From a virus (taxonomy: Duplodnaviria; Heunggongvirae; Uroviricota; Caudoviricetes): a DNA stretch of 10,205 nucleotides. Location: the IMG/VR virus record IMGVR_UViG_2724679140_000003, positions 1 to 10,205 of that record, one strand, 5' to 3'. Below the pieces are notes generated by a model. It was not told where the DNA came from. It saw only the letters and a list, made by a program, of their open reading frames with translations, and made no database searches. The position numbers were made by a program, and so were the translations under genes. This document shows positions 1 through 10,205 of this stretch, one piece after another. Positions within the stretch are counted from its first letter, which is position 1. The number at the start of each line of letters is the position of its first letter.

Positions 1-345
1 GGCGGTGCGCATAGTCTCGTCACGATAGATGATCGGGGATTCAGTAACATTCACGCCGGAAGTGAACTCAAACAGGGTTCTGGCGTCGTTCTCGTACTGT
101 TTTCCCCAGGCCAGCGCCTTAGCGTTAACTTCCGGAGCCACACCGGTGCAAACCTCGGCAAGTAGGGTGTGGAAGTAGGACATTTTCATGTCAGGCCATT
201 TCTTTCCGGAGCGGGGTTTTGCTATCACGTTGTGAACTTCTGAAGCTGTGATGACGCCGAGCCGTAATTTGTGCCACGCATCATCCCCCTGCACGATAGC
301 TCTCACGTCGATCCCAGTACGCTGCAGGATAATGTTCGGTGTCAT
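1..345 (-). CDS. exo: Lambda-type exonuclease (Red alpha), N-terminal part; gene continues past the window edge
   Basis: Reverse-strand translation from ATG at 345..343 reads [115 protein letters not shown], which matches the lambda Exo N-terminus as I recall it. About 115 codons are present, open to position 1. The ATG overlaps the in-frame bet stop (ATGA) as in lambda. Confidence 0.9.
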
Positions 346-412
346 ATTGCCACCTTCTGCTCTGCGGCTTTCTGTTTCAGGAATCCAAGAGCTTTCACTG
401 CTTCGGCCTGTT

Positions 413-1126
413 TCAGTTCTGACAATGCATGAATGTCGCGGCGAAATATCTGGGAACAGAGCGGCAATAAGTCGTCATCCCATGTTTTATCCGGGCGATC
501 AGCAGAGTGTTAATCTCCTGCATGGTTTCATCGTTAACCGGAGTGATGTCGCGTTCCGGCTGATGTTCTGCAGTGCATGCGGTATTTTCGACAATGCGCT
601 CGGCTTCATCCTTGTCATAGATACCAGCAAATCCGAAGGCCAGACGGGCACACTGAATCATGGCTTTATGCCGTAACATCCGTTTGGGATGCGACTGCCA
701 TGGTCCGATGATTTCTTTGCCTTCTCGGGTTTTGAATGGTTCGCGACGGCACTCATCCATCCACTCGGTAACGCAGATCGGATGATTACGGTCCTTGCGG
801 TAAATCCGGCATGTACATGATTCATTGTCCTGCTCAAAGTCCATGCCATCAAACTGCTGGTTTTCATTTATGATGCGGGACCAGCCATCAACGCCCACCA
901 CCGGAACAATGCCGTTCTGCTTATCAGGGAAGGCGTAAATCTCTTTCGTCCACGGATTAAGTCCGTACTGGTTGGCGACGATCAGCAGCGCGATGAATTG
1001 CGCATCGCTGGCATTACCTTTAAATGCCGTCTGGCGAAGAGTGGCGATCAGTTCCTGCGGGTCGACAGAATCCATGCCGACGCGTTCAGCCAGCTTCCCG
1101 GCCAGTGTTGCAAGTGCTGTACTCAT
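413..1126 (-). CDS. bet: Red beta (Bet) single-strand annealing protein, C-terminus altered by an apparent 1-bp deletion (likely pseudogene or truncated variant)
   Basis: The 237-aa ORF starts [26 protein letters not shown] and tracks recalled lambda Bet almost residue for residue up to [12 protein letters not shown], then reads [26 protein letters not shown] and stops. The other frame from about 503 down to 342 still encodes a Bet-like tail ([20 protein letters not shown]...[11 protein letters not shown]) ending in TGA that overlaps the exo ATG. Start ATG at 1126..1124 is preceded by GAGG. Confidence 0.85.
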
Positions 1127-1131
1127 TCGTT

Positions 1132-1431
1132 TTATACCTCTGAATCAATATCAACCTGGTGATGAGCAATGGTTTCAACCATGTACCGGATGTGCTCCGC
1201 CACGCGTTCTTGAAATTCAACATCGTCATCAAATGCGCGACTGATTGCCTGTTTGCTGGCACCGTGGCGTTGCAAATGGTCGATGCAGAGCGATTCAAAC
1301 AGGTGCTGGGGCAGACCTTTTTCCAGGTCGTCCGCCAGCTCCGTTTCTTTTTCTTCGCGAACGATTTGCTGGTAGTGGCGTGACCATGCCTGCTCTTCAA
1401 TGCGATCAAAAATTGGGCATGTACTCATCAT
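1132..1431 (-). CDS. gam: Gam-like RecBCD inhibitor (short GamS-type form, 99 aa)
   Basis: Translation [99 protein letters not shown] matches recalled lambda Gam closely from the GamS start onward. Sits directly upstream of bet on the same strand. GGGG-rich SD before the ATG. Confidence 0.9.
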
Positions 1432-3379
1432 CCGTCACCCCAAAATTTTCAAGTTTGTTTGCAATCATCATTGCAATACCCGGAATTAATGGCGCTGAGG
1501 CTATACCCGCAGGATTTGCACATAAACCGTAAACCGCTGCAATCACCACTTGTCTTTTCCAGTCGAGTTTTTCTAATGATGAAGCTGCTGCTTCGCCAGT
1601 TTCATCACTGCAATCGCGATGCGGATCGCTGCCATCGTTCTCCTTGTGCGGATGTTCAGCACCTTCCATTTCCTCCAGACCTTTTTCCTGATATTCATTC
1701 TGATTTTCTTCATTAAAGGTTTTCTGATACGTTGCGTCGCCCATCACCGCACCACAGTCAGGGCAGTTATCCCCGCCAGTCTGACCGCAGGCATTGCAGA
1801 CTATTTCCGGTTCCTGTTGCACTACTGGCTCAGGTTGTTTCGCATCCGGGCTGATTTTTTCCGTTTCTGGCTGGTTCTGGTACACAGAATCGCGAGTCTG
1901 GATCCCCTTAACCCATTTCGGATCGTTCGGGTCGCTAATTCCGTCAACAAATTCACCACGTGATGCAGCAAGCAATTTATCGGCATCGACAGGATTTTTT
2001 GATGGAATGTTTTTCCGGGCTTCATGGAGTTCTGCCCGCTTTTTCTGGTATTCCGCTTCAACAGGGTTTACCTGTGACTGAGCATCCAGCGGCTGCGTGT
2101 TCTGATGATGTTCAGCTGCATCCGGTTCCACTGTTTCAGCCGTTGCCTGTTCATGTGCCATTGCGCCAGATGGTTGCGGTTTTTCTTCATCATCCTGTTT
2201 TTCTTCTTCTGTTACACGCTGCGGCATCGGGGCAGAGGAGCGACCGCAGGCAATATCCACGATTTCCGGATCAGGGTTGGCATGATCGGTTTCAGTCAGT
2301 ACTTTGTTCAGATATTCAGTGACGTGCGCGGGGATGACCTCGATCCCAATTGGTGCTTCTTTTACGGACGCAACCACGATGGCGCGGGAATAATCCAGCC
2401 CGCCAGGCATGGTGATGAATTTGTCGCGGAAAACAGAAAAGGGCGGTTTATTTTCAGCGATAATTTCCTCAATGCGTTTAGCGTGTGCCGGATGAAGGTT
2501 ATAGATGTCCACGTCCATTGAACGGGCCAGTACGCCAGTGGCTACATCGCGCGCCAGTGACGTCAGATCGTGGACGAAACCTTTGCCGCGATCGGTGAGG
2601 TTCCCGCCGCCAGCATTAGCACCGGAAGCCGTGCGGGTGATACGTGAAACACGATTTCCTTTCATCCACTCTTTTGTCAGCAGACCGCGATCGGTGTAGT
2701 CAGTGCCCAGGTATGCTTCGAAAAAAGCAGTCATCAGCCCCAGGCTTGAATTGCCTGGATTAGGGAAAACTCTGTCAGTATCACGCACCAGTTTGTGGAG
2801 ATCGCGAATTTCCAGCGGATCGAGCAGGCTGGTTTTGTGGGAAACAGCCAGGGCAGTAACAGCTGGTAGTTCTTCAGCTCGTGCAATGTGTAATGCCTGG
2901 AGTTCGTCGCGTGAAACGTGCGTTACCGGTTTTTCGCTGCCGTGTTGAGCAAGCCAGCGAATGGGCAGCTCCTGACCGGAAATCGGGAGTAGCATATTCT
3001 CCTCAATCTCCGTCATGTCTTCGCCATTAACATTGGTATTGTCAGTGCTGGCTGGTTTGTCCTGCGCAGAGGATGAGGGCGCGATAAATACCATTGTGAT
3101 GCCATCTTCCCCGCCTTTTTCGTAACGGTTGCAGAATTCCGTATCAAATACGCCTTCTGGTGGAAGGTCATCAACAACGGGCAAATTGACGCGAACAGGT
3201 TTTTTAAAGTCATCTTCATCGTAGCCAGCATCGTCAATCGCAACAGCACCACGGGAGATGGCAATGGATAATTTTTTCGCTTCAGCCCAGTAGAAACCGC
3301 CTTTAATACCGAGACGTTTTCTTACTTTGTCATTTTTTGCTTCGTAATACAGTGAGTAAACTTGTTTATCGGTGCTCAT
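1406..3379 (-). CDS. Large hypothetical protein (657 aa): acidic low-complexity segments, CxxC-x7-CxxC zinc knuckle, hydrophobic C-terminal segment; function unknown
   Basis: Uninterrupted 1974-nt ORF. ATG at 3379..3377 preceded by TGAGG about 9 nt upstream. Zinc knuckle [16 protein letters not shown] at about residues 528-543. Hydrophobic stretch [30 protein letters not shown] near the C-terminus. The 3' end overlaps the gam start by 26 nt. No Walker A or other catalytic motif recognised by eye. Plus-strand ORFs across this span are antisense and spurious. Confidence 0.85.
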
Positions 3380-3447
3380 TGTTTTTTAACCTCAACTCAG
3401 ATTAAAATTAATGCGAGTGATGAATAAATGTCCCAGGTTCTTCACTC

Positions 3448-3479
3448 AGGCCTGCACAGTGTGCAGGCTTTCTTTTTTT
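3448..3479 (+). terminator. Intrinsic-terminator-like hairpin oriented for plus-strand transcription
   Basis: Perfect 8-bp stem GCCTGCAC / GTGCAGGC (3450-3457 / 3461-3468) with 3-nt loop AGT, followed on the plus strand by TTTCTTTTTTT. On the minus strand the hairpin is preceded by an A-tract and followed by non-U sequence, so it is not a canonical terminator for the surrounding minus-strand genes. Confidence 0.45.
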
Positions 3480-3754
3480 CAGATTTCACCTTTTAATTTC
3501 ATTGCAATCAGAGTTGCCAGAAATTCGGCTTTTTTTTCTGCGGGCAGATTCTTTCCTATGTGCACCAGACACATTTTTTTAACACCATCGTTAAGTGTTT
3601 TAACGTTGCCTGATGGACCGTCGATATCAACCACAGTGAATGGGGTTTCTTTATTTTCTGTTTTAATCACATAGCCAATACGCTTTCCTTCCAGATTAAC
3701 CTCATGAACAATGTCATCAGTAGTAACAACAGTGGCTTCATAACTGGTAATCAT
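3479..3754 (-). CDS. Small hypothetical protein (91 aa)
   Basis: ATG at 3754..3752 is preceded by a strong SD (TAAGGAGAAAAAC then ATG). Translation MITSYEATVVTTDDIVHEVNLEGKRIGYVIKTENKETPFTVVDIDGPSGNVKTLNDGVKKMCLVHIGKNLPAEKKAEFLATLIAMKLKGEI. The ORF-track start at 3802 has no SD. No family recognised. Confidence 0.75.
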   Translation of the reverse strand: MITSYEATVVTTDDIVHEVNLEGKRIGYVIKTENKETPFTVVDIDGPSGNVKTLNDGVKKMCLVHIGKNLPAEKKAEFLATLIAMKLKGEI

Positions 3755-3828
3755 GTTTTTCTCCTTAATTAAGGTTGAGAGAATCCCTGCCATTGCTGGC
3801 ATAAATTCAGTTTCGAATAGTCAGTTAA

Positions 3829-4110
3829 TTAAAGTTCGTGTGCCATCTGGTCTTTTTCGGCACATTGCTTACAGCAGTATTTATGCTCCTTACGTGCAAT
3901 AAGGGAACCGTGCATATAAATAATTTCAGCAGTAAAGGCTTTTTCAGGTTCAATTTGTTTATTACAGAGCGTATATGCACAGGGAATTAAATCCGGGTCC
4001 CCCTTTTGCTGGAGGATTTTTCTGATTCTCCACAGCCATTTTTTAATTCCGGTGTGACTGATGGTCTGCCTGGAGGCAGGCGTAAAACAATAATCAAGCA
4101 TGGGGTTCAT
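3829..4110 (-). CDS. Small cysteine-rich hypothetical protein (about 93 aa), possible zinc-binding
   Basis: ORF MDMNPMLDYCFTP...KYCCKQCAEKDQMAHEL with seven Cys. The GGAG SD at 4122..4119 is too close to the first ATG (4116) but well spaced (8 nt) from the second ATG at 4110, so 4110 is the preferred start. The SD overlaps the stop of the upstream Rha-like gene. Confidence 0.7.
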   Translation of the reverse strand: MNPMLDYCFTPASRQTISHTGIKKWLWRIRKILQQKGDPDLIPCAYTLCNKQIEPEKAFTAEIIYMHGSLIARKEHKYCCKQCAEKDQMAHEL

Positions 4111-4126
4111 ATCCATAGCTCCATTT

Positions 4127-4681
4127 TTATTTTAAGGAAAGCAACTGCTCTACGGTCATATTTTTAATTGCGCTCCGGTTTACAAGAGTCCAGCCTTGTT
4201 TCTTCAGATAAAACTGGAAGGTATCCAGGGTGCAGACCATTGCGCCGTCAGGAACGGTTTCAGTGAATTTGATATTGCCGTGTTCGTCGAGACGGATAAC
4301 CAGGGTGCGTCCGTCCCCGTGAATCATTTTGTCGGGAGACGGGGCGTTATTCTGGCGCAGTTCTGCTTCCATGCGGTCGAACTCAGCAATGTATGCCTCT
4401 TTAAATGCAGCGGCTTTTTTGCCAGTGAAGCCCATCACCAGGAAAACGAAGCCGTTTTTGGTGATTTGGTACATGGGGCGTTTTTCGCCTTTGGCGTCGG
4501 TGTAGGTAACGGGCGTAAAATTGCGCTCGTTAAAATCTTCAGAGCATTCTAGCGTTTCAATTTTGCGCAGAACGTCCTTGTGCATTTTGCGGAAGAACTC
4601 TGCAACCGCAACAGACGTAGTGACAGCGCGACCATTTTCGATGGTTACGTCAGGGTGAGAAAGGGTAGGGATAGTAGCCAT
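4127..4681 (-). CDS. Rha-family phage regulatory protein (184 aa short form; an in-frame upstream start at 4978 would give 283 aa)
   Basis: N-terminal motif RAVTTSVAVAEFFRKMHKDVLRKIE resembles the conserved core of the phage Rha domain (recalled pattern ...VAE.FGKRHDNVLRDI). ATG at 4681..4679 has SD AAGAGG about 8 nt upstream and puts the motif at the usual N-terminal position. The longer in-frame ORF from 4978 contains an intrinsic terminator, so the short form is preferred. Confidence 0.75.
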   Translation of the reverse strand: MATIPTLSHPDVTIENGRAVTTSVAVAEFFRKMHKDVLRKIETLECSEDFNERNFTPVTYTDAKGEKRPMYQITKNGFVFLVMGFTGKKAAAFKEAYIAEFDRMEAELRQNNAPSPDKMIHGDGRTLVIRLDEHGNIKFTETVPDGAMVCTLDTFQFYLKKQGWTLVNRSAIKNMTVEQLLSLK

Positions 4682-4847
4682 AATGGCAGCCTCTTGGTTA
4701 AGTATTAATAACTCACCACCAAGGTTTTCCACGACCATAAGGGTGGTGAGACGTACAGGGGTGGAAATACCGGTCAACCAAGAATCCGGCCAGCCTTGCA
4801 GCTGCCCTGCACGCCCCACCATAATCTGAATGTGGCTGTGCTTGACG

Positions 4848-4873
4848 CATAAAAAAACCGCCTGAGCGCGGTT
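4848..4873 (-). terminator. Intrinsic terminator (minus strand)
   Basis: Minus-strand RNA reads AACCGC-GCUCAG-GCGGUU followed by UUUUUAUG: a 6-bp stem, 6-nt loop and 7-U tract counting the stem Us. Lies between the DicF-like element and the Rha-like gene start. Confidence 0.5.
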
Positions 4874-5146
4874 ATGCGCTTGATTGAATTCCGGGTTTCC
4901 ACGCCCGGCACCCGTTTTATGAGGTGCAGGTGCACTATAATTCCACCCGTTCTGGTTTTCAATAGCTACATTCAACATTTTCTCTACCTTTCATCACCGA
5001 AGTGAACTTTGTTGATGCGGTGCCTGGTGCCTCCAGGTGACGTTAACCAGTTAACAATTAACGCCGGATAATCCACCCATAACACTGATGCTTTTAACTG
5101 TTCCGCGTGCGCTTAGCCGCATTCACCGCATCACAAAATTCACTTT

Positions 5147-5215
5147 AAAAAGGGCGGACATCAGCCGAACTTCAAGAAAAAAACTGATGCCGCCAAGACT
5201 ACACACAGCAGTGTT
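5147..5215 (-). ncRNA. DicF-like small RNA with terminator hairpin (5' end uncertain)
   Basis: Minus strand reads ...CUGCUGUGUGUAGUCUUGGCGGCAUCAGUUUUUUUCUUGAAGUUCGGCUGAUGUCCGCCCUUUUU. Long hairpin GGCGGCAUCAG / CUGAUGUCCGCC (plus-strand 5153..5194) followed by a U-tract. The segment UUGGCGG(C)AUCAGUUUU and the CCGCCC-UUUUU 3' end match E. coli DicF as I recall it. Position after the repressor and tiny ORFs mirrors the Qin dicA-ydfABC-dicF layout. Confidence 0.45.
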
Positions 5216-5392
5216 GTTATTCACAACCGGAGGCGCACTCCCACCATTTAAATTTAACAGACAAGACCGACTCTTTATGGATACCGGAAATGCGCCTTCG
5301 TGTTGTGCCCGGTTTTATTTCACCACCTCCGGGCTTTGGTGGCCTCGGCTATACCCCTACAGCAAGAATATTGAATTAATCCAATAAATGGT

Positions 5393-5545
5393 TTAGCTGG
5401 TATTTTTGGCAAGCCAGCGACGTGCGCCAGCTTCGGTTTTAAACGATTTGCTTTTGGTATACGTCATGGCGGTGAACGTTCCATCCTGGTTGGGGAACAC
5501 GCCACACACCAGGGATTCGTTGTTGCCGAGGTCGATTTTTTGCAT
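5393..5545 (-). CDS. Small hypothetical protein (50 aa), YdaF/YdfA-like position in the operon
   Basis: ATG at 5545..5543 preceded by SD GAGGG. Translation MQKIDLGNNESLVCGVFPNQDGTFTAMTYTKSKSFKTEAGARRWLAKNTS. Length and position resemble the tiny genes following racR or dicA in Rac and Qin; sequence identity not verified. The ORF-track version (87 aa from 5656) runs through the upstream gene in another frame. Confidence 0.6.
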   Translation of the reverse strand: MQKIDLGNNESLVCGVFPNQDGTFTAMTYTKSKSFKTEAGARRWLAKNTS

Positions 5546-5556
5546 TTTGGGAACCC

Positions 5557-5691
5557 TCACATCTTGTTGTTGCGGATAGAGGCTTCTGCCTGCCAGAGAT
5601 CCCAGTCGTTGCTGCGTAGAGCCTGTACAGCTTGGCTGTAAGTGATGCCGCAACAATCCATCAAATACTGAACTACTTCGTAATGCACCAT
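5557..5691 (-). CDS. Small hypothetical protein (44 aa), YdaG/YdfB-like position; not in the supplied ORF track
   Basis: ATG at 5691..5689 preceded by strong SD (AAAGGGAGAGAUAAA then AUG). Translation MVHYEVVQYLMDCCGITYSQAVQALRSNDWDLWQAEASIRNNKM. Stop TGA at 5559..5557 overlaps the SD of the next gene, suggesting translational coupling. Confidence 0.6.
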   Translation of the reverse strand: MVHYEVVQYLMDCCGITYSQAVQALRSNDWDLWQAEASIRNNKM

Positions 5692-5757
5692 TTTATCTCT
5701 CCCTTTAACGCCGGGTGGCGGAACTAAAACCTACAGCGCCGTGCTGTTCTTGATAGA

Positions 5758-5786
5758 ATATTAGTAACACGGATATTTTAAGTCAA
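5758..5786 (-). promoter_or_regulatory. Candidate sigma70 promoter for the leftward early operon
   Basis: Minus strand: -35 TTGACT (5786..5781), 17-nt spacer, -10 TAATAT (5763..5758). Lies downstream of the repressor terminator and about 65 nt upstream of the 44-aa gene. Confidence 0.45.
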
Positions 5787-5883
5787 CAGTATGGCGTATG
5801 ATATTTTTGATTTAGTAACTATGTAAATGTTTTTTCAAGGGAAAAATATTAGTTATACAGCTGATTTTCAGAAGTTATGGCAC

Positions 5884-5913
5884 AAAAAAACCGACTAAGA
5901 CGTCGGTTTTTTG
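5884..5913. terminator. Bidirectional intrinsic terminator downstream of the repressor gene
   Basis: AAAAAAA-CCGAC-UAAGAC-GUCGG-UUUUUUG: stem AACCGAC / GTCGGTT (5889-5895 / 5902-5908), 6-nt loop, A7 tract upstream and T6 tract downstream. About 25 nt past the repressor stop on the minus strand. Confidence 0.6.
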
Positions 5914-5938
5914 TTGTGGATGGGGTAGTGAGTGGTGG

Positions 5939-6400
5939 CTACTGGTTACGTTTCTTTAGTGCCAGCATGTTCTCGAAGGCTTCCTCGTAGAGCTTGTTTA
6001 GTCCACGTAGCTGGTTAAGGAGTTTGGCTTTTTCTGACGCAGGTAGAATCTCGAAGAGGTTAAGTAACTCAGCCTGTTCTTCATTGACCAGCCTCCATCC
6101 TTTGCCTGAAAAGCTATCATCATAAGTATCTGATGATCTTACATAATTCATTAAGTCTTTAAGGTCTTCTCGAATGTCCTCTGGTTTTACCTTTAACAGA
6201 GCCGCAAATTTTAGCGCAGCGTCGGTATTTACCGGTATCTTGCCGTTCAGATACTGGCTAACGGTGCCTTGAGATTCGAATCCCAACAACTCAGCCGCCA
6301 GCTCTTGAGTCAGCTTCAGCTCTTTTTTTCTTGCATTCCATGCGGCTTTTAAATTCTTGCTCGCTTCTGGAGTTGCAATCACTTCGCGTGTTTTTTTCAT
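5939..6400 (-). CDS. DicA/RacR-type prophage repressor (XRE-family HTH, 153 aa, no S24 peptidase domain)
   Basis: HTH segment LTQELAAELLGFESQGTVSQYLNGKIPVNTDAALKFAALLKV. C-terminal segment EEQAELLNLFEILPASEKAKLLNQLRGLNKLYEEAFENMLALKKRN resembles the recalled DicA C-terminus. Divergent from a Cro-like gene. Weak or absent SD. Confidence 0.85.
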   Translation of the reverse strand: MKKTREVIATPEASKNLKAAWNARKKELKLTQELAAELLGFESQGTVSQYLNGKIPVNTDAALKFAALLKVKPEDIREDLKDLMNYVRSSDTYDDSFSGKGWRLVNEEQAELLNLFEILPASEKAKLLNQLRGLNKLYEEAFENMLALKKRNQ

Positions 6401-6448
6401 ACATAGAGTTTATTTGTTTTACCAATATTATCAAAGATAGTCTGACTG

Positions 6449-6477
6449 TTGATCTTTAAAATTAGTGGGGCTAATAT
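6449..6477 (+). promoter_or_regulatory. Candidate rightward early promoter within the divergent repressor/cro intergenic region
   Basis: -35 TTGATC (6449-6454), 17-nt spacer, -10 TAATAT (6472-6477), about 30 nt upstream of the cro-like start. Imperfect inverted repeat TCAAAGAT (6431-6438) / ATCTTTAA (6452-6459) overlaps the -35 and may be an operator. Confidence 0.5.
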
Positions 6478-6507
6478 TTGCTCGAGGCATAACGTAGAAG
6501 GTTGGCT

Positions 6508-6783
6508 ATGAACTTAAGAGACTATTTAAAAGAGAAACATATCACCCAGTTACAGTTTGGGAAGCTAACGGGTTTATCTCAGGTGCATGTAAGTCGAGTG
6601 CTGGGGGGCTATGAAAGATTCAGCCCTGAAAAAGCATTACGTGTTGCTGAAGTAACGAATTTCGAGGTTACACCTCATGAACTCCGGCCTGATATCTACC
6701 CGAATCCGACCGATGGTTTACCTGTTGGATGTAAGGCTAACACACAAAATGCACAGGAGTTGATTCATGAAAATCAGGCATGA
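6508..6783 (+). CDS. Cro-like regulator, YdaS/DicC family (91 aa from ATG; the ORF track uses TTG at 6502)
   Basis: ATG at 6508 preceded by GAAGG 7 nt upstream. Translation MNLRDYLKEKHITQLQFGKLTGLSQVHVSRVLGGYERFSPEKALRVAEVTNFEVTPHELRPDIYP... has an HTH and the C-terminal pattern typical of YdaS-family proteins. Divergent from the repressor. Confidence 0.85.
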   Translation: MNLRDYLKEKHITQLQFGKLTGLSQVHVSRVLGGYERFSPEKALRVAEVTNFEVTPHELRPDIYPNPTDGLPVGCKANTQNAQELIHENQA

Positions 6784-7189
6784 GCACATCGAATCAGTGT
6801 TGTTAGCCCTAGCCGCTGAAAAAGGGCAGGCGTGGGTCGCTAACGCAATTACTGAAGAATATCTCCGCCAGGGGGGAGGTGAATTGTCTCTGACACCAGG
6901 CAAGGACTGGAACAATCAGCAGAACATCTATCGCCGTTGGTTAAAAGGTGAAACGGAAGCGCAAAGGGAAAAAATTCAGAAGCTGATCCCAGCAATTCTG
7001 GCAATCCTTCCGCGGGAGCTGCGTCACCGACTCTGCATCTTCGATACCCTGGAACGCCGTGCATTACTGGCGGCGCAGGAGGCGTTGAGTACGGCAATTG
7101 ATGCGCATGATGATGCAGTCCAGGCCGTTTACCGGAAAGCGCATTTCAGCGGCGGCGGGTCTTCCGACGATTCTGTCATTGTTCATTAA
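6767..7189 (+). CDS. YdaT-like protein (140 aa), proposed CII-like regulator in Rac-type prophages
   Basis: Starts MKIRHEHIESVLLALAAEKG..., resembling the recalled N-terminus of Rac YdaT (MKIKHEHI...). AGGAG SD 7 nt upstream. Overlaps the cro-like gene by 17 nt. Confidence 0.8.
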   Translation: MKIRHEHIESVLLALAAEKGQAWVANAITEEYLRQGGGELSLTPGKDWNNQQNIYRRWLKGETEAQREKIQKLIPAILAILPRELRHRLCIFDTLERRALLAAQEALSTAIDAHDDAVQAVYRKAHFSGGGSSDDSVIVH

Positions 7190-7252
7190 GCAAAAGTTTC
7201 CATGCTGTTTGTGCTTATTCTAAGCCACCGGGCAGCATCATACGGGGCAATT

Positions 7253-8059
7253 ATGGCCGCATTACCATACATGCAACTGTACATAGCTGATTACCTGGCT
7301 GACACCATGCATTTGTCAGCAGAGGAGCATGGTGCGTATTTGTTGCTGATGTTCAATTACTGGCAAACAGGAAAGCCAATACCTAAAAACAGGCTGGCAA
7401 AAATTGCCCGTCTGACTAACGAGCGATGGGCTGATGTTGAACCATCCTTGCAGGAGTTTTTTTGCGATAACGGCGAGGAATGGGTGCATCTTCGGATTGA
7501 GGAAGATCTGGCATCAGTCAGGGAAAAATTAACCAAAAAATCAGCCGCAGGAAAAGCATCTGTTCAGGCCAGAAGAAGCAGAAAGGAAGCTGATGTTCAA
7601 ACAAAACAAGAGAGAAATTTAACAGGTGTTCAAACAGATGTTGAAGTGGTGTTTGAACATGATGTCAACACAAAGGCAACTAATAAAGATACAGATAAAG
7701 ATCTAAAAACAGATCCCCCCCTAAATCCCCCCCGGGGGAATCGAGGTGTCAAAAAGTTTGACCCTCTGGATATTGTTTTGCCGAACTGGATTTCTGTCTC
7801 GCTTTGGCGTGAGTGGGTTGAATTTCGCCAGGCATTGCGAAAACCGATTCGAACGGAGCAGGGCGCTAACGGGGCGATACGGGAACTGGAAAAATTCCGT
7901 CAGCAGGGTTTTACACCTGAGCAGGTGATTCGACACAGCATCGCCAATGAATACCAGGGCCTGTTCGCGCCGAAAGGTGTTCGGCCTGAGACGTTGCTCC
8001 GACAGGTTAACACCGTCTCGTTGCCGGACAGTGCGATCCCGCCTGGCTTCAGGGGGTAA
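7253..8059 (+). CDS. DUF1376 (YdaU-like) replication initiation protein, O-like (269 aa; alternative in-frame start at 7202)
   Basis: N-terminal MAALPYMQLYIADYLADTMHLSAEEHGAYLLLMFNYWQTGKPIP matches the conserved DUF1376 signature (YM.LYI.DYL.DT..LS.EEHGAYL.L). Followed immediately by a DnaC-like gene. ATG at 7253 has GGGG upstream. Confidence 0.85.
   Translation: MAALPYMQLYIADYLADTMHLSAEEHGAYLLLMFNYWQTGKPIPKNRLAKIARLTNERWADVEPSLQEFFCDNGEEWVHLRIEEDLASVREKLTKKSAAGKASVQARRSRKEADVQTKQERNLTGVQTDVEVVFEHDVNTKATNKDTDKDLKTDPPLNPPRGNRGVKKFDPLDIVLPNWISVSLWREWVEFRQALRKPIRTEQGANGAIRELEKFRQQGFTPEQVIRHSIANEYQGLFAPKGVRPETLLRQVNTVSLPDSAIPPGFRG
7556..7672. repeat. Iteron-like repeats inside the DUF1376 gene followed by an AT-rich stretch: candidate replication origin
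   Basis: Repeats of about 10 bp related to TGTTCAAACA at roughly 34-35 bp spacing: cTGTTCAggc (7560), gaTGTTCAAACA (7592), ggTGTTCAAACA (7626), inverted TGTTTGAACA (7651), gaTGTCAACA (7661), plus ggTGTCAAAAA further on at 7747. AT-rich 7672-7712 follows. Confidence 0.4.
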
Positions 8060-8065
8060 CAGACC

Positions 8066-8812
8066 ATGAAAAATATTGCGACAGGAGGCGTTCTGGAGCG
8101 TATCCGCAGACTGACCCCACCACATGTAACCGCCCCATTCAGAACGGTTGCGGAGTGGCGCGAGTGGCAACTTGCTGAAGGCCAGAAACGTAGTGAGGAG
8201 ATCAACCGCCTGAATCGCCAGTTGCGGGTGGAAAAAATTCTGAATCGCTCAGGCATCCAGCCGTTGCACCGTAAATGCTCGTTTGCGAATTACCAGGTGC
8301 AGAACGACGGCCAGCGATACGCGTTAAGCCAGGCGAAATCCATCGCCGATGAACTGATGACCGGGTGTACAAATTTTGCGTTCAGCGGAAAACCTGGTAC
8401 CGGGAAGAATCACTTAGCGGCAGCTATCGGGAATCGCCTGCTGAAAGACGGTCAGACAGTGATTGTGGTTACCGTGGCTGATGTTATGAGTGCTCTACAC
8501 GCCAGCTATGACGACGGGCAATCAGGCGAAAAATTTTTGCGGGAACTGTGCCAAGTGGATCTGCTGGTTCTTGATGAAATTGGCATTCAGCGCGAGACAA
8601 AAAACGAGCAGGTGGTGCTGCACCAGATTGTTGATCGCCGGACAGCGTCGATGTGCAGCGTGGGGATGCTGACAAACCTGAACTATGAGGCCATGAAAAC
8701 ATTGCTCGGCGAGAGGATTATAGATCGCATGACCATGAACGGCGGGCGATGGGTGAATTTTAATTGGGAGAGCTGGCGTCCGAATGTCGTCCAGCCAGGA
8801 ATTGCGAAGTGA
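8066..8812 (+). CDS. DnaC-like helicase loader / IstB-like AAA+ ATPase (YdaV-like replication protein, 248 aa)
   Basis: Walker [16 protein letters not shown] and Walker B LLVLDEIG. Recognisable DnaC-family layout. ATG at 8066 with GGGGG SD. Directly downstream of the O-like gene. Confidence 0.9.
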
Positions 8813-8834
8813 TTTTTACCGGGAGGAAATTTTA

Positions 8835-8984
8835 ATGGAAACCGTTTTTGATGCACTGAAAGCAATGGGAAAAGCCACGTCGGTAGAACTGGCTGCGCGA
8901 CTTGATATCAGTCGTGAAGAAGTGCTGAACGAGCTGTGGGAACTGAAAAAGGCTGGATTCGTTGATAAAAGCGCGTACACCTGA
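8835..8984 (+). CDS. Small winged-helix-like protein (49 aa)
   Basis: Strong SD GGGAGG 8 nt before ATG at 8835. Translation [49 protein letters not shown] looks like an HTH. Ends with TGA at 8982-8984, in frame with the next ORF. Confidence 0.6.
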
Positions 8985-8987
8985 CGT

Positions 8988-9596
8988 GTGGCCGATAACA
9001 ACGTTCAGCAGGAACATCCAGTGCCGGAAGAACAGCCGGAAGAAATCGCCACGGCAACAGTAGCGAAAATCTCAGAGTGCGATTTAACCGCGACGATTGA
9101 ACAACGCGGACCACAAACGGCGGATGAACTGGCTACGCTGTTCGGTACCACATCCCGCAAAGTTGCTTCAACGCTGGCAATGGCAATCAGCAAAGGACGC
9201 CTGATTCGCGTAAATCAGAACGGTAAATTTCGTTACTGCATGCCGGGCGGTAATTTACCAGCAGAGCCGAAAGCTGCATCGGTAGCGGAAACTGATGGTA
9301 AAGCCTTTCCTCAGCCTGCATGTGTTGTTTTACCAGTACAGGAGGCTGCAATACAGGAAGAAATTAAAACAGAAACTGTGGCGGACATTGTGCAGCCGCT
9401 GCCATCGTTCACTGAAACGCGAGCAGATGACCTGGTTTTACCATCGCTGCATATGGCAAACCGCGAACTGCGTCGGGCGAAAAGTCATGTCCAGAAGTGG
9501 GAGCGAGTCTGCGCCGCGCTGCGTGAGCTGAACAAGCACCAGGATATTGTCCGTCAGATTGTCGATTCCTCCAGTCGTATTGTGTCGGAAAAGTGA
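8988..9596 (+). CDS. Hypothetical protein (202 aa) with a second HTH-like segment; GTG start, or a readthrough extension of the preceding ORF
   Basis: Long ORF in the same frame as 8835..8984. First codon GTG at 8988 with no convincing SD. Contains [32 protein letters not shown], which resembles the HTH of the upstream 49-aa ORF. Confidence 0.7.
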
Positions 9597-9612
9597 TTCT
9601 AGGGGAGGGCTT

Positions 9613-10035
9613 ATGGCAAAAGTATTAACACAGGAAGAGCGAGAAAAAATTAAAGGGCAGATTGTTGATCTCGTACGCCAGAGCGAGCGAGAGACGTTAC
9701 GACAACTGGAAGCTAAAACAGGCGCGACAAGATATCTGATGAGTGTTCTCGCCAGAGAGCTTGTTGCCAGTGGCGATGTATATAACTCCGGCTACGGGTT
9801 ATTCCCGCCAGAACAGGCTCGTAAGGACTGGCAAAATGCCCGCAAAAAACTATCCAGGGCAAAGGTGAAGAAACCATCTGTGGTTGATCCTGACCTTATC
9901 TGGTCATTACCAGACGGAGAAATACGCCACTACGACAGGCGTCAGAACATAATCTGTAGCGAGTGCCGGAAGAGCGAAGTTATGCAGCGCGTGCTGGCGT
10001 TTTATCAGGGGAATTTTCAGGAGGTGGCACAGTGA
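9613..10035 (+). CDS. Hypothetical protein (140 aa from ATG 9613; the ORF track extends it to 9547)
   Basis: Strong SD GGGGAGGG immediately upstream of ATG 9613. Translation MAKVLTQEEREKIKGQIVDLVRQSERETLRQLEAKTGATRYLMSVLARELVASGDV... No family recognised. Confidence 0.7.
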   Translation: MAKVLTQEEREKIKGQIVDLVRQSERETLRQLEAKTGATRYLMSVLARELVASGDVYNSGYGLFPPEQARKDWQNARKKLSRAKVKKPSVVDPDLIWSLPDGEIRHYDRRQNIICSECRKSEVMQRVLAFYQGNFQEVAQ

Positions 10036-10205
10036 GCGGGATTGACTACCAGGATTTGGCTGCTGCCAACGCTTTCCTGGCGGATGTGCGGGCAGGGGCG
10101 TTTAACGACCTTTGCGCGGCGTTTGTCAGGCACGAAAAAATTGCAGGACTGGGTGATGGCGACACTGTGACGCTTAAGGAAGCGACTGATGCGCTGCTGC
10201 ACTGT
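10032..10205 (+). CDS. Hypothetical protein, 5' part only (runs off window)
   Basis: GTG at 10032 overlaps the preceding stop (GTGA). Open frame to the window end reading MSGIDYQDLAAANAFLADVRAGAFNDLCAAFVRHEKIAGLGDGDTVTLKEATDALLHC. No SD assessed; short and partial. Confidence 0.35.
   Translation, partial: MSGIDYQDLAAANAFLADVRAGAFNDLCAAFVRHEKIAGLGDGDTVTLKEATDALLHC

Follow-up and report, generated by a model that had tools for sequence, protein, structure and literature searches.

Is the short Bet protein encoded by this Rac-related prophage a natural form of the recombinase, or has one base been lost from bet, either from the DNA of the strain or from its deposited sequence alone? The window, the whole 10,205-bp stretch of DNA analysed here, is the complete draft contig LRBX01000036.1 (GCA_001596865.1) of E. 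coli 'atEc'. The original prediction held that bet carries a 1-bp deletion, around 503, which replaces the C-terminal end of the protein. We examined the lesion itself, the prophage that carries it, its distribution among relatives, its expected effect on Bet and exo, and the readings that could account for it.

A single missing base shifts the bet reading frame

Alignment of the window to NZ_CP054665.1 placed the lesion at 492/493 rather than around 503. The loss of one base relative to lambda-type bet was borne out, since all other copies that were examined have that base. On the minus strand, positions 496..480 read GCCCGGATAAAACATGG in the window and GCCCTGGATAAAACATGG in every relative, and the codons GCC-CGG-ATA stand in the window where all relatives have GCC-CTG-GAT.

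Translation through this point gives a 237-residue product (Table 1), in which the native part closes with L-I-A at residue 211. Its tail is unrelated to Bet, as had been proposed, but is 26 residues long rather than 25, and the stop codon given as 413 occupies 415..413. Residues 212-261 of Bet are lost from the product, in line with the expected loss of about 50 C-terminal residues. The old frame is unaltered for 49 codons (345..491) and then reaches the TGA that overlaps the exo ATG, so the claim that it still encodes a Bet-like C-terminus down to this overlap holds on translation. The ATGA stop-start overlap with exo is broken, again as foreseen, with bet translation now ending 67 nt upstream of the exo ATG.

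Restoring the one base in the window yields a 261-aa Bet identical to WP_063119826.1, a protein annotated in the CP054665.1 genome and in mouse strain M8. The restored 786-nt gene is identical to eight independent copies. Chance is not at issue. The restored protein presumably differs from lambda Bet at 10 positions.

Table 1. Features of the window discussed in the text, with coordinates, strand and the observation on which each rests.
Feature	Coordinates	Strand	Basis or detail
exo, lambda exonuclease / YqaJ family, first 115 codons, cut by contig end	1..345	-	Pfam YqaJ PF09588, E=2.6e-12; ATG 345..343
Displaced, undamaged Bet coding sequence	342..491	-	Residues 213-261 (helices 2 and 3 of the C-terminal three-helix bundle); original TGA 344..342
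Shine-Dalgarno-like AAGGTGG of exo	356..350	-	Sequence
Frameshifted bet ORF, 237 aa	413..1126	-	Bet residues 1-211 and 26-aa out-of-frame tail; stop TGA 415..413
Foreign tail, 26 out-of-frame codons created by the frameshift	416..493	-	Translation
Deletion site	491..494		CCGG in window versus CCAGG (+) / CCTGG (-) in all relatives; base absent between 492 and 493
gam, 98 aa, host-nuclease inhibitor; upstream neighbour of bet in the same operon	1132..1428	-	Pfam Gam PF06064, E=1.2e-57
RecE-family ORF, 657 aa, upstream of gam	1406..3379	-	Pfam PF06630 (Exonuc_VIII N-terminal region only), residues 52-189
Only substitution relative to CP054665.1	8747	+	C versus A, CGA/AGA, synonymous, Arg228 of the ydaV-like IstB/DnaA-type ATPase gene (8066..8812)
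DUF1627 gene with in-frame stop	8835..9596; stop 8982..8984	+	TGG to stop at codon 50

The prophage and its nearest relative

The window is closest to NZ_CP054665.1 (L001), the genome of E. coli IGC_EcoliInv_1.1, which carries a Rac-like prophage at ttcA; identity to this prophage is 99.98% over all 10,205 bases. In a global alignment the two sequences show only two differences, the 1-nt gap in bet and a single substitution at 8747. Like the window, the CP054665.1 prophage has the gene order RecE-family ORF, gam, bet, exo, ralR, xisR, intR and an internal stop in DUF1627; unlike the window, it has an intact bet of 261 aa. In complete relatives ralR, xisR and intR lie beyond gam-bet-exo at ttcA, and exo is present at its full 226 aa.

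The prophage appears to be of the 'KingRac' type. KingRac, a Rac-related phage from mouse E. coli, has been described as active and transferable, with particle formation and lysogeny of new hosts (Frazao et al. 2019, PMC6731689). CP054665 appears to represent KingRac judging from its strain name, host ('G2 mouse') and location; the indexed literature holds no paper that ties this accession to KingRac.

The element is a mosaic Rac/lambda prophage. The 657-aa ORF upstream of gam is annotated as 'RecE family exodeoxyribonuclease' in relatives, found no match among solved structures and apparently is without the RecE nuclease domain. The ORF shares 23 nt with the start of gam, and the genes that come after it are lambda-type gam-bet-exo instead of recT, a layout that is also found in several mouse and human E. 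coli assemblies. At the site of the DUF1627 stop, relative L003 has a Trp codon, and in CP054665.1 the gene is annotated with the same 'internal stop'. DUF1627 looks like a genuine inherited pseudogene of the prophage lineage to which the window belongs.

The deleted allele is private to one draft contig

We scanned 5,426 complete E. coli genomes with a 71-nt query that spans the deletion site. The query located 4,069 places in 3,179 of these genomes, and the best matches were all 71/72 with one gap; none of the 4,069 places matched it at 99% identity or above, so none has the deleted form. A 22-mer carrying the deletion had no match in IMG/VR, in the metagenome collection or in the GTDB species-representative genomes, while the intact 23-mer, which served as a positive control, matched 85 stretches in the metagenome collection and at least 120 in the viral one. 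An exact-protein look-up of the 237-aa product returned LRBX01000036.1 alone. Searching for the identical Gam protein in NCBI, ENA and the Logan assemblies gave eight listed places, all eight of which have a 261-aa Bet overlapping exo.

The reading frame of the window bet is thus disrupted relative to all close homologues, as in a frameshift pseudogene. The original prediction had named a short form carried consistently by close relatives as a point that would tell against it; all of them have the 261-aa form. We reject a natural short form of Bet on the basis of the E. coli scan, the lack of matches to the deleted pattern in the collections and the full-length Bet beside every identical Gam. 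There is likewise no sign of a lesion inherited among related isolates, with no other genome, metagenome or viral contig in the collections scanned carrying the bet deletion.

A 1,432-nt gam-bet-exo' stretch is 100% identical in eight assemblies (L210-L217) and in the window after one-base restoration. The displaced 3' region of bet carries no substitutions relative to the eight independent copies, so the deletion is either very recent or artefactual, which supports the earlier suggestion of a recent mutation or a sequencing error. On these comparisons, the bet deletion is a single private event on a widespread, otherwise invariant allele. One change of this sort, with no other difference around it, is as compatible with an artefact as with a recent mutation.

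Predicted consequences for Bet and exo

The frameshifted protein matches Pfam RecT (PF03837, E=7.8e-33) over residues 24-181 and the Red-beta structure PDB 7UJL (residues 1-178) with E=5.5e-120; by both matches, the N-terminal RecT/Red-beta DNA-binding and annealing domain is present. Against the C-terminal-domain chains (8TFU, 6M9K) the match reaches residue 214 only, and the annotated frame does not encode an in-frame C-terminal three-helix bundle (residues ~195-261) with its Exo-binding pocket. The out-of-frame segment matches the remainder of these Red-beta C-terminal-domain chains with E=2e-24.

The C-terminal domain of Red-beta is a three-helix bundle, in which helix E of lambda Exo enters a pocket between Red-beta helices 2 and 3 (L223, I227, F249, L250), and the domain is also needed for SSB binding (Caldwell et al. 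2019, PMC6393309). As cited in that paper, Smith & Bell 2016 deleted the last 11 residues (Red-beta 1-250) and found that the protein no longer bound Exo and supported neither ssDNA nor dsDNA recombination in vivo. The window shares with lambda Bet, a RecT/Red-beta family annealing protein, the N-terminal domain, the gam-bet-exo order, a displaced C-terminus that matches the Red-beta chains and, once restored, a length of 261 aa. Unlike lambda Bet, the deposited Bet continues after residue 211 with 26 unrelated residues, and lacks both the stop-start overlap with exo and, in the C-terminal domain, helices 2 and 3. The allele resembles the engineered Red-beta 1-250 and 1-177 (Smith & Bell 2016, as cited in PMC6393309) in that the integrity of the C-terminal domain is lost, and the N-terminal domain of Red-beta alone still forms annealing complexes (7UJL). 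What sets it apart from the engineered truncations is its origin in a frameshift, whether natural or artefactual, and the 26 foreign residues at its end.

We propose that the product would still comprise the N-terminal DNA-binding/annealing domain (1-177/188), joined through the linker to helix 1 of the C-terminal domain, but would lose helices 2 and 3, and with them the lambda-Exo-binding pocket and a part required for SSB binding. It is predicted to bind and anneal DNA in vitro and to be dead for Red recombination in vivo. Since Red-beta 1-250 already loses Exo binding and recombination, and the window allele loses everything after residue 211, the 237-aa allele, if real, is expected to be null for recombination while still able to bind DNA.

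The gene order gam-bet-exo is present, and ATGA is present in the DNA but is not read as the bet stop. We expect that exo would lose its ATGA coupling to bet and keep its own Shine-Dalgarno. The RNA around the exo start (320..440, minus strand) folds no better than shuffled sequences (z=-0.05). Given this Shine-Dalgarno-like element and the lack of unusual RNA structure, the polar effect on exo is probably modest at most.

Another reading is that the split gene could still function, with full-length Bet made by -1 slippage on A-AAA after the deletion, or with its halves expressed separately via a TTG ORF at 342..467. We regard such a functional arrangement as very improbable. Were tRNA-Lys to slip by -1 on ATA-AAA-C, ribosomes would be back in the native frame, and their 261-aa product would depart from Bet at residues 212-213 alone; however, the site is an A-AAA-C run only, rather than a canonical X-XXY-YYZ heptamer, and the downstream 83 nt fold worse than shuffled controls (z=+1.61). 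Similarly, the TTG ORF would encode 41 aa spanning most of the lost C-terminus, but no Shine-Dalgarno precedes its TTG. The arrangement is also absent from the relatives, all of which encode the 261 aa in a single frame. A programmed frameshift was rejected on these counts, namely conservation, heptamer and downstream structure. Nothing here supports the very improbable reading that the allele, if the deletion is real, would be leaky rather than null, with occasional -1 slippage of tRNA-Lys on ATA-AAA-C allowing low Red recombination and some bet-exo coupling.

Mutation or consensus error

The E. coli strain atEc (LRBX00000000), an atypical commensal, was isolated from CD-1 mice (Nat Commun 2016, PMC5482719). 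Illumina MiSeq sequencing gave 6.5 million reads (total 1.72 Gb), which were assembled with GS Assembler 2.6 and CLC; contigs were then joined by hand, using PCR-derived long reads together with primer-walking reads from an ABI 3730XL (PMC5482719). The MiSeq data correspond to ~340x for a ~5-Mb genome. Consensus indels outside homopolymers are rare in Illumina data. Thus, the very deep Illumina coverage and the position of the deleted base outside any homopolymer favour a real mutation, as does the remaining contig, which shows no other indel and one synonymous substitution relative to the complete genome CP054665.1. On balance, we lean towards a real loss-of-function mutation, of very recent date and private to the strain, by which a dispensable prophage gene of atEc became a pseudogene in the ordinary way; the deletion stands in the deposited sequence, and we infer its presence in atEc DNA.

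Decay of this kind is normal for this element, given the shared DUF1627 nonsense mutation and the state of bet elsewhere: about 16 of 186 fully covered bet loci, these being loci fetched with the intact pattern, are disrupted by frameshifts, nonsense codons or N-terminal deletions. As to how the base may have been lost, the coding strand lacks a T, which in relatives stands in CCC-T-GG. Bebenek and Kunkel reportedly described -1 frameshifts that arise by misincorporation and then realignment in 1990, and a single base with a run of C on one side and a run of G on the other would by inference be a classic context for them.

The same facts have to be weighed for an assembly or consensus error, under which the bet of the strain is intact (261 aa) and the base is missing from the draft alone. 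We consider this possible, if rather doubtful. The deleted allele is unique among thousands of copies, and eight identical copies from independent sources differ from it by the one base alone. Only 492 nt, less than two read lengths, separate the site from a contig end that falls within exo, a gene typically repeated among lambdoid prophages. The pipeline was a hybrid one, with GS Assembler 2.6 run on Illumina reads, CLC and manual merging with PCR-derived Sanger reads, and each of these steps could have let in a local error in the consensus. Flow-space consensus errors or Sanger compression errors are conceivable at a base between a C-run and a G-run. However, depth of coverage and the rarity of non-homopolymer indels tell against an error here, real bet disruptions are common, and a contig whose other 10.2 kb hold no further indel and one synonymous substitution is not error-prone.

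The deleted base is also the central W of a CCWGG motif (CCWGG to CCGG), as would be expected of a nanopore-type systematic basecalling error at a Dcm-methylated site. The restored window has 36 CCWGG sites, and a random 1-nt deletion would strike one of them with p ~0.0035, a value calculated post hoc. The platform was Illumina MiSeq with ABI 3730XL, not nanopore, and the other 35 CCWGG sites are the same as in the reference CP054665.1. We therefore rejected this explanation, to which we give next to no credence.

If the deletion is real, as we favour, the KingRac-type prophage of atEc would be Red-recombination deficient and would offer a small natural case of prophage decay, consistent with published Red-beta domain-function data. 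An artefact would mean that a false pseudogene stands in the GenBank and RefSeq record. The observation is correct but ordinary and known in kind: a private inactivating frameshift, or a consensus or assembly error, in a well-understood gene, and not a new biological feature. With either outcome, knowledge of Bet, lambda Red and Rac-type prophages is unchanged and the relevance is mostly to annotation hygiene.

Contig ends and variation at other bet loci

At window position 1 the contig breaks within exo, at codon 115, and at position 10205 it breaks within a small hypothetical gene adjoining DUF977. These two breaks suggest that the contig ends may be repeat boundaries common to other atEc prophages.

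The eight assemblies that share the gam-bet-exo' stretch come from different sources, including one metagenome and two Logan read-set assemblies. Their flanks differ: the integrase of L214 is another gene, encoding 358 aa instead of 411 aa, and upstream in L212 lies kilR, in the position that a Rha-type regulator occupies at the other places. Together with the identity of the stretch in all eight assemblies, these differing flanks indicate that the gam-bet-exo' module spreads as a recently exchanged cassette.

Among the loci fetched with the intact pattern, two other forms of bet were seen. In eight remnants (L021, L037, L057, L064, L065, L127, L154 and L181) unrelated sequence replaces everything upstream of residue ~130-199, so C-terminal fragments of Bet persist in degraded prophages. 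In L063, L100, L130 and L136, Bet is an in-frame variant of 259 aa with a shorter linker (ENTASESQPERD).

Follow-up and report, generated by a model that had tools for sequence, protein, structure and literature searches.

The window, a 10,205-nt stretch of viral DNA, is the early region of KingRac, a Rac-family lambdoid E. coli prophage in which the lambda-type Red genes are probably reached mainly from PisrK, a promoter inside the leftward operon, under the gating of the small RNAs IsrK and C4 and also of Rho. With slightly better than even confidence, we propose that transcription gets to Red by passing terminators in a regulated manner rather than through processive antitermination, in a phage with swapped modules. 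The window matches positions 1393752-1403957 of NZ_CP054665.1 (E. coli IGC_EcoliInv_1.1) with two base differences, and the RefSeq annotation places the prophage at ttcA (the Rac site) with intR/xisR/ralR in its flanks. The KingRac prophage was published by Frazao et al. 2019 (PMC6731689). It is mitomycin-inducible, with weak induction, produces virions and lysogenises new hosts (PMC6731689); its early genes therefore work without N. All the parts are known, the mosaic is ordinary, and the finding as a whole is largely ordinary.

Lambda Red genes on a Rac-family backbone

The left arm carries the following genes.

1 to 345, minus strand: exo, 5' part (lambda exonuclease), with a YqaJ domain; the gene continues past the left window edge
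342 to 1126, minus strand: bet (lambda Bet/RecT family), with a RecT Pfam match
1132 to 1431, minus strand: gam (host-nuclease inhibitor), Pfam Gam, E=1.2e-57
1406 to 3379, minus strand: recE' (657 aa), Pfam Exonuc_VIII
3479 to 3754, minus strand: racC homologue (91 aa, no known function), phrog_4778
3829 to 4116, minus strand: YdaE-family zinc-binding protein (95 aa), RefSeq name

When the window was compared with lambda using blastn, 92.8 % nucleotide identity was observed over nt 1-1407, and YdaT, YdaU and YdaV are 95-99 % identical to their Rac counterparts. Both results confirm the mosaic proposed in a preliminary description of this DNA, namely a lambda Red module on a Rac-family backbone. 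Its wording that Exo, Bet and Gam are near-identical to lambda fits Exo (96.5 % amino acid identity over 115 aa; named 'lambda exonuclease family' in RefSeq) and Bet (97 % over the first 211 aa) but is generous for Gam (82.7 %).

The recE' product comprises RecE residues ~43-587 (the N-terminal part only, 84.6 % identical to K-12 RecE 43-587) and an unrelated tail of ~59 aa; gam-bet-exo takes the place of recT and of the RecE nuclease domain. The blastn blocks (1-1407 to lambda, 1585-3041 to Rac) place the joint between 1407 and 1585. This joint recurs in 25 complete genomes of E. coli as well as in Stx phages, and Shigella phage 75/02 Stx has the same recE'-gam-bet-exo layout; judging from these sequences, the joint is not peculiar to the window. 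Farther upstream in the operon, the RacC homologue shares 96.7 % identity with K-12 RacC and the YdaE-family protein shares 54 % with K-12 YdaE over 52 aa.

Compared with NZ_CP054665.1, a 1-nt deletion at 493 shifts the reading frame of the window bet and leaves ORFs 413-1126 and 342-467. Such damage would suit the alternative that Red, like everything else in the distal left arm, is essentially unexpressed cargo, with terminators and Rho blocking nearly all transcription. The phage cycle would then use host recombination and a separate int/xis promoter, and no mechanism would need explaining. The weak induction of KingRac, a DUF1627 gene that is already a pseudogene in the RefSeq annotation, the strong look of the terminators and the Rac kilR leader, kept off via NusG (both treated below), are consistent with it as well. 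However, RefSeq has an intact bet (261 aa) for this very strain, and the frameshift may therefore reflect a difference in sequencing or assembly; apart from it, the reading frames of Exo, Bet, Gam and the 657-aa protein are conserved and intact. The RecE'-Gam-Bet-Exo block is moreover maintained in active Stx phages, and excision and the formation of new lysogens need xis and int, two genes at the far end of this same strand. We consider silence of the distal arm unlikely.

Immunity region and the search for N

The immunity region, the genes past pL and the right-arm core are as follows.

5393 to 5548, minus strand: ydaF homologue (51 aa), Pfam DUF1391
5557 to 5691, minus strand: ydaG homologue (44 aa, UBA-like), UBA_4 and phrog_14709, function unknown
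5757 to 5827, minus strand: candidate pL promoter(s) from the promoter scan, TTGACT-17-TAATAT at 5786-5758 and TTTACA-18-TATCAT at 5827-5798
5885 to 5912, no strand assigned: strong bidirectional-type terminator with a perfect 11-nt inverted repeat, predicted to end the repressor transcript, upstream of pL
5939 to 6400, minus strand: prophage repressor, DicA-like, Pfam HTH_3 only, with a DicA-type C-terminal helix
6407 to 6478, no strand assigned: putative divergent control region
6434 to 6407, minus strand: predicted pRM-like promoter, ending 7 nt ahead of the repressor ATG
6449 to 6477, plus strand: candidate pR, predicted, TTGATC-17-TAATAT
6508 to 6783, plus strand: Cro-like HTH protein (YdaS family), Pfam YdaS_toxin and HTH_3
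6767 to 7189, plus strand: YdaT (CII-like activator), Pfam YdaT_toxin and phrog_163, CII-like
7202 to 8059, plus strand: YdaU (DUF1376 replication initiator-like), Pfam match
8066 to 8812, plus strand: YdaV (DnaC/IstB-like helicase loader), Pfam IstB_IS21

The regulatory core had been described as Rac-type. This holds for YdaT, the DUF1376 protein YdaU and the DnaC-like YdaV (95 %, 99.3 % and 95.2 % amino acid identity with K-12, respectively), but the immunity cassette (about 5728-6760) is not that of Rac, since the repressor shares 23 % identity with RacR and the Cro-like protein 32 % with YdaS. The latter is closer to Gifsy-1 Cro (47 %). The repressor was rejected as a RacR and is DicA-like, as had been proposed: it aligns end to end with DicA (28 % identity over 117 aa), shares 33 % with the C-terminus of the Gifsy-1 repressor and has no S24 peptidase (cleavage) domain in Pfam. 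It resembles DicA and the Gifsy repressors, which are under antirepressor control. Pfam also agrees with the YdaS-like, YdaT, DUF1376 and IstB/DnaC-like domains named earlier.

On the pL side, the YdaF homologue is 92 % identical to YdaF and 84 % to Qin YdfA, and the YdaG homologue is 91 % identical to K-12 YdaG. The repeat AATATTAGT overlaps the -10 element of candidate pL; repeat family D1 and the inverted repeats I1, I2 and I6 connect 5757, 5845, 6411-6429 and 6445-6478; and two inverted copies of the motif AATATT lie within 6407-6478. The terminator at 5885-5912 folds with -17.2 kcal/mol (z=-6.8).

No N gene and no nut boxes had been reported, and the searches bear this out. Pfam and PHROGs gave no N family match in left- or right-arm ORFs, and boxA-like words are about as frequent as expected by chance (28 vs 27.4), with none downstream of pL or pR. 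The first gene past pL, ydaG, has the position of N in lambda, but its product is not N-like. The annotations of Rac, Qin and Gifsy-1 contain no N gene either. How transcription reaches Red, previously posed as an open question, can on our analysis be answered from precedent and is not a strong anomaly, because these three lack an annotated N and KingRac is a working phage.

Small RNA genes and a proposed route to Red

Between ydaF and ydaE' the minus strand carries a series of RNA elements and one gene.

5147 to 5244, minus strand: KilS sRNA orthologue (DicF-like) with intrinsic terminator, 94/98 nt identical to K-12 kilS b4833
5008 to 5140, minus strand: conserved leader (STnc100-like), Rfam STnc100 at 42.1 bits, under the gathering score of 47
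4934 to 4962, minus strand: PisrK, predicted sigma-70 promoter TTGAAA-17-TATAGT, 10/12 matches in the promoter scan
4851 to 4927, minus strand: IsrK sRNA with intrinsic terminator, Rfam RF01394 at 69.2 bits vs a gathering score of 50
4739 to 4826, minus strand: C4/CI-type antisense RNA (= STnc1160 of Gifsy-1), Rfam RF01695 at 76.7 bits vs a gathering score of 45
4127 to 4681, minus strand: Rha-family regulator, candidate antirepressor (184 aa), Phage_pRha in Pfam, Rha-like/anti-repressor families in PHROGs

The two minus-strand intrinsic terminators noted in the preliminary description are real hairpins with U tracts, ending at 5147 and 4851 (there 4848). They had been seen as puzzling obstacles to Red transcription; by homology they are instead the 3' ends of sRNA genes, the first that of the KilS/DicF-like gene (5244-5147) and the second the terminator of IsrK (4927-4851). 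On the minus strand, the KilS stem (-19.5 kcal/mol) is followed by CUUUUU (C, U5), and the terminator scan and fold place the IsrK stem at 4873-4856 with a U-run (U7-8) to 4851. Both seem efficient on paper, given the long GC-rich stem and the run of 7-8 U.

The KilS orthologue scores 42.6 bits against the DicF Rfam model, under the gathering score of 48. In K-12, KilS was verified by northern blot and an independent promoter was suggested. In a three-way alignment the leader at 5008-5140 precedes kilR in Rac and dicB in Qin, and this homology ends at about 5000, where the isrK module follows. Rac kilR is turned on by lowering NusG, i.e. by loss of Rho-dependent termination, so its leader is silenced via NusG and, by implication, Rho. 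In Qin, two transcripts were detected, one of 1,146 nt that stops at dicF and one of 1,608 nt that reads through and covers ydfABC-dicFB-ydfD.

The -10 element of PisrK stops 7 nt short of the IsrK 5' end, and promoter-like hexamers align with those of PisrK, give or take a few columns, in the Q-side copy of KingRac, Gifsy-1 and Stx2a_1447. The Gifsy-1 isrK promoter is experimentally defined and drives IsrK and the downstream gene; downstream transcription through the IsrK terminator amounts to 280 vs 3 Miller units with vs without the promoter, and translation of the downstream gene is off until IsrK acts in trans (PMC4825925). IsrK and STnc1160 are highly transcribed in lysogens. A check for additional promoters had been advised, and PisrK (4962-4934), supported by prediction and homology, is at that level the kind of promoter the preliminary description allowed it might have missed. 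As whole-window counts of the promoter and terminator scans are at chance level (9 promoters found vs 10.7 expected), individual sites rest on context and homology.

Promoters nearer Red, in the 99-nt gap 3380-3478 before recE' or upstream of racC', might act independently of pL and PisrK. Intergenic gaps do exist at 3380-3478 and 3755-3828, the first being structured (z=-3.6), and weak or activator-dependent promoters would evade a consensus scan. That scan, however, gave no minus-strand promoter-like site between 1 and 4900, and the hairpin at 3448-3470 has the orientation of a terminator for the plus strand. The homologous region of K-12 is not known to drive recET expression. We find such promoters improbable as the route to Red.

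The C4-type RNA sits between IsrK and the Rha gene and folds with -44.8 kcal/mol (z=-3.95). The loop of its hairpin 2, AUUCUUGGUUGA, has complementary partners in the rha Shine-Dalgarno region (4699-4692; -12.4 kcal/mol) and in the IsrK linker (-9.5 kcal/mol). When four homologous loci were compared, the triple complementarity of C4 loop, IsrK linker and ribosome-binding region was found to co-vary. In all four, the strongest linker partner of the loop is its own; its own ribosome-binding region is also the strongest, except for the Stx2a_1447 loop, which prefers the Gifsy-1 region (-17.2 vs -15.0). KingRac has a second, orthogonal IsrK-C4-antirepressor copy after a Q-like gene (L001 33436-33625), and its two copies do not cross-pair (-3.6 and -1.1 kcal/mol).

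The rha gene starts at ATG 4681, with the Shine-Dalgarno sequence AAGAGG at 4695-4690, and the RefSeq start at 4978 is probably wrong. An orf45-type AUG at 4822 is in frame with rha, so a 231-aa form of Rha is possible. The antirepressor role of Rha is a guess, because the likeness to Gifsy-1 AnrP is 24 % identity over the C-terminal 72 aa only and the N-terminal domains differ.

We propose that the RecE nuclease domain and RecT were swapped for lambda Gam-Bet-Exo and kilR for the riboregulated IsrK-C4-Rha module. Leftward transcription would not form one N-antiterminated operon but would use up to three promoters, namely pL beside the repressor gene, a KilS promoter, which we infer from K-12, and PisrK. 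A fraction of the polymerases would pass each sRNA terminator, as in the Qin and Gifsy-1 homologues, to give a short sRNA and a long mRNA. A polymerase that starts at PisrK is already past the KilS terminator and would have just the IsrK terminator to cross before rha, ydaE', racC', recE' and gam-bet-exo; the terminator scan and folds gave no further strong or convincing minus-strand intrinsic terminator between 4680 and 1. The C4-type RNA would be processed from the read-through transcript and would pair with the rha Shine-Dalgarno region as a post-transcriptional gate, and short IsrK, having the same target sequence, could compete for the C4 loop. Left untranslated, the long RNA should then be open to Rho, a situation known from P4 and P1 and demonstrated for the Rac kilR leader. 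Read-through at 5147 and 4851 is argued from the homologues and may be very low, since K-12 Rac is known not to express recET until an sbcA mutation has arisen.

Alternatively, an unrecognised processive antitermination device might replace N in Rac/Gifsy-type phages. It could be one of the small early proteins YdaG, YdaF, RacC and YdaE, or else an RNA in the KilS-leader-IsrK-C4 cluster that acts in cis and modifies RNA polymerase in the manner of HK022 put. KingRac is functional without N; ydaG and ydaF, the first genes after pL, have no known function and are conserved in Rac, with the YdaF homologue YdfA in Qin; and ~700 nt of structured, untranslated RNA lie between ydaF and rha. Within IsrK there is a 15/16-nt match to the HK022 putR core (blastn-short E=0.07), reached by 0/1000 shuffles in a pairwise test. 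This match is, however, short, with an E-value that is not significant for the search space; the matching bases have an upstream-strand partner in IsrK but a downstream-strand partner in put, and putL has no match to this IsrK copy. Profile searches gave no N, Q or put family match in the left arm, YdaG and YdaF have no arginine-rich motif, no put-like two-stem element (~70 nt) follows pL or pR, and shuffled versions of the pL leader fold at least as well as the leader itself (z=+0.48). Terminator read-through in Qin and Gifsy-1 was observed with no N or other such factor invoked. We give antitermination little credence.

Comparison with known systems

As in lambda (pL-N-nutL), a leftward early operon leads from beside the repressor gene to gam-bet-exo and xis/int with terminators between, and the repressor mRNA appears leaderless like that of lambda pRM; the window differs in lacking N, boxA/boxB, cIII, kil, ral and sieB. 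HK022, too, is lambdoid, does without an N-type antiterminator protein and has promoter-proximal structured RNA, whereas of put the window has only the 15/16-nt word, in another pairing context.

Rac of K-12 and KingRac share the attachment site with intR/xisR/ralR, the order repressor, ydaG, ydaF, KilS, then racC and recE on the left and ydaT-U-V-W on the right, 88-95 % nucleotide identity with the window in five blocks, and the lack of an annotated N gene. They differ in the immunity cassette, in sieB and kilR, which KingRac lacks (PisrK-IsrK-C4-rha stands in place of kilR), and in Gam-Bet-Exo in place of the RecE nuclease domain and RecT; Rac is defective, whereas KingRac is complete and inducible. 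Qin dicBF and Rac KilS-kilR have a nearly identical terminator hairpin base, U tract and leader of ~150 nt. Qin also shares the DicA-type repressor, pL-like promoter, DUF1391 gene, sRNA, downstream gene, documented read-through and lack of N, but the window sRNA body is KilS-like and not DicF, with a different 5' seed region, and the isrK module follows where Qin and Rac have a cell-division inhibitor gene.

In P1/P7 immI (c4-icd-ant) and P4 (CI/seqA-seqC), as here, a C4/CI-family RNA (RF01695) lies inside the transcript under its control, and its loop is complementary to one upstream and one downstream site; the latter takes in the first gene's ribosome-binding site, and an antirepressor-type gene comes after it. 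The C4/CI RNA immunity of P1 and P4 involves RNase P processing and Rho-dependent termination (partly from the discussion in PMC4825925). In contrast, the window C4 has one evident recognition loop (hairpin 1 is a tetraloop), there is no icd homologue, and the element lies within a lambdoid pL-side operon.

The Gifsy-1 isrK-orf45-anrP locus (Hershko-Shalev et al. 2016, PMC4825925) shares the promoter, IsrK, a leaky terminator, the C4-like STnc1160 containing the leader-ORF AUG, and an antirepressor-type gene, and the Rfam models match both loci. The Gifsy-1 module is located after Q and not in the left operon, unlike the window copy; its effector is ORF6N-type instead of Rha-type, its leader ORF ends at the start codon instead of being fused in frame, and its recognition loop has another sequence. 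The Gifsy-1 layout is reproduced by the second KingRac copy.

Identity and mosaic structure of the prophage

The window matches positions 1393752-1403957 of NZ_CP054665.1 from E. coli IGC_EcoliInv_1.1, an 'invader' clone of the Gordo laboratory, and the prophage is the already published KingRac, inserted at ttcA, the Rac site. KingRac is Rac-related, is weakly induced by mitomycin C, forms virions seen by electron microscopy and lysogenised new hosts in the mouse gut (PMC6731689). It serves as an experimental model of phage-driven gene transfer in the mouse gut. The prophage continues to the left of the window with intR, xisR, ralR/RalA and a DUF1187 gene, and to the right with a Q-like gene, tRNAs, lysis genes and lambda-like head genes. 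The RalR/RalA type I toxin-antitoxin pair (Rfam RalA, 219.6 bits) lies immediately left of exo, at 18261-18439 of L001 (the larger KingRac sequence beyond the window, with its own coordinates); similarly, it adjoins recT in K-12 Rac. No tRNA or tmRNA was found in the scan.

When the window was compared with lambda and Rac, nucleotides 1-1407 were lambda-like (92.8 % identity) and K-12 Rac matched elsewhere in five blocks with 88-95 % nucleotide identity.

Blocks of the window matching K-12 Rac
1585-3041, recE
3372-3882, start of recE, racC and part of ydaE
5000-5367, kilS and kilR leader
5414-5727, ydaF and ydaG
6761-9284, ydaT to ydaW

Of the features of the Rac family, integration at ttcA with IntR/XisR and the ydaT-U-V-W replication block (95-99 % amino acid identity) are present, but the RacR/YdaS immunity and RecE/RecT recombination of Rac are absent. 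RecT is missing, and the immunity cassette (approximately 5728-6760) is not that of Rac, as its repressor shares 23 % identity with RacR and its Cro 32 % with YdaS. The claim of a lambda Red module on a Rac-family backbone thus stands, and the term 'Rac-type' is correct for replication but not for immunity. To call the repressor 'DicA-like' was apt, since it aligns lengthwise with DicA (28 % over 117 aa). In the case of the DUF1627 (ydaW-like) gene (8784-9596), a stop codon splits the gene into ORFs 8784-8984 and 8988-9596, and it is a pseudogene in RefSeq.

The gam-bet-exo order of lambda is kept. The products had been described as near-identical to those of lambda, which is true for Exo (96.5 %) and Bet (97 % up to a frameshift) but generous for Gam (82.7 %). 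The frameshift in bet (342-1126) follows residue 211 and results from a 1-nt deletion at 493 relative to NZ_CP054665.1, in which Bet is an intact protein of 261 aa; the deletion may be genuine or may stem from sequencing or assembly. The only other position differing from the RefSeq record, 8747, is synonymous and lies in ydaV. Upstream of gam, the 657-aa protein (RecE') begins with a counterpart of RecE residues 43-587 (84.6 % identity) and ends in about 59 aa unrelated to RecE, so that the RecE nuclease domain and RecT are replaced by Gam-Bet-Exo. An identical RecE'-Gam-Bet-Exo layout is found in Shigella phage 75/02 Stx, and among 5426 complete E. coli genomes, 25 contain the joint seen in the window. 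The bet frameshift, together with the weak induction, would fit Red genes that are effectively silent cargo. We consider this rather unlikely, because the RefSeq record has an unbroken bet, active phages have kept the block, and xis and int are located further along the same strand.

Small RNAs between ydaF and rha

When the untranslated stretch of about 700 nt between ydaF and rha was scanned with Rfam, four elements were observed, all on the minus strand.

Rfam elements between ydaF and rha
5207-5152 (-), DicF-like RNA, 42.6 bits (gathering score 48)
5140-5008 (-), STnc100-like leader, 42.1 bits (gathering score 47)
4927-4851 (-), IsrK, 69.2 bits (gathering score 50), full length (1-77)
4826-4739 (-), C4 antisense RNA, 76.7 bits (gathering score 45), positions 1-87/87

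The two terminators noted earlier between pL and the Red genes are both real, but they are not unexplained obstacles: 5147 is the exact 3' end of KilS, and 4848 is the IsrK terminator. Nucleotides 5244-5147 are the orthologue of K-12 kilS (b4833; 94 of 98 nt identical), and the flanks are conserved from 5367 to 5000. The element was not assigned to DicF (RF00039), as 42.6 bits is below the gathering score and its 5' half is unlike K-12 DicF. In K-12, KilS is a northern-verified sRNA from Hfq RIL-seq data, possibly with its own promoter. The terminator and the next 150 nt or so are almost identical in Rac (before kilR), Qin (the dicF-dicB interval) and the window. The leader that follows matches the STnc100 family partially, and three tandem full-length STnc100 copies (86-105 bits) are found downstream of the prophage tRNA cluster (L001 35456-36813, plus strand). 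In 63/5426 complete E. coli genomes the KilS leader is joined to the isrK module as it is here.

Both IsrK (RF01394) and C4 (RF01695) were covariance-model matches above the gathering score, and IsrK ends in an intrinsic terminator (a stem followed by U7-8). A search for additional promoters upstream of the Rha-like gene had been suggested, and it yielded a predicted promoter, PisrK (TTGAAA-17-TATAGT, 4962-4934), whose end is 7 nt from the IsrK 5' end. Over the whole window, the generic scans for promoters and terminators gave counts at chance level. Promoter-like hexamers (TTGACT/TATATT, TTGACA/TATATT and TTGATT/TACACT) occupy the equivalent position in the three further isrK loci that were examined, those of KingRac Q-side, Gifsy-1 and Stx2a_1447.

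Hairpin 2 of C4 carries the loop AUUCUUGGUUGA, which is complementary to the Shine-Dalgarno region of rha, AACCAAGA (4699-4692; also given as CUUAACCAAGAGG; -12.4 kcal/mol) and to the single-stranded IsrK linker UUCAAUCAAGC (-9.5 kcal/mol). The loop, the upstream site and the downstream site co-vary across the four homologues. Each C4 loop pairs best with its own IsrK linker, and also with its own ribosome-binding region except for the Stx2a_1447 loop, which pairs better with the Gifsy-1 region (-17.2 versus -15.0 kcal/mol for its own). These are loop-only comparisons, used because full-length C4 RNAduplex runs against the flanks gave uninformative whole-length duplexes. A loop with one upstream and one downstream target is the arrangement of P1 c4 and P4 CI. 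The C4/CI RNAs of P1/P7 and P4 are processed from the primary transcript by RNase P, and they couple a translational block with premature Rho-dependent termination.

The AUG of Gifsy-1 'orf45' sits in the 5' strand of the C4 stem, and its counterpart in the window, 4822, is in frame with rha. The 45-aa ORF at 4850-4713 was rejected as the orf45 equivalent, because alignment with Gifsy-1 gives the AUG at 4822, in another frame. In Stx2a_1447 the leader AUG also runs in frame into rha, and the leader ORFs of the KingRac Q-side copy (31 codons) and Gifsy-1 (45 codons) are in other frames. Since length and frame vary among the four homologues, the peptide is not conserved and the RNA is. This bears on the annotation. 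The RefSeq 283-aa 'Rha family' CDS (4127-4978, WP_061892275.1) starts upstream of predicted PisrK and spans IsrK, its terminator and C4, and Pfam Phage_ASH (PF10554) matches its residues 14-109, which are the translation of the IsrK/C4 RNAs. As the leader ORFs of the homologues differ (fused, fused, 31 aa and 45 aa), the 'Ash' domain here resembles translated non-coding RNA. The RefSeq CDS, and probably the Pfam Ash family, read across two sRNA genes and a terminator.

A second IsrK-C4 pair is located at L001 33436-33625 (plus strand), between the Q-like gene (DUF1133, phrog_753) and the gene of an ORF6N antirepressor that follows. In location and effector this copy reproduces the Gifsy-1 antQ-isrK-anrP layout, with a leader ORF of 31 aa. 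The left copy differs from Gifsy-1, in which a coupled 45-codon leader ORF and the AnrP antirepressor follow antQ, as it lies in the early-left operon and its Rha shares only 24 % identity with the AnrP C-terminus. The isrK-C4-Rha block is also present in many Stx2a phages. The loop and targets of the second copy (UUUCCGUAC / UACGGAG) are unlike those of the left copy, and cross-pairing reaches only -3.6 and -1.1 kcal/mol. Judged from this weak pairing, the two KingRac copies should be orthogonal, with no cross-reaction.

Transcription of the left arm

No ORF matched an N-family protein in Pfam or PHROGs, and boxA-like words, with two mismatches allowed, occurred at chance rate (28 versus 27.4 expected), with none at 5757-5692 or after cro. 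The earlier statement that N and nut are lacking is therefore borne out. No N-like small ORF was present among the ORFs of at least 20 aa listed between the repressor gene and rha, and the interval from pL to ydaG contained no other minus-strand ORF of at least 20 aa. The first genes from pL, in the position of N, correspond to ydaG (44 aa, UBA-like) and ydaF (DUF1391). The pL leader contains a single hairpin (5747-5733, loop ACGGC), which does not resemble boxB, and the 65-nt leader folds no better than shuffled sequence (z = +0.48). In Rac, Qin and Gifsy-1, too, no N gene is annotated. The Q-like antiterminator (phrog_753) of the prophage is encoded outside the window.

The put element looked for was an RNA of about 70 nt with two stems, lying directly behind pL and some 270 nt behind pR. 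HK022 putL and putR were extracted from the phage record by aligning its pL region with its post-cro region. When these two reference sequences were compared with the window using blastn-short, only words of 8-16 nt were found, none of them after pL or pR. The best word (15/16 nt, 4899-4914, minus strand; E = 0.07) lies inside IsrK and corresponds to the HK022 putR core CGGGUGCC(C/G)GGCGUGG, and in a pairwise test it was reached by 0 of 1000 shuffles. Considering its E-value and pairing partners that differ from those of put, we judged it probably a chance match in this comparison with two reference put sequences. Gifsy-1 and Q-side IsrK carry, at the matching position, a 9-mer that also occurs in putL. 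A processive antiterminator that has escaped recognition, whether a protein or an RNA, is improbable: the first left-arm genes, whose function is unknown, and the short put-like word would speak for it, but beyond these there is no pointer.

Equally doubtful are undetected promoters closer to Red, as the additional-promoter search, which included the region upstream of the 657-aa gene, found none. Between rha and Red no convincing leftward terminator was found. The perfect 10-bp hairpin at 3448-3470, between racC' and recE', has a U tract on the plus strand alone and was therefore rejected as a third terminator of leftward transcription; it would stop transcripts that run antisense to the left operon, and it lies inside the segment 3372-3882 (88 % nucleotide identity to K-12 Rac).

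Leftward transcription would start at pL, probably at a KilS promoter, and at PisrK. The KilS and IsrK terminators would each give a short sRNA and let a fraction of the polymerases through. Such leakiness is seen in homologues: in Qin, without involvement of N, one transcript of 1,146 nt stops at dicF, and another of 1,608 nt (ydfABC-dicFB-ydfD) continues past it. Lysogens contain large amounts of IsrK and STnc1160. Starting from PisrK, polymerase would meet a single terminator before rha, ydaE', racC', recE', gam, bet and exo. Read-through is likewise documented for Gifsy-1, where transcription of the downstream gene measured 280 Miller units with the isrK promoter and 3 without it, and the downstream mRNA stays untranslated until IsrK acts in trans (PMC4825925). 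C4 bound at the rha Shine-Dalgarno region would prevent translation of the long RNA, which would then be accessible to Rho. The kilR gene of K-12 Rac, located behind the same leader, is turned on when NusG is lowered. In that prophage recET is activated by sbcA mutations. Given terminators that leak in homologues, an internal promoter and C4 gating, we lean towards reading the left arm as a riboregulator-gated read-through system and not as an N-type antiterminated operon. The apparent anomaly of terminators without N would then give way to a mostly conventional model of leaky sRNA terminators, an internal promoter and C4/IsrK riboregulation.

More speculatively, and with a low probability in our estimate, an as yet unrecognised device within the KilS-leader-IsrK-C4 RNA cluster would take the N-less phages of Rac/Gifsy/Qin type to their distal early-left genes. 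It may be a put-like, cis-acting RNA making polymerase resistant to terminators, or it may be a P4-style RNA 'immunity' switch between termination and read-through for the whole Red/xis/int operon. If so, the pair of orthogonal IsrK-C4 copies would keep early-left control and late control in step.

Immunity, induction and relation to known systems

The 153-aa repressor contains an HTH domain without an S24 peptidase domain, and the sequence to the left of its gene contains the following features.

Features between the repressor gene and the left arm
5885-5912, strong terminator of the repressor transcript, upstream of pL (-17.2 kcal/mol)
5786-5758 and/or 5827-5798 (-), candidate pL; a AATATTAGT repeat overlaps the -10 and is inverted at the pR side

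A motif containing AATATT(A/G)G occurs four times around the repressor gene (5757-5770, 5845-5858, 6411-6429 and 6445-6478), two per side and in opposite orientation. Candidate pL and pR have TAATAT as their -10 hexamer, and two of the copies overlap these hexamers; the copies are candidate operator half-sites. A pRM-like promoter (TTGATA-16-TAAACT, 6400-6434, minus strand) ends 7 nt before the repressor ATG, so the repressor mRNA may be leaderless, as is lambda cI mRNA from pRM.

No exact LexA box (CTGT-N8-ACAG with AT-rich spacer) was found in the window or in L001 16000-48206, which covers the prophage up to its far right end, and one-mismatch matches in the window and the prophage part of L001 occurred at chance rate. 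SOS control was rejected on these grounds. A repressor that does not cleave itself, the control of DicA and Gifsy repressors by antirepressors and the lack of a LexA box together suggest to us that Rha may act as an antirepressor. Mitomycin induction of KingRac is stronger when the Nef prophage is also present (PMC6731689), which hints that an antirepressor of another prophage may induce KingRac in trans. The KingRac switch appears to combine a non-cleavable DicA-type repressor with two RNA-gated antirepressor-type genes and no LexA box, and this combination helps to explain the weak mitomycin induction.

As far as the literature consulted shows, there is no description of an IsrK-C4-Rha module that takes the place of kilR within the early-left operon, of two orthogonal IsrK-C4 copies in one prophage, or of an annotated Rha CDS that swallows the IsrK/C4 RNAs. 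What is known of antitermination is unchanged by these results. The element belongs to known kinds and its mechanism is not new. Its components, namely the Rac backbone, lambda Red, KilS/DicF, IsrK, C4/CI, Rha and the DicA-type repressor, all come from families already described.

Follow-up and report, generated by a model that had tools for sequence, protein, structure and literature searches.

What is the long reading frame which lies directly upstream of gam in this prophage? The window studied here is the whole stretch of 10,205 nt of DNA from a tailed virus (IMG/VR record IMGVR_UViG_2724679140_000003). It has recombination genes of the lambda type, and next to them a frame of 657 codons in the minus strand, whose limits we could confirm (Table 1). 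A sequence-only reading of this DNA had described the product as a protein of no recognisable family, with an acidic composition, a zinc knuckle and a hydrophobic C-terminus. It was thought to be carried as cargo in the slot where lambda has kil-cIII-ea10-ral, with a possible function in anti-defence or exclusion.

The reading frame and its family

The encoded protein is 100% identical to P0001 (WP_073972150.1), which has the RefSeq name 'RecE family exodeoxyribonuclease'. Its acidic character is clear: it has a net charge of −44 (68 K+R vs 112 D+E) and acidic linkers at aa 393–439 and 558–598. The N-terminal basic/aromatic region and the CxxC-x7-CxxC knuckle which had been described are also found, at the positions given in Table 1.

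The statement that no family could be recognised was wrong. Besides the PF06630 match in Table 1, PHROG 607 matches the protein at 2.6e-249, and aa 1–600 match positions 1–600, out of 877, of the NCBIfam model NF007259 (exodeoxyribonuclease VIII) with 1197.1 bits. In BLASTP aa 48–598 are 84% identical to residues 40–587 of K-12 RecE; aa 1–47 are unlike the K-12 protein, but they match other RecE alleles (M19, Citrobacter). At the DNA level, recE of E. coli M19 matches the window from position 1586 upward with 96.5% identity, and recE of K-12 with 93.6%. When compared with full-length RecE the identity is 96% as far as 'DETGEAA' and the sequences diverge beyond this point. The central domain is also present, with 34–49% identity, in the RecE proteins of Gifsy-1/2, a Klebsiella phage and HK225. 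The knuckle is an ordinary RecE feature, nearly invariant across 29 proteins; all Pfam zinc-ribbon matches to it were sub-threshold. Its first CxxC is missing in one of the lineages described below (lineage C), so that the N-terminal region must have parts which are not essential.

Full-length relatives have the nuclease domain PF12684, whereas Pfam gave no match in this protein either to PF12684 or to any other PD-(D/E)XK nuclease. When five segments were searched separately, only PF06630 and sub-threshold zinc-ribbon matches appeared. The whole-protein NF007259 score lies under the curated equivalog cutoff of 1269. What the frame keeps is exactly the part of RecE which is discarded in the recombineering-active fragment RecE588. 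Judged by these alignments, we are dealing with a RecE-family protein which cannot be a nuclease, and no 5'-3' dsDNA exonuclease activity is predicted from its sequence. It belongs to an already known and annotated family, of which it is a conserved and uncharacterised variant. Reviews call the N-terminal region of RecE 'of unknown function' (PMC11611040, PMC11610958), and it is dispensable for the recombineering activity of RecE (PMC11611040). The confident match to a known family speaks in part against the sequence-only reading. Its proposal of an undescribed function is supported, in that the N-terminal region has an uncharacterised function of its own.

Structural searches were also carried out. 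The AF2 model of the whole protein (29-sequence alignment) had a pLDDT of 31.5 and that of aa 1–100 (38 sequences) one of 53.9, values too low for the models to be used; Foldseek of the latter against the PDB found nothing at E ≤ 0.001. A profile of the whole family had no match among PDB sequences. The central-domain profile, with the Gifsy, Klebsiella and HK225 homologues included, matched only one designed repeat protein (de novo, E 0.14), and we consider this match as noise.

Table 1. Position of the features found in the window
Feature	Residues	Position (nt)	Strand	Remarks
Whole reading frame		1406..3379	minus	657 aa + stop; by homology a RecE-family protein without nuclease domain (RecE-N::tail)
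RecE N-terminal homologous part	1–598	1586..3379	minus	homology to recE ends at 1585/1586
N-terminal basic/aromatic conserved domain	1–95	3095..3379	minus	common to Citrobacter and Salmonella RecE
Pfam PF06630 Exonuc_VIII match	52–189	2813..3226	minus	1e-37, 130.5 bits (cutoff 25)
Variable module	96–231	2687..3094	minus	many gaps; dN 0.5–1.1
RecE central domain with invariant motif	232–392	2204..2686	minus	highly conserved; dN/dS 0.03–0.18
Conserved helical block	440–497	1889..2062	minus	dN/dS 0.06; Citrobacter RecE has the same block
CNAC-x7-CPDC zinc-ribbon-like knuckle	528–542	1754..1798	minus	identical in K-12 RecE 517–531
Conserved hydrophobic tail	606–647	1439..1564	minus	in place of the nuclease domain
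gam (lambda GamS-type RecBCD inhibitor)		1132..1431	minus	Pfam PF06064 at 1.2e-57
bet (Red-beta)		342..1126	minus	frameshifted here through the loss of 1 nt near 492
exo (lambda exonuclease), 5' part		1..345	minus	cut by the window edge

Prophage context

The backbone of the prophage is of the Rac type, with the gene order intR, xisR, ralR ... racC-like, ydaE, ydaS/T/U/V, and the reading frame sits between the racC-like gene and ralR. Since this backbone is not that of lambda, the slot is the normal position of recE. The window belongs to a prophage of the Rac type at ttcA which is KingRac-like, inducible and transmissible. KingRac itself makes particles and lysogenises in vivo (PMC6731689).

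At 1585/1586 we find the junction of a cassette, with Rac flanks on both sides. The cassette contains a C-terminal segment of about 59 aa followed by gam, bet and exo, which replace the nuclease domain and recT; no recT is found downstream of the frame. The lambda-type nature of these three genes, already recognised before, is confirmed, and Gam of the window has 83–85% identity to the Gam proteins of lambda and 933W. As read from the junction and its flanks, the frame is the 5' part of the resident recE, which stayed behind when a cassette was swapped in the Rac-type prophage, and is not cargo inserted in a lambdoid hotspot.

The hydrophobic tail

The tail has 42 aa, rich in Ala, Gly and Pro; together with its flanking residues it makes up the C-terminal segment of the cassette. 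It is strongly conserved: 31 of its 42 positions are invariant in 29 proteins, and its dN/dS is 0.05–0.12 at dS 0.7–1.9. An exhaustive HMMER search among 1.84 billion proteins gave only five representative clusters, and the six matches found by tblastn on phages are all C-termini of RecE-N proteins. These searches led us to reject a free-standing small gene as its source. An origin in lambda was also rejected, as the homology with lambda ends where gam begins. A weak similarity of the tail with a segment of the central domain (BLAST E 0.91), which might indicate an internal duplication, was not reproduced by profile-profile comparison, and we rejected this idea too.

A membrane anchor had been suggested for this part of the protein. 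A single hydrophobic segment is indeed present near the C-terminus, with an uncharged stretch of 32 residues (aa 610–641) which ends 16 residues before the end of the protein. However its transmembrane strength is borderline: the mean hydropathy over 19 residues (Kyte-Doolittle) reaches at best 1.62–1.75, the additive Hessa dG is positive (about +3 to +5 kcal/mol), and N622, P623, P630 and P633 never vary. In most members of the family the stretch contains an Asp, at position 634 in lineages B and C.

Distribution and selection

The tail form is found in 106 of 5426 complete E. coli genomes (about 2%), in three lineages, A, B and C. It also appears in prophages of Shigella and E. albertii and in Stx phages which are viable, always fused in frame to RecE-N, and so makes up a stable gene family; 75/02 Stx, POCJ13 and PhiR5_2 have been deposited as phage genomes. 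Dozens of 90%-identity clusters, with lengths of 656–700 aa, all lack PF12684 and have a near-invariant tail. A scan of genome contigs with patterns from one short motif detected only four loci, and a third homologue search gave only fragments. The frame is open over 646–690 aa in the three lineages, which have diverged to dS > 1, and over 1.9–2.1 kb in hundreds of assemblies.

The block-wise dN/dS values indicate strong purifying selection on the tail and on three N-terminal blocks; for aa 1–95 the value is about 0.05 when compared with lineage B (see Table 1 for the others). The neighbouring acidic linkers evolve freely, with dN/dS 0.4–1.8, and in lineage B the position of aa 96–231 is filled by an alternative, unrelated module. 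The N-terminal region swaps freely with full-length recE alleles, so that dS is close to 0 in places between lineages A and C. Because of this free exchange, the conservation of the N-terminal region may be inherited from selection on full-length RecE. As for the tail, on these substitution patterns it is not read-through junk, because it is under strong purifying selection and recurs in viable Stx phages as well as in the three lineages. Nor is the frame a fusion of known genes created by frameshift errors, a possibility that had been considered in the earlier reading: purifying selection acts on the fusion, which has been conserved. Some copies have in-frame internal deletions (P0122 and P0123) or IS insertions (L009 and L011). 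The copies of lineage C are flagged as pseudogenes by PGAP, but their sequences indicate that this is an annotation artefact.

Coupling with gam

The start of gam lies inside the end of the frame. The overlap is 26 nt when measured from the first gam ATG (1431), as had been noted before, and 23 nt when the PGAP start (1428) is used; a Shine-Dalgarno-like stretch, GGGGTGACGG, is found within the codons of the tail. An overlap of stop and start has been kept in all three lineages, with 23–26 nt in A and C and 4 nt in B. We examined 12 loci with the tail, and in 11 of them gam follows directly downstream; in the other one (L011) an IS110 element lies between. The recombinase found beyond gam varies: it is Bet-Exo in most loci and AAA_24/Sak4-like in lineage C. 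From this arrangement it is very probable that the frame is expressed together with gam and the Red genes and translationally coupled to them; the co-expression with Red proposed in the sequence-only reading gains support from the overlap kept in three lineages.

Comparison with related proteins

We will start with RecE of the E. coli Rac prophage (exonuclease VIII, b1350, 866 aa). It shares with our protein the central domain, the helical block and the CNAC-x7-CPDC knuckle, and it occupies the same place in a Rac-type prophage. The difference lies in its residues 588–866, a toroidal, tetramer-forming PD-(D/E)XK nuclease which is sufficient for RecET recombineering. In the window this part is absent; instead there is the 42-aa hydrophobic tail, followed by gam-bet-exo, and recT is missing.

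Nuclease-less 'RecE-2' proteins, with uncharacterised roles, have been found in lambdoid Rec modules (Genome Res 2025, PMC12315714). They resemble our protein in their relatedness to RecE, the lack of a nuclease domain and their location in an early-left recombination module. However they are described as 'distantly related' to Rac RecE, whereas our protein is closely related to it, and the paper makes no mention of the tail, its linkage to gam or selection on it (PMC12315714).

The same architecture is found in the proteins of 682–690 aa named 'exodeoxyribonuclease VIII' in 75/02 Stx, POCJ13, PhiR5_2, phiSTEC1589 and the ynfG prophage of E. coli O104:H4 C227-11. They have RecE-N, acidic linkers, zinc knuckle and tail, and lie directly upstream of gam-bet-exo; their tails are 70–77% identical to ours, with 62% identity overall. 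They differ in the module at aa 96–231, in the overlap with gam (4 nt against 23–26 nt), in their C-terminus, which ends in GDKS, and in their backbone, which is of the lambda/Stx type with N and kilR and not of the Rac type.

A different C-terminus is found in P0030 (800 aa) and in the L014 frame (812 aa), where RecE-N extends to about aa 600 and is followed by a swapped DnaQ-like 3'-5' exonuclease (PF16473, RNase T-type). Unlike our protein, these two are still nucleases. RecE-N has been found in this way with three alternative C-termini: PF12684, PF16473 or the tail.

Possible function

To our knowledge, the only known phenotype of the N-terminal region of RecE is a boost to end-to-end (linear-linear) recombination. 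We consider, with moderate confidence, that the protein most likely serves the phage recombination module as an accessory or scaffold subunit without catalytic activity, which would be made in step with Gam through translational coupling. It would supply in trans what the N-terminal region gives to full-length RecE, while the nuclease activity would be provided by lambda Exo. The small hydrophobic tail, presumably helical, would then stand in for the nuclease domain and serve in oligomerisation or docking; it might bind to the protein itself, to Gam/RecBCD or to the membrane.

A more general model is tentative, and we give it a rather low probability. RecE-N would be an autonomous and conserved accessory protein of the recombination modules of enterobacterial phages, with interchangeable caps: a PD-(D/E)XK nuclease, a DnaQ-like exonuclease or a 42-aa hydrophobic hairpin. 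The form with the tail, made together with Gam, would tether or organise linear DNA ends, whether through self-assembly, through docking to Gam/RecBCD or at the membrane. Systems of the Red or Sak4 type would gain from it the end-to-end recombination which is otherwise seen only with full-length RecE.

Other explanations seem less likely than these. The frame might be a functionless remnant, left when a Rac-like phage recombined with a lambda-like one and recE was cut; it would be kept open by its coupling to gam, whose translation would start only after ribosomes have passed through the frame, or because the event is recent. The geometry of the cassette swap fits such an origin, the N-terminal region is dispensable in recombineering (PMC11611040), and the gam Shine-Dalgarno-like sequence inside the frame, the deleted or interrupted copies and the pseudogene marks in lineage C all point the same way. 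But coupling needs an open frame and not a given peptide, whereas the tail has a low dN/dS with saturated dS and most of its residues invariant, while the neighbouring linkers are free to evolve. Three lineages and hundreds of assemblies have also kept the frame open, and the pseudogenes of lineage C appear to be artefacts. We find a mere remnant unlikely.

Equally unlikely in our opinion is a partnership directed to Gam, in which the tail would dock RecE-N to Gam, RecBCD or DNA ends, and the pair would protect or channel linear phage DNA whatever the annealase. The tail is only found immediately before gam, its stop overlapping the gam start, while the recombinase further downstream is not always the same, and Rac phages with full-length RecE have no gam. 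However Gam works alone in lambda. No co-variation of tail and Gam was seen: the Gam proteins next to tails are 82–90% identical to the Gam of lambda and 933W, which have no tail, and show no distinctive feature. The linkage may just mirror the boundaries of a mobile cassette.

The membrane-anchored anti-defence or superinfection-exclusion protein of the sequence-only reading is still less probable. Its position in an early-left operon, the hydrophobicity of the tail and the tail-anchor-like geometry of its uncharged stretch would agree with it, but we found nothing in favour of such a function. No family of the PADLOC-DB defence-system models matched the protein at E ≤ 1, and 91% of it corresponds to the N-terminal region of a genuine recombination nuclease, always located within a Rec module. 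The positive Hessa dG, the invariant N-P and two further prolines and the Asp found in most members also argue against it; such residue-specific conservation is more like that of a packing interface than of a generic anchor. Finally, an active exodeoxyribonuclease VIII, as RefSeq, GenBank and PHROG name it, is highly improbable and contradicted by the sequence, which has no nuclease match, covers only the first 600 positions of NF007259 with a score below its cutoff, and loses homology at RecE 587, upstream of the crystallised nuclease domain (PMC11611040).

Significance

Hundreds of database entries named 'exodeoxyribonuclease VIII' have no nuclease domain, and some intact copies are marked as pseudogenes. 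The function of the large N-terminal region of RecE has been an open question since RecET recombineering was developed. With this region full-length RecE joins two linear DNAs far more efficiently, and direct cloning is based on this effect. The frame described here is a natural stand-alone version of it, apart from the nuclease, maintained by purifying selection and carried by viable phages such as KingRac and several of the Stx phages. It offers a clean genetic handle on the role of this region and on a possible upgrading of lambda Red for linear-linear recombination.

Identity of the ORF

The long ORF upstream of gam codes for a protein of the RecE family. Pfam PF06630 (Enterobacterial exodeoxyribonuclease VIII) matches residues 52-189 (1e-37), PHROG 607 also matches it (2.6e-249), and residues 1-600 correspond to positions 1-600 of the 877 in NCBIfam NF007259 (exodeoxyribonuclease VIII). 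The score of 1197 bits is slightly lower than the equivalog cutoff of that model, 1269, because its last third is missing. By BLASTP, residues 48-598 have 84% identity with residues 40-587 of K-12 RecE, with no alignment beyond; the ORF and full-length RecE from mouse E. coli M19 are about 96% identical as far as DETGEAA, after which they diverge. The sequence-only reading had seen no recognisable family here, which these matches show to be wrong. RefSeq has an identical protein, WP_073972150.1, under the name "RecE family exodeoxyribonuclease"; databases list hundreds of members of the family. The same reading thought of anti-defence or exclusion cargo, a claim that does not hold: nothing positive supports it, and PADLOC gave no match.

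The RecE homology stops at the start of RecE588, the recombineering-active nuclease fragment. The PD-(D/E)XK nuclease domain (PF12684), present in full-length relatives, is absent from the ORF: judged from its sequence, the protein cannot be a nuclease. The database naming as an active exonuclease VIII is contradicted by the missing domain; databases give the name "exodeoxyribonuclease VIII" to hundreds of proteins that lack a nuclease.

The protein has a net charge of -44. Its basic/aromatic N-terminus, acidic linkers, knuckle and uncharged C-terminal stretch, all reported earlier, were found in the ORF; the zinc knuckle is usual for RecE and is identical in the K-12 protein. The reported overlap with gam was also confirmed: the ORF stop lies 26 nt past gam's first ATG (23 nt past the PGAP start), and a Shine-Dalgarno-like sequence for gam lies inside the last tail codons. 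On the same strand, gam (PF06064, 1.2e-57), bet and the 5' part of exo follow. No sigma-70-like promoter was found between window positions 1000 and 4200, which is consistent with a long early-left transcript. A terminator-like site on the opposite strand may end antisense transcription or be bidirectional.

Features of the ORF and of its surroundings in the window
Feature	Window position	Strand	Residues or remarks
RecE-N::tail ORF	1406-3379	-	657 codons
RecE central domain, with glycine-rich 12-residue motif	2204-2686	-	aa 232-392
Acidic linkers			aa 393-439 and 558-598
CNAC-x7-CPDC knuckle			aa 528-542
Uncharged stretch			aa 610-641, 16 residues from C-terminal end
bet	342-1126	-	1-nt deletion near 492
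Normal Bet C-terminus	342-494		readable in other frame
Terminator-like site	3448-3470	+	10-bp stem, 3-nt loop, T-run; directly before ORF start
Ash+Rha ORF	4127-4978		
C4 antisense RNA	4739-4826	-	Rfam 76.7 bits; 5' part of Ash+Rha ORF
isrK	4851-4927	-	Rfam 69.2 bits; 5' part of Ash+Rha ORF
DUF1627-family gene	8836-9596	+	open ORF only from 8988

Prophage context

The window has 99.98% identity with E. coli IGC_EcoliInv_1.1, where its counterpart lies in a Rac-type prophage at ttcA with the genes intR, xisR, ralR, a racC-like gene, ydaE, rha and ydaS/T/U/V. This prophage is KingRac, which, in the mouse gut, took the place of the defective Rac carried by a K-12 invader strain; it is mitomycin C-inducible and forms particles (PMC6731689). 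DNA comparison of the window with K-12 Rac and M19 demonstrates a clean cassette swap. A segment of about 1.97 kb, ending at window position 1585 and coding for exo, bet, gam and the 3'-terminal 59 codons of the ORF, has replaced recT and the nuclease-coding 3' part of recE, with Rac flanks kept on both sides. The slot upstream of gam, previously taken for a lambda cargo site, is therefore the normal position of recE.

The bet deletion, seen against the otherwise nearly identical IGC_EcoliInv_1.1, gives a 237-aa product with an aberrant C-terminus; it is either a true inactivating mutation or a sequencing error. C4 and isrK give this Rac-type prophage what looks like a regulatory unit of P1/P7 type, c4/antirepressor-like. 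The replication-proximal DUF1627-family gene is a pseudogene with an internal stop in the near-identical genome.

Distribution of the tail

Beyond the RecE homology the ORF ends in the tail, a conserved hydrophobic stretch of 42 residues (606-647). Of 50,697 phage records searched by tblastn with the C-terminal 58 residues, six matched, each at the C-terminus encoded by an "exodeoxyribonuclease VIII" gene that lies immediately upstream of gam; they include the Stx phages 75/02 Stx, POCJ13, PhiR5_2 and phiSTEC1589. Among 1.84 billion representative proteins, searched exhaustively with HMMER, the tail was found in five clusters, all derivatives of RecE-N, the N-terminal non-nuclease region of RecE. 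Of 5426 complete E. coli genomes, 106 contain tail DNA, among them that of the outbreak strain O104:H4 C227-11.

We read 12 tail-bearing loci, the window and eleven fetched ones, which form three lineages. Lineage A, which holds the window, has ORFs of 657-665 aa on a Rac-type backbone; lineage B has ORFs of 682-690 aa on a lambda/Stx-type backbone with N and kilR. Both have gam-bet-exo downstream. Lineage C has a 646-aa ORF on a Rac-type backbone, followed by gam and then an AAA_24 protein. This Sak4-like protein (365 aa, PF13479; 3630-4727 in locus L005, 1900-2997 (-) in L008) replaces bet-exo, so the RecE-N::tail-gam pair travels with different annealases. At every locus whose coordinates were compared, the ORF stop overlaps the gam start, by 4 nt or by 23-26 nt, and in each of the three lineages the reading frame continues through the tail. 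One copy of the ORF is interrupted by IS elements (L009), and in L011 an IS element lies between ORF and gam. PGAP labels lineage C genes (L005 5175-6947, L008 3445-5217, L011 4151-5923) as pseudogenes with "missing C-terminus", an artefact of the comparison with full-length RecE: their frame has no stop for 642-646 aa and takes in the tail.

Selection on the tail

Between lineages the 42 tail codons have a dN/dS of 0.05-0.12 at a dS of 0.7-1.9, and 31 of the 42 positions are invariant across 29 proteins; the acidic linker immediately upstream evolves nearly neutrally. The high dS rules out constraint at the DNA or RNA level. These codon comparisons indicate that constraint acts on the peptide in this frame and that the tail is a conserved element rather than a meaningless product of read-through. 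A sliding analysis gave conserved blocks at residues 1-95, 242-392, 452-500 and 614-643, with variable or swapped segments in between. Some copies have internal deletions and one CxxC is lost in lineage C, so not every part is essential, as would suit a functionless remnant whose frame is kept open for gam coupling; selection on the tail peptide and the breadth of intact copies contradict it. The comparisons identify RecE-N::tail as a conserved and selected gene of the recombination module.

Modularity and proposed role

RecE-N carries three alternative C-termini: the classical nuclease, a DnaQ-like 3'-5' exonuclease (PF16473; the 800-aa protein P0030, and L014 4001-6439 (+)) and the tail. Its central domain has 34-49% identity with RecE of Gifsy-1/2, Klebsiella phage and HK225, and the 12-residue motif is almost fully invariant from E. 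coli to all of these. The motif region gave no PDB or Pfam relative; the motif is a candidate functional site of an uncharacterised region. With its shared central domain and alternative C-termini, RecE-N behaves as an independent evolutionary unit. L014 (JAGZPX010000007.1), binned as Veillonella parvula, and phage PP818812.1, with recorded host Actinobacillus pleuropneumoniae, have E. coli-type recE regions (65% and 93-96% identity); mis-binning or a wrong host assignment seems likely.

RecE-N::tail is most likely a non-catalytic accessory or scaffold protein, which would supply the function of RecE-N in trans to Red or Sak4 systems. The sole effect documented for RecE-N (Fu et al. 2012, as cited in PMC11611040) is that it makes full-length RecE better at linear-linear recombination. 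The tail would serve in oligomerisation or docking, in place of the tetrameric nuclease domain. The Gam proteins next to it are ordinary, with 82-90% identity to lambda and 933W Gam. The tail could anchor the protein in a membrane, but support for this is weak: Kyte-Doolittle means peak at 1.62-1.75, and additive Hessa dG values are +3 to +5 kcal/mol. The stretch has an invariant Asn-Pro, two more invariant prolines and, in most of the family, an Asp; conservation of individual residues in this way resembles that of a packing interface more than that of a generic anchor. The predicted structure has a pLDDT of 31.5 for the whole ORF and 53.9 for residues 1-100, and no significant fold or PDB match was found.

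The RefSeq protein and its large family were already known. Nuclease-less "RecE-2" proteins of lambdoid Rec modules have been described (PMC12315714), and this family may be among them. For the conserved tail, its exclusive linkage to gam and the selection on it we found no earlier description. The tail-bearing proteins present a natural stand-alone form of the enigmatic N-terminal region of RecE, which is open to genetic testing.

Follow-up and report, generated by a model that had tools for sequence, protein, structure and literature searches.

A probable cis-antisense small RNA gene in the racC-recE spacer of a Rac-type prophage, in the position of Salmonella IsrB

Main finding

The spacer between racC and recE in a Rac-type Escherichia coli prophage probably contains a gene whose product is a cis-antisense RNA about 64 nt long. 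We put the probability that this gene exists at roughly 0.75, a figure that refers to the existence of the gene; the regulatory outcome of the RNA is much less certain. The core claim is supported by two independent experimental data sets on homologous loci, one from E. coli K-12 and one from Salmonella, and we infer the 5' end and expression of the allele studied here by analogy. A sequence-only reading of the 10,205-nt stretch of viral DNA analysed here (the window, whose coordinates are used below) had proposed a short plus-strand antisense RNA of about 65 nt at this site. Such an RNA is borne out at homologous loci by a Term-seq 3' end in K-12 and by the small RNA IsrB in Salmonella.

Locus and flanking genes

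The spacer lies within the minus-strand early-left operon. Upstream of it is a racC homologue of 91 aa (3479..3754, minus strand; stop codon at 3479-3481) with 93.5% nucleotide identity to K-12 racC. Downstream is a RecE-family gene of 657 aa (1406..3379, minus strand, from the RefSeq annotation of an identical record), which is the probable cis target of the antisense RNA; in Pfam its protein matches only the N-terminal domain of Exonuc_VIII. Annotation and sequence together place the recE start codon at 3377-3379 and its Shine-Dalgarno sequence, GAGG (cctc on the plus strand), at 3390-3393. A recombineering system in wide use is built on RecET from this operon.

E. coli K-12 and many other E. 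coli genomes carry Rac; of 5,426 complete genomes, 2,518 had a match to the recE region and 1,797 to the spacer itself. In our homologue search, the RacC family was essentially limited to Escherichia and Shigella. The ralR gene lies elsewhere in the same prophage, not at the racC-recE spacer.

A plus-strand terminator next to the racC stop codon

The clearest element in the spacer is a plus-strand hairpin (stem-loop 2, 3448..3470), recovered by consensus scan, folding and comparison with shuffled sequence. It has 10 pairs, including one G.U and six GC pairs, with a perfect 8-bp core (3450-3468) and an AGT loop. The T-tract TTCTTTTTTT (3470..3479, plus strand) follows at once, non-coding except for its last base, which is part of the racC stop codon. 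A GC-rich hairpin with an immediate U-tract has the form of an intrinsic (Rho-independent) terminator, and the consensus scan ranked it first among the terminator-like sites in the window. A stricter scan demanded 8 or more perfect pairs, 5 or more GC pairs and 6 or more T among the 9 bases that follow; the hairpin with TTCTTTTTTT was then the only strong intrinsic-terminator signature on either strand, and any site of this kind arose in just 2 of 300 dinucleotide shuffles of the window. The plus-strand terminator that the sequence-only reading had placed at 3448-3479, antisense to the minus-strand operon, is thus correctly located and unique in the window. On the minus strand, an A-run precedes the hairpin and CUGAGUGAAG follows it, leaving no U-tract there. 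RNA 3' ends inside the U-tract (..GCAGGCUAUUUCU) have been mapped by Term-seq for the K-12 orthologue alone.

A conserved block carrying a putative promoter

Alignment with K-12 revealed an invariant block of 39 bp (3372..3410), which contains the recE start codon and ribosome-binding site on the minus strand and the putative small RNA promoter on the plus strand. The block is the same as in K-12 at 38 of 39 bases, while neither the recE 5' coding sequence (57%) nor the RNA body (56%) is conserved. Its conservation ends one to two bases past the -10 element, and it recurs in degenerate form in the Salmonella prophage Gifsy-2. The block forms the left border of a variable RNA cassette and is apparently a recombination joint.

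The putative -10 hexamer, TAAAAT (3403..3408, plus strand), matches the consensus at five of six positions, is nearly invariant among E. coli relatives and aligns with TAGAAT in Gifsy-2. The putative -35, TTGTTT (3379..3384, plus strand; 18-nt spacer), is a weak candidate at three of six, and its assignment is doubtful because the spacing from TTGTTT to the -10 differs in Gifsy-2 (15 nt, vs 18 nt here). The two hexamers together match at 8 of 12 positions. Because the window holds about 30 equal-or-better sites (21 on the plus strand and 11 on the minus strand), they are not above chance on their own, and the TTGTTT/TAAAAT pair is absent from the sites listed by a promoter scan of the window. 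The promoter had been proposed from these hexamers and their 18-nt spacing; its coordinates are right, but the hexamers by themselves pick it out no better than chance among some 30 rivals. A promoter deeper within recE is unlikely, since the RNA body assorts independently of the recE 5' type.

The predicted RNA

The predicted RNA occupies 3415..3478 on the plus strand, with a length of about 61-65 nt (~64 nt). We infer a start at G3415 or A3416, and the 3' end is set by the K-12 3' end and the T-tract (~3475-3479). It is predicted to fold into two adjacent hairpins (-26.6 kcal/mol, z = -4.6), of which stem-loop 1 (3415..3447, plus strand) has 6 + 4 pairs and an 11-nt loop, and stem-loop 2 is the terminator hairpin.

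The predicted RNA has full complementarity to the stretch of the polycistronic early-left transcript that forms nucleotides -36 to about -98 of the recE leader, and it overlaps racC by at most one base. Complementarity to both flanking genes had been expected from the sequence; it holds for the recE leader, while at the 3' end of racC it shrinks to that single base. The recE Shine-Dalgarno sequence sits between the putative -35 and -10, upstream of the predicted RNA start (~3415), which leaves the recE ribosome-binding site outside the region of complementarity. A simple block of translation is unlikely, as the RNA misses both this sequence and the start codon.

A plus-strand open reading frame of 87 aa (3411-3674) was rejected as coding; it runs through the terminator, and its ATG at 3411 is missing from most relatives. 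The sole open reading frame in the K-12 spacer has 9 codons and is not conserved, and no conserved small open reading frame was found in the spacer on either strand. A type I toxin-antitoxin system of the Sok/RalA kind was also considered and rejected, the spacer containing no conserved small toxin gene. Rfam gave no family above threshold for either the whole window or the 161-nt region around the spacer (window and K-12 alleles); the best match, to OmrA-B (21 bits, threshold 40), reflects a generic terminator resemblance.

The orthologous RNA in E. coli K-12

Published Term-seq data for K-12 contain a very strong plus-strand 3' end at MG1655 position 1417486, labelled 'antisense racC' (Adams et al. 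2021, supplementary file 1). This end falls five to seven nt past the orthologous hairpin. It is listed three times in a table of three sheets, one per growth condition, with read counts of 185,664 and 146,140 (Adams et al. 2021). For comparison, the same strand has 66,697 reads at sokC, 275,198 at the lpp terminator and about 700-2,000 for antisense noise (Adams et al. 2021). The body of the K-12 RNA is unrelated in sequence to that of the window allele, but the two-hairpin architecture is kept; stem-loop 1 is alike in architecture at ~49% identity.

Literature text searches turned up no description of this RNA, and we found no racC or recE entries in the data tables of Shinhara 2011, Kim 2012 or Bar 2021. 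As far as the literature could be searched, we found this RNA to be unnamed and undiscussed in E. coli; a very abundant, terminator-defined RNA opposite the recE leader has been present in a K-12 data table all the same.

Variation among alleles

We found two unrelated RNA bodies among E. coli relatives, with that of IsrB forming a third type. Each body is flanked by the invariant 39-bp promoter/recE ribosome-binding-site block on one side and by the conserved hairpin and T-tract on the other, and a T-rich tail lies 3' of the plus-strand hairpin in all three types. Conservation of the hairpin in related prophages had been suggested as a check on the sequence-only reading, and both hairpin and T-tract are indeed kept across alleles. 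The same two RNA types recur at divergent RacC loci, together with one subtype (L097 and L106); in one short assembly contig (L099), the hairpin is disrupted. From one allele to the next, the RNA is hypervariable in its single-stranded part.

The substitutions within the stems are suggestive of pairing on the plus strand. Between the window and K-12 types, the terminator hairpin differs by one compensatory A-T to G-C pair, and it also has G.U variants that pair on the plus strand only; in stem-loop 1, two substitutions in relatives stay paired only as plus-strand G.U. Of the 280 stem cells in the alignment, 278 are paired on the plus strand and 247 on the minus strand. Among the variable pairs, five are kept only as plus-strand G.U and one favours the minus strand, an asymmetry of 5 to 1 that should be read with the plus-strand origin of the tested structure in mind. 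For window-type alleles, the plus-strand fold is the more stable by 2-9 kcal/mol. No double-sided stem changes occur among the window-type alleles, whose sequences are too close for covariation to appear.

Proposed mechanism and alternatives

We propose that RNA polymerase would start on the plus strand ~6-7 nt past TAAAAT, from a promoter within the recE translation-initiation region, make the two-hairpin RNA and halt at the intrinsic terminator adjoining the racC stop codon. The RNA is probably made in the lysogen, since both the K-12 orthologue and IsrB are expressed while lytic genes are silent; IsrB-1 is expressed in Salmonella strain 4/74, and Gifsy-2 lytic genes are not expressed in the D23580 data (PMC7067206). 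The antisense promoter would fire head-on into the early-left operon. Most likely, the RNA would lower the expression of recE and of the recombination and excision genes downstream of it, or uncouple these genes from racC. One plausible route is an RNA duplex that RNase III or RNase E then degrades; another, alternatively or in addition, is transcriptional collision and promoter occlusion at the recE ribosome-binding site.

The terminator might instead lack a promoter of its own and serve as a backstop for read-through or pervasive antisense transcription from the recE region, with the K-12 3' end as a hairpin-protected remnant. Term-seq shows 3' ends only, terminator-protected 3' fragments can accumulate, and the promoter hexamers are not above chance. 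We nevertheless consider this explanation quite unlikely. The promoter scan found no stronger plus-strand promoter-like site anywhere in 1-3400; the terminator is kept beside non-homologous recE 5' regions while the 39-bp block just upstream stays invariant, and the K-12 read counts are far from typical antisense noise. The equivalent Gifsy-2 RNA also has a 5' end, mapped by primer extension (L103 5987), that lies 6 nt downstream of the aligned -10 TAGAAT (L103 5976-5981), and this end is unchanged when the intergenic region alone is carried on a plasmid (PMC2330248). It seems highly improbable that the hairpin works solely in the sense early-left mRNA, where it would stabilise racC or part it from recE by blocking 3' exonucleases or serving as a processing site. 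The hairpin does form in minus-strand RNA right after the racC stop codon, and the two strands of the K-12 allele fold about equally well. Yet the noncoding plus-strand T-tract, which has no role in sense RNA, is kept in all three types, stem variants become mismatches on the minus strand, and the K-12 plus-strand 3' end is seen while the operon is expected to be repressed.

The RNA may also be made as we propose but work mainly in trans, associated with Hfq or ProQ and acting on host or other prophage mRNAs, its antisense position being incidental. Many prophage small RNAs work in trans, Rfam labels isrB an 'Hfq binding RNA', and in the window allele a strong terminator hairpin is followed by a long U-tail, as in Hfq-dependent small RNAs. 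Against this, the K-12 RNA ends in AUUUCU, a poor Hfq tail, and no racC-named RNA appears in the RIL-seq-derived small RNA tables that we searched. No complementarity of at least 10 nt to RNA elsewhere in the window was found, and a hypervariable single-stranded part fits poorly with a conserved host target. A main role in trans thus seems unlikely to us.

The cis-antisense RNA would help to keep cryptic Rac quiet if it governs recE/recT, the excision genes or the balance of racC to recE. A bolder idea, which we regard as improbable, is that the RNA body is a hypervariable, independently assorting cassette: an allele-specific recognition determinant that acts on Rac/Gifsy-like phages carrying the same allele and silences their early-left transcripts, those of racC, recE and the recombination genes. 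Superinfecting or co-resident phages would then be silenced by the RNA of the resident prophage, with diversification as their escape route, adding an RNA-based, immunity-like layer of exclusion. The cassette would in addition set the ratio of RacC to RecE, and that balance is important: the retron toxin RcaT is triggered by RecE and blocked by RacC.

Comparison with known antisense RNAs

The sequence-only reading called the RNA oop-like, after the lambda OOP RNA. OOP is a short (77-nt) constitutive antisense RNA with an intrinsic terminator, located between two co-directional early genes, and it acts on the sense transcript. OOP has its place between cII and O of the early-right operon and shares about 50 nt with the 3' part of the cII coding sequence, whereas the window RNA lies in the early-left operon between racC and recE and covers the intercistronic spacer only, with no more than one base of racC. 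We saw no sequence relation between the two, and by position the RNA is not of the OOP type. The comparison survives as a loose analogy between short, terminator-ended antisense RNAs, without the coding overlap or the operon of the original. P22 sar, from the immI region, is nearer in layout; it is a roughly 68-nt antisense RNA from the intercistronic arc-ant region, with a promoter facing the operon. Complementarity to the ant ribosome-binding site allows sar to block translation, and here the window RNA departs from the sar type, its predicted start at ~3415 leaving both the Shine-Dalgarno sequence (3390-3393) and the AUG (3377-3379) upstream. STnc6030 of Salmonella prophage BTP1 is likewise a prophage antisense RNA expressed in lysogens (PMC7067206), and provides a precedent for sequence-specific exclusion of related phages by antisense RNA (Owen et al. 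2020, PMC7067206). It differs in being 786 nt long and antisense to late structural genes, and has no positional or sequence relation to the window RNA.

The closest counterpart is IsrB, detected by northern blot and primer extension in Gifsy-1 and Gifsy-2 between sbcA (the recE homologue) and the upstream gene (PMC2330248). IsrB-1 and IsrB-2 (from Gifsy-2 and Gifsy-1, respectively; Rfam RF01386) are 88 or 94 nt long (Padalon-Brauch et al. 2008, PMC2330248), and the published 5' ends map to L103 5987 and 5993 in Gifsy-2. Like the window RNA, IsrB comes from a lambdoid prophage, where its gene fills the spacer just upstream of recE/sbcA and is read antisense to both neighbouring early-left genes. 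Its intrinsic terminator adjoins the stop codon of the upstream gene, as here, and its promoter overlaps the recE/sbcA ribosome-binding site, in a block (CTCATTGTTTT..CCTCAA.TC...TA.AAT) that aligns with the window. The layouts correspond element by element: in Gifsy-2, the sbcA start at 5955 (minus strand), IsrB at 5987/5993-6080 (plus strand) and the STM1010 stop at 6082 (minus strand); in the window, the recE start at 3379 (minus strand), the predicted RNA at 3415-3478 (plus strand) and the racC stop at 3479 (minus strand).

The transcribed sequences, in contrast, cannot be aligned. The Rfam isrB model, with a gathering score of 35 bits, detected its Gifsy-2 positive control at 99.3 bits (L103 5993-6080) but gave no match in the whole window (E <= 1), in window positions 3350-3510 (161 nt, E <= 10) or in the K-12 spacer, so the window RNA is not a member of that family. 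IsrB also has three hairpins rather than two, overlaps both flanking genes according to its authors (PMC2330248) where the window RNA touches at most one base of racC, and has an upstream neighbour, STM1010, that is unrelated to racC. Judged by locus architecture and promoter homology, the putative window RNA gene is a positional relative of IsrB. On this comparison, IsrB would be one version of a broader group of antisense RNAs that lambdoid early-left operons carry, conserved in position but variable in sequence, and that family models such as Rfam miss.

Genomic context

The window matches the E. coli IGC_EcoliInv_1.1 chromosome at 100% identity and lies there in a Rac-type lambdoid prophage. 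The early-left operon runs along the minus strand through a Rha/Ash-like gene (4127-4978), ydaE (3829-4116), a 91-aa racC homologue (3479-3754) and a 657-aa RecE-family gene (1406-3379, here recE), followed by gam, bet, exo, ralR, xisR and intR, in that order; the repressor and the ydaS/ydaT/replication genes lie to its right. The 99-bp racC-recE spacer (3380-3478) is the site of the candidate antisense RNA gene. The 657-aa protein has the Pfam Exonuc_VIII N-terminal domain alone (aa 52-189), without the C-terminal DUF3799/PD-(D/E)XK nuclease domain of the 866-aa RecE in relatives, and downstream of its gene lambda-type gam, bet and exo stand in place of recT.

The operon contains further Rfam matches, all on the minus strand. 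C4 antisense RNA (4739-4826, 76.7 bits) and isrK (4851-4927, 69.2 bits) exceed their gathering thresholds, and a c4-a1b1 target (4888-4940) is a sub-threshold match. All three lie within the RefSeq 283-aa "Rha family" CDS (4127-4978), underlying its Pfam Phage_ASH part (aa 14-109). Either the annotated start lies too far upstream, or this is a dual RNA/mRNA of the kind described for IsrK of Gifsy-1. Upstream of these, DicF (5152-5207, 42.6 bits against a threshold of 48) and STnc100 (5008-5140, 42.1 against 47) match near threshold; they may mark a DicF-like sRNA at 5008-5207, in the immunity-proximal part of the operon.

Putative promoter, terminator and predicted RNA

The sequence-only reading had proposed a short plus-strand RNA in the spacer, and we located each of its elements: a putative -35 TTGTTT (3379-3384), an 18-nt spacer, a putative -10 TAAAAT (3403-3408), and a terminator hairpin (SL2, 3448-3470; 10 pairs including one G.U, with a perfect 8-bp core at 3450-3468 and loop AGT) followed directly by the T-tract TTCTTTTTTT, which extends to 3479. 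The plus-strand terminator is well borne out. It ranks first among terminator-like sites in a consensus scan of the window and is the sole site on either strand under stricter criteria, while such sites arose in just 2/300 dinucleotide-preserving shuffles. In the minus-strand RNA, an A-run precedes the hairpin and CUGAGUGAAG comes after it, hence the hairpin does not serve the operon as an intrinsic terminator. The promoter hexamers by themselves mean little: they match the consensus at 8/12 positions, about 30 promoter-like sites of equal quality occur in the window, and a promoter scan of the window did not return the pair at 3379-3408.

Folding of the predicted RNA (3411/3415 to ~3478) gives a hairpin, SL1 (3415-3447), next to SL2, at -26.6 kcal/mol (z = -4.6). 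The RNA is perfectly complementary to the recE leader of the polycistronic mRNA from -36 to ~-98. Complementarity to the 3' end of the 91-aa gene, also proposed, has to be given up, as the racC stop codon lies at 3479-3481 and the overlap does not exceed one base. The recE Shine-Dalgarno sequence (3390-3393) falls between the hexamers, upstream of the predicted RNA start at ~3415.

A mapped counterpart in Salmonella

Two sRNAs of Salmonella Typhimurium, IsrB-1 (88 nt) in Gifsy-2 and IsrB-2 (94 nt) in Gifsy-1, each lie between sbcA, the recE homologue, and its upstream gene, in the strand pattern <- -> <-. Northern blots and primer extension revealed them, also when a plasmid supplied the intergenic region alone (Padalon-Brauch et al., 2008; PMC2330248). 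Strain 4/74 expresses IsrB-1, while the D23580 data show no expression of the Gifsy-2 lytic genes (Owen et al., 2020). In Gifsy-2 coordinates, the plus-strand match to Rfam isrB (99 bits) spans 5993-6080 and is flanked by two minus-strand features, the start of sbcA (5955) and the stop of STM1010 (6082). The 5' ends in the paper fall at 5987 and 5993, and TAGAAT (5976-5981) lies 6 nt upstream of the former. Gifsy-2 CTCATTGTTTTGTCCTCAATTCGTGTAGAAT aligns with CTCATTGTTTTTTAACCTCAACTCAGATTAAAAT of the window, which makes the -10 TAAAAT homologous to the box before a mapped IsrB 5' end. Confidence in the -35 is lower, as the spacing differs between Gifsy-2 (15 nt) and the window (18 nt).

Conservation among E. 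coli relatives

Among 5,426 complete E. coli genomes, the recE-racC region was matched in 2,518 and the spacer itself in 1,797. The relatives carry two alleles, type A (the window; loci L097 and L106 form an A-subtype) and type B (the K-12 Rac prophage). The window and K-12 share 93.5% identity in racC and 38/39 positions of the 39-bp block at 3372-3410, which holds the recE start and the putative promoter, whereas identity is only 56% from just past the -10 to the racC stop and 49% in SL1; the conservation boundary is exactly the 3' edge of the -10. Although unrelated in sequence, the K-12 body adopts the same fold of two hairpins (-24.9 kcal/mol, z = -4.9), with one compensatory A-T/G-C exchange in the terminator stem. 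Both alleles keep the terminator hairpin, and every type has a non-coding T-rich tail 3' of it on the plus strand. The recE 5' types and the RNA-body types occur in every one of the four possible pairings (the window, L003, K-12 and L098), so the body behaves like an independent cassette and the invariant block like a recombination joint.

Homology in phage databases also breaks at ~3372, the left edge of this block. The terminator loop (3458-3460) occurs in both orientations among close relatives (L015, L115, L161), as AGT/ACT in the window type and CCATA/TATGG in the K-12 type; it seems that this palindrome has been inverted repeatedly. In L099 (Logan contig SRR23625871_16756), GCCTGCGCCATACGGTATTA replaces the 3' arm of the stem and destroys the hairpin, although this single short assembly may be an artefact or a decayed copy.

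Stem variation suggests, but does not decide, that the structure serves a plus-strand RNA. Across 14 distinct type-A sequences, 278/280 stem cells are paired on the plus strand and only 247/280 on the minus strand, and type-A variants fold better on the plus strand by 2-9 kcal/mol; type B folds equally on both. Of the variable type-A pairs, five are kept solely by G.U pairing in the plus-strand RNA, another favours the minus strand, and a further one pairs on neither; this G.U count is 5 to 1 and the structure was itself taken from the plus-strand fold, making the test just suggestive.

An RNA 3' end in K-12

For K-12 MG1655, a plus-strand Term-seq 3' end classed as "antisense racC" is recorded at 1417486 in supplementary file 1 of Adams et al. 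(2021, eLife 10:e62438). Its 61-nt context, TCTTGCCGGATACACACTGTTCATAGCCTGCGCCATACGCAGGCTATTTCT|TTCAGATTTC, is exactly the K-12 spacer sequence. By the table layout, confirmed with the sgrS row, base 51 of the context is the 3' end, which therefore lies inside the U-tract, five to seven nt past the stem. Read counts are 185,664 (LB, OD 0.4) and 146,140, and the coordinate occurs three times in the file, which has one sheet per growth condition. Scales differ by strand, so counts are comparable within one strand only (the lowest values listed are ~700-850 for plus-strand ends and ~23,000 for minus-strand ends). Plus-strand antisense ends typically have 700-2,000 reads, sokC 66,697 and the lpp terminator 275,198; the RNA end is thus abundant. 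The text of the paper does not mention it. This supplementary row is the only trace of the E. coli RNA we found: in the openly searchable literature and part of the data sets, no paper text names or discusses it, though an earlier mention is possible.

Possible function

The sRNA promoter would sit on the recE ribosome-binding site and fire head-on into the early-left operon. Negative control of recE and the genes downstream, or their uncoupling from racC, is the most economical reading, and could proceed through RNase III/E decay set off by the duplex and/or through collision or occlusion at the level of transcription. The predicted RNA is unlikely to block ribosome binding at recE directly, since it does not cover the Shine-Dalgarno sequence. 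The two flanking genes have opposite effects on one host defence system: RecE triggers and RacC blocks the retron toxin RcaT, according to a review citing Bobonis et al. (2022).

Could the hairpin instead be a backstop terminator without its own promoter? This is disfavoured by the invariant 39-bp block, the assortment of the RNA body independently of recE 5' types, the IsrB 5' end seen also from a plasmid-borne copy, and the high K-12 read abundance. Nor does a stability element acting only in the sense strand account for the conservation of the plus-strand T-tract or for the 3' end observed on that strand. It is possible that the RNA is mainly a trans-acting Hfq sRNA, but it has a short tail in K-12 and a hypervariable body, no target of at least 10 nt occurs within the window, and the RIL-seq-derived tables searched contain no racC-named RNA.

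Comparison with known antisense RNAs

A type I toxin-antitoxin pair was rejected because the locus has no toxin ORF. Lambda OOP is defined by its overlap with the cII coding sequence and P22 sar by its coverage of the downstream ribosome-binding site. The window RNA does neither, so the label "oop-like" of the sequence-only reading fits only loosely. The closest likeness is to IsrB, in position, orientation, promoter block and terminator. The RNA sequences differ, however, and the gene upstream in Gifsy bears no relation to racC; as the isrB model gives no match at E <= 10 in the 161 nt searched of either E. coli allele, the transcribed sequence is not an IsrB. We classify the window RNA, its start and expression being predicted, as a new, unnamed prophage cis-antisense sRNA and a positional relative of IsrB.

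Follow-up and report, generated by a model that had tools for sequence, protein, structure and literature searches.

Three small open reading frames stand in a row upstream of a large one in the genome of a tailed virus, and the question they raise is whether they form a dedicated cassette of new genes or are familiar genes that have been inherited separately. We analyzed the whole 10,205-nt stretch in which they lie, here called the window (positions 1 to 10,205 of IMG/VR record IMGVR_UViG_2724679140_000003, Caudoviricetes). Judged by its sequence, the window is a Rac-type prophage integrated at ttcA and is near-identical to E. coli NZ_CP054665.1. Here, we report that the Rha, Cys-rich and 91-aa genes are named genes of Rac-type prophages, inherited as three separate modules. 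In our best explanation, the 3,479-4,681 region is a portion of a repressor-controlled early-left operon in which an isrK-C4 leader would control Rha, an X-YdaE fusion would stand in for kilR and ydaE, and racC would act in counter-defence. We assign this reading a probability of roughly 0.72, a joint figure that covers the modules, the isrK-C4-Rha control and the roles of X-YdaE and racC together. All coordinates below are those of the window, and the genes and RNA elements placed between 1406 and 4978 lie on the minus strand.

Three named genes in the early-left operon

The three ORFs delimited in the first-pass annotation are all real: a Rha-like ORF at 4127..4681 (ATG 4681, stop TAA 4129-4127, 184 aa), a Cys-rich ORF at 3829..4110 (ATG 4110 with an alternative at 4116, stop 3831-3829, 93 aa), and a 91-aa ORF at 3479..3754 (ATG 3754, stop TGA 3481-3479). 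The first encodes a Rha-family regulatory protein whose Rha domain, already recognized at first pass, is genuine (Pfam PF09669, 108.8 bits against a cutoff of 29.9; TIGR02681, 108.2 bits against 45.95; phrog_995). The other two had been described as matching nothing. The Cys-rich protein belongs to the YdaE family (NF041288, 83.5 bits against 35) and the 91-aa protein is RacC (NF007306, 204.2 bits against 171), i.e., clear matches of the KilR/YdaE-like lambdoid kind exist for genes that had been taken as uncharacterized. The first-pass annotation rightly placed the genes in the accessory part of the early-left operon, with the DicF-like region on one side and the recombination genes on the other, and the 91-aa gene does have the best Shine-Dalgarno (SD) sequence, AAGGAG at 3766-3761, 6 nt ahead of its ATG. 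The tight packing with overlapping SD and stop signals applies only to the step from Rha to the Cys-rich gene (gap of 16 nt, with the SD GGAG at 4122-4119, 4 nt past the stop); the remaining intervals measure 74 nt and 99 nt. PADLOC returned zero matches among the four proteins searched.

K-12 Rac (kilS-kilR-ydaE-racC-recE-recT) has the ttcA attachment site and the gene order in common with the window. The 91-aa protein is 96.7% identical to K-12 RacC (b1351), the YdaE domain is 54% identical to K-12 YdaE, and the RecE N-terminal region is 84% identical to its K-12 counterpart. In contrast to K-12 Rac, the window has neither kilR nor sieB and carries isrK-C4-Rha and X-YdaE instead, with K-12 homology absent from 3883-4999, and a lambda-type gam-bet-exo set replaces the RecE nuclease domain and RecT.

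An IsrK and C4 RNA leader upstream of Rha

The first-pass annotation overlooked the RNA genes that lie immediately upstream of Rha. A sigma-70-like promoter, TTGAAA-17-TATAGT (4934..4962), puts the start of transcription at 4927, the first nucleotide of IsrK; this promoter-like site aligns with the Gifsy-1 isrK promoter, and no other stretch of the leader varies less. The IsrK-family sRNA itself lies at 4851..4927 (Rfam RF01394, 69.2 bits; gathering score, 50) and contains the b1 site, UCAAUCAAG, at 4879-4887, and an intrinsic terminator (stem 4856-4873 plus a T-run). Next comes a C4-family antisense RNA at 4739..4826 (Rfam RF01695, 76.7 bits against a gathering score of 45), whose consensus fold comprises 27 pairs, compensatory changes being seen in 11, and whose loop 2 is a hypervariable stretch of 12 nt (4774-4785). 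The b2 target of this loop, AACCAAGAGG at 4690..4699, overlaps the Rha SD (AAGAGG, 4690-4695). C4 loop 2, b2 with the Rha SD, and IsrK b1 co-vary three ways across 12 loop types. Over these types, the mean energy of the loop 2:b2 duplex is -14.1 kcal/mol with its own partner and -6.1 kcal/mol with non-own partners; for loop 2:b1, the corresponding values are -9.5 and -3.4 kcal/mol. Loop 1 and the a1/a2 sites did not clearly co-vary, and the Rfam c4-a1b1 model scored below threshold at this leader (25.5 against 46.7). A C4-family RNA was found in 11 of the 11 relatives tested with Rfam (the C4 model in eight, the sRNA-Xcc1 model in three), eight of which also have isrK.

These elements suggest how Rha may be controlled. 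IsrK would be transcribed from its own promoter, and most transcripts would end at the IsrK terminator, while the read-through RNA would bear both the C4 antisense RNA and the Rha mRNA. Loop 2 of C4 would pair with b2 on the Rha SD and leave Rha untranslated; b1 of IsrK would serve as a decoy for loop 2 and might lift the block. A conserved AUG within C4 would read in frame into Rha.

On sequence grounds, isrK-C4-Rha is a separate mobile module with the layout of Gifsy-1 isrK-anrP and P1 immI. The leader of Gifsy-1 isrK-orf45(STnc1160)-anrP (PMC4825925) is colinear with that of the window: -35/-10, a 77-nt IsrK with its terminator, a spacer of ~25 nt, a C4-like RNA with the conserved AUG in its 5' end, then ~55 nt, the SD and the ATG. 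The two differ in the cargo (a Rha domain in the window, an ORF6N domain in Gifsy-1), in the upstream ORF, which runs in frame into Rha in the window whereas it ends in an AUGA overlap in Gifsy-1, and in location, which is the early-left operon here and downstream of Q there. By the annotation of P1, the P1/P7 immI operon (c4-icd-ant1/2) has the same order, a1, b1, C4, a2 and b2, with b2 at the ribosome-binding site from which the following gene is translated, and there too the loop sequence sets the specificity. Unlike immI, the window has no icd gene, has a terminator after a1/b1, so that IsrK sRNA would be made, and carries a cargo unrelated to Ant and its ANT/KilAC domain.

Rha as a putative antirepressor

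Rha is most likely an antirepressor or regulator that would act on the short non-cleavable HTH repressor of the prophage. This role is suggested by position and analogy, since Rha is not homologous to the proven cargoes of such leaders: it has no similarity to P1 Ant, and Gifsy-1 AnrP, which carries the ORF6N domain, gives a weak C-terminal match only (E = 0.004), so that homology to either protein was rejected. Our literature search on Rha as an antirepressor found nothing relevant. For Gifsy-1 there is an experimental precedent: IsrK activates the translation of anrP, whose product induces that prophage (Hershko-Shalev et al. 2016, PMC4825925).

Alternatively, Rha may not be an antirepressor at all; it could be a transcription factor that binds DNA, or an effector of growth inhibition or exclusion that C4 keeps silent, much like P1 Icd/KilA or the rha of phi80/P22. 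Henthorn and Friedman reportedly described, in 1995, a phenotype of phi80/P22 rha in IHF-deficient hosts. The family annotation says 'phage regulatory protein' and nothing more, the Rha module occupies the kilR and sieB position of K-12 Rac, and the cargo is unrelated to Ant and AnrP, all of which would suit such a role. However, PHROG relatives of both domains carry an anti-repressor annotation, both C4/IsrK leaders that have been studied by experiment control antirepressors, and the prophage repressor (5939-6400, HTH_3 only, 153 aa) has no self-cleavage domain. We regard a Rha of another kind as unlikely, if still worth keeping in mind.

The Cys-rich protein is a fusion of X and YdaE

The 93-aa protein consists of two parts. 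The N-terminal 41 residues (3988..4110), here called the X module, form a basic amphipathic helix that ends in QKGDPD and are homologous to free-standing phrog_22279 proteins, and the remainder (3829..3987) is the YdaE zinc-finger domain with the ligands C44, C49, C79 and C83, the four YdaE-family Cys that are conserved across relatives. The first-pass annotation had counted seven cysteines with a CC-x2-C cluster; there are six, and the cluster is C79-x3-C83, as C80 varies between Cys and Ser among relatives. Its suggestion of zinc binding is plausible from YdaE-family membership, and zinc binding has been reported for K-12 YdaE according to the citation of Blindauer 2002 in PMC6892955. The usual YdaE is different from this fusion, i.e., a stand-alone protein of ~52-56 aa whose translation is coupled to that of a kil-type gene before it. 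AlphaFold gave no usable model of the fusion (pLDDT 45), and a search of PDB sequences with the YdaE profile gave nothing significant.

There is no kilR in the window. The X-YdaE cassette replaces kilR and the short ydaE, with replacement junctions at 4139 and 3865, and the fusion would thereby fill the slot that these two genes occupy in Rac. In Gifsy-1, STM2630.1n and STM2630 are X (phrog_22279) followed by YdaE (phrog_1520), upstream of a recE-like gene, and this pair matches the 93-aa protein end to end; the two are separate genes there, with an 8-nt overlap, and one polypeptide in the window. YdaE is also joined to its upstream partner in Atlantibacter and Phytobacter, but the partner in those fusions is KilR and not X. 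In fact, the YdaE gene is invariably placed after KilR, a lambda-Kil-like gene or X. X was rejected as a homologue of lambda Kil (PF06301) or KilR (phrog_294), as comparison of the sequences gave no significant similarity, and its equivalence to them is positional only.

From these arrangements, YdaE may be a finger with one zinc site that acts in physical association with the small protein of the gene immediately before it, and with low confidence we ascribe to X-YdaE a Kil-like action on the host. It is a still more speculative thought, and one we put forward only tentatively, that YdaE is the obligatory zinc-finger partner of small upstream host-targeting peptides (KilR, lambda-Kil-like and the ~38-aa X), in which case X-YdaE would be the single-chain form of an unrecognized two-component cell-division inhibitor and X a third, unrelated type of 'Kil'. 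One could also see in the Cys-rich protein a zinc-buffering, metallothionein-like 'chaperone' with no link to Kil and with a functionally neutral N-terminal extension: K-12 YdaE weakly matches an SmtA-type metallothionein model (5e-4), and YdaE is listed as a putative Zn chaperone (PMC6892955). Against this stand the only four conserved Cys, which fit one structural zinc site, the invariable gene position described above, and two independent fusions with the upstream partner, and we consider a metallothionein-like protein improbable.

The translation start of Rha

We place the translation start of Rha at the SD-driven ATG 4681 (184 aa), with a 231-aa isoform from AUG 4822 being possible. The latter is the conserved AUG in the C4 5' end (4820..4822), which aligns with the first AUG of Gifsy-1 orf45 and precedes the Rha ATG by 47 codons in the Rha frame. 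The frame match holds for 52 of 55 unique relatives, with 0 stops in this frame compared with 136 and 116 in the other two; the AUG would extend Rha and does not open a separate ORF. The leader is probably translated from this AUG, with a slight chance of translation from 4978.

The 283-aa Rha that RefSeq calls from 4978 is over-extended and runs through the IsrK and C4 RNAs. Please note that an open-frame test of this call had an ambiguous outcome and that a codon-position test was used instead. The variable sites fall on the three codon positions as 44/44/45 in the leader and as 31/28/72 in the Rha CDS, and the leader is not protein-coding because it shows no codon-position signature. If the RefSeq model were correct, Rha would begin at ATG 4978 with an 'Ash' domain at its N-terminus, and the Rfam matches upstream would be incidental. 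The 283-aa frame is indeed open for ~100 codons in 49 of the 55 unique relatives, Pfam Phage_ASH matches the extension at 6.7e-14, and the phrog_995 profile takes it in. Nevertheless, besides the missing codon-position signature, the extension has many indels whose lengths are not multiples of 3, it spans a promoter and an intrinsic terminator, two Rfam families match strongly within it, and nothing but RNA pairing accounts for the intermolecular co-variation in the leader. The Gifsy-1 frame has a stop one codon before the orf45 AUG, and IsrK is an sRNA by experiment (PMC4825925). The 283-aa model seems to us very improbable.

RacC beside a RecE that has lost its nuclease domain

In published work, no other blocker of the retron toxin RcaT is as strong as K-12 RacC, which also forms a blocker-trigger pair with recE (bioRxiv 10.1101/2020.06.22.160242), and loss of RacR co-induces kilR, ydaE and racC (PMC6765115). 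By analogy with the K-12 protein, for which this was shown, racC of the window may encode a counter-defence protein that blocks RcaT and is genetically tied to recE. It lies directly upstream of recE in the window and in 69 of the 71 RacC-anchored IMG/VR loci, and RacC is always preceded by kilR-ydaE in the IMG/VR loci. The large ORF (1406..3379, 657 aa) is the RecE N-terminal region without the nuclease domain; it covers positions 1-600 of the 877 of the NF007259 model, the 84% identity given above refers to residues 40-587 of K-12 RecE, and lambda-type gam and bet follow. As the RecE of the window has no nuclease domain, the target of RacC may lack its published RecE trigger here.

An exhaustive RacC-profile HMM search of 1.84 billion representatives gave only 19 matches. 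Besides RacC variants and fragments, these comprise a single distant relative of 91 aa and three repeat proteins that are spurious. Two genes at the RacC position in other genomes were set aside: a 95-aa gene of Enterobacter is not significantly RacC-like (E = 0.06), and Gifsy-1 STM2631 falls into a PHROG other than that of RacC (phrog_4778).

Separate inheritance of the three modules

Among 5,426 complete E. coli genomes, racC is present in 1,771, the isrK-C4-Rha block in 878 and the long-ydaE segment in 16, and the downstream neighbours of Rha in IMG/VR loci are many and varied. It is hardly credible that the three genes and the large ORF are one dedicated cassette (e.g., for host killing or exclusion) that moves and acts together, the co-occurring unit proposed at first pass: the genes are neighbours on one strand that are probably transcribed together, and their exact arrangement recurs in a few genomes, but this view is largely refuted by the co-occurrence counts, as the three prevalences differ widely, long YdaE occurs in only about 6 of 59 usable Rha-anchored loci while 23 of the 59 have no partner gene at all, RacC travels with kilR-ydaE-recE instead, and the breaks in DNA homology at 4139 and 3865 show that cassettes were exchanged.

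Significance for Rac-type prophages

Overall, this is an ordinary locus with some useful refinements. A false lead is cleared, because all three genes are in named families and one of them has a published function. The RefSeq, PHROG and Pfam (Phage_ASH) models translate across the IsrK/C4 riboregulator in hundreds of E. coli prophages. RacC is kept beside a RecE that lost its nuclease domain, and the KilR-YdaE and X-YdaE fusions are the first concrete, testable clue to the function of the zinc protein YdaE. The C4 loop and its two targets come in at least 12 co-varying specificity types, and such loop types would insulate antirepressor control between co-resident prophages.

Gene layout and source prophage

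The three genes at 3479-4681 all lie on the minus strand. The Rha-like gene (184 aa) runs from ATG 4681 to TAA 4129-4127, the Cys-rich gene (93 aa) from ATG 4110 to TAA 3831-3829, and the 91-aa gene, racC, from ATG 3754 to TGA 3481-3479. The Shine-Dalgarno sequence (SD) of the Cys-rich gene, GGAG at 4122-4119, is 8 nt 5′ of ATG 4110 and just 2 nt from an alternative ATG at 4116. The first-pass annotation had described the genes as tightly packed, which holds for the Rha-like/Cys-rich junction (16 nt) but not for the next two spacers (74 and 99 nt). It had rightly singled out the SD of the 91-aa gene (AAGGAG, 3766-3761) as the strongest of the three; it had counted seven cysteines in the Cys-rich protein, which has six.

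Across 10.2 kb the window differs from E. coli IGC_EcoliInv_1.1 (NZ_CP054665.1) by one 1-nt deletion and one mismatch, and the source region is a Rac-type prophage integrated in ttcA. RefSeq labels the 91-aa product “hypothetical protein,” the Cys-rich product “YdaE family protein,” the Rha-like product “Rha family phage regulatory protein” (283 aa), and the adjoining 657-aa ORF “RecE family exodeoxyribonuclease.” Two of the genes had been said to match nothing known; the 91-aa protein is RacC (96.7% identity to K-12 RacC), and the Cys-rich protein belongs to the YdaE family (NF041288, 83.5 bits). The 657-aa ORF corresponds to the N-terminal part of RecE, 84% identical to K-12 RecE residues 40-587, and has no nuclease domain. 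DNA homology to K-12 is lost at 3883-4999, where kilR and sieB are missing and replaced by other sequence.

The ORF at 1406-3379, RecE residues ∼1-600 without the nuclease domain, is joined to a lambda-type gam-bet-exo (gam, 1132-1431), and this RecE_N-to-Gam-to-Bet mosaic is seen again in several IMG/VR loci. In bet (341-1126), the 1-nt deletion near 492 relative to NZ_CP054665.1 causes a frameshift, giving 237 aa with a changed C-terminus; Bet in the RefSeq record is intact (261 aa), and the one mismatch lies elsewhere.

RNA leader of Rha

Rfam returned four RNA matches immediately 5′ of Rha and on the same minus strand. C4 antisense RNA is at 4739-4826 (76.7 bits, gathering score 45) and the IsrK sRNA at 4851-4927 (69.2 bits, gathering score 50). 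Farther upstream of Rha than these are two weaker matches, at 5152-5207 and 5008-5140: one DicF-like (42.6 bits, under its gathering score, 48) and, adjoining it, one STnc100-like (42 bits). The DicF-like match falls within a stretch that has 90% identity to the 5′ UTR of K-12 kilR, and it overlaps KilS (b4833), an annotated sRNA. A sigma-70-like promoter, TTGAAA-17-TATAGT at 4962-4934 (minus strand), places the transcription start on the IsrK 5′ end, and the intrinsic terminator of IsrK is at 4873-4856 plus a T-run on that strand.

The whole leader aligns element for element to the Gifsy-1 isrK locus and has the annotated order of P1 immI, i.e., a1, b1, then C4, then a2, b2, then the first gene. 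Transcripts that read through are not translated in Gifsy-1; IsrK in trans turns on orf45, which in turn activates the antirepressor AnrP, and AnrP induces the prophage (PMC4825925). In P1, C4 pairs with a2/b2, blocking icd/ant translation (P1 record annotation). By analogy with the P1 and Gifsy-1 experiments, Rha would be the cargo of an RNA switch in which C4 would repress Rha translation and IsrK would relieve the repression.

Among 55 unique relatives drawn from IMG/VR loci, three short hypervariable patches of the leader vary in concert: the 12-nt C4 loop 2 (4774-4785), the b2 site AACCAAGAGG (4690-4699), which abuts and overlaps the Rha SD, and the b1 site UCAAUCAAG within IsrK (4879-4887), all on the minus strand. 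Each of the 12 distinct loop 2 sequences matches both of its own targets. The mean duplex energy of loop 2 with its own b2 site is -14.1 kcal/mol, versus -6.1 for non-own pairs; for b1, the values are -9.5 and -3.4 kcal/mol. The C4 fold is kept: compensatory changes occur in 11 of 27 pairs, and the stem that flanks the variable loop is invariant. Co-variation, duplex energies, and the conserved fold together make the predicted pairing of loop 2 with its targets computationally well supported. All 11 relatives without a BLAST-detectable C4 have a C4-family RNA by Rfam, C4 at 71-78 bits in eight (all with isrK) and the sRNA-Xcc1 model in three. Upstream of Rha in the relative loci L041, L079, and L091, an RNA scoring as sRNA-Xcc1 (RF02221, 67 bits) occupies the C4 position with no isrK match, so that the same Rha gene comes with a different type of leader.

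Start of Rha

The RefSeq start, ATG 4978, is over-extended, and a CDS beginning there would translate the promoter, IsrK, the terminator, and C4. This extension of 297 nt lacks a coding signature: its variable sites fall 44/44/45 across the three codon positions, versus 31/28/72 for the N-domain of Rha and 24/14/46 for its C-domain, and many indels in the extension would shift a reading frame. Translated, the stretch 4682-4978 matches Pfam Phage_ASH (6.7e-14) and also phrog_995 over its first ∼100 positions; because the extension lacks a coding signature, the Phage_ASH match is probably translated RNA leader, and both families may have been built on non-coding RNA.

By alignment, AUG 4822, in the C4 5′ end, corresponds to the first orf45 AUG in Gifsy-1. 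In 52 of the 55 unique relatives this AUG lies 46 or 47 codons before Rha and shares its frame, and this frame holds no stops versus 136 and 116 in the other two, while 82% of shuffled intervals acquire a stop. Judged by this frame conservation, ribosomes probably read from 4822 into Rha, which would yield a 231-aa isoform alongside the SD-driven 184-aa protein, a putative pair that we liken to P1 Ant1/Ant2. Gifsy-1 differs, as the end of orf45 overlaps the start of anrP in an AUGA whereas the AUG 4822 frame enters Rha, and the orf45 frame closes one codon 5′ of its AUG.

Function of Rha

Profile matches identify a bona fide Rha domain, and the C-terminal domain occurs in PHROGs annotated as anti-repressors. 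The prophage repressor (5939-6400, 153 aa) is HTH-only, without a self-cleavage domain; in Gifsy and Qin, such repressors are controlled via antirepressors (PMC10448788). The comparison of Rha with P1 Ant (ANT/KilAC domain) found no homology, and the match to AnrP (ORF6N domain) is weak and confined to the C-terminus. That Rha is an antirepressor is the weakest step of our account, to which we give slightly less than an even chance; the main rival is that Rha acts as a regulator or growth inhibitor.

The YdaE-type protein and its putative partners

A YdaE domain makes up the C-terminal 52 residues of the Cys-rich protein (54% identity to K-12 YdaE, E = 2e-16). Ligands C44, C49, C79, and C83 are invariant, and position 80 is Cys or Ser among relatives; K-12 YdaE is annotated as zinc-binding, for which PMC6892955 cites Blindauer et al. 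2002. This long ydaE form is rare (10 protein clusters) and adjoins Rha in all 12 of the genomes listed, out of 16 carrying it. Compared with the Rha-kilR-ydaE-racC arrangement, homology stops at 4139 and returns at 3865; therefore, long ydaE is an alternative cassette to kilR plus short ydaE.

The N-terminal 41 aa are homologous to a free-standing ∼38-aa phage protein of phrog_22279, here called X. Gifsy-1 encodes X (STM2630.1n) and a homologue of YdaE (STM2630) in neighbouring genes with an 8-nt overlap, upstream of a recE-like gene, and the 93-aa protein matches the two back to back. Atlantibacter and Phytobacter (loci L258, L259, and L260, about 2776-3160) carry a natural 124-aa KilR-YdaE fusion, which matches phrog_294 plus phrog_1520 and over its N-terminal part shares 38% identity with K-12 KilR (E = 9e-15). 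Because YdaE is fused to its upstream gene in two independent cases, we argue from the gene structures that it may act physically with the upstream-encoded partner. A lambda-Kil-like gene in Citrobacter holds the slot of X in Enterobacter; X does not resemble either lambda Kil or KilR in sequence, and a Kil-like, division-inhibiting X is only a hypothesis.

RacC beside a truncated RecE

RacC proteins occur almost solely in Escherichia and Shigella; relatives exist in Citrobacter (54% identity) and on one metagenomic contig. The fold predicted for RacC (five strands and two helices, pLDDT 78) gave no informative structural neighbours. Bobonis et al., using a TIC/TAC screen, report that RcaT, the toxin of retron-Sen2, was blocked most strongly by K-12 RacC, which blocked RcaT-Eco9 as well; RecE degrades msDNA and thereby triggers these retrons, and the authors term racC-recE a linked blocker-trigger pair (bioRxiv 10.1101/2020.06.22.160242). 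Our RacC-anchored loci agree with this linkage, with kilR-ydaE upstream in 71/71 and the RecE N-terminal region directly downstream in 69/71. Since RecE here lacks the nuclease domain, the RecE beside which RacC is retained may have lost the ability to trigger retrons.

The racC coding strand contains A8 and A7 runs (3530-3537 and 3574-3580). In many RacC clusters from databases the frame is shifted between the two runs or after them, with some regaining frame at the second; the runs may be slippage-prone or phase-variable. In the racC-recE gap, a perfect 10-bp hairpin (3448-3470), conserved in K-12, has a T-run on the plus strand only, i.e., a terminator opposing the operon, with no U-tract on the mRNA strand. 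A phrog_2434 gene at the RacC position in Gifsy-1 (41969-42319) and an Enterobacter locus (L257, 3243-3530) has a RacC-like “TENGETT..V.DGG” motif, with no significant similarity to RacC (E = 0.06); it may be a positional analogue.

Transcript in common, not function

The proposed co-occurring unit did not survive genome counts. Among 5,426 complete E. coli genomes, racC is in 1,771, the isrK-C4-Rha block in 878 (393 near full length), the long-ydaE segment in 16, and at least 80% of 3380-5300 in 35. What follows Rha differs among 59 usable Rha-anchored loci: recE directly, kilR, kilR-ydaE-racC, long ydaE, or none of these. In K-12, loss of RacR repression co-induces ydaF, ydaG, kilR, ydaE, and racC 40-70-fold (PMC6765115); therefore, what the genes have in common is a transcript, not a function.

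The first-pass observation is thus confirmed in part; its view of the genes as an unknown cassette is not confirmed. Known modules are combined here in an ordinary mosaic, of low novelty. Worth keeping are the over-extension of the annotated Rha gene, the C4 specificity types that co-vary, and the gene-fusion evidence tying YdaE to Kil-type partners.

Follow-up and report, generated by a model that had tools for sequence, protein, structure and literature searches.

The window analysed here is a stretch of 10,205 nucleotides of viral DNA (IMGVR_UViG_2724679140_000003:1-10205), and all positions below are counted from its first letter. Positions 5147 to 5215 had been flagged in a preliminary description as a DicF-like small RNA with an altered 5' seed. 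The flagged feature lies on the minus strand, and the reverse complement of 5215..5147 reads ACACUGCUGUGUGUAGUCUUGGCGGCAUCAGUUUUUUUCUUGAAGUUCGGCUGAUGUCCGCCCUUUUUA. The features of this strand on which the argument rests are the following, from upstream to downstream.

5939..6400, minus strand: gene for a RacR/DicA-type HTH repressor at the head of the leftward early region (Pfam HTH_3 and synteny with racR).
5557..5691, minus strand: ydaG-like ORF of 44 amino acids (a hypothetical protein is annotated at the same place, and ydaG has that position in K-12).
5393..5545, minus strand: DUF1391 ORF like ydaF/ydfA, upstream of the RNA (Pfam DUF1391, E = 7e-29; PGAP annotates ydaF in a matching genome).
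5251..5259, minus strand: putative extended -10 element TGTTAAATT for a start at 5244, with TG at -15/-14 and TAAATT at -12..-7, read from the sequence.
5147..5244, minus strand: orthologue of the 98-nt sRNA KilS, from its start to its U5 tail (94/98 identity to K-12 KilS, b4833, from which the ends are inferred).
5195..5244, minus strand: 5' domain (nt 1-50), a predicted imperfect stem-loop that would sequester the seed in the full-length RNA (MFE and centroid structures).
5212..5213, minus strand: homologue, by sequence position, of the K-12 KilS RNase E site (nt 32/33) and of the RprA processing site.
5198..5213, minus strand: csgD-complementary segment CACUGCUGUGUGUAGU, nt 32-47 (16 contiguous Watson-Crick pairs with csgD mRNA, -98..-83).
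5197..5209, minus strand: seed GCUGUGUGUAGUC, nt 36-48, inside a 16-nt block UGCUGUGUGUAGUCUU (nt 35-50) equal to RprA nt 61-76.
5153..5194, minus strand: terminator hairpin, nt 51-92, with DicF-homologous stems and a different loop (DicF covariance model alignment, locus alignment and fold).
5147..5151, minus strand: U5 tail and RNA 3' end (the K-12 3' end, 1418405, maps to the fifth U).
5008..5140, minus strand: STnc100-like leader downstream of the terminator, with the hairpin CACCUGGAGGCACCAGGCACC (Rfam STnc100, 42.1 bits).

A scan of the window with Rfam at gathering thresholds yielded only two RNAs, isrK (4927..4851, 69.2 bits) and C4 (4826..4739, 76.7 bits), both just downstream on the same strand; it reported no family for KilS, either in the window or in K-12. 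Homologues of ydaS, ydaT, ydaU and ydaV occupy the opposite strand, and ydaE, RecE, Gam, Bet and Exo lie further left. Relative to K-12 Rac, sieB is absent upstream, and downstream an isrK-C4-Rha/antirepressor module stands in the place of kilR. The preliminary description had likened the location to that of the Qin dicB operon, and the gene order bears this out: the HTH repressor (6400..5939) is followed by two small ORFs (5691..5557 and 5545..5393), of which the second is a DUF1391 ORF like YdfA, and then by the RNA.

When we compared the region with complete E. coli genomes by BLAST, the matches were Rac-type prophages, adjoining ydaF. The counterpart in K-12 MG1655 is an annotated ncRNA, kilS (b4833; NC_000913.3 1418502..1418405 (-)), which lies between sieB and kilR. 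Over the full 98 nt, the pairwise alignment of the window RNA with K-12 KilS is ungapped and identical at 94 positions, and the four substitutions (nt 23, 30, 34 and 49) all fall in the 5' half. The promoter region and the terminator have the same sequence in both. The 40 nt upstream of the start are likewise the same as in K-12, where the start site has been mapped at the homologous G, and the element at 5251..5259(-) is a putative part of the KilS promoter. The location also agrees, in that the RNA is found in a Rac-type immunity/early-left region, 3' of racR-ydaG-ydaF and 5' of a kilR-type leader, with kilR itself absent. By these alignments the flagged feature is KilS, a Rac-type prophage sRNA that already has a name, and it is therefore not new as an object. 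The full RNA, window 5244..5147 (-), reads 5' to 3' GUGGGAGUGCGCCUCCGGUUGUGAAUAACAACACUGCUGUGUGUAGUCUUGGCGGCAUCAGUUUUUUUCUUGAAGUUCGGCUGAUGUCCGCCCUUUUU. Because the identity with KilS puts the start at 5244, the flagged boundary at 5215 is internal to the RNA; the 3' boundary at 5147 stands, and the transcript is longer than was flagged.

The preliminary description had taken the feature for a small RNA, and a discrete transcript has indeed been published for the orthologous K-12 locus. Bar et al. 2021 (PMC8175672) predicted K-12 KilS on the basis of RIL-seq and confirmed it by a Northern blot with an Hfq-dependent signal. The same study places the start at 1418502 and an RNase E site at nt 32 (1418471; its Suppl. 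Table 6), gives a 3' end, and highlights yncL as a RIL-seq partner in its discussion table. Expression was weak, with few chimeras, few RIL-seq partners and 30 ug of RNA loaded per Northern lane (PMC8175672). A KilS-specific query of 101 nt, comprising the promoter and the 5' half, matched 1769 of 5426 complete E. coli genomes (about one third), usually in one copy. In none of the 12 genomes listed did an annotated feature lie under this match, and K-12 MG1655 is the one listed genome in which RefSeq annotates the RNA. Among the searchable open-access papers and preprints, none was found that connects KilS with DicF or RprA, and the sole paper found there to name KilS mentions neither. As far as we can tell, then, the reading developed below, of an RprA seed on a DicF-type scaffold with csgD as a predicted target, is unreported.

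The hairpin and its flanks had been said to resemble DicF, and this much was upheld. In a 501-nt search with permissive thresholds, the Rfam DicF model (RF00039) aligned end-to-end with 5207..5152(-), at 42.6 bits and E = 4.7e-8. Because this is under the DicF gathering score of 48 bits, the match is missing from the gathering-threshold scan of the window; canonical DicF, as a control in the same set-up, scored 76.7 bits. None of 5000 shuffled sequences scored as high in local alignment with DicF, and the resemblance is therefore no chance match but, as judged by alignment, real. By the Rfam criterion KilS nevertheless falls outside the DicF family. Folding places a G+C-rich hairpin, GGCGGCAUCAG...CUGAUGUCCGCC followed by U5, at nt 51-92, and gives the whole 98-nt RNA a free energy of -35.4 kcal/mol (z = -3.2 versus shuffles).

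We then aligned the locus across the window, K-12 Rac, K-12 Qin and phage Tritos. The loci of KilS and DicF are unrelated upstream of the hairpin's 5' arm (UGGCGG), where their identity is at chance level; from UGGCGG through a downstream leader of about 180 nt, as far as the kilR and dicB start codons, they are about 90% identical. Within the hairpin the stems are conserved (UGGCGGyAUCAGUUUU...CCGCCCUUUUU) and the loop is not, reading UUUUACUCCGUGACUGCUCUG in DicF and UUUUUUUCUUGAAGUUCGGCUGAUGU in the window RNA. The different seed of the preliminary description was likewise confirmed on alignment: GCUGUGUGUAGUC is unrelated to UUUCUGGUGACGUU, the conserved 5' end of DicF, which is replaced by ...ACUGCUGUGUGUAGUC in the window RNA. 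The 5' arm common to both, TGGCGGYATCAGTTTT, had at least 124 matches when viral contigs were scanned with it. Among the matches listed, and setting aside a handful of chance matches that have no hairpin, there are two 5' classes only, a DicF class of at least about 95 members and a KilS class of at least 24. KilS is thus a mosaic, as read from the alignments, with a terminator stem and leader in common with Qin dicF-dicB and a 5' half that is specific to Rac.

These comparisons bear on whether KilS is a functional DicF paralogue that blocks cell division by pairing with ftsZ mRNA. The two RNAs have in common, besides the stems and the leader, a terminator hairpin in a dicB-type operon position (after the repressor and the DUF1391 ORF and, in the K-12 loci, before a division-inhibitor gene, whose product in the Rac case acts on FtsZ) and, once processed, a short architecture of 5' seed plus terminator. 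They differ in that the DicF 5' end and loop have both been replaced, and in that KilS has a promoter of its own and a stem-loop domain at its 5' end. The predicted pairing differs as well. The best KilS duplexes with ftsZ reach -22 to -25 kcal/mol and form no coherent helix over the ribosome-binding site, whereas DicF reaches -38.5 kcal/mol, and the best site in the -200..+60 target scan described below was matched or exceeded by most of the background (p = 0.7-0.9), so that no complementarity to the ftsZ translation-initiation region stood out. In our prediction the hairpin loop of DicF takes part in the duplex of full-length DicF with the ftsZ start region, and this loop is different in KilS. 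Stem and leader are all that is shared; with a score below threshold and with loop, seed and ftsZ pairing all different, a functional DicF paralogue is hardly credible despite the 42.6-bit match and the common operon position.

The Rac-specific 5' half shows a second similarity. In the permissive Rfam scan the RprA model (RF00034) gave 25.6 bits, with UGCUGUGUGUAGUCUU perfectly matched; the RprA gathering score is 70 bits, and RprA itself scores 118.5 bits. Pairwise alignment with E. coli RprA recovered an identical block of 16 nt, at RprA nt 61-76. The 3' seed that adjoins the RprA terminator, AUUGCUGUGUGUAGUCUU, is matched at 16 of 16 positions both by the window allele (UGCUGUGUGUAGUCUU) and by the K-12 allele (AUUGCUGUGUGUAGUC). 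For K-12 KilS the similarity is longer, AAAUAACGACAUUGCUGUGUGUAGUC against AAACAACGA-AUUGCUGUGUGUAGUC in RprA, an alignment of 26 columns of which 25 are identical, with a single 1-nt gap. None of 5000 shuffles reached the RprA alignment score, and the number of shared 16-mers expected by chance is 1.8e-6. Outside the shared block there is no similarity: the RprA 5' hairpin, its seed at nt 28-58 (used for csgD site II, hdeD and rpoS) and the core ydiK-ydiL locus have no counterpart, and the score falls short of the gathering threshold, so that KilS does not belong to the RprA family as a whole. By alignment, the altered seed duplicates the conserved 3' seed of RprA, a host sRNA, and is not an arbitrary novelty. 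The earlier suggestion that an altered seed might serve different targets is in line with prediction, in which the seed fits csgD, ymgC and yncL and shows no convincing pairing with ftsZ or rpoS.

In at least 24 KilS-type copies, retrieved through the hairpin and comprising six alleles, the 13-mer seed is invariant and six flanking positions vary. This invariance is only modestly significant, at about 0.02 for a prespecified block.

In RprA the shared block starts at nt 60-61, the 5' end of the processed form. RprA60-105, the RNase E-processed form made up of the last 47 nt, begins AUUGCUG, and this block is the most conserved part of RprA (PMC9262595, PMC3465796). The RNase E site of K-12 KilS at nt 32, ...AACGAC|AUUGCUG, is at the position homologous to the RprA processing site. 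Folding gives the seed a mean unpaired probability of 0.23 in full-length KilS; it rises to 0.48 once nt 1-31 are removed, and the value for RprA60-106 is 0.52. The predicted folds of KilS nt 32-98 and of RprA60-106 have the same small 5' hairpin. At the putative cleavage position the window allele reads AAC|ACUG, compared with GAC|AUUG. RNase E recognises the motif RN|WUU; since U34C removes the U at +2 of this motif, processing of the window allele may differ.

KilS and RprA are thus alike in the 16-nt block directly 5' of a terminator, in an RNase E site at a homologous position, in how their processed forms are predicted to fold and to expose the seed, in the partner yncL and in predicted sites in csgD and ymgC. 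They differ in the terminator, in genomic setting (KilS is prophage-borne, whereas RprA is at the ydiK-ydiL core locus) and in the Rcs/Cpx control of RprA, which is not in evidence for KilS; KilS also lacks the RprA 5' hairpin, the nt 28-45 seed (which serves csgD site II and hdeD) and anti-site Ia.

The targets of RprA are a natural reference for the shared seed. Nucleotides 60-97 of RprA pair with site I in the csgD 5' UTR, at -119..-84 (Mika et al. 2012, PMC3465796). Compensatory mutations established that CAGC at -90..-87 of csgD pairs with GCUG of RprA, the anti-site Ib; overproduced RprA60-105 alone is enough to down-regulate csgD, and in RprA deprived of two of its three csgD sites translational repression is abolished (PMC3465796). 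Both yncL and ymgC are partners of RprA in RIL-seq and in TRIC-seq (bioRxiv 10.1101/2025.09.11.675593). We paired seed fragments with the region -200..+60 of the RIL-seq and TRIC-seq partners of RprA, using 1778 K-12 windows as background. Pairing was by duplex folding, with accessibility ignored, and covered a handful of candidate mRNAs; duplexes of the full-length RNA with long targets were meaninglessly long and were discarded.

The strongest site was in csgD. The window allele, through CACUGCUGUGUGUAGU, forms 16 contiguous Watson-Crick pairs with -98..-83, which places it in the top 0.1% of the background (p = 0.001). This segment covers the RprA-binding site Ib. K-12 KilS and RprA each form 13 Watson-Crick pairs there (16 and 15, respectively, when G-U pairs are included), and U34C in the window allele extends the Watson-Crick run from 13 to 16. 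In ymgC a site at -50 has 15 bp including one G-U pair (p = 0.002-0.003), and in yncL a site at about -37 to -38 has 10 bp, with a rank that is unexceptional against the background. The upstream seed that is specific to RprA (nt 31-58) misses the csgD, ymgC and yncL sites. For ftsZ, narP, rpoE, fur, kgtP, ybeL, osmB, gltI and dgcM the scan found no shared-seed site clearly above background, gltI and osmB being marginal, and inside the window no KilS target was found. We also considered ftsA, a partner of RprA in RIL-seq and TRIC-seq, as a shared target and rejected it: it has no convincing shared-seed site, and its best site fits the RprA-specific 5' seed.

KilS might alternatively act as a full-length RprA mimic that activates rpoS translation. 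A precedent exists in the phage sRNA StxS, which activates rpoS (PMC7547250). The K-12 allele of KilS retains AACGA(C)AUUGCUGUGUGU, which is similar to the part of RprA that binds the rpoS leader. Within that leader, ACACGC at -134..-129 is a possible pairing partner for GUGUGU. However, KilS has no counterpart of the RprA CCCCUG segment, and the window allele also lacks the AACGAAUU helix. Its duplex with the rpoS leader is predicted at -19.5 to -21.5 kcal/mol versus -32.3 kcal/mol for RprA, and the site ranks within the background (p = 0.1-0.7). We consider activation of rpoS by KilS quite improbable. StxS is still a useful comparison, as an Stx-phage sRNA produced by early termination at tR': like KilS it arises by termination 5' of a lytic-function gene, is processed by RNase E and uses a pairing also used by a core sRNA (PMC7547250). 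The difference is in the target, for StxS pairs with and activates the rpoS leader, whereas KilS carries the csgD-binding seed of RprA and has weak predicted pairing with rpoS.

The leader downstream of the terminator, and the seed itself, extend beyond the KilS and DicF loci. The leader (5140..5008) is a partial match to positions 22-154 of STnc100 (RF02076), to which the PasD prophage sRNAs are related, at 42.1 bits, below the gathering score of 47. It is about 90% identical to the leaders of Rac and Qin (those of kilR and dicB), and its hairpin motif is widespread in viral contigs. Another type of E. coli and Shigella prophage has the leader, an RprA-like seed and a terminator, and matches the full STnc100 model at 43.1 bits. 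Both of these matches score below 47, and the STnc100 consensus has no RprA-like seed at its 3' end; moreover, the order in Rac is seed-terminator-leader, as opposed to leader-seed-terminator. A 2026 preprint on Pas/STnc100 prophage sRNAs leaves KilS, DicF and RprA unmentioned.

Many viral contigs carry a 14-mer of the seed, UGCUGUGUGUAGUC; what lies upstream of it is unrelated among them, and the hairpins are varied. A terminator-like hairpin with a U run lies at most 8 nt after the 14-mer in 76 of 91 distinct viral-contig matches, versus 25 of 300 random positions. Followed by YTGGCGG, the 14-mer is found in Escherichia, Shigella, Citrobacter, Enterobacter, Klebsiella, Raoultella, Serratia, Erwinia, Mixta, Buttiauxella and other genera. 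The seed itself served to retrieve these sets, and its invariance in them therefore follows from the way they were built. Two other retrievals made no use of the seed: the one through the hairpin, described above, and one through the leader, in which the seed follows in 30 of 195 leader copies. We tentatively propose, judging it a little more apt to be wrong than right, that KilS is one of a wider and unrecognised set of Enterobacterales prophage sRNAs in which the seed of processed RprA is carried on varied scaffolds (the DicF-type terminator, the STnc100-type leader and other hairpins) and would repress csgD, ymgC and yncL, with the window allele tuned beyond RprA itself by its 16 pairs.

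The conserved hairpin also invites another explanation, in which it would do no more than terminate or attenuate the early-left operon in cis, and so keep silent kilR (here, the isrK-C4-antirepressor module) in lysogens, and the RNA is a by-product. In K-12 the hairpin is in the kilR 5' UTR, and terminator and leader are the conserved part common to the Rac and Qin loci. Loss of NusG relieves the silencing of kilR, which indicates control by termination (review PMC13501541), and the weak expression and few RIL-seq partners of KilS would suit a by-product. Such a role alone would not account for a single-stranded 13-mer that is invariant between variable flanks among the matches listed, nor for a seed that many phages carry immediately 5' of a terminator, on scaffolds unrelated to one another. 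KilS accumulation is Hfq-dependent and Hfq-bound chimeras are formed, and both the 16-nt identity to RprA and the 16-bp complementarity to csgD are left unexplained. Cis and trans roles can also coexist: it is very likely that the KilS terminator limits read-through into the downstream leader as well, which is compatible with a trans role. We regard a purely cis-acting element with a by-product RNA as unlikely.

The reading that we favor, and consider rather probable, is that KilS is an Hfq-dependent prophage mimic of processed RprA, for which repression of csgD is predicted. Leftward transcription of KilS would start at a promoter of its own; the RNA would probably be made as part of the repressor-controlled early-left transcript too, and would end at the DicF-type intrinsic terminator, 5' of the conserved leader that precedes kilR in K-12. 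In the full-length RNA the seed would be paired with the 5' end. Cleavage by RNase E near nt 32, as mapped in K-12, would yield an RNA of about 67 nt with the seed at its 5' end, an architecture like that of processed RprA60-105 and of DicF. With Hfq, this seed would then pair with RprA targets, mainly at site Ib of the csgD 5' UTR and, as also predicted, in ymgC and yncL. The prophage would in this way lower the expression of the curli and biofilm regulator, ftsZ being no predicted target. We infer that KilS, the window allele included, represses csgD or other RprA targets in vivo and that processing activates it.

Several considerations temper this model. Expression, Hfq dependence and the chimeras are published for the K-12 allele only, and the U tail is just 5 nt long. 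Because KilS lacks the RprA anti-sites Ia and II, and so retains one of the three csgD sites, this single site may not suffice. The RIL-seq libraries of the study that described KilS were presumably made under conditions in which csgD is poorly expressed. That study reports no csgD link for KilS and, among its few RIL-seq partners, highlights yncL only (PMC8175672). The KilS-yncL chimeras, in turn, could partly be cross-mapped RprA reads, because 16-24 nt are common to both RNAs. A sharing of partners without consequence can be imagined as well. KilS might occupy Hfq or RprA target sites without any regulatory outcome, or might titrate an anti-RprA sponge, and modulate the RprA regulon by competition. 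Its seed is that of RprA, and the same seed implies binding to the same partners; processed RprA also has an unexplained indirect effect on narP, which the authors of that study suggest may act via another RNA (PMC9262595). With no candidate sponge at hand, the abundance of KilS low and the proposal one of pure inference, competition of this kind seems to us very improbable.

The published probe 2 and RIL-seq reads could confuse KilS with RprA. More generally, probes and short reads over the shared seed can mix up the two RNAs; an example of a hairpin-specific KilS probe sequence is GCGGACATCAGCCGAACTTCAAG.

KilS had no known function, and the csgD-binding segment of RprA, joined here to a DicF-type terminator and leader, gives this orphan sRNA a testable hypothesis, that a prophage controls curli and biofilm formation by imitating a core sRNA. 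The reagents exist, in the form of csgD::gfp fusions and site Ib compensatory mutants (Mika et al. 2012). Interest in the RNA would grow if repression of csgD were confirmed and if the seed-swapping family held up. Should the wider set of prophage sRNAs prove real, prophages would tap the RprA regulon of their hosts through it and repress csgD, the master regulator of curli and biofilm. KilS illustrates how the sRNAs of lambdoid prophages may evolve, with seed modules swapped on conserved terminator and leader scaffolds.

In the matching genome (L001), the prophage encodes a RecE-family exonuclease alongside homologues of Gam, Bet and the lambda Exo, and thus carries two adjoining recombination systems. 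By analogy with L001, the recombination genes at 1406..3379 (-) of the window and further to the left may be of the same kind. The two sequences differ at 371 of 10,205 positions, and their KilS regions are identical.

Both flanks of KilS depart from the arrangement in the K-12 Rac prophage. There, sieB lies between ydaF and kilS on the opposite strand, whereas the gene is missing from the window at 5245..5392 (-), as compared with 4504..5156 of the Rac locus (L003); only about 150 nt separate ydaF from KilS in the window. On the downstream side, K-12 Rac has kilR, and the window has in its place an isrK-C4-Rha module, preceded by a leader that follows the KilS terminator.

Features downstream of KilS in the window
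5008..5140 (-): leader downstream of the KilS terminator; sub-threshold match to STnc100 (Rfam)
4927..4851 (-): isrK, which has a promoter-like site (4962..4934) and a terminator of its own
4826..4739 (-): C4 antisense RNA, within ORF 4978..4127
4978..4127 (-): ORF of 283 amino acids; Rha family protein (PGAP)

The leader is about 90% identical to the leaders of kilR and dicB. Its hairpin, CACCNGGAGGCACCNGGCACC, is common across viral contigs (about 195 matches); L003 and a further compared locus, L004, also carry the leader. In the viral contigs the hairpin stands ahead of kilR, dicB or short modules made of a seed and a terminator, a sequence context that suggests a conserved cis-acting function.

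Both isrK and C4 fall inside the 283-residue ORF, in the region 4739..4978. Pfam confines the Rha domain to residues 120-204, with an Ash-family match (residues 14-109) overlying isrK and C4; therefore the N-terminal third of the annotated Rha protein may represent RNA genes rather than coding sequence.

RprA and KilS are of similar size (106 and 98 nt, respectively), and RprA shares 16 contiguous nucleotides with the published K-12 KilS Northern probe 2 (AGGACTACACACAGCAATGTCGTTATTTAC). Short RIL-seq read ends across this block could also be misassigned between the two RNAs. The hairpin-directed probe 1 is specific.

Exact KilS-type sequences, or related ones, in assemblies that bear the names Chryseobacterium, Donghicola and Candidatus Nanosynbacter (L237, L245, L251) most likely reflect enterobacterial contamination or mis-binning. 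In several non-Escherichia Enterobacterales (L232, L235, L236, L242, L244, L247, L249, L260, L261), a long hairpin follows the RprA-like seed and encloses GGAGG...GAAGAUAAUGUUCU, which combines a Shine-Dalgarno sequence with an AUG. An ORF opening at this AUG would run through the hairpin's 3' arm and then the U tract (MF..GTALFTQ..); it may encode a small protein that has its start hidden within the terminator.

Follow-up and report, generated by a model that had tools for sequence, protein, structure and literature searches.

A phased repeat array inside ydaU as a probable replication origin of a Rac-type prophage and a candidate for oriJ

Where in its sequence does a Rac-type prophage begin to replicate? 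Its origin, oriJ, has been known genetically since the late 1970s. Potrykus et al. reportedly analysed the oriJ region in 2000 and noted a lambda-like organisation, so the origin layout may be partly in print already. Rac has been reported to carry oriJ as an active origin (PMC3945230), and it has also been called replication-defective after excision (PMC11014345; bioRxiv 2026.09.06.749655). The searchable literature, outside which the original mapping papers lie, contains no statement on the location of oriJ at sequence level. Our searches of that literature for oriJ, ydaU/ydaV and DUF1376 returned neither a paper locating the origin nor a description of DUF1376 as an initiator or of the repeats considered here; on the function of DUF1376/YdaU and its repeats, it is silent or lists the function as unknown. 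Here we used sequence comparison to examine a repeat array and the AT-rich stretch next to it, both inside ydaU, which very probably form a prophage replication origin.

The window (10,205 nucleotides, the whole stretch of DNA that was analysed) spans the early region of an E. coli lambdoid prophage of the Rac type. Its genes follow the order recT, recE, a Rha/Ash gene, a racR-like repressor gene, ydaS, ydaT, ydaU (DUF1376), ydaV (DnaC/IstB-like), DUF1627 and DUF977, and the order racR-ydaS-ydaT-ydaU-ydaV is common to the window and K-12 Rac. Positions 6700–8900 are 100% identical to one E. coli chromosome; the remaining matches, spread over 1833 of 5426 complete genomes of the species, mostly show 90–99% identity. 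Between 7520 and 7775 the window and the Rac prophage ydaU of K-12 MG1655 disagree at 1 position in 256 nt. Window positions are converted to K-12 coordinates (NC_000913.3) by adding 1413917, which places the repeat array at 1421511–1421576 and the AT-rich tract at 1421590–1421631 of the MG1655 chromosome. The putative initiator gene ydaU occupies 7253–8059 on the plus strand when its start is set by homologues, which begin with MAALPY at the codon corresponding to 7253; this yields a 268-aa form, as against the 285 aa obtained from the RefSeq start, ATG 7202.

Within ydaU, the 10-mer TGTTCAAACA, a near-palindrome of the form TGTT-CA-AACA, is present in three exact copies within 66 bp. Two lie on the plus strand, at 7594–7603 (site 0) and 7627–7636 (site 1), and the third is inverted, at 7650–7659 on the minus strand (site 3; TGTTTGAACA on the plus strand). 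The cores of sites 1 and 3 (7628–7635 and 7651–7658) do not vary in any of 43 distinct E. coli alleles, in contrast to the surrounding linker; a few of these alleles have single substitutions in site 0. Site 1 is homologous to the first GTTCAAC site in other enterobacterial YdaU genes, and the third array position in four of the compared loci reads the same GTTTGAAC as site 3. Three additional plus-strand copies are degenerate, with 3–4 mismatches each: TGTTCAGGCC at 7561–7570, located 33 bp 5' of the first exact copy and not significant alone; TGTTGAAGTG at 7639–7648 (site 2), 12 bp past site 1; and TGTCAACACA at 7663–7672 (site 4), 13 bp past site 3. None of the three is conserved within E. 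coli, sites 2 and 4 varying among alleles. We retain them as putative sites on two grounds, their phase and their homology to consensus sites of relatives; the 7561 copy reads GTTCAAG in two alleles, and the counterpart of site 2 reads GTTGAA in three of the compared loci. The sequence TGTCAAAAAG at 7747 was excluded from the array.

This description modifies that of the first-pass annotation, which had counted five or six copies, one of them inverted, about 34–35 bp apart. Three exact copies, including an inverted one, stand, and the three further copies are degenerate and not significant; the spacing has to be replaced, successive sites being 33, 33, 12, 11 and 13 bp apart, roughly multiples of 11. 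When the window was shuffled 1000 times with dinucleotides preserved, no 10-mer of any kind reached three copies within 70 nt, the maximum being two, and we reject chance as the source of the exact repeats. When up to two mismatches were allowed, the motif TGTTCAAACA was not enriched in the window (16 found against 13.7 expected). Outside the 10-mer, the 33-bp units are about 26% alike by our own count, the same as random sequence; since the sequence between copies is unrelated, it is the 10-mer itself that has been kept, not a larger duplicated unit.

As had been claimed, an AT-rich run follows the repeats: the GC content of ydaU-ydaV reaches its minimum, 0.283, at 7650–7709. The candidate unwinding element itself, 7673–7714, has 26% GC (own count). 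It contains the box CAACTAATAAAGATACAGAT (7677–7696), which is constant in all E. coli alleles and recognisable across genera, together with a (GATAMA)n tract of degenerate sequence, and GATC occurs twice at this segment (7700–7703 and 7712–7715). The C/G-tract element ATCCCCCCCTAAATCCCCCCCGGGGGA (7713–7739) consists of two ATCCCCCCC units and a C/G palindrome (C7G5, 7727–7739), and opens the part of the gene that encodes the C-terminal domain. Relatives from Achromobacter and Bordetella share it, as does a variant with a non-DUF1376 N-domain; the number of its units differs in one of the loci, and a frameshift at codon 178, in the region of this element, has been reported (PMC10044804). Neither promoter nor terminator scans turned up anything of relevance close to the array, Rfam yielded nothing credible for the array region, and DnaA boxes were not enriched in the window, the nearest match (7747–7755) having one mismatch.

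To place the array in its family, we assembled loci of the YdaU family out of phage records and IMG/VR contigs, together with one genome for each species, and reduced them to 58 non-redundant genes. In the linker that follows the conserved AAGKASA peptide, (C)GTT[C/G]AAC(G) occurs 2–5 times; this was seen in Enterobacteria, Pseudomonas, Achromobacter/Bordetella, Acinetobacter, Azotobacter and various MAGs. In the plasmid collection, YdaU genes were found mostly on very large replicons, an uninformative distribution. Across the 58 loci, the density of GTT[CG]AAC is 5.9 per kb at gene nt 300–480 versus 0.25 per kb elsewhere, a 24-fold enrichment. Successive copies are separated by exact multiples of 11 bp in 23 of 25 cases (11 bp thirteen times, 22 bp six times, 33 bp twice, 44 and 55 bp once each) and by 34 bp in the other two. 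The spacings measured in the window are consistent with this phase; its exact copies have a 2-bp centre (GTT-CA-AAC), compared with the 1-bp centre of the family consensus. GTT[CG]AAC is found in all three reading frames and in both orientations, and one gene translates the same DNA word in three ways, as DRST, TVQR or PLNE. The 11-bp phasing, the use of all frames and the two orientations argue that the family repeats are selected as DNA and not as peptide, and a period of 11 bp, which a peptide repeat could not produce, would make all sites face one side of the helix.

The AT-rich neighbour is equally widespread. In the 50 nt past the last site, GC content is 0.40 compared with 0.54 for the gene, and each of the 26 loci tested shows the decrease (P = 6e-10). 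This dip usually corresponds to a conserved CAAC(T/G)AATAAAGAT box, with (GATACA)n or (AACCAG)n tracts behind it, after which GATCTAAAAGA and a C5...C5...G5 element often come. By the first-pass annotation, a lack of the repeats in functional homologues would have spoken against an origin; the opposite was found, equivalent arrays occupying the same gene position in the propagated Pseudomonas phages UFJF_PfDIW6 and AH02, in the propagated Bordetella phage vB_BaM-IFTN6 and in dozens of prophages. The repeats are non-random, and their position, their phasing and their AT-rich neighbour are conserved family-wide as DNA features. A second GTT[CG]AAC peak (19 matches in the 58 loci) lies at gene nt 180–210, and the window has a possible auxiliary site, GTTGAAC, at 7436–7442 on the plus strand, inside the part encoding DUF1376. 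The conserved Leu at this site is encoded by TTG in 24 of 50 loci, compared with about 20% gene-wide; because the peptide is conserved there too, the auxiliary site is suggestive only.

Repeat type varies with the N-domain. One Burkholderiales N-domain cluster carries AACCCAG or AACCCAC in up to nine copies with an 11-bp phase, and the five nearest neighbours in N-domain sequence all carry this repeat type. Other N-domain lineages have GCGAACGC or GATGCAA at the same place, and a lineage group with an inserted domain has CTACGTAG-like words. The C-domain of the window's YdaU (aa 173–285), for its part, also sits behind unrelated N-domains. In phage mEpX1, a YdaU-type C-domain follows a lambda-O N-domain (PF04492), and four classical iterons, TGTCTCnAAnTTAGAGACA, occupy the same relative place (gene nt 355–450); in MN652886, the same C-domain follows a third, unclassified N-domain, with GCGTTAC/GTAACGC repeats and then the same GATC-CCCCCTAAATCCCCC junction. 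E. coli mosaics combine the window's N-domain and array, at 93–95% identity, with a C-part that differs past ~7698–7713, matches the Pfam DnaT domain at 1e-17 and is followed by a lambda-P-like loader, not the DnaC-like YdaV. The window-type C-domain thus co-occurs with a DnaC-like loader and the alternative C-part with a lambda-P-like loader. Across lineages and mosaics, then, the repeats travel with the N-domain and the C-part with the loader, which is the logic of lambda O.

We then considered the proteins. DUF1376 (PF07120) is the only match of the YdaU N-domain; Phage_rep_O (PF04492), which the O protein of mEpX1 matches, is not matched. Single-sequence AlphaFold2 left residues 115–166 of the 268-aa form unstructured (pLDDT <50), and the array falls in this segment, in agreement with the interdomain linker predicted by the first-pass annotation, whose peptide readings of the repeats (DVQT, GVQT, DVEV and DVNT) are likewise borne out by translation. 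The N-domain was also modelled poorly in this way (pLDDT <50), and it was remodelled from an alignment of 99 diverse sequences, the distant members of which were gathered by profile. The resulting model (aa 1–116, pLDDT 93) comprises four helices, a β-hairpin and a long helix; the latter (residues 80–115) is confidently modelled and directly precedes the unstructured array-coding segment. The predicted topology is that of a winged helix. Foldseek comparison of the model with the PDB gave weak matches (E of at least 0.02), all of them winged-helix DNA binders, and searches of the PDB with the N-domain sequence, alone and as a profile, returned nothing meaningful. Together with the covariation of repeat type and N-domain, the predicted winged helix provides indirect support for binding of the repeats by the initiator N-domain.

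The C-terminus of YdaU matched the DnaT C-terminal domain in a phmmer search of the PDB (2ru8, E 0.002; 9zbt, E 0.008), and the tail VNTVSxPDSxIPPGFRG is nearly identical between YdaU and DnaT. Pfam DnaT (PF17948) is matched in the mosaic alleles and gave no match in the window's C-domain. These structural similarities, to winged helices and to DnaT, are modest. The helicase loader gene ydaV (8066–8812, plus strand) encodes a DnaC/IstB-like protein by its matches to Pfam IstB_IS21 (2e-19), the DnaA ATPase domain and the DnaC-like PHROG 50, and we presume that YdaV is what the C-terminal domain of YdaU pairs with.

Repeats inside a coding sequence might owe their existence to the protein or to the mRNA. 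It is very improbable that they are the by-product of a low-complexity linker, generated by in-frame duplication and devoid of function as DNA. The four direct copies in the window do share a reading frame, 33 bp equal 11 codons and the linker is predicted to be disordered; yet sites in the family lie 11 bp apart, which is no multiple of three, and make use of every frame and either strand, which strongly disfavours selection at the peptide level. Moreover, one and the same word encodes different peptides in a single gene, the flanks between copies are unrelated, and different words are found at the same place in different N-domain lineages. A hairpin in the mRNA between the inverted copies at 7627–7636 and 7650–7659, controlling translation or stability, would agree with the predicted folding of 7585–7680 (−22.1 kcal/mol, z = −2.3), but we consider this, too, most unlikely: some relatives, at least three of the loci, have direct copies only, so that no hairpin is conserved, Rfam offers no notable match, no compensatory stem-keeping changes were seen across alleles, and a phase of 11 bp is characteristic of DNA in its double-stranded form.

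Two further alternatives grant the region a role as DNA. The sites could bind YdaU or another phage regulator for regulation (autoregulation or a transcriptional roadblock in ydaU-ydaV), the true oriJ lying elsewhere, for example in ydaV. The primers described as 'framing oriJ' in the supplement of PMC3945230 indeed amplify a piece of ydaV, at window 8323–8477, about 600 bp downstream of the array, and the upstream GTTGAAC in the DUF1376 coding part makes looping or regulation conceivable. However, 8323–8477 lacks both notable repeats and AT-richness, on which grounds we reject ydaV as the place of an origin-like structure, and an amplicon about 600 bp away would be equally good for copy-number PCR. 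An operator is expected near a promoter, not 340 nt inside a gene, and a conserved array with an AT-rich tract and a C/G palindrome at a domain boundary is the layout of the lambda origin; we regard a regulatory role with the origin elsewhere as unlikely, although regulatory and origin roles are not mutually exclusive. The region could also be mainly a recombination joint that shuffles the N- and C-terminal modules of lambdoid replication genes, which we consider quite unlikely. Mosaic junctions in E. coli alleles fall mostly at ~7698–7713, and GATC(T)CCCCCTAAATCCCCC is common to genes with unrelated N-domains; such a joint accounts for the C/G-tract junction, but not for the lineage-specific phased repeats that lie upstream of it or for the AT dip in distant genera. 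It is, besides, compatible with an origin, and lambdoid phage origins are known module boundaries. None of these four alternatives accounts for both the AT dip and the repeats with their phasing and lineage specificity.

A lambda-like origin is, by comparison, well supported, and each computational test applied here points to one lying within the initiator gene. The conserved arrays, the GC dip, the covariation and the K-12 Rac match sustain the proposal of the first-pass annotation that a candidate origin lies inside an O-like gene, in parallel with lambda. In our assessment, 7561–7739 is probably a prophage replication origin inside ydaU, is probably also the counterpart of oriJ in K-12 Rac, and would act through the mechanism outlined below. 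Because no sequence-level location of oriJ was found and the 'oriJ' primers lie in ydaV, it is by inference that we equate the array with oriJ. The mechanism is drawn by analogy with lambda O and DnaT, and we infer each of its steps. The winged-helix N-domain of YdaU would bind the near-palindromic TGTT-CA-AACA sites (family consensus GTT-S-AAC), whose placement at ~11-bp multiples on one helix face would allow several initiator molecules to assemble, possibly via the long helix of residues 80–115. The neighbouring 26%-GC segment, 7673–7714, would then open, and the DnaT-like C-terminal domain would engage the single strand and recruit host DnaB via the DnaC-like YdaV encoded just 3'.

The candidate origin shares several traits with ori-lambda, as found in gene O of lambda and of other lambdoid phages. 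Both lie inside the initiator gene, between the parts encoding a DNA-binding N-domain and a loader-recruiting C-domain, roles that are predicted in the case of YdaU; both present repeated sites for the initiator (putative ones in ydaU), an AT-rich segment and a palindrome, in that order; in both, the loader gene is directly 3' of the initiator gene, and N-domain and sites move as one specificity module. Phage mEpX1 represents the classical ori-lambda version joined to a YdaU-like C-domain. Unlike in lambda, the N-domain in the window is DUF1376, not Phage_rep_O, and the loader is DnaC/IstB-like, whereas P-like partners occur in the mosaic alleles. The sites of the window and the family are 7–10 bp long, near-palindromic, spaced at ~11-bp multiples and of mixed orientation, in contrast to the four 19-bp iterons of lambda, ~20–24 bp apart, as they are in mEpX1; they are thus far shorter than iterons of lambda or of plasmids, and their phasing is tighter. 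With a DUF1376 N-domain and such short sites, the parallel with lambda is one of layout only. The same site length and mixed orientation, along with the lack of DnaA box enrichment, separate the array from plasmid iteron origins (RepA, TrfA, RepE), which have 17–22 bp tandem direct repeats and usually DnaA boxes. With K-12 Rac, the prophage that carries oriJ, the ydaU region is nearly identical, being 1 nt different across the array.

The alignment of the YdaU C-terminus with the C-terminal domain of DnaT extends to gene order: a DnaT-like gene followed by a DnaC-like gene is the arrangement of the E. coli dnaT-dnaC operon, according to a work cited in PMC13377028. On ssDNA, the C-terminal domain of DnaT assembles into filaments, and it marks where the helicase is loaded (PMC13377028). 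Unlike YdaU as predicted, DnaT is without an origin-binding winged-helix domain, and it is forks, rather than any sequence, to which PriA/PriB target it. The winged-helix initiator domains of Firmicutes, namely those of RepA_N plasmid initiators and the N-terminal domain of DnaD, showed no detectable sequence similarity to YdaU, and their hosts, C-terminal domain and repeat structure are all different.

These results offer the array as a sequence-level candidate for the oriJ of Rac, and give DUF1376/YdaU a predicted role as an origin-binding winged-helix initiator domain. The layout itself is known from ori-lambda; the more novel part is its generalisation across the family and the link to DnaT. 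More tentatively, DUF1376/YdaU could be a large, uncharacterised, Proteobacteria-wide family of phage initiators that use 7-bp palindromic sites, one per 11-bp turn, inside the initiator gene, and dnaT-dnaC could be a domesticated YdaU-YdaV-type module that has shed the origin-binding domain; we hold this as a possibility on the doubtful side. The lambda arrangement appears to have been reused, no fewer than three unrelated N-domains and a number of site types being combined with it, and it should therefore be feasible to predict origins in many prophages, such as the common Rac-like elements found in Shiga-toxin-producing E. coli. Through its DnaT-like C-domain, YdaU would connect phage initiation to the replication-restart primosome of the host.

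Between recE and the repressor gene (3400-6400), the window carries a Rha/Ash-family gene on the minus strand (4127-4978), whereas the corresponding interval of K-12 Rac holds racC, ydaE, kilR and sieB. This difference identifies the element as a relative of Rac with a differing early-left region.

The RefSeq start of ydaU, the DUF1376 gene encoding the proposed initiator, is the ATG at 7202, yielding a protein of 285 aa. All distant YdaU homologs begin at a MAALPY motif, whose equivalent in the window is the ATG at 7253 (268 aa), and this downstream ATG may be the true start. The gene is broken in some genomes: in L088 and L089 (E. coli ECMA0423 and Shigella flexneri), homology to the window stops at 7665, within the repeat array, while in O157:H7 F3113 (hit H3) ydaU is split by an IS1203-family element.

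The primer pair described as "framing oriJ" (De Paepe et al, 2014) defines an amplicon at 8323-8477 inside ydaV, the helicase loader gene, not the repeat array. Inspection of this amplicon for repeats revealed none of note, and its GC content is ordinary. The AT-rich tract contains two GATC (Dam) sites (7700-7703 and 7712-7715), in a region where GATCTAAAAGA is kept in many enterobacterial relatives; judged by sequence, its reverse strand, GATCTGTTTTTAGATC, appears loosely similar to the oriC 13-mer GATCTnTTnTTTT.

The C7/C7/G5 tract at 7713-7739 forms a junction common to genes with unrelated N-domains, and it looks unstable. Allele L056 carries one additional 12-bp unit, ATCCCCCCCTAA, in this tract, and the frameshift at ydaU codon 178 that arose in a heat-evolved E. 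coli line (PMC10044804) maps within it.

In the YdaU genes L111-L116 (Kosakonia, Phytobacter and Pseudomonas; gene nt 300-720), an additional domain with the sequence GYVYF...IGYSKNPWxRLxELR is inserted 3′ of the winged-helix domain, and repeats of the CTACGTAG/GTAGCTAC type replace the family consensus GTTSAAC, still followed by a (GATACA)n tract. Separately, in some proteins (P0141, P0159, P0161, P0171, P0208, P0227, P0229 and P0235), DUF1376 is fused to HNH endonuclease domains (PF01844, PF14279) within a single chain.

Across 58 non-redundant loci, GTT[CG]AAC forms a smaller second peak within the DUF1376 coding part, at gene nt 180-210 (19 matches), represented in the window by the site at 7436-7442. 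These sites are frequently paired at an 11-bp spacing and cover the codons for D-V-E-x and x-L-N-E. The conserved leucine at this position is encoded by TTG in 24 of 50 loci, compared to approximately 20% gene-wide. The second peak, which precedes the main array by ~160-190 bp, may constitute an auxiliary site for the initiator.

Follow-up and report, generated by a model that had tools for sequence, protein, structure and literature searches.

The window, by which we mean the whole stretch of 10,205 nucleotides that was analysed, covers the early region of a Rac-like lambdoid prophage, where bet, a RecE-family gene, a Rha-family gene, a cI-like repressor, ydaS, ydaT, ydaU and ydaV are found together with a DUF1627 gene and a DUF977 gene. 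We are concerned here with the DUF1627 gene. Direct reading of the sequence places it on the plus strand from 8835 to 9596, a frame of 762 nucleotides corresponding to 253 codons and a stop, with one further stop inside. A Shine–Dalgarno motif, GGGAGG (8821–8826), lies 8 nt 5′ of the ATG at 8835. Codons 1–49 (8835–8981) encode most of a first winged-helix domain and would give a product of 49 residues if the following TGA terminates translation. This premature TGA, codon 50 (8982–8984), is followed by a C (8985), and a single codon, CGT (8985–8987), separates it from a GTG (8988–8990) that belongs to the same frame, as 8982 minus 8835 is 147, or 49 times 3. The rest of the gene, codons 51–253 with the natural TGA stop at 9594–9596 (8985–9596), is open and intact. 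The original prediction had described two open reading frames in one frame on either side of a TGA-C, and its positions for the ATG, the TGA, the C and the GTG, as well as the frame relation, were all correct. Upstream, the gene is preceded by ydaV (8066–8812, plus strand), which codes for a DnaC-like helicase loader, a replication module being found 5′ of the gene in its relatives too; downstream it is followed by a gene of the DUF977 family (9613–10035, plus strand), the synteny of which is conserved. The order ydaU-ydaV (or DnaT/lambda-P), DUF1627, DUF977 was indeed found in the window and in all the loci fetched.

The window agrees in length and sequence with contig LRBX01000036.1 of atEc, a mouse commensal described as an ‘atypical E. 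coli’ (PMC5482719), and very probably is this contig. The segment also sits in IGC_EcoliInv_1.1, an evolved K-12 ‘invader’ (mouse G2), within a complete prophage of the lambda type that is integrated at ttcA. A phage named KingRac has been described as acquired in the mouse gut, making particles and lysogenizing new hosts (PMC6731689); the ttcA prophage fits this description, and KingRac would thus carry the TGA allele. Mouse strains of two laboratories have an almost identical prophage segment. In the stretch compared base by base with the chromosome of IGC_EcoliInv_1.1, NZ_CP054665.1 (7200–10205), the only difference is at 8747, in ydaV, with C in the window and A in the other sequence; the match of the whole window extends over 10,206 bases there as compared with 10,205, implying one more indel of one base upstream of 7200. 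Further upstream, Rfam identified on the minus strand a C4 antisense RNA (4739–4826, 76.7 bits) and the Hfq-binding small RNA isrK (4851–4927, 69.2 bits), both of which fall inside the 5′ part of the annotated 283-residue coding sequence of the Rha family (4127–4978, minus strand). The annotated start of this coding sequence is probably too far upstream, and the real Rha gene may begin near an internal MATIPTLSHP..., after a regulatory RNA module of the P1 c4/isrK type.

We consider it highly probable that the two same-frame open reading frames are one prophage gene of the YdaW/DUF1627 family, cut by the change of a tryptophan codon, TGG at position 50, into TGA. On an identical sequence RefSeq/PGAP annotates 8835–9596 as one coding sequence, a ‘DUF1627 domain-containing protein’, classified as a pseudogene with an ‘internal stop’. 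Pfam DUF1627 (PF07789) matches residues 88–242 of the repaired protein (nt 9096–9560) with 323.5 bits for a cut-off of 28.1, and the same match corresponds to residues 37–191 of the downstream reading frame. In random sequence, 202 open codons right after a stop have a chance of about (61/64)^202, or about 6 × 10−5, and both parts of the reading frame are collinear with single proteins of 253 residues; it follows from this low probability and this collinearity that the 202-codon open frame is not there by chance. A member of the family would be expected to be a single polypeptide of about 220–270 residues, with an N-terminal winged helix collinear with the DUF1627 region; the DNA of the window is collinear with 253-residue members from end to end, but, its codon 50 being a stop, does not as such encode the single polypeptide.

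Taken mechanically, the 202-residue open reading frame begins with the GTG at 8988, as does the NCBI protein MEZ3452680.1. While the original prediction took this GTG as the start of a next reading frame, it codes for Val52 of the intact protein, in an R-V-A-D motif that is internal in intact homologues, and is no gene start. The accompanying remark that it has no clear Shine–Dalgarno sequence holds, as no motif of the AGGA/GGAG type was found in the 18 nt 5′ of this GTG. A weak candidate for an internal start is present somewhat downstream (9010–9023, plus strand), where AGGAA (9010–9014) precedes, with a spacing of 6 nt, an in-frame GTG (9021–9023, Val63); it is at this second GTG that the ENA/Logan gene callers begin the downstream part, which then has 191 residues.

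Alignment with homologues, the check that had been proposed with the original prediction, gave one continuous reading frame with a sense codon, TGG, at this position, and thus sustained the first of the two readings offered there, namely one gene for about 253 residues with a nonsense mutation inside it, in line with the PGAP annotation. One homologue, 93% identical, carries the annotation of a single 253-residue protein, and the DNA alignment has TGG where the window has TGA. More generally, homologues of 93–99.3% DNA identity are uninterrupted frames of 253 codons with TGG at codon 50, and each of the five intact alleles compared codon by codon has this TGG and no internal stop. The nearest intact allele, that of APEC 102026, differs at 5 of 762 nt, one of them being the G/A of codon 50. 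To count the alleles, 30-mers were built so that any megablast seed covers the variable base, and used with 5,426 complete E. coli genomes. These complete genomes contain roughly 5,300 copies of the gene. With TGG, the 30-mer of one flanking background matched at 872 places (859 genomes) and that of the other at 783 (736 genomes), 1,655 in total; the TGA 30-mer was found at one place, in IGC_EcoliInv_1.1, so that the stop accounts for 1 of 1,656 matches. In IMG/VR, where a degenerate pattern accepting TGG, TGA, TAG or TAA retrieved at least 120 copies, 120 of the 120 copies among the matches listed had TGG. A sense codon one substitution away in close relatives, as seen in all five intact alleles and in these IMG/VR copies, is to be expected of a pseudogene made by a nonsense mutation.

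The family to which this gene belongs is small, with 185 clusters at 50% identity. Full-length members (220–267 residues) align end to end with the 253-residue query down to 22% identity, the top-listed full-length relatives having about 239–296 residues. Among 39 diverse members the only invariant columns are L34 and W50, so that the mutated codon is that of the family's most conserved residue. An AlphaFold model of the intact protein (mean pLDDT 80.8, and 94–98 over residues 1–50) predicts a first winged-helix domain at residues 1–53, with helices at 4–11, 16–23 and 27–40 and a wing strand at 43–46, the last wing strand, residues 49–52, holding W50. A second winged-helix domain is predicted at residues 79–137 (9069–9245), and long C-terminal helices, the part of DUF1627 that is most conserved in the alignment, at residues 205–252 (9447–9590). 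A disordered linker would separate the two winged helices, and a second disordered stretch would precede the C-terminal helices. The boundary of the first domain is modelled at residues 53–55, which puts the stop just inside this domain and not at its boundary; judging from the model and the alignment, the 49-residue product is devoid of the last wing strand and of the invariant tryptophan.

It had been proposed, too, that the downstream frame contains a second helix-turn-helix segment similar to the first. This is right at the level of the fold, as both segments are modelled as three helices followed by two strands, and wrong at the level of the sequence: BLASTP of the N-terminal 52 residues against the 202-residue part returned nothing, and we dropped the idea of an internal repeat by sequence, the likeness being structural only. 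Pfam yields weak, sub-threshold winged helix-turn-helix matches to both the N-terminal and the second segment, together with a weak FeoC-like match at residues 84–130. The best Foldseek matches in the PDB are generic proteins with winged helices in tandem, ScpB and the C-terminal domains of SelB among them; at the level of a predicted structure, they would point to winged helices binding nucleic acids or proteins, and to nothing more specific. No established function was found in the literature on DUF1627 and ydaW. A single hint at a function was found, from a screen of a gene-overexpression library, in which ydaW came up as a ‘blocker’ hit for the retron-Sen2 toxin RcaT (bioRxiv 10.1101/2020.06.22.160242); another paper places the family commonly near the PasA/PasC sRNA genes.

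How widespread is the TGA allele, and how old? The exact 49-residue product is on record for about 30 contigs (NCBI, JGI, ENA, Logan), and the copies with the complete gene, which we name haplotype A, are all identical to the window over 762 nt. Carriers of the allele include SRR9310223, SRR30808296, SRR29686455 and JGI 3300005460. One further ‘49-aa’ product was dropped as evidence, as its contig ends there. The allele is present in two mosaic prophage backgrounds, with a junction at about 7700–7830, inside ydaU: they are wholly different upstream of this junction and differ by two SNPs (8114, 8194) from 7830 to 10205. The second type of prophage, seen in six of the loci, has a different 5′ part of ydaU, a different cro-like gene and a different repressor. 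This junction is clean lambdoid mosaicism that carried the TGA allele along, and the existence of two backgrounds means that the allele has survived at least one recombination event. It circulates in mouse-associated E. coli, and is too young for divergence to have followed the mutation; this stop allele is both rare and shallow.

Loss of the same codon occurred elsewhere in the family. In a second haplotype, haplotype B, which diverges by about 6.5% and goes with DnaT/lambda-P replication genes, codon 50 (nt 148–150 of the gene) is likewise a stop. It is TGA in four loci (L018, L020, L022, L023) and TAG in two others (L019, L021), with an intact TGG allele 3–4 nt away. Its TGA and TAG 30-mers were found at no place in the 5,426 complete E. 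coli genomes. There were therefore at least three independent stop events at codon 50 (A-TGA, B-TGA, B-TAG), the search for such alleles being biased to products of about 50 residues, since it started from one cluster of short proteins made at 90% identity. As a control we may take W35, the only other tryptophan of the first domain: it is a stop on four haplotypes, TGA in L144 and L146 and TAG in L145 and L147, the rest of the frame being intact. Codon 50 is therefore no special hotspot of nonsense mutations, since W35 was hit at least four times and many other lesions exist in the family. Indeed, about 14 of the 120 IMG/VR copies among the matches listed, a sample that is unbiased for codon 50, are disrupted elsewhere, by TAG at E18 (three copies), by four frameshifts and by deletions (L044 group, L072), the K-12 type included.

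Clustered protein representatives include deletion/fusion products, namely a fusion of the N-terminal winged helix with the DUF977 region (P0204) and one of ydaU with the C-terminus (P0165). Where DUF1627 is intact in the closest relatives (L004 and L005), the annotation puts an internal stop in the DUF977 neighbour (1779–2198 in both, equivalent to 9613–10035 of the window). Which gene of the DUF1627–DUF977 block is broken differs from lineage to lineage. The simplest reading of this pattern is that of a frequently decaying accessory gene which has been very deeply sampled, tryptophan codons being one transition away from two stops.

The ancestral ACC-TGG created the sequence CCTGG at 8980–8984, the known site for cytosine-5 methylation by Dcm, and the mutation to TGA destroys it. 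Deamination at this site was considered as a cause, and rejected: acting on the bottom strand, it would be expected from the sequence to give TAG (G8983), as in L019 and L021, and not the TGA (G8984) of the window.

Some known systems may be compared with this gene. In K-12, ydaW of the Rac prophage belongs to the same family, has 92.8% DNA identity to the gene of the window over the shared 5′ part, and shares with it the position after ydaU-ydaV, the N-terminal winged helix with the DUF1627 region, and the state of a damaged copy; however, a deletion takes away its C-terminus, whereas in the window the whole frame of 253 codons is present, and codon 50 alone is a stop. Prophage pseudogenes labelled ‘internal stop’ by PGAP have in common with it a change of a single base from the sense codon of their relatives and the rarity of the allele, and nothing essential differs, save that the codon hit here happens to be that of the family's invariant tryptophan. 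Belinky et al. (2021; PMC7918605) describe in-frame stops of bacterial genes as retained under purifying selection, and propose that they can lower expression rather than kill the gene. As presented there, these stops likewise lie in otherwise intact reading frames and persist in the population, but the allele of the window shows 0 differences in 762 nt among haplotype A copies, and with zero divergence purifying selection after the stop cannot be shown. We conclude that the lesion is an ordinary one, of the already annotated pseudogene type, with no programmed recoding signal.

Some features weigh against a simple loss of the gene. The 202 downstream codons bear no further lesion and the carrier phage, which would be KingRac, is viable, which also fits an allele that is tolerated or partly functional; the TGA allele persists, in two backgrounds and in many samples; and stops arose at codon 50 at least three times, the W35 control having the same pattern. 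One might imagine a functional split, where reinitiation at GTG 8988, 3 nt downstream of the stop, or at GTG 9021 would supply two polypeptides that keep most of the function. The first GTG is but one codon past the stop, the second has AGGAA 6 nt before it and is the start picked by gene callers, the modelled domain boundary at residues 53–55 is close to the stop, the allele has lasted on two backgrounds as well as in an active phage, and all the independent stops at codon 50 leave the downstream frame intact. Yet we find such a split improbable. The intact homologues are single reading frames, none of them being naturally built as two genes, and of the two possible restarts GTG 8988 is without a Shine–Dalgarno sequence and GTG 9021 has only the weak AGGAA. 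The 49-residue piece is without the wing strand that bears the invariant tryptophan, and the stop alleles, with their 0 differences within haplotype A, are all too young to show selection. Moreover, W35, which lies 17 codons before the GTG, has stops that are equally recurrent, so that the survival of such alleles can be explained without a restart codon nearby.

A related proposal would have the stop itself useful, the repeated nonsense mutations at W35 and W50 reflecting selection to cut YdaW down to the few per cent allowed by readthrough, or to uncouple its two halves. We give this little credence; if true, the down-tuning of YdaW could, for example, lower prophage induction or its cost.

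The second alternative of the original prediction was that of programmed readthrough, the TGA-C being selected in order to fix a ratio between the 49-residue and the 253-residue proteins. In its favour, the allele persists in a viable phage, decoding by Trp-tRNA would restore the invariant tryptophan, and UGA-C, in the work of Poole, Brown and Tate in 1995, is reportedly the weakest termination context in E. coli. The remark that this context is leaky is correct as a matter of textbook knowledge, and the UGA-C is present, but here it would concern incidental readthrough at a low level, and not a programmed one. Programmed recoding of UGA is known from selenocysteine insertion, and leaky stops from viruses, as in the A1 readthrough protein of phage Q-beta. 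What the window shares with these cases is a UGA inside a longer reading frame; it differs from them in having neither a SECIS element nor a conserved stop, and in that the long form is the ancestral protein, not an extension. Indeed, the stop is nearly absent elsewhere (1 against 1,655 of the 30-mer matches, and none of the 120 IMG/VR copies among the matches listed), TGG is found in the closest allele, at a distance of 5 nt, and in a sister lineage codon 50 reads TAG. As for an RNA signal, no Rfam family, SECIS or other, reached its gathering threshold in the region of the stop, and the 85 nt 3′ of the stop fold no better than their shuffled versions (z = −0.86). The 49-residue product, in turn, would be an incomplete domain according to the model. 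Since there is no SECIS, the fold is unremarkable and the stop is not conserved, neither programmed readthrough nor selenocysteine recoding is supported; the former is very improbable, and the latter was discarded, no SECIS being found by Rfam 3′ of the UGA and the ancestral codon being that of Trp, not of Cys or Sec. Finally, an error of sequencing or assembly hiding a true TGG has hardly any probability: assemblies err most commonly by a single base, and the TGA occurs in only 1 of 5,426 complete genomes, but the same TGA was recovered on at least 10 independently assembled contigs (NCBI, JGI, ENA, Logan), in strains of two unrelated laboratories (atEc LRBX01000036.1; IGC_EcoliInv_1.1) and in two flanking backgrounds.

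Returning to a single gene broken by a nonsense mutation, we may picture its consequences as follows. A single G-to-A transition at 8984 changed the codon of the invariant Trp50, TGG, into TGA. Most ribosomes should then stop after 49 residues and release an incomplete winged-helix domain. At UGA codons, Trp-tRNA competes with RF2, and a reporter in strain BW25113 displayed about 2% readthrough at 37 °C and about 4% at 25 °C (PMC10570021). Incidental misreading of this kind would insert the ancestral residue, and because that residue is tryptophan, any leak from UGA to Trp would recreate a little of the wild-type protein. Reinitiation at GTG 8988 or GTG 9021 could, in addition, yield some C-terminal protein. 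Judged from its sequence and from the modelled structure, the TGA allele would amount to a pseudogene, or at most to a strong hypomorph.

The case is mildly unusual in three respects: the residue hit is an invariant tryptophan that misreading of UGA would restore, the allele persists in a transmissible phage, and nonsense mutations recur at tryptophan codons. It reveals no new mechanism, while making the TGA allele a handy natural reporter of UGA readthrough, since the lost codon is that of Trp and the new stop is UGA, so that a leak would restore the native protein. There is also a lesson for annotation: the ‘49-aa HTH protein’ and the ‘202/191-aa DUF1627 protein’ of the databases (for instance MEZ3452679.1 / MEZ3452680.1) are the halves of one broken gene, and should not be treated as separate families. 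As for the biology of the phage, the KingRac-type prophage of the mouse-gut evolution experiments appears to carry the broken gene and is yet active, from which it would seem that particle formation and lysogeny can do without YdaW at its full level. If KingRac does carry the TGA allele, neither of the two needs it at that level.
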